Part shown: in pieces, positions 1 to 16,736 of the stretch
How the letters are laid out: each line of letters starts with the position of its first letter
Position numbering within the stretch: position 1 is the stretch's first letter
Assembly: GCA_040005235.1 (NCBI GenBank)
Contig: JBDTZG010000089.1
Coordinates: 1-16,736 of the forward strand
Origin: Acidobacteriota bacterium
Lineage (GTDB): Bacteria > Acidobacteriota > Thermoanaerobaculia > Multivoradales > UBA5704
DNA length: 16,736 bases
Reading direction: 5' to 3'
Position numbers and translations under genes: made by a program
The notes under the pieces: model-generated
What the model was told of the DNA's origin: nothing
Databases searched by the model: none
Seen by the model: the letters and a program-made list of their open reading frames with translations, nothing else

Positions 1-119
1 CGCCGCCACGGCGTCGGCATTGACAGATGGTGGCCTTCTCATGGAAGGGATCTGGGTGGGCGGGCGGCCTTGAATCCCGCCGCCACTCTCGGTTAACGGG
101 CAGCCCCGCCGGCCCAAAC

Positions 120-440
120 TCAACTACCGATGAAATGCGCGACGCCAGGCTTGGGCGATTCGAGGGCTTTCAGAAGAGCCGGAATGAGGGGCTTCAAATC
201 GGCGAGCCGGTTGGTGCGCGCCCGAAGGACGATGACCGCGATCGGGAAGGCAACGAGGTTCTGCTGGAACGACAGGTTTCGGTCGACCGTCACAAAGACA
301 TCGAACTGTTGTGCCGCCAAGGCCAGCAGCTCGCCGTTCTTGATCGTCGCCCAGCCCATTTTCCCTGCGGTTTTGACCTCGTGACCGAGGATATGCCTCG
401 ACAGCCGCCAATCGATGCACTCGTCGATCAGAACTCTCAC
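120..440 (-). CDS. DUF5615 / VapC45-like PIN-domain putative toxin
   Basis: 106 aa starting MRVLIDECI, with D-x-E-LL-like 'NGELL' and 'FVTVDRNL' motifs typical of the short PIN-like family. The ATG overlaps the stop of the upstream DUF433 gene (ATGA, 437-440). Confidence 0.88.
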   Translation of the reverse strand: MRVLIDECIDWRLSRHILGHEVKTAGKMGWATIKNGELLALAAQQFDVFVTVDRNLSFQQNLVAFPIAVIVLRARTNRLADLKPLIPALLKALESPKPGVAHFIGS

Positions 441-649
441 GAGGCTTTGGCGACCAGCAGATCTTTCGCCTCCTCAAGGAAGGCGATCACCTGCTCCCGA
501 GCCACCGTCGGGAAGCCTTCGAGAAAATCGTCGATTGACTCGCCTGCCTCGATATAGTCGAGCGCGGTCTGGATAGGCACACGCGTACCGGCGAATACCG
601 CGGTTCCGCCCATCACGTCAGGGCTGCAAGAAATGGTCGGTAGCTTCAT
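437..649 (-). CDS. DUF433 / VapB45-like putative antitoxin
   Basis: 70 aa with the DUF433 signature 'PDVMGGTAVFAGTRVPI...G.SIDDFLEGFPTV.REQV'. Translationally coupled to the PIN gene. Confidence 0.92.
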   Translation of the reverse strand: MKLPTISCSPDVMGGTAVFAGTRVPIQTALDYIEAGESIDDFLEGFPTVAREQVIAFLEEAKDLLVAKAS

Positions 650-685
650 GGGTGAAGATTAGCGCCGTCCGGCGGGCAGACGCAA
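650..685 (-). promoter_or_regulatory. sigma70-like promoter, probably giving a leaderless mRNA for the DUF433-PIN operon
   Basis: Minus strand reads TTGCGT (685-680), 18 nt, TAATCT (661-656), 6 nt, ATG (649). No Shine-Dalgarno before the ATG. Confidence 0.5.
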
Positions 686-689
686 ACCC

Positions 690-705
690 ATTGAGCATGC
701 TCAAT
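690..705. promoter_or_regulatory. perfect 16-bp palindrome, putative operator
   Basis: ATTGAGCATGCTCAAT is its own reverse complement and lies almost centrally between the divergent starts at 649 and 751. Confidence 0.6.
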
Positions 706-750
706 TTACCAGCCTGGTTCGTGGAGCATCCTTGCGCTTAGAATGTCGTC

Positions 751-1164
751 ATGACGATAGAGCTACCCGAAGCCGTCGAAGAGAGCCTGCGAGAACTTGC
801 CGCCAGGCAGAGCCGAGATATCCCCTTTCTCGTGAAGGAAGCCGTTCGTGATTACGTTGAGGCCGCCCGGATCACCGACCTGACCAGCGCAGAGGTTGCC
901 GAGGCTCAGCTCGCCCTGCTCGGCGACCTCAAGGGAATTTCGGAGAGGAAGGACGGCAGTGACCTCGAGCGGCTGGCCGTCGAGCGGGAACCGAACTCTG
1001 GCGGCGCCGCAATTCTGAGGAGAGTCGAGGCCCTGAACGAACGGTTTGGGGGAGGCTTCGCTTTTGAGCCTGCGCGCCTCGATTTCAAGCCGGCGGAGCC
1101 TTTCGCACGAAAAAAGCAAGCCAAGAATAGCCCTTGGAAATCCTTGACGTCACCGCTTCCCTAG
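751..1164 (+). CDS. CopG/ribbon-helix-helix antitoxin-like protein with C-terminal extension
   Basis: The N-terminus MTIELPEAVEESLRELAARQSRDIPFLVKEAVRDYVE fits the RHH strand-helix-helix pattern. TAGAAT (739-744) lies 6 nt before the ATG, suggesting a leaderless start. No toxin gene follows. Confidence 0.65.
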   Translation: MTIELPEAVEESLRELAARQSRDIPFLVKEAVRDYVEAARITDLTSAEVAEAQLALLGDLKGISERKDGSDLERLAVEREPNSGGAAILRRVEALNERFGGGFAFEPARLDFKPAEPFARKKQAKNSPWKSLTSPLP

Positions 1165-1219
1165 AAGTGCCAAGCGTCGAGGGAGAACCCAAAGTCGCTA
1201 GTCATACACCATTTCGGCA

Positions 1220-1783
1220 CTACTGTAACGCCCATTCATTGATCCTCCAGCCATCATCAAAAAGAATGAACTCAGCCCTTCCGACGCCATTTCTTGGAGC
1301 ATTAGCCAAGCCCAACACTTCTCCAAATCCCGTAAACTCTTCCGTCCACGAAAACGTGGCGACCCGAGTCTCACCCACGGATGCAATGCCTGTAACTCCA
1401 GAAATCTTGAATCTAGAAACAATCACTTCGTACCCACCTATAGGGGAATCCTGCGCCAGCGCCGCACCTGAGCTTGTAAGAGAAAGGCTCAACTTCATAA
1501 AGGTCATAGAGCTAGAGATCCTACTTTTCTCGGCCGTCAACGACTCAACCTTTACAAGCCCCAACGCTCTCGCGCGAGCCAGGCCTGGGACGGTACCAAG
1601 AAAGACCGCGGGGGCGGCATCCTCAGAATTAACATCTCGCTCGTAATGGGTGAAGTATCTTTCCCTTCTTGGATTCTGATCAAGGGCTTGCTGAATTATC
1701 ACACTGGCCTGATCTCGAGACAGTCCTTTTCCACACCCCAACAGAAGGAAAGCTGTGATGGTCACCAGGCAAAGGTTCTTCAT
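1220..1783 (-). CDS. hypothetical lipoprotein
   Basis: 187 aa with signal peptide MKNLCLVTITAFLLLG-C (lipobox LLGC). GAGAGGGGG lies upstream. The C-terminal 'AEFILFDDGWRI' is typical of NTF2-like/DUF4878-type folds. Visibly more AT-rich than the flanks. Confidence 0.75.
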   Translation of the reverse strand: MKNLCLVTITAFLLLGCGKGLSRDQASVIIQQALDQNPRRERYFTHYERDVNSEDAAPAVFLGTVPGLARARALGLVKVESLTAEKSRISSSMTFMKLSLSLTSSGAALAQDSPIGGYEVIVSRFKISGVTGIASVGETRVATFSWTEEFTGFGEVLGLANAPRNGVGRAEFILFDDGWRINEWALQ

Positions 1784-1921
1784 GAGGATACCCCCTCTCT
1801 AAAGAGATAAATATCGGCGATGATACCCGATAAAGTGGTCGCCGAACTATTGCGCGACTTTGGTCAGCCGCCAATTGGATCAGCATTGGAGTTTTCACCC
1901 CAACGAAAAACGCCTCCCCCC

Positions 1922-1951
1922 TTGACACCGCCCCCACCCCAAGCGTAGCGT
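1922..1951 (+). promoter_or_regulatory. sigma70-like promoter upstream of 21-bp array 1
   Basis: Consensus TTGACA (1922-1927), 18 nt, TAGCGT (1946-1951), pointing into the array and the gene at 2500. Confidence 0.5.
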
Positions 1952-2017
1952 TTCGTCCGTCATGTCCCCGTTCCGTCTCTCCGCGATGCGGGGGGCTCCG
2001 GGGGAGTCGCTGGCGCT

Positions 2018-2366
2018 TTCCGTGATTCGATGGGTGTTGTCCGTCGCTTCGCGCAAACCGCTCGCCCATTCCTCCAGCCTGTCCGCCTTTTTCTGGAAGC
2101 CCTCTGCGGCTTCGCGGACGCCGTGCGCGATACGGCGGACCGTTTCCGCGGACACGCAATTCAAATCCGCGAATCGGTGGACGGCTTTCCTGAATCAGCG
2201 GACGGCGTTCGCCGATCGCTGGAAGCCTTCCACCGGTTGCCGGACGCTGTTCAACTCTTCCTGGAAGCTCTCCGACGTTCGCCGGATGCCTTTCGACAAC
2301 CGGCGGATGCCTTCCGCCGATCGCTGGAAGGCGTCCGTGGATCGTCGCGGGCCTTCCACGGATCGA
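2018..2366. repeat. tandem array of 16 complete plus 1 partial degenerate, imperfectly palindromic 21-bp units (array 1)
   Basis: Units start at 2018+21k with no indels, e.g. 2081 gtccgcctttttctggaagcc, 2165 atccgcgaatcggtggacggc, 2207 gttcgccgatcgctggaagcc, 2270 ctccgacgttcgccggatgcc, 2312 ttccgccgatcgctggaaggc. T at position 2 in 15/16 units, C at position 4 in 15/16, GGA at positions 15-17 in 11/16. An exact 16-mer cgccgatcgctggaag occurs at 2210 and 2315. Confidence 0.9.
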
Positions 2367-2499
2367 TTTTTCTTCCTGCCGATCGCCCCTCGGCCACCGC
2401 CGACGCCCACGGATGATCCCGCTTCCCCTGTCCGCAACTCGCCCCGTGTCACCGCTCGGCGCGTGGCGCGTCGAGCCTCATTCAAAAGGAGATACGACC

Positions 2500-2895
2500 G
2501 TGTCCTATAGCAACTTTGCCTCGTCCCTTCTCTCCTGCGGCGACCTGCTCGCGGGTTTGCAACAGAACCGAGAGGAGCTTCCCTTCCTCGCCGACGCGAC
2601 GGATCGCCTGGCCGCGAGCGTCACCGAAATGCGGGATCTGGAATCGCGCAAACAGCAGCTCCAGTCCGAGCTGGCGATGGCGACCCATCGCCGTCAAGAG
2701 CTCGAAGTGGCGAGCGTCGACGAACACCGCCGGCTCGTTCGCATTCTGCAGGGGCATTTCACCCTTTACTCCGACCGCCTGCGGGAGTTCGGGCTGCGTC
2801 CGCGGACGAAGTCGGCGCGCAAATCCGCCACGCCCGCGCCGACCCCGCCTAAACCGGCGCCGATGAGCCCGGCAGTTGCCGAGGCCGAGGCGTAA
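2500..2895 (+). CDS. small alpha-helical/coiled-coil hypothetical protein (131 aa) with 'LREFGLRP' motif and basic, Pro/Ala-rich tail
   Basis: AGGAG (2487-2491) precedes GTG at 2500, in frame with ORF 2413..2895. Amphipathic helices are followed by FGLRPRTKSARKS and TPAPTPPKPAP. Confidence 0.8.
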   Translation: MSYSNFASSLLSCGDLLAGLQQNREELPFLADATDRLAASVTEMRDLESRKQQLQSELAMATHRRQELEVASVDEHRRLVRILQGHFTLYSDRLREFGLRPRTKSARKSATPAPTPPKPAPMSPAVAEAEA

Positions 2896-2915
2896 GGGGA
2901 ACTACGTTTAGGGAT

Positions 2916-2946
2916 ATAGGGGCGGCAGCGCGGCGGCCGCCCCTAT
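2916..2946. terminator. hairpin between convergent genes, putative bidirectional terminator
   Basis: ATAGGGGCGGC (2916-2926) pairs with GCCGCCCCTAT (2936-2946) as an 11-bp stem, followed by GTTTCT on the + strand. Confidence 0.55.
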
Positions 2947-5372
2947 GTTTCTGAACCGCTTGGAGGCAATCCCGGAACGGCATCCCACCTCACCGGCACC
3001 GCTCGGCGGCGATAGCCCCAGAGGCCGTCGAGGCGCTCGGTTCCTGTGGTTTTTTCGAGCCCCTCGGCGACCATGCGGAAGGCTTCGACCACTCCCGGGA
3101 CGACCAGGATGTGGCCGTTGTCGTCGCGCGGCATCTGCCAGCGGAAATCTTGCAGCGACCCCAGCTCCAGCATCGCTTCGCGCAGCTCGACGTACAGCGC
3201 GCCGAGCCGGGCGGTGAGTGCCGCGAGGCCGCAGGTGGCGAAGAACGAATAGGGCTCGATCCGGTCGATCGCAGAGAGAAGCTCTTGCTCGCCCTCGCAG
3301 CGGAAGACCTGTGCGGAAAGATCTTCCCGGTCGGTCCGCGCGGTGGTCACGATCGCTCCAGGGCGGACGTCCACGAAGCCGCCGGTCGCGAGGTGAAAGT
3401 CGCGGAAATCCGCGAGCGTTCCGCCGTTTCCCCTCGCGTGGCTCTTTTCGATGTGGCCGGCGATCCGATCGGTGCCGTCGAACAGGATTTCAAACGGCGC
3501 AACGAAGAATCCCGTGCGCACGAACGTGACTCCGTCCCTTTCGAAGACGATCGGCGAGCCGAGCGAGGGGATCGCCCAGACGGCCTCCAGCGCGCGGCGG
3601 AAGATTCGGCTCTGCGCCTGGTTCTTCTTGGGAAACAGCCCGCCATGGCGCCCGGGGTTCAAGACCGCGAGATCCTCTTCCGTGTCCGCGCCGACGAGGA
3701 TCTGCATCTCGCGGGCGAGGTCGGGCAACGGCCAATGGGCGAGATCCTCGAAGGTAAGCGGCTTGGACCGTTCGAGCAGGAAGCGCTCCGGATCGAAGCG
3801 GTCGAGATCGACGTAGGGGTCGATCGCGTCGATGTCCACCGTGCGCAACCGATGGAGCAAGATCAGCAGCGACAGGGCGTGCAGCTCTCCCTGGTGCTTG
3901 GCCGAGCCGAGATCTTGGAGCGCCATCGGTTCGAGGCCCGAAACCTGCGCCGCGAGCAGCGGCGGCTGATTCAGCAGGTCGAACACCTGGCGCGAGTTGT
4001 CGGTCTCGGTGTAATAGCAGACGTTGTTCTCGGAAGCGGGAAACCAGGGGGCGTTGCCGTCGTCGCCCAGCACTCCCACCGAGGCGAGGACTAGGGCCAG
4101 CTCGGAGGCACTCGCCACCCGCATCGTCCGATAGAGCGCGTCGGCGTTGGCGACGCTGAAGAAGCCGTTTTCGCCGCTCCGGATCGAATAGGCCGGACGC
4201 AGCGGCTCTCCCGCTTCGAAGCGCGCGCGTTCGGCAGGGGGATTTTCGAGCGGGACGGTGAGCGGCGGCGCCACGCGCACCATGTGGCGCACGGGTTTGC
4301 CGTCCGAACCGATTCTTTGGGCTCCTGGGAAGATCTCCTCCGCGGCATCGTGGATCAGGTGAGACGGCCGGGCGTGGAGCGGAATCGGCTCGCGCAGGCG
4401 GACCTCGTCGATGCCGATCGCGGCGGCGGTGATCAGGATCTTCAAGCCGAGCTGGCCGTACTCGTGGGCCAGCTCCTCGGCGAAGCGCTGCTTGTCGACC
4501 AGGAATTCGTCTTTTGCGCTGTGGGCGAAGCCGAGGCGGATGCTCCGCCGTTTGCCGCTTTCCGCCGAGCTCTCGTCGTACATCCCGCCGACCGCCGTGG
4601 TGTGGGCGATCAACACCTCGTCGGCCAAGCCGCGGACCTCGGCGAGGTCATCGCGAAAGGACCGGACGAACGCCTCCTGCAGTTCCTCCCCCGCGTCGGC
4701 GGACGACTCGTCGAGGTGGCTAACCACCTGCCGCAGATGGTCCTGATGGTAGGCGATCAGGCTCGGTATCGGGATGCCCAAGGTGACCGAACGGAAGTGC
4801 CCCAGGGGCTGACCCTCGAAATGCTTTTCGAGGTAGCCGCGAAGAAAAGTCGCCACCGGCCGCGCCGCGCCGATTGCTTCGAGCAGCGTCGCGATCGGTT
4901 TTTGGCCGCCGCCGGCCGCCAGCTTTTCGATGAACGAATGGACGAAGGCGCGGCGCTCGTCGATCGCCACGTCTTGGATCGCGCCGAGACCCGGCAGCAC
5001 GTTCAGCCGGAACCGCTCGAAGGCGACGAACACGCCGCTCGCGGTGAGATACCCGGCTCCGACCTTCCTTGGATGAAGCGCTTCGCCGTGACGCGTCTCG
5101 ACGTAGCGGAACAGGCGCCGGGTGAAGGCCCGGATGTCGTCCCGGCCCAGGCCCGTCGCCAGCAGGATCGGCACGTCGTCCGCTCCGGGGGTGGCGACCG
5201 TCATCATCTCTTCGTACATCGAGAGCATTTGGAGCAAAGCCGTGCCGCCCACCGCCCCGGTACCGCCGATGATCGCGTGAAGATCCCGCCACCGTTGCCC
5301 CGAACGCGCAGCCTGGGCCAGGCGCGGGCCAAGCCGCTGCTTCTTGTAGCTTCGAGTCATAGAGGAGGGCAA
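2943..5372 (-). CDS. large uncharacterised cytoplasmic protein with N-terminal Rossmann-like (GxxGxxG) motif, putative NAD(P)-binding enzyme
   Basis: 809-aa ORF with globular composition. 'HAIIGGTGAVGG' follows a beta-strand near the N-terminus. Start is TTG 5372 or ATG 5360, only 24 nt downstream of the anti-sigma stop. Confidence 0.8.
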   Translation of the reverse strand: MPSSMTRSYKKQRLGPRLAQAARSGQRWRDLHAIIGGTGAVGGTALLQMLSMYEEMMTVATPGADDVPILLATGLGRDDIRAFTRRLFRYVETRHGEALHPRKVGAGYLTASGVFVAFERFRLNVLPGLGAIQDVAIDERRAFVHSFIEKLAAGGGQKPIATLLEAIGAARPVATFLRGYLEKHFEGQPLGHFRSVTLGIPIPSLIAYHQDHLRQVVSHLDESSADAGEELQEAFVRSFRDDLAEVRGLADEVLIAHTTAVGGMYDESSAESGKRRSIRLGFAHSAKDEFLVDKQRFAEELAHEYGQLGLKILITAAAIGIDEVRLREPIPLHARPSHLIHDAAEEIFPGAQRIGSDGKPVRHMVRVAPPLTVPLENPPAERARFEAGEPLRPAYSIRSGENGFFSVANADALYRTMRVASASELALVLASVGVLGDDGNAPWFPASENNVCYYTETDNSRQVFDLLNQPPLLAAQVSGLEPMALQDLGSAKHQGELHALSLLILLHRLRTVDIDAIDPYVDLDRFDPERFLLERSKPLTFEDLAHWPLPDLAREMQILVGADTEEDLAVLNPGRHGGLFPKKNQAQSRIFRRALEAVWAIPSLGSPIVFERDGVTFVRTGFFVAPFEILFDGTDRIAGHIEKSHARGNGGTLADFRDFHLATGGFVDVRPGAIVTTARTDREDLSAQVFRCEGEQELLSAIDRIEPYSFFATCGLAALTARLGALYVELREAMLELGSLQDFRWQMPRDDNGHILVVPGVVEAFRMVAEGLEKTTGTERLDGLWGYRRRAVPVRWDAVPGLPPSGSET

Positions 5373-5396
5373 CGTACTTCTCGCAACGGTTGCGCG

Positions 5397-6194
5397 TCAA
5401 GGCGTCAGCCGAAACTTGAGCGGCGGAGAGCCCGCGAGCCGCTTTCCCGAGGCGTCCTTTGCCTCGACCGACCAGGCGTAGACCACCGCAGTCTGCAGCT
5501 TCGTTACCGCCGCCGCGGGGAGGGTAAGCGGCGAGGCCTTCGCCTCGCCGCTCCAGATCTCTACGCCGAGCGGATCGACGATCCGCGCGCGGTAGGAGGC
5601 GGCCCCCGCGACCGCTTCCCATTCGAGCGCGGAGGGCGCCTTGGGCTGCTCCCCTTCCGGGCCGCGCAGTAGGACGGCCGAGCCGCGGTGGATCTCGGCT
5701 CCCTGCGGCGGAGGGGGAAGCGCCGGCAGGTCGCGCTGGCGCAGCTCGATCGCCAAGCCGATTCCCAGCGCGAGCAGCGCCGCCAGGGCGAGACCCCATC
5801 CCGCAAAGGATCGGCCCGGCCGGCGCGCCGGCAGGCTCTGCGGCACGACGACCGGCTCGATCCTCTGCGCCGTACGGCCGACCGGAAACGCCACGACGTT
5901 ACTGCGCACGGGAGGCGCCTGCTTGCCTTGAGCCTCTTCGATCCGCCCGACGACGAAGGCCAAATCCTCGTCCGAGACGTCGCCGGCATCGAAGGGGAGA
6001 TCCCACCGGCCGGCCAGATCGCGCTCCGCCGCGCAGGCCGGGCAGGACGCGGCGTGGGCTTCGATGCGCTGCCGTTGCGCCGCCGGCAGCTTCACCCACT
6101 CGGCTTCGAGGAACAGCTCGGGCGCCGGGCACCCTTCCTTGAACGCTCCGCACAGGTGGTCGGCGAACGTTTCTTCCCGAGGGTCACGGCTCAT
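5397..6194 (-). CDS. zinc-finger (zf-HC2/ZAS) transmembrane anti-sigma factor-like protein
   Basis: HxxxCxxC motif (HAASCPAC) preceded by CP; one TM helix (WGLALAALLALGIGLAI); C-terminal beta-rich domain (LEWEAVAGAASYRARI...YAWSVEA). ATGA overlap with the sigma gene stop. Confidence 0.85.
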   Translation of the reverse strand: MSRDPREETFADHLCGAFKEGCPAPELFLEAEWVKLPAAQRQRIEAHAASCPACAAERDLAGRWDLPFDAGDVSDEDLAFVVGRIEEAQGKQAPPVRSNVVAFPVGRTAQRIEPVVVPQSLPARRPGRSFAGWGLALAALLALGIGLAIELRQRDLPALPPPPQGAEIHRGSAVLLRGPEGEQPKAPSALEWEAVAGAASYRARIVDPLGVEIWSGEAKASPLTLPAAAVTKLQTAVVYAWSVEAKDASGKRLAGSPPLKFRLTP

Positions 6195-6790
6195 GACGCG
6201 CTCCTTCCGGCGTGCCCCGCCTCGCGGCGGGCGAAACCCCCTTTGAGCTTGCGCAGGGCGCTCACGATATAGGCCTTGGCACCGGATTTATTGGTCAGGC
6301 CGAGCACGGCGCCGATCCGGGGGAGGGTCAAGCCGTGTATGTAATGAAGGATCAAAACCCGCGACTCCAGCGGCTCGAGGTCGTTCGTCACCGCCTCGCG
6401 CAGCCGGGCGTGAATCTCAGCGGCTTCGAGGTCGTCCGAGATCGCGGGCAGCTCGTCCGCCACCTCGGGCGCGTTTTCCTCGTCGAGCGACTGGGTCTTC
6501 CGGCGCGACTGGTACTCGGCGCGGTTGAGCGCGACGCTCCGGGTCACCTGATAGAGCCAGGTCGAAAAGCGGCTGTCGCCGCGGAACGAGTCGAGCCGCG
6601 AATGGATGCGCAGGAACACGTCCTGCGCGATGTCCGCCGCCTCTTCGCGATCCCCCGCGATCCGCAGGCACCAGGCGGCGACCTTCGGGCGGTAGCGCCG
6701 GTAGAGCTCGCCGAAGCAGGCGTCGGCGAGACCCGGCTCGCGCCGCGCTCGGGTGATCAGCTCCTCATCGCTCGCCTGGCCGAAGCTCAA
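6191..6790 (-). CDS. ECF (sigma-70 group 4) RNA polymerase sigma factor
   Basis: Region 2 motif 'AADIAQDVFLRIHSRLDSFRGDSRFSTWLYQVTRS' and region 4 HTH 'LHYIHGLTLPRIGAVLG'. Start placed at TTG 6790 because GGAG lies upstream; the ORF-track extension to 6940 is low-complexity. Confidence 0.93.
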   Translation of the reverse strand: MSFGQASDEELITRARREPGLADACFGELYRRYRPKVAAWCLRIAGDREEAADIAQDVFLRIHSRLDSFRGDSRFSTWLYQVTRSVALNRAEYQSRRKTQSLDEENAPEVADELPAISDDLEAAEIHARLREAVTNDLEPLESRVLILHYIHGLTLPRIGAVLGLTNKSGAKAYIVSALRKLKGGFARREAGHAGRSAS

Positions 6791-7221
6791 GCTTGGTCTC
6801 CGCGACGGCTGACCGGTTCGTTGGAGGGAAGGGGCATCGGCGTGATCGGATCGACAGTAGCGGGATCTCCGCCGGGGACGACCCGGCCGCCCCTGAAGCC
6901 TACTCGAAGAACGCGGCGCGGAGGGAGATAGGGGGAGCATAGGTCCTAGGACAGCCCGGCGCCCTCAGCGGAACAGGATTCTTGCGGCCGTCCGGCGTCG
7001 AGGTGGAAACCGCAGAAATCAGGTCAAAAAAGGCACCCTTTTTGCCCGGACCTAGCGAAATGTCGACCGCCAAAGCGGCAATAGAAGGATCCTGAAACTT
7101 TCTGAAGCAATGGGGTCCAGTTCTGGGGCGCCGGCAGCACTATCGCTATTGAGGATCCCGTACGTCTTTACGATCGGGGCGTGCACTTGTCGCCCACTTC
7201 CGATCCGCTTTTGCACTTTTC

Positions 7222-7242
7222 CCGGAAACGCACCGTTTCCGG
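7222..7242. promoter_or_regulatory. perfect inverted repeat in the sigma/PHI-1 divergent intergenic region
   Basis: CCGGAAACG-cac-CGTTTCCGG, 9-bp arms. Confidence 0.35.
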
Positions 7243-7371
7243 TGGGTCGTCTTGGAATCGAGCTCGCTGCCTCGATCCCGCCGCTCGTCCGGGTCTCGAT
7301 CCTCATCGGGAGGGTCGGTCCTTTGGGGGCGGCGCCCAGATTCAGCGAAAATTGTGTGGAGGATTGGTCGA

Positions 7372-8211
7372 ATGCGGAACGGAAGCATGAAGTTTGCCCT
7401 GGCCTTGTCTTGCGGTGTATTGACGCTCGCCTCCATCGCCGTGAATGCGGCAAGCAGGAACCCGATCGTCTACACCCCGGCTCGCGGGCACGAATCGAAA
7501 GTCGTCAGGGCCGTGAACCTGACCTATCACGGCGGACCGGTCATCACTTCGGCCAAGGTGGTCTACATCTTCTGGGGCGCCGACTTCTGCACCGGGGGCG
7601 TCGATCACACCTACGCCACGACCCTCCAGGCCTACCGGAACCAGTTCGGCACGACCCCGGAGTACAACACCATCACGCAGTACTCGGGCATCGCGCTCGC
7701 GAACCTCGGTACCGGCAGCCCCGACCTGTTCGATTGTACGAACCCGGTGGCCAAGGTGACCGACGCCAAGGTCCAGACCAAGGTCAATTCGTACATCGCC
7801 TCGTTCGGCTTCAACGCCAGCACGATCTACGAAGTGGTCATCCCGCGGGCCTCGTACTCGTCGAGCGGCGGCAGCAGCTCCTGCGGCGGACCGCACCTCT
7901 CTTACTGCGCGTACCACAGCTGGATCGGCTCCGGCACCGGCGCCACGAAGTACTCCATCCAGCCCTATCCGAGCTGCTCCGGCTGCCAGGTTGCGGGTTG
8001 GACCTCGGTCCAAAACCAGGAGCACTTCGTTTGCCACGAAACCCGCGAAGCGGTGACCGACCCGACCGGCCTCGGCTGGTTCGACTCCTCGGGCGCGGAA
8101 GCCGACGACAAGTGCGCCTGGACCCCCTCGCCGTTCATCGGCACGGGCGGCTACGGCTACCAGTACCAGTGGTCGAACGCGGCAAGCGGCTGCGTGAAGA
8201 CCGTTCCCTGA
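7372..8211 (+). CDS. secreted Cys-rich PHI-1/EXORDIUM-like (phosphate-induced protein 1 family) protein
   Basis: GGAGG (7358-7362) precedes ATG 7372 (alternative start 7387). Sec signal peptide. Motifs LTYHGGPVI, IFWG, YCAYHS, HETREAVTDP, GW.D..G.E..DKCAW match this family. Confidence 0.82.
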   Translation: MRNGSMKFALALSCGVLTLASIAVNAASRNPIVYTPARGHESKVVRAVNLTYHGGPVITSAKVVYIFWGADFCTGGVDHTYATTLQAYRNQFGTTPEYNTITQYSGIALANLGTGSPDLFDCTNPVAKVTDAKVQTKVNSYIASFGFNASTIYEVVIPRASYSSSGGSSSCGGPHLSYCAYHSWIGSGTGATKYSIQPYPSCSGCQVAGWTSVQNQEHFVCHETREAVTDPTGLGWFDSSGAEADDKCAWTPSPFIGTGGYGYQYQWSNAASGCVKTVP

Positions 8212-8237
8212 ATTCGGCCACGTCTTGTTAGGAACAG

Positions 8238-8264
8238 AAGCCCCGGCGAAGGCCGGGGCTTTTT
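8238..8264 (+). terminator. Rho-independent terminator, possibly bidirectional
   Basis: AAGCCCCGGC-gaag-GCCGGGGCTT followed by TTT, 27 nt after the stop at 8211 and between convergent genes. Confidence 0.85.
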
Positions 8265-8310
8265 AGTACCCCTCCGAGGGCCGTGGCGAGATCCATTTTG
8301 TGCTCCTGCT

Positions 8311-8901
8311 TCAGGCCGACCCATAGGTCATCTTGACTCTCTTCGATACCGATAGGTAGGCAATCCAAAAGACACCGCCCTGCATTGTGTCCGCAAGTGG
8401 AAAGGAGGGAAACCAACCCGGAGACTTGAAGTAAAACGCCTGCAACAAGCTGATCGTCATCGCGAGGAGAAACAGCGCCTTGGCGTACTCTGGAGCCAGG
8501 CGATGTTTGGTGAGGAGGAGCACGAAGGTCGCCAGGCCGAAGAGGCCGAAGCCTCCTGTGAGGAATGCGAACGCCCACTCTACCGGCGGCGGATGCCTTA
8601 GGGACTTGGCTGCACCGAACAGGGCGAAGGAGGAGTTGATCAAGATGATCAGCACCAGGAGGAGAAGCCATCCTTTGATGCCTGTCAACCGCTGCAAATC
8701 GCGCCCTTGCAAGTCCGCAGCGACAACTTCCAAATCGCGCCGCTCGACGACCGGATGGTTTCGCGCCGCCAACTCCTCTTCGATCAGAGCCAACGCCTCC
8801 GGCGTGTAGCCGTTCCAGTCGAACCTTACGGCGCGAATCAGTTCTTCGGTTTCCCACGCTCGGTAGCGTGCCACCCTCTCTTCACGATCGGCCTCCGTCA
8901 T
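8311..8901 (-). CDS. DUF2569-like membrane protein with a short N-terminal helical domain
   Basis: GGGGAGGAG RBS precedes ATG 8901. 'GIKGWLLL' at the first TM and C-terminal 'WIAYLSVSKRVKMTY' are characteristic of DUF2569. About 4 TM segments. Confidence 0.8.
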   Translation of the reverse strand: MTEADREERVARYRAWETEELIRAVRFDWNGYTPEALALIEEELAARNHPVVERRDLEVVAADLQGRDLQRLTGIKGWLLLLVLIILINSSFALFGAAKSLRHPPPVEWAFAFLTGGFGLFGLATFVLLLTKHRLAPEYAKALFLLAMTISLLQAFYFKSPGWFPSFPLADTMQGGVFWIAYLSVSKRVKMTYGSA

Positions 8902-9040
8902 GGTCCACTCCTCCCCCGTCGCTTGGCGCCCGAAGGACCCGCGACGCAATTCCTACAGAAACCGGACGGAGGAGTTGTGTTGAGGCCCTGGTGGTTTTGC
9001 GCCCGGGCATCCATTTCGCCAGGCCCCCGAACATGCAAGA

Positions 9041-9067
9041 CGCGGGCGGCACGCCTTGCCGCCCGCG
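9041..9067 (-). terminator. GC-rich hairpin downstream of the ferritin-like gene
   Basis: CGCGGGCGGCA-cgcct-TGCCGCCCGCG is an 11-bp perfect stem, with a weak T-tract (TCTTG) on the minus strand. Confidence 0.5.
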
Positions 9068-9112
9068 ATTTCGGCGGGGCAATTTCTTCTCGGGCCGCGG
9101 CGAGGGCGCCGC

Positions 9113-9655
9113 TCAGGCCCGCTCGTTCGCCTTGGTTACGTCGGGGACGTCCTCGCCGAGGGCTGTGGCGAGGTCCATCTGGTGCTCTTGCTCCTGCTTC
9201 AGGATCTCGCGGAGGTGCTCGGAGAGGGCGTATTCCCCCAGCTGTTCGGCCTGGCGGACGCGCTCGCGGTAGTTGCGGATCGTCTCGTTCTCGTTGGCGA
9301 GGTCGAAGCGCAGCATGTCGGTAGCCTTGTCCGAAGTCTTGACCGGCTTCGGCGTCACCGTCGGCATGCCGCCCAGGTAATCGATCTGCTTGGCGATCTC
9401 GATCGCATGAGCCAGCTCTTCCCCGGCATGGACTTCGAGCTCCTTGGCGATCGTCATGTAGGCGGCCCCTTTGAGGACCTGCGAGTAGACGACATAGGCG
9501 ATGATCGCCTGGAATTCGCGGGCGAGGTCCTCGTTCAGCAGCTCGACCATCCGCTTGCGGGTGATCGGGGCTTCGGTCTTCTTGTCTGGCGTGGGCGCAG
9601 ATTTCGCGATTTTAGCGGGCTTGGCGGGCTTGGCGGGCTTGTTCTTCGTGGGCAC
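9113..9655 (-). CDS. ferritin-like di-iron protein (bacterioferritin-related) with Lys/Pro/Ala-rich N-terminal extension
   Basis: AGAGGAGGAG precedes GTG 9655. Ferroxidase-type ligands in 'LNEDLAREFQAIIAY', 'EELAHA', 'ENETIRNY', 'EQEH'; also 'IDYLGGMP'. Confidence 0.92.
   Translation of the reverse strand: MPTKNKPAKPAKPAKIAKSAPTPDKKTEAPITRKRMVELLNEDLAREFQAIIAYVVYSQVLKGAAYMTIAKELEVHAGEELAHAIEIAKQIDYLGGMPTVTPKPVKTSDKATDMLRFDLANENETIRNYRERVRQAEQLGEYALSEHLREILKQEQEHQMDLATALGEDVPDVTKANERA
9614..9640 (-). repeat. in-frame 9-bp tandem repeat encoding (KPA)x3
   Basis: Minus strand reads aagcccgcc aagcccgcc aagcccgct. Confidence 0.8.
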
Positions 9656-9736
9656 GGTGGCTCCTCCTCTGAAGAGAGCATAGCTGCAAGATCCTCTCCG
9701 GTGCATTCCGCTTAAGCGATCCGCCCGTCGAGCCGC

Positions 9737-10645
9737 CTACCGGTTGTCCGGTGCCTCGGTCGCTCCTTGAGCGCCCTGCATCAGCCGCACGTATCCGTCT
9801 TCGAGGCTCGGCCGGGCGGGCTCCGCGGCAGGAAAGCCTTTCGGCCGCGGCCCCACCAACCGATATTGGATGCCGTCGGCGAGATGCAGCATCGAAACGA
9901 TGGCGAGCCCCGGCTCCGGTTCTTCGAGGCGCTGGCTCGTTGCGCTCCAGACGTGACCTTCGGCCGCTTCGAGCAACTGCGCGGGGCTGCCGCGAAAGAG
10001 GATTTTTCCGCGAGCGAGCACCGCAAGATCGCGACAGGTCTGCCCGATGTCCTCGACGATGTGAGTAGAAAGAATCACTGTCCGATCCGCTGCCAGATGA
10101 ACCAAAAGGTTGCGAAAGCGAATGCGCTCCTCCGGATCGAGGCCCGCCGTGGGCTCATCGACGATCAGGAGCCGCGGATCGTTCACCAGGGCTTGGGCGA
10201 TTCCCACGCGGCGCTTCATGCCGCCCGAGAACCCTTTGATCTTCCGGTCGGCCGCAGGGCCAAGCGCCACCATTTCCAGAACCTTTGCGACGCGCCGGGC
10301 TCGCTCGCGCGGCTCGTCCAGGCCTTTGAGGATCGCCATGTAATCGACGAACTGCGCGGCGGAAAGCTCAGGGTACATCCCGAGATCCTGCGGCAGGTAC
10401 CCCAGGATCGATTTGACCCCCCGCTTGCCGCTCTCCGTCCGGAGGTCGTGCCCGGCGACGCGGAGGGTTCCGCCGCTCGGGTTTACGATCCCCGCGAGAA
10501 TGCGCATCAGCGTGGTCTTCCCCGCCCCGTTCGGTCCGAGCAGGCCGAACATTCCGGAGGGAATCTGAAGGTCGATGCCCGACAGGGCGCGGGCGGCTTT
10601 CTTGCCGCGGCCATAGGTCTTGGTGAGACCGGTGATTTCGATCAC
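9737..10645 (-). CDS. ABC transporter ATP-binding protein (exporter type)
   Basis: Walker A GPNGAGKTT, signature FSGGMKRR, Walker B LLIVDEPT, H-loop STH. GGGAG precedes GTG 10645. Confidence 0.96.
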   Translation of the reverse strand: MIEITGLTKTYGRGKKAARALSGIDLQIPSGMFGLLGPNGAGKTTLMRILAGIVNPSGGTLRVAGHDLRTESGKRGVKSILGYLPQDLGMYPELSAAQFVDYMAILKGLDEPRERARRVAKVLEMVALGPAADRKIKGFSGGMKRRVGIAQALVNDPRLLIVDEPTAGLDPEERIRFRNLLVHLAADRTVILSTHIVEDIGQTCRDLAVLARGKILFRGSPAQLLEAAEGHVWSATSQRLEEPEPGLAIVSMLHLADGIQYRLVGPRPKGFPAAEPARPSLEDGYVRLMQGAQGATEAPDNR

Positions 10646-10659
10646 TGGAGGCTCCCGAT

Positions 10660-11319
10660 CTAAAGGTAACGTTCTTGACGGCGCAGCAGCACAGAGGAGA
10701 GGCCGAGCAGGATCACCGCCCCCGCCAGAAGCACGCTTTGATTCGCGACCAGATCCCGGTGGCTGGGGGAAAAAACGCCCATGAAGAGAAACAGGTACCG
10801 GGCGTTCGTTTCGAACCATCCCTTCATCATCAATTGCACCAGCCAGACCCCGCCGACGCCAAAGGCGCCCGTCAGGGTCTGCGCCCCGGCTAGAGATCCG
10901 GCGCAACCCAAAGCCATCAGCGCGAGCGTCGGCACCAACCAGACGAGCTGAACGCCGAAGAACCCGCCGAGCGGAGAGAGGCCGACACCGAGCGCCCGGG
11001 CGAAGAGTTGAAAGCCCAGCGCGCAGGCGAGCTCAACCGCCAGAATCAACCCCAGCCGAGCGGCGAGCGTCCGCTCCGCCCGCACCGGGGTCGAGAAGCG
11101 CAACTCCATCGCCGGGTCGTCCAGGACGGCGTAGGCGGCGAGAATGCCGCCGATCAACGGCACGATGAACCCGAGATAAGCTCGCGCGATGCCGTAGCGG
11201 ATGGCAGGGTTAGGGAGGATCGAGAGGATCACGACAAAGAGCGCCAGAAACGCCAGAGGAAACCACAACGCATCGCGCCGGTAGGTGAGCCACGAGTACT
11301 TCCACGCCGCGCTCTTCAT
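10660..11319 (-). CDS. ABC-2 type transporter permease
   Basis: 219 aa, about 6 TM helices, cytoplasmic 'ELRFSTPV...ARL' loop, adjacent to the ABC ATPase. Confidence 0.8.
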   Translation of the reverse strand: MKSAAWKYSWLTYRRDALWFPLAFLALFVVILSILPNPAIRYGIARAYLGFIVPLIGGILAAYAVLDDPAMELRFSTPVRAERTLAARLGLILAVELACALGFQLFARALGVGLSPLGGFFGVQLVWLVPTLALMALGCAGSLAGAQTLTGAFGVGGVWLVQLMMKGWFETNARYLFLFMGVFSPSHRDLVANQSVLLAGAVILLGLSSVLLRRQERYL

Positions 11320-11329
11320 CGACGAACCC

Positions 11330-12124
11330 TCAAGCGCGCTCCGAGCGAAATTTGAGCAGGCGTTCGAGCAGCACCAGGACCGCCAGAATCGCCAACGCCA
11401 AAACCCCCAGGTTCAGCCAGGCCTGAACCGGAGTGAAGCGCGCCGCCCCCTGGATCGAAAGGGACGCGGGGACGCCGAAGAACGCCTGGAGAGCAAAGAT
11501 GCCGCTCGGCGTGAGCAGCGTGCCGTTCAAAGTAGGAAAAAGAGCCGGAGGGATGAAGTTGGCCCAGAACCAATAGCCGACGAACAGGATCTGGTAGACG
11601 GGAAGCGGCATCACCATCGGGCAGGCGAACGAAAACGCTACGACGAAGGCGAACGCAGGAACGGTAATCGAAAGGAACGCGGCCGGCAGCGCAATGAGAA
11701 TGGCGGCATCGGAGCGACCGAGAGCCGTCATCGCGAGCCCGATCGCCATCACCCAGAGAAGCACCGGGAAGAGCGACGACGCGAGAGCGCCGAAGTATTT
11801 CGCCCCGACATAGCTTGAACGGGAAAGCGGGGTGCTCTCCTGAAGCTCTCGCACCCCAAGCCGAACGTCACGACGCATCCGATCGGCCGACAGAATCCCG
11901 GCCACCACCGGAAAGAACACGTTGACCGCGACCAGGAACCGGCCGGCCACCGGCCAGACCTGGGCGCGCGAGATCACCTCACCTCGGATCATCTCCCCCA
12001 GGGGAGGAGGAGAAAACAGCAGCACGGTATAGAAGGCGAACAGCAACCCGTAGGCGACCCACAGTGCCTTGCGGCGAAGCGACATGCCAATTTCATGACG
12101 AAGGGCTCCAGTCCAGCGGGGCAT
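11330..12124 (-). CDS. ABC-2 type transporter permease
   Basis: 264 aa, about 6 TM helices, motif 'RRD...GVRELQESTPLSRSSYVGAKYFG'. GGAG precedes the ATG. Confidence 0.85.
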   Translation of the reverse strand: MPRWTGALRHEIGMSLRRKALWVAYGLLFAFYTVLLFSPPPLGEMIRGEVISRAQVWPVAGRFLVAVNVFFPVVAGILSADRMRRDVRLGVRELQESTPLSRSSYVGAKYFGALASSLFPVLLWVMAIGLAMTALGRSDAAILIALPAAFLSITVPAFAFVVAFSFACPMVMPLPVYQILFVGYWFWANFIPPALFPTLNGTLLTPSGIFALQAFFGVPASLSIQGAARFTPVQAWLNLGVLALAILAVLVLLERLLKFRSERA

Positions 12125-12255
12125 CCGAAATCTCCAGGAAAGAATCGCCGTCTGCGGCTGGAGGTCTAACGACGGCAGGGGCCGATTCTTACCCGGGCTC
12201 GGCCGATCGTCCGCGCAGGGGCGCCCAAGAGCTTACGGTGGGGGCTAGGCCCTTC

Positions 12256-13881
12256 TCACCCGCGCTGCTTCCCGCCTTCCAGCCGGCGAATCAGCTCGGC
12301 GTCCTGTTTGTAGACGTCGCGTCCGAAACGGAGGACGCCGTCGTCGCCCGCCCAAGCGGTCCAGTAGCCGATGTGAACCGGCACGGCCTCAGAAAGCGTC
12401 ACCTGCTTTTCCTTGCCGGTGTCGAGCCGCTCGCGAATCGCTTCGGGGGTCCACTCGGGATCATTGCGCAACGCCCAGACCGCCAGATCGAATGGGTTTT
12501 CGACCCGGACGCAGCCGTGGCTCAAGGCGCGAAACTCGCGGCTGAACAGCGTCCGCGTCGGCGTGTCGTGCAGGTAGACGCCGTACCGGCTGGGGAAGAC
12601 GAACTTGAACTGACCCAAGGCGTTGCTCGGCCCCGGCTTTTGGCGCAGCCGATCTTCCGACAACGACACATACCCCAGCCGGGTGAGGAAGGTGGGATCC
12701 CTCTGGGCCTTCGGCAGGATCTCTCGGTCGAGAATCTTCTTCGGCACGTACCAGGACGGGTTGAGCTGAATGGCTTTCATCGAGCTGTTGAGCGTCGGAG
12801 TGCTGGTGTCCCCCGGCTTTCCGACGATCACCCGCAGGCTGAGGACGGAACGGTCTTCTTCCATGGCGTCCAGCCGAAACGCCGGAATGTTGACTCGCAC
12901 GTAGCGCGCCCCAAGATCGGAAGGTAGCCAGCGCCACCGCTCCAGATTGGCCTCGATCTGCTGGATGTGATCCTCCGAGGACCGATTGAGCTCGGCAAGT
13001 ATTGCTGCCCCGGCGATGCCATCTTCCGCAAATCCGTTGCGCGCTTGAAACTGGCGAACGGCCTGAGCCAGAGGCTCATCGAACAGGTCTGGGTTCGGGG
13101 ATGGCGGCGGCAGCTCGGCGCCCGCGCTTAAGGCGGCCGCGTAGAGCCGCTCGCGCAATTGGATGACCCGCTCACCCCGGCCGCCGATTTCGAGACTCCG
13201 ACCCGCTGCAATCAGCGCGGGATCGCCACGCCGGGCCTGATCGCGATAGCGCACCAGCGCCTCGCGCAAGAGGAGATAGGAACGCTCCGAGGGCACGAAT
13301 CCGGCGAGCGCGGTGCGAACCCGGGTGGCTCCGAGCGCCGCTTCGAGAATCGCGGCGGGATCGCTGTCGGTCGTTGTCGGAAGGCATTCGGACGCCTTGG
13401 CTTTGCTCACTTTCGGCGCATCCGGATTGAGTCGGCCGTTGCCCAAATCCGAAGCGAAGGAAAAGAACGCATCGGTCAGCAGCAGGTCCAACTCGGCCCG
13501 CTCGGGCGCATCCGACCCTCGGCGAACCTCATCGGCACGACTTCGAAGAGCCGTGAACCGATAGTCCTCCGGGCGGAGCCCCTCGTCCGCCGCAACTTGA
13601 AGCGCCAAAAGCAACTGGTCGGCGACCGGAAGCAGATGGTTCTCGGCGCTCCAAGCCGGCAAAAAGCTCCGGCGTTGGTAGAAACAGACGAGCTCGGAAG
13701 CGGCTGGAAACGTCTGATCGCCGAGCGCCAGGCGGAGCGGTTCAGCGGTGGCAAATCGGTCGCGCAGGAGGTTCGTCACCGGATCGACAGACTCGACCGC
13801 CGGGGCCGCGGGAACAAGAGCCGGAGGAGGGCTCGGGAAGGCGCTCGAAAGGAGGACGAGGAGCCAGAGTAGGTAGCGCAT
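12256..13881 (-). CDS. ldtD: murein L,D-transpeptidase YcbB/LdtD family (scaffold + peptidoglycan-binding + YkuD domains)
   Basis: Signal peptide; scaffold 'FYQRRSFLPAW...EGLRPEDY'; PG-binding 'AVRQFQARNGFAEDGIAG'; 'NLERWRWLP'; 'VNIPAF'; catalytic 'YLHDTP...SHGCVRV'; 'FGRDVY'. Confidence 0.95.
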   Translation of the reverse strand: MRYLLWLLVLLSSAFPSPPPALVPAAPAVESVDPVTNLLRDRFATAEPLRLALGDQTFPAASELVCFYQRRSFLPAWSAENHLLPVADQLLLALQVAADEGLRPEDYRFTALRSRADEVRRGSDAPERAELDLLLTDAFFSFASDLGNGRLNPDAPKVSKAKASECLPTTTDSDPAAILEAALGATRVRTALAGFVPSERSYLLLREALVRYRDQARRGDPALIAAGRSLEIGGRGERVIQLRERLYAAALSAGAELPPPSPNPDLFDEPLAQAVRQFQARNGFAEDGIAGAAILAELNRSSEDHIQQIEANLERWRWLPSDLGARYVRVNIPAFRLDAMEEDRSVLSLRVIVGKPGDTSTPTLNSSMKAIQLNPSWYVPKKILDREILPKAQRDPTFLTRLGYVSLSEDRLRQKPGPSNALGQFKFVFPSRYGVYLHDTPTRTLFSREFRALSHGCVRVENPFDLAVWALRNDPEWTPEAIRERLDTGKEKQVTLSEAVPVHIGYWTAWAGDDGVLRFGRDVYKQDAELIRRLEGGKQRG

Positions 13882-14143
13882 GATGAGGTGGGTAAAGGCA
13901 AAAGTTGTGCCCGATAGGGCAAGTCAAGAAATTTGGGCGTCCCCGACCGCGGGTTGGGATTCTTAAAGGGCTTCGTGCGCCTCCTGCCCGTTACAAGCGG
14001 CGGAACGCCGGATCGGCCCTGCGCATAAAGACACGGATTGCTGGAATGCGTTGAGCATCGACCGGCGCGCCCGACGTCTACCGTTTGCAAATCGCTTTGC
14101 CACCTGGCACTCTGGCGACTTGAAGCTCAGATGGAGAGTTCTC

Positions 14144-15880
14144 ATGTCTACCCGAACCGAGAAATTCAACCGGCTTGCGATCGGCTCCGAGTGCCATACG
14201 TCGTGGGACGCGATGCAAGGGAACGACCGCCGAAGGTTCTGCGCCGAGTGTCAGCGCGACGTTCTCGACTTCGAGCGGTTGACGCCAAGAGAGATCAGCG
14301 CCCACCTCGAAGCGAGCCACGGCCGGCTCTGCGCCCGCCTGACGCGCACCGGCGGGCGGCTCTCCGTCTTCGAGCCCGTCGAGCCGTTGGATCCCCTCCG
14401 GCCTTCGACACCGCGTCGAGCGTCCTCGGTCGCGGCCGCCCTCCTCGCCGCAGGCCTTGGCTTCGGAGTCGGATCGGCGCAGACCGATCCCGGCGCCCCG
14501 ACAGCCGGAATCGGCACCCGGCCTAGCCAGCCCGACGAGGACTTCCTCGAAGCGACGCCGGACGCGAAAGTCTCCGCCGACTCCGCACTGACCGGAGCGT
14601 TGACCGGAAAGATCACCGACGAGAACGGCGAGCCGCTTGCGGGCGCTGAAATCGTCGTGCGGAATGCGAAGGATCAACGCCAATACACCGCGATCACCCG
14701 GAAAAACGGGGACTTCCGGCTCGCTGCTCTTCCGACCGGGATCTACGACCTCGTGGCGAAGCTTGATGGGTTCCAGACGATCGCGGTCAACGATGTCATC
14801 CTCGATTCCGGACGGGTAAAGCGGCTCAACATTGAAACCCAAGTCGATCCCGAATTCATTACCCTGGGGGATGTCCGGATCAATCCGGAAGCGCTACGCA
14901 AGGTGTTCGCCGAGAGCGATCTGGTCCTCGCGGCGGTGGCCGGCCCCTCCCGCATCCTAGAAATCAAGGGCTCGCTCGCCGAGGTGGCAACAGAGCTTAA
15001 GATCGAGTCGCTGATCCGAGGGAGGGTCTCGGAACGTAGCGTGACCTACGGCCATGCGGTCTACCTCAATCAGGACGGAACGCCCTCCAACGATCTCAAG
15101 CCGGGAACGAGAGTTCTGGCGTTCCTCGATCGAGCCCAGGAGGTGGGATCTCAAGGTGAGCCCACCTACGAATCCCTGGACCATGGTTTCGGAATCAAAA
15201 AGCTGGACGACACCGAACGGGCCGCCTATCTCCAACGGCTCGGAGCGCTCGTCAACCTCGAAGCCCAGTTCGGGCGCCGAGAAGATGTCGATTCGGTCGC
15301 GCTGATGGAGTGGCTGGTGGGAACGGCCGAGAGTCCCCAGACCCAGAAAGAGGCGATCGGCGAGATTCAAGACGCCGTGGAGGCGCTCAGAAAATTCGCG
15401 GAGCGGGAAGGGACGACTTTCGGCGTCGCGACCAGCAACCTTCGGGCCGCCGCCGACCGCTTCGGAATCGAAGGGGATCGGCCCGCTCTCCTCGCCGCGT
15501 CCCTTACCGGGGGACAAAAGAAACGTCTCGAAACGATTCTCCACACCACGAAAGGCCTGGATGGCGAGGCCCTCCCCCTGTTCGGCATCGTACGGGCGTG
15601 GAACCCGGACGTCGCGACGACCTGGCTCGTCCTCCAGCTGCGGACCACCGAGCCGGACTATGGGTACGAGCAATGGCGACTGTTCAATCTCGCGACCACC
15701 CTCGGGGATCCGAACCTCATCGCTCTCAGCGACGCGGCGATCGTCCAAGCCCGGGGAATCGAAACGCTCTGGCCCGACGACCGGACGGCACAAACCGCGG
15801 AACTCCGCCACGAGAACCTCGTCGAGCTAACCACCAAGCTGCGGCAGGACTTCGTAGAAGGACTCCTGAGGCTGCGTTAA
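14144..15880 (+). CDS. membrane-anchored/secreted protein with N-terminal Cys-cluster domain and carboxypeptidase regulatory-like (beta-sandwich) domain
   Basis: GGAGAG precedes ATG 14144. N-terminal 'C..SWDAM.G....RFC.EC...V.DF...T..EI........LCARL'; hydrophobic segment VAAALLAAGLGFGVGSA; 'LTGKITDENGEPLAGAEIVV...T..NGDFRL..LPTGIYDL.A...GF'. Confidence 0.85.
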   Translation: MSTRTEKFNRLAIGSECHTSWDAMQGNDRRRFCAECQRDVLDFERLTPREISAHLEASHGRLCARLTRTGGRLSVFEPVEPLDPLRPSTPRRASSVAAALLAAGLGFGVGSAQTDPGAPTAGIGTRPSQPDEDFLEATPDAKVSADSALTGALTGKITDENGEPLAGAEIVVRNAKDQRQYTAITRKNGDFRLAALPTGIYDLVAKLDGFQTIAVNDVILDSGRVKRLNIETQVDPEFITLGDVRINPEALRKVFAESDLVLAAVAGPSRILEIKGSLAEVATELKIESLIRGRVSERSVTYGHAVYLNQDGTPSNDLKPGTRVLAFLDRAQEVGSQGEPTYESLDHGFGIKKLDDTERAAYLQRLGALVNLEAQFGRREDVDSVALMEWLVGTAESPQTQKEAIGEIQDAVEALRKFAEREGTTFGVATSNLRAAADRFGIEGDRPALLAASLTGGQKKRLETILHTTKGLDGEALPLFGIVRAWNPDVATTWLVLQLRTTEPDYGYEQWRLFNLATTLGDPNLIALSDAAIVQARGIETLWPDDRTAQTAELRHENLVELTTKLRQDFVEGLLRLR

Positions 15881-15922
15881 CCCGATGGGTCGCAGGCAGT
15901 GCCCGGAAAGCAGCTTTCACCG

Positions 15923-16375
15923 TCAACGCAGCGCCCGCCCCACCACCCGGTCGAGCGCCACGGCGAAGGACTGCCGATCCTTCGGGCCATAGGGGCGCGG
16001 CCCGCCGCCCACCATCCCGGCGCTCCGCAGCTCGGTCATCAGGTCGCGCCCGGCCAGCTTTTCGCCCACGTTGTCTTCGGTGTACTCGTGGCCGCGCGGA
16101 TCGAGGACGAAAACCCCTTTGTCGACCAGCCGCGCAGCGAGCGGAATATCCGCCGTCACCGCGACGTCTCCCGCCTCGGCATGGTCCGCGATGTATTGAT
16201 CCGCCACGTCAAGTCCGCCCGCCACCCGGACCGCCGAGACGTACGGATGATCCCAAGGGGCGGACAGCGGCTGATTGGCGACCAGCAGCGTCTCGACCTT
16301 CAGGCGTCGCGCGAGGCGAAACACCACCTCCTTGACGTCGCGCGGCGCGGCGTCGGCATCGATCCAGAGCTTCAA
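15923..16375 (-). CDS. yaiI: YaiI/YqxD family protein (DUF188, PIN-like fold)
   Basis: GGGAGG precedes TTG 16375. Motifs 'WIDADAAP', 'LVAN', 'DVADQYI', 'GDVAVTADIPLA', 'LDPRG..YT..NV...L..RD.M..LR..G...GGP..Y...DR..FA..LDR'. Confidence 0.93.
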   Translation of the reverse strand: MKLWIDADAAPRDVKEVVFRLARRLKVETLLVANQPLSAPWDHPYVSAVRVAGGLDVADQYIADHAEAGDVAVTADIPLAARLVDKGVFVLDPRGHEYTEDNVGEKLAGRDLMTELRSAGMVGGGPRPYGPKDRQSFAVALDRVVGRALR

Positions 16376-16519
16376 GGGGGAACCTCCCAGTAGCGGTCTT
16401 GGTGGAGCTCGGACACGGCAGCTCCCCGGACGGGAGCATTCTCGCATCTCGCGATGACCTCACGCCCGGCAAACGGACTGAACCCTACGATCCGTACTCA
16501 TTCGCGCTTCTCGAAAGTT

Positions 16520-16687
16520 GTGCGCGAAGTCCCACGACCGGTTCGCACCATGCCGGAAGCGGTGGGTGGCATCCCAGGACCGGTTCGCAACATCCCCGAA
16601 GTGCTGGTCGGCGTCACGGCACCGCTTCGCGACATCCCCGAAGTGCTGGGCGGCATCCCGGCACCGCTTCGCAACGTACCCGTGTCA
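16520..16687. repeat. tandem array of 8 degenerate palindromic 21-bp units arranged as alternating A/B 42-bp dimers (array 2)
   Basis: Units at 16520+21k: gtgcgcgaagtcccacgaccg, gttcgcaccatgccggaagcg, gtgggtggcatcccaggaccg, gttcgcaacatccccgaagtg, ctggtcggcgtcacggcaccg, cttcgcgacatccccgaagtg, ctgggcggcatcccggcaccg, cttcgcaacgtacccgtgtca. 16583-16624 matches 16625-16666 at 37/42. Confidence 0.9.
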
Positions 16688-16736
16688 ACGATCATCCAAA
16701 TTTCCCCCCTCCCGATCACTTAAAAATCCCCCCCTC

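Follow-up and report, generated by a model that had tools for sequence, protein, structure and literature searches.

Promoter, tandem 21-bp array and small helical protein gene form a recurrent module in a Thermoanaerobaculia genome rich in non-coding 20/21-bp arrays

Results

Layout of the locus

The window, by which the whole stretch of 16,736 nucleotides that was analysed is meant, carries at positions 1923-2946 a single copy of a lineage-specific monocistronic module. In this module a promoter-like element is followed by a structured leader of ~100 nt, an array of 21-bp units, the gene of a small helical protein and a hairpin. The features are as follows.

1923..1952, plus strand: promoter-like element (TTGACA at 1923-1928, an 18-nt spacer, TAGCGT at 1947-1952), the left edge of the module
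1988..2086, plus strand: conserved leader hairpin of 99 nt and 36 base pairs (RNAalifold on 7 homologues)
2090..2362, no strand assigned: array core, non-coding, 13 units x 21 bp, imperfectly palindromic, consensus TCGCCGGACGCCTTCCGCGGA
2363..2485, plus strand: spacer from the array to the ribosome-binding site, without repeat structure
2486..2491, plus strand: Shine-Dalgarno sequence AAGGAG, 8 nt before the start codon
2500..2895, plus strand: gene of a 131-aa protein (GTG at 2500 to TAA at 2895) of an uncharacterised helical family
2916..2946, plus strand: GC-rich hairpin with an 11-bp stem (2916-2926 with 2936-2946) and a 9-nt loop, then GTTTCT

The original prediction had described this locus as a self-contained and undescribed cassette. 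It was found that homology among the module copies starts at window 1914-1921 in five of six loci (at 1987 in the sixth) and ends at ~2861-2889, except in two syntenic loci where it runs on into a neighbouring gene that they share. Promoter, array and gene are found together repeatedly as a discrete module, in keeping with the predicted cassette. The predicted TTGACA-N18-TAGCGT promoter is present as an element, and CTTGAC with TAGCGT or TAACGT is retained in 5/5 aligned homologues, further upstream of which the sequence is unalignable. A simple sigma-70 scan of the locus gave 0 promoters and missed this element because TAGCGT agrees with TATAAT at only 3/6 positions. The 131-aa gene is followed by the expected hairpin and by a convergent ORF. 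A simple terminator scan of 1700-3100 called no terminator-like site, the hairpin at 2916-2946 being passed over because of its short T run, and an Rfam search of 1800-3000 returned nothing at gathering score; the hairpin region gave a weak terminator-like match to BjrC68 (E 0.045, under the gathering score). This hairpin is probably a terminator common to the 131-aa gene and the convergent 809-codon ORF, which ends at 2943. As for the novelty of the cassette, there was no match to it in Pfam, NCBIfam, PADLOC, PHROG, PDB or Rfam, and among the papers listed on tandem or palindromic intergenic repeats in Thermoanaerobaculia, Acidobacteria and bacteria at large there was no report of the array class or of the protein family.

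Period, units and dyad of the array

A strict 21-bp period runs across window 1985-2383. The match at lag 21 was 0.513 over this region, lags 42 and 63 gave 0.50 and 0.47, and all other lags were at or below 0.34; the highest match at any lag from 5 to 63 averaged 0.327 over 2000 shuffles and never exceeded 0.379. Tandem Repeats Finder detected just 1.9 copies in the array (2171-2210) because the units have diverged. The 13 units at 2090-2362 are identical to the consensus at 12-17 of 21 positions, with one exception (8/21), and the five at 1985-2089 at 9-11 of 21. These five degenerate "units" are the conserved leader hairpin and not array units. Eighteen positions are in phase with no indel, where 16 or more tandem units had been claimed, and 13 of them are good units. 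Between homologues the array has indels of 21 and 63 bp, i.e. of unit size.

In the palindromic register 64.2% of the cells pair, compared with 31.9-47.5% when the register is slid by 1-3 columns, so the units are imperfect palindromes as predicted. Compensatory covariation within the units, which had been proposed as a check, was equal to that of the shuffled control (64.2% of cells pairing observed, 63.7% shuffled). The dyad belongs to the consensus alone and is not accompanied by compensatory change, which leaves both unit-hairpin RNAs and a type III toxin-antitoxin reading unsupported. The spacer at 2363-2485 diverges at about the synonymous-site rate, with 20/119 positions differing from the closest homologue. 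Against four homologues the 3' part of the array showed 32/270, 55/270, 80/225 and 95/225 differences, and third positions of the gene 19/131, 36/129, 48/129 and 42/130.

The first ~100 nt of the array form a conserved plus-strand RNA hairpin that was overlooked in the original prediction. It was observed that 98.8% of 250 cells at 1988-2086 are paired, with counts of 199 for Watson-Crick, 48 for G.T and 1 for A.C. Twelve pairs vary, on one side only and always by way of G.U, and changes on both sides number 0. The consensus energy is -68.35 kcal/mol on the plus strand as against -51.9 on the minus strand.

The array is non-coding. Substitutions in the array counted by codon phase against the four homologues were 17/12/9, 21/21/27, 39/35/30 and 40/41/36, and 22/21/17 against a paralogous array. 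In the 131-aa gene the same four homologues gave 19/4/6, 36/12/10, 48/29/16 and 42/30/25. Period-3 power in unit variation over 64 arrays was 0.105 (null 0.099), and period 3 was the top component in 4/64. Protein-coding evolution in one frame, another check that had been set out beforehand, was thus not found, there being no codon-phase bias in the homologue comparisons.

A genome-wide class of arrays

The source genome (6.2 Mb, a soil acidobacterium of the Thermoanaerobaculia) was scanned for arrays at lags 9-69. The scan revealed 65 arrays at lag 21 and 23 at lag 20, together with 2 at lag 22 and 0 at lag 19; other lags gave at most 3, apart from 40-42, 60 and 63, which represent two or three units. 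Arrays total 34.8 kb of the 6.2 Mb. The array at 1985-2383 belongs to this genome-wide non-coding class, in which unit length is fixed at 21 or 20 bp. It is known that 20-21 bp make up two turns of B-DNA. The unit sequences fall into 13 families and 30 singleton types, and are arranged head-to-tail with a median of ~18 units per array. The idea that unit length rather than sequence is held constant is therefore borne out twice, by the 21- and 63-bp indels between homologues and by the genome-wide arrays, whose many unrelated units share a period of 21 or 20. Consensus dyads scored 6.33/10 as compared to 5.67 when shuffled, with a score of at least 7 in 30/64 arrays (47%) and in 18% of shuffles. 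The dominant 21/20-bp periods and the dyad register correspond to the helical-turn spacing and dyad symmetry of a phased protein-binding array. Dam phasing through one GATC per unit was also considered and rejected, as GATC is present in only 11/96 consensus units and at 8.1 per kb in arrays versus 10.9 in the genome.

Arrays are mostly intergenic with neighbours of many types, and many of them directly follow a stop codon or separate two convergent genes. Among the arrays having two close neighbours and no overlapping predicted gene, 15/43 lie between convergent genes according to crude gene calls. Of 163 array flanks, only 20 have a matching counterpart beside another array, in each case on one side only. 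In pattern searches, isolated unit matches outside arrays were not above our own estimate of chance. High-identity arrays break the assembly at contig ends, and for the largest period-20 family (13 arrays) no linked gene was seen in the fragmented assembly.

The 131-aa protein and its family

The predicted gene is a real one, as judged from AAGGAG at 2486-2491, from the excess of substitutions at third codon positions and from the start position, which is kept as ATG in two homologues. An AAGGAG-like motif precedes 24/27 family ORFs in the source genome. In the protein three helices (residues 6-22, 28-87 and 92-97) precede a disordered tail that is basic and rich in proline; its AlphaFold2 model has a mean pLDDT of 86 and contains no strand. 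The neighbouring protein had been proposed to be dimeric, and the predicted homodimer did score 0.62 versus 0.00 for the best control, a mark that was reached by 20/30 proteins solved as pairs and by 1/23 solved as single chains. The homodimer runs agreed in at least 94% of contacts, with a partner pLDDT of at least 86. The family protein is thus predicted to be an antiparallel helical dimer.

The family is large and uncharacterised and has expanded within the same bacterial family, with 27 copies in the source genome and 1383 cluster representatives. Searches of Pfam, NCBIfam, PADLOC and PHROGs with the protein gave weak coiled-coil noise only, a PDB fold search gave 0 matches at E <= 0.001, and the nearest ESM Atlas clusters were in 30/30 cases unnamed Acidobacteriota proteins. 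No Pfam ribbon-helix-helix or HTH domain was found in 25 family members. No downstream gene is common to the 25 paralogues, bar three weakly similar ORFs.

Association of arrays with the protein family

In the source genome an array lies within 700 bp upstream of 10/25 family genes and downstream of 0/25; the other 15/25 are without an array. The array is not private to the cassette, a point overlooked in the original prediction, since only 10/88 arrays (12/96 with a looser array set) adjoin a family gene in this way. The family is the commonest neighbour of arrays, with 12 arrays in the looser set, which suggests that the protein may bind arrays. Two other groups of neighbours recur, namely HTH-TPR regulators (8 arrays, of which 7 lie downstream of the gene) and a ~170-aa family (4 arrays); the remaining small ORFs directed away from arrays and preceded by a ribosome-binding site are mutually unrelated. 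It was also observed that in three of the multi-copy array families (16, 6 and 3 members) exactly one array each is upstream of a gene of the protein family. The distance from the array end to the start codon is 20-23 nt in some copies, so that the array must either be transcribed or itself contain the promoter.

In other genomes an array was found upstream in 18/39 rows (14 of period 21, 4 of period 20) and downstream in 2/39; two duplicated loci and a second hit in one locus are counted among these rows. Arrays co-occur with the protein family across the sampled genomes (seven genomes, six of them as 400-kb samples). Samples of family-bearing genomes had 4, 5 and 12 arrays, while two genomes of a genus lacking the family and one of another bacterial family gave weak lag-21 hits or none, and the repeats surrounding the weak hits all have periods divisible by 3. 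The family is carried by 0/10 genomes of that one genus. It should be noted here that the genus without family and arrays is a single clade, so that this co-occurrence amounts to one event.

Discussion

The present study shows that an array of 21-bp units between a promoter-like element and a small protein gene is one member of a genome-wide class. The explanation that we favour, as plausible although short of probable, is that the array is a helically phased DNA platform to which a dimer of the protein binds, thereby autoregulating its own gene. The protein would be a helical antiparallel dimer carrying one basic tail at either end, and could bind the phased, dyad-symmetric units in their DNA form, with neighbouring dimers lined up along one face of the helix. 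As the array lies between the gene's own promoter and its start codon, such binding could make the gene self-limiting by roadblock or occlusion. Related arrays elsewhere on the chromosome would offer the paralogues additional sites to bind in trans, and arrays would grow and shrink by whole units.

Some observations speak against a platform. No DNA-binding fold is recognisable in the protein, and ~40 different unit sequences would hardly be read by a tail of low complexity. By the crude gene calls, a position between convergent genes is commoner among arrays than is usual for regulatory sites. Moreover 15/25 family genes have no array, and only 10/88 arrays lie within 700 bp upstream of a family gene.

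It could be possible, though it seems to us rather unlikely, that the arrays are neutral or self-propagating intergenic minisatellites of the REP/BIME-cluster or BrickBuilt kind, seeded and expanded by slippage at palindromes, and that the protein is unrelated to them in function, the link being one ancestral promoter-array-gene module that was duplicated. The mostly intergenic position with neighbours of many kinds, the many arrays just beyond stop codons or between convergent genes, the occurrence of one unit type in unrelated flanks (only 20/163 matching) and the breaks at contig ends caused by high-identity arrays would all be in line with this, as would whole-unit changes in copy number and the nearly neutral divergence of the array's 3' part. 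However, a single duplicated module cannot explain unrelated units and both 20- and 21-bp periods upstream of distant paralogues (25-35% identity, other genera), and slippage alone leaves the strict two-turn length across unrelated sequences unexplained. In addition, no arrays were seen in sampled genomes without the protein family, and a comparison of coordinates placed 0/5 strong Y1-transposase genes within 2 kb of an array. A different view takes the array as RNA, a ~540-nt 5' leader whose repeats are bound by protein or fold by themselves and so control translation or stability of the mRNA, or which is cut into unit-length RNAs as in type III toxin-antitoxin systems. The conserved promoter-like element upstream, the array ends 20-23 nt before the start codon in some paralogues, the folding of the whole leader, which is better than that of shuffles (z = -4.2), and the plus-strand-specific G.U support in the hairpin at 1988-2086 (G.T 48 vs A.C 1) are consistent with it. 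From this hairpin it follows that the 5' part acts as plus-strand RNA, which makes an RNA target for the protein conceivable. The array proper behaves otherwise, having no compensatory change and no strand asymmetry in its units (G.T 105 vs A.C 98 on the sense strand of 10 arrays), and the minus strand likewise folds better than shuffles (z = -3.2). Most arrays are also sited where no downstream gene needs a leader, a terminator between array and gene was not found, the protein has no match to ToxN, AbiQ or CptN, and the 21-nt unit is to be set against repeats of ~34-45 nt in type III antitoxins. We regard the RNA reading as distinctly unlikely, and the option of 21-nt hairpin RNAs in the original prediction gains nothing from units that covary like the shuffled control and from an all-helical protein that is not ToxN-like.

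The last option offered there, a coding sequence, would have the array encode a heptad-repeat (coiled-coil) protein on one strand or the other. It is true that 21 bp equal 7 codons, that the plus frame 2030-2416 is open here and in five other translated copies (four homologues and the paralogous array) with its stop overlapping an ATG at 2413, and that the minus frame gives heptads resembling G-F-Q-R-S-A-E and fits the GC content by codon position. Several frames are open because the GC-rich unit contains no stop codons. Codon-phase bias is absent from every comparison, there is no period-3 signal, and the codon-usage score is close to zero (at most 0.022 per codon, versus 0.12 in the neighbouring gene). 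Two homologues lack the ATG at 2030, which has no ribosome-binding site, the minus-frame stops differ in place between the present array and the paralogous array, and upstream of homologous genes the same position is taken by period-20 arrays. Heptad coding, on either strand, was rejected as very improbable.

Beyond the DNA platform at this locus, a bolder proposal would be a hitherto unknown chromosomal system made up of the 20/21-bp arrays and the small helical proteins. In such a system every paralogous dimer would read its own array type and polymerise along it with one dimer per two helical turns, the length of the antiparallel helix pair of 60 residues serving as a ruler. If true, the fixed unit length would be set by protein geometry. 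Dozens of sequence-addressed nucleoprotein filaments could then insulate, silence or organise neighbouring genes, each gene of the family being autoregulated by its own array. We consider this proposal unlikely as it stands. Arrays of short repeats between genes are common across bacteria and for the most part lack an explanation; in the present genome dozens of unrelated sequences keep to a unit length of two helical turns, and the arrays are statistically tied to a large, lineage-expanded and uncharacterised family of small proteins predicted to be dimeric, which provides a concrete candidate partner that is cheap to test. If the protein binds, it would offer a new DNA-binding fold and an explanation of the 21-bp rule; if it does not, the module would still give a clear example of how a minisatellite comes to be caught between promoter and gene.

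Comparison with known systems

The array is not CRISPR, as predicted, since its units abut without spacers and 0/18 scanned ORFs of the window match a Pfam Cas family. Type III toxin-antitoxin systems (ToxIN, AbiQ-antiQ, CptIN), in which a promoter, tandem non-coding repeats and a small protein gene follow one another on a single strand, resemble the module. Their antitoxin repeats are ~34-45 nt long. The present unit is of 21 nt with no terminator found between array and gene, the units lack covariation of the RNA type, and the protein is all-helical and without a ToxN-family match. Such a system is not supported, as neither the protein nor 24 aligned relatives gave a ToxN/AbiQ/CptN-type match in Pfam, NCBIfam or PADLOC.

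ParR-parC (pSK41, R1), omega (pSM19035) and iterons are alike in that a repeat array lies directly upstream of the operon for its own small dimeric binding protein and is a binding platform and an autoregulatory operator at once. The repeat unit of pSK41 is ~20 bp, and plasmid iterons measure 17-22 bp. The available text of one report describes parC as tandem repeats upstream of the operon, continuous in pSK41 (PMC5016525). In contrast to these systems, the present protein has no ribbon-helix-helix or winged-helix domain, its gene is monocistronic with no partner NTPase or Rep gene, the arrays are 2-5 times longer, and tens of them occur on the chromosome as against one per replicon. A partition centromere of ParR type was discarded because 25 members gave no RHH/HTH match in Pfam and no ParM/ParA partner gene is present.

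REP/BIME elements of Proteobacteria are similar in being short, GC-rich, imperfectly palindromic, non-coding intergenic units in many copies with unrelated flanks, often after stop codons, and many REPs occur reiterated in tandem, according to the available text of PMC3733652. They differ in that REPs have one or few genome-wide sequences, whereas here there are 30 singleton types and 13 families, essentially only in long head-to-tail arrays (median ~18 units) with an exact 20- or 21-bp period. As to a Y1 (RAYT) link, 0/5 strong Y1_Tnp matches were within 2 kb of an array and 1 weak match was at 420 bp; REP/BIME with RAYT does not fit the many unit types and the lack of a strong Y1_Tnp match within that distance of arrays. 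BrickBuilt of Porphyromonas gingivalis, a minisatellite within a MITE, is described in the available text as a spacerless tandem 23-nt unit, always intergenic, at ~19 per genome, with promoter activity and a distinct 'leader' beside the array (PMC4596501). Tandem short units without spacers are common to both, as is a leader beside the array at the present locus. As far as that text goes, BrickBuilt forms a single sequence family whose leader and tail subunits are conserved and whose ends are inverted repeats, whereas the present arrays differ in unit sequence. A MITE bearing a minisatellite was rejected as there are no conserved two-sided flanks (20/163 match, on one side only). Compared with BrickBuilt as described there, the present arrays are linked to a specific protein family, a link that is new.

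A discrete module

The source genome comprises 6.2 Mb in 140 contigs, and the window is one complete contig of these (C119). It contains the following features.

1923-1928 and 1947-1952: promoter-like element, TTGACA and TAGCGT separated by an 18-nt gap, read from sequence
1985-2383: zone of strict 21-bp period, read from sequence
1988-2086 (+): leader hairpin of 36 pairs, kept in seven homologues
2486-2491: AAGGAG, read from sequence
2500-2895 (+): 131-aa ORF with GTG start, read from sequence
2916-2946: GC-rich hairpin with an 11-bp stem, immediately preceding the end of a convergent 809-codon ORF

Neither the promoter-like element nor the hairpin at 2916-2946 was called by simple promoter and terminator scans. 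Together, promoter-like element, leader, array, gene and hairpin form a discrete module, as was seen in blastn comparisons of the window with six loci. In the two that are syntenic, alignment begins at about 1914-1921 and continues through the downstream gene. In four loci lying in different genomic contexts, homology does not extend beyond the promoter-like element on the left and the gene end on the right. It is unsplit in two of them (1921-2882 and 1987-2872) and split in the other two (1917-2163 plus 2433-2889; 1919-2174 plus 2443-2861), the 3' half of the array there being too diverged for alignment. Relative to the closest genome, 964-1913 is extra DNA (blastn), so the left boundary of the module coincides exactly with an insertion or deletion. 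This segment has a GC content of 0.53-0.54 as compared to about 0.64, and carries an ORF (1220-1783, minus strand) with a lipoprotein-like N-terminus; in the closest relative, which lacks it, the RHH-like gene (window 751-1164) extends to the promoter-like element. Elsewhere on the minus strand (5397-6940), an ECF-type sigma factor gene (Sigma70_r2/r4, 6191-6940) followed by one for a zf-HC2 anti-sigma-like protein (5397-6194) is an ordinary pair.

The array and its genome-wide class

The strict 21-bp period of the original prediction is upheld: lag-21 identity of the array is 0.513, and in 2000 shuffles the best lag within 5-63 never exceeded 0.379. The consensus TCGCCGGACGCCTTCCGCGGA is matched at 12-17 of 21 positions by the 13 units of 2090-2362, with a single exception at 8 of 21; the five positions upstream of these units show 9-11 of 21 matches. 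It is a near-palindrome, and the imperfect palindromic units proposed earlier were recovered, as 64.2% of cells pair in the palindromic register versus 32-47% in slid registers. Indels among homologous loci are exactly 21 and 63 bp. The array is non-coding, with a fixed unit length and dyad symmetry at the level of the consensus.

It belongs to a genome-wide class of arrays with units of 20 or 21 bp. A scan of 189-bp segments, with a self-match threshold of 55% and all lags of 9-69, gave 65 arrays at lag 21, 23 at lag 20, two at lag 22 and none at lag 19; remaining lags gave at most three arrays each, save 40-42, 60 and 63, which represent two or three units. No locus is shared between the arrays of period 20 and those of period 21. 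Median array length is 376 bp (about 18 units), and array DNA totals 34.8 kb. Consensus units have a dyad score of 6.33 of 10 pairs versus 5.67 in shuffles, and 30 of 64 arrays (47%) reach at least 7 pairs versus 18% of shuffles. Unit sequences fall into 13 families and 30 singletons, the biggest families having 16 arrays of period 21 and 13 of period 20 (GGATAGCCGCTATCC core). Among the 23 period-20 loci (e.g. C83:100270-100822 and C82:130616-131091), the core shared by these 13 is a near-perfect palindrome, and in this assembly none of the 13 adjoins a small-protein family gene.

Crude gene prediction of our own places most arrays between genes; where an array has close neighbours on both sides and overlaps no predicted gene (43 arrays), the neighbours are convergent in 15, tandem in 20 and divergent in 8 cases. 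Flanks resembling another array's flank number 20 of 163, on one side only in every case. None of the five strong Y1-transposase genes is within 2 kb of an array. A weak Y1-transposase-like match (C35:3587-3805) lies 420 bp from an array (C35:2765-3167) and a second (C69:25325-25570) downstream of a family gene (C69:24266-24652) at a distance of about 700 bp. Such proximity could be due to chance. A second array of the window (16530-16682, in a zone of about 16487-16714 up to the contig end) consists of 3.6 copies of a 42-bp repeat in which two 21-bp subunits alternate, and a divergent DUF188/YaiI-family gene (15923-16447, minus strand) has this array upstream. Several further arrays are located at contig ends, and so arrays probably break the assembly.

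The array is not a protein gene

Several open frames cross the array on both strands, in the window and in homologues, as a GC-rich unit without stop codons allows. Heptad coding was one reading in the original prediction. Substitutions were compared by codon position with four homologous loci (protein identity 91, 84, 74 and 65%). In the gene they fall mostly on third positions (19/4/6, 36/12/10, 48/29/16 and 42/30/25), against a flat distribution in the array (17/12/9, 21/21/27, 39/35/30 and 40/41/36). A paralogous array elsewhere in the genome, with 78% identity over 276 bp, gives 22/21/17, and its minus-frame stop is at a site different from the TGA of the window. Across the class, period 3 holds 0.105 of the power of between-unit variation versus 0.099 in shuffles, and is the top component in only 4 of 64 arrays. 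Array as protein gene was rejected on the substitution pattern, on codon usage (0.022 to -0.077 per codon in array frames versus 0.12 in the neighbouring gene) and on the loss of ATG 2030 in two homologues. Heptad coding is thus a highly improbable explanation.

Array units and leader hairpin as RNA

Nothing indicates that the units form hairpins as RNA, and the compensatory covariation looked for within them did not appear. The share of paired cells is 64.2% versus 63.7% in column-shuffled controls, 251 of 500 shuffles reach the observed share, and the covariation score is identical to the shuffled score. On the sense strand of the ten arrays preceding family genes in the source genome, G.T and A.C mismatches are equal (105 versus 98), and double changes that keep a pair are few (56 versus 450 broken cells). 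The region 1958-2499 folds better than its shuffles on both strands (z = -4.2 and -3.2), as palindromic DNA must.

The leader hairpin behaves otherwise. In seven homologues 98.8% of 250 cells are paired (Watson-Crick 199, G.T 48, A.C 1); all 12 variable pairs changed on one side through G.U, with no two-sided changes. Its folding energy is -68.35 kcal/mol versus -51.9 on the opposite strand, which loses part of the helix. Its pairing and strand preference suggest that a plus-strand transcript starts close to the conserved promoter-like element; given the relatedness of the seven sequences and the choice of the structure on the plus strand, the support is moderate and falls short of proof. The hairpin overlaps the best-conserved stretch (1960-2110), which has 7 differences from the closest homologue in 151 positions; the remainder of the array has 32 in 270. 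In some copies 20-23 nt separate the array end from the start codon, so that the array there is transcribed or carries the promoter. That a transcribed array acts at the RNA level seems improbable in the light of the unit comparisons.

A family of small helical proteins

An iterated profile search found 27 family ORFs in the source genome. A Shine-Dalgarno motif and start codon stand at the expected place in 24, and one further ORF is an N-terminally shortened copy that also has both; these are the 25 genes counted below. Many, judged by eye, have a GC-rich hairpin and T run directly 3', and no downstream gene is common to them. With a single-sequence search, 23 of 24 further genomes from the bacterial family of the source genome were found to have such proteins, as against none of 16 from eleven other families of the order. 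A profile search gave 4-48 matches each in 51 of 61 genomes and in 10 of 11 genera, the ten genomes of one genus having none. HMMER against 1.84 billion cluster representatives returned 1383 matches at E <= 0.001 and 668 at E <= 1e-10; almost all of the 150 best of the 1383 are 105-170 aa long. No fitting family was found in Pfam, NCBIfam, PADLOC or PHROG and no PDB chain at E <= 0.001, and the 30 nearest ESM Atlas clusters are all unnamed Acidobacteriota proteins.

The AlphaFold2 model (mean pLDDT 86, pTM 0.58) has helices at 6-22, 28-87 and 92-97, followed by a disordered tail that is basic and rich in proline. In the predicted antiparallel pair of two copies, residue 54 touches residue 54, and helix 1 packs on helix 3 and on the end of helix 2 of the partner chain. 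The dimer score is 0.62 as compared to 0.00 for the best control; contact agreement between runs is at least 94% and partner pLDDT at least 86. This mark is attained by 20 of 30 proteins solved as same-chain pairs and by 1 of 23 single-chain proteins, counts that hold only roughly since our own alignment was the input. The modelling supports a dimer, in agreement with the dimeric neighbour originally predicted, and the protein represents a large new family of small, probably dimeric, helical proteins.

Association of arrays with the protein family

The association is strong, directional and partial. In the source genome an array (threshold 0.55, within 700 bp of the gene) lies upstream of 10 of 25 family genes and downstream of none; random placement would give about half a gene by our own arithmetic. 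One of the ten has period 20. With a looser threshold, arrays precede about 13-14 of the 24 genes having enough upstream sequence. A period-21 array had been expected upstream of homologues, and this held in part: among 39 rows from other genomes, which contain two loci fetched twice and one secondary match, 18 have an upstream array (14 of period 21, 4 of period 20), and a downstream array occurs in 2.

Co-occurrence was sampled in six other genomes, with 20 regions of 20 kb taken per genome; this makes seven genomes in all, and the genus without both features is one clade. Three family-bearing genomes show 4, 5 and 12 arrays at lags 20-21, with at most one match at other lags of 15-30. Two genomes of the family-free genus have 1 and 2 weak lag-21 matches in low-complexity GC-rich sequence, and all their matches (8 and 17) have lags that are multiples of 3. 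The sampled regions of one genome of another bacterial family gave none at lags 19-22.

The counts speak against a simple one-to-one picture of array and protein: of the 88 arrays, only 10 are found in the 700 bp upstream of a family gene. There are also other recurrent neighbours. HTH(XRE)-TPR regulator genes adjoin 8 arrays, with the array downstream of the gene in 7 of 8, and a family of about 170 aa recurs beside 4. The arrays beside HTH(XRE)-TPR genes (e.g. C18:145130-146974, C137:2533-4029 and C8:182351-184294) are mostly members of the largest array family.

Possible function and comparison with known systems

We tentatively favour the reading that dimers of the protein bind the phased units of the array as DNA. 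Through the array in front of it, each family gene would limit its own expression, much as in the autoregulation of ParR-parC or iteron-Rep systems, and arrays elsewhere could be additional targets of the dimer. The upstream position of the arrays and the predicted dimer are consistent with this, as are three multi-copy array families that each have exactly one member preceding a family gene; the units of arrays before distant paralogues are unrelated in sequence. Somewhat less probably, the arrays are minisatellites resembling REP/BIME or BrickBuilt elements, and their link to the gene is historical.

On the DNA-binding reading, the module would most resemble a tandem operator or centromere bound by a small protein of its own, a likeness based on association. 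It did not pass the defining tests of a type III toxin-antitoxin pair, a CRISPR array, a ParR-type partition locus, REP-RAYT or a BrickBuilt-type MITE. In the literature searched, no description of the array class or of the protein family was found. This analysis adds the candidate protein partner, the subclass with period 20, the limits of the module and its leader hairpin, and we rate intergenic palindromic repeat arrays, or a tandem operator with its cognate protein, as the nearest known kind.
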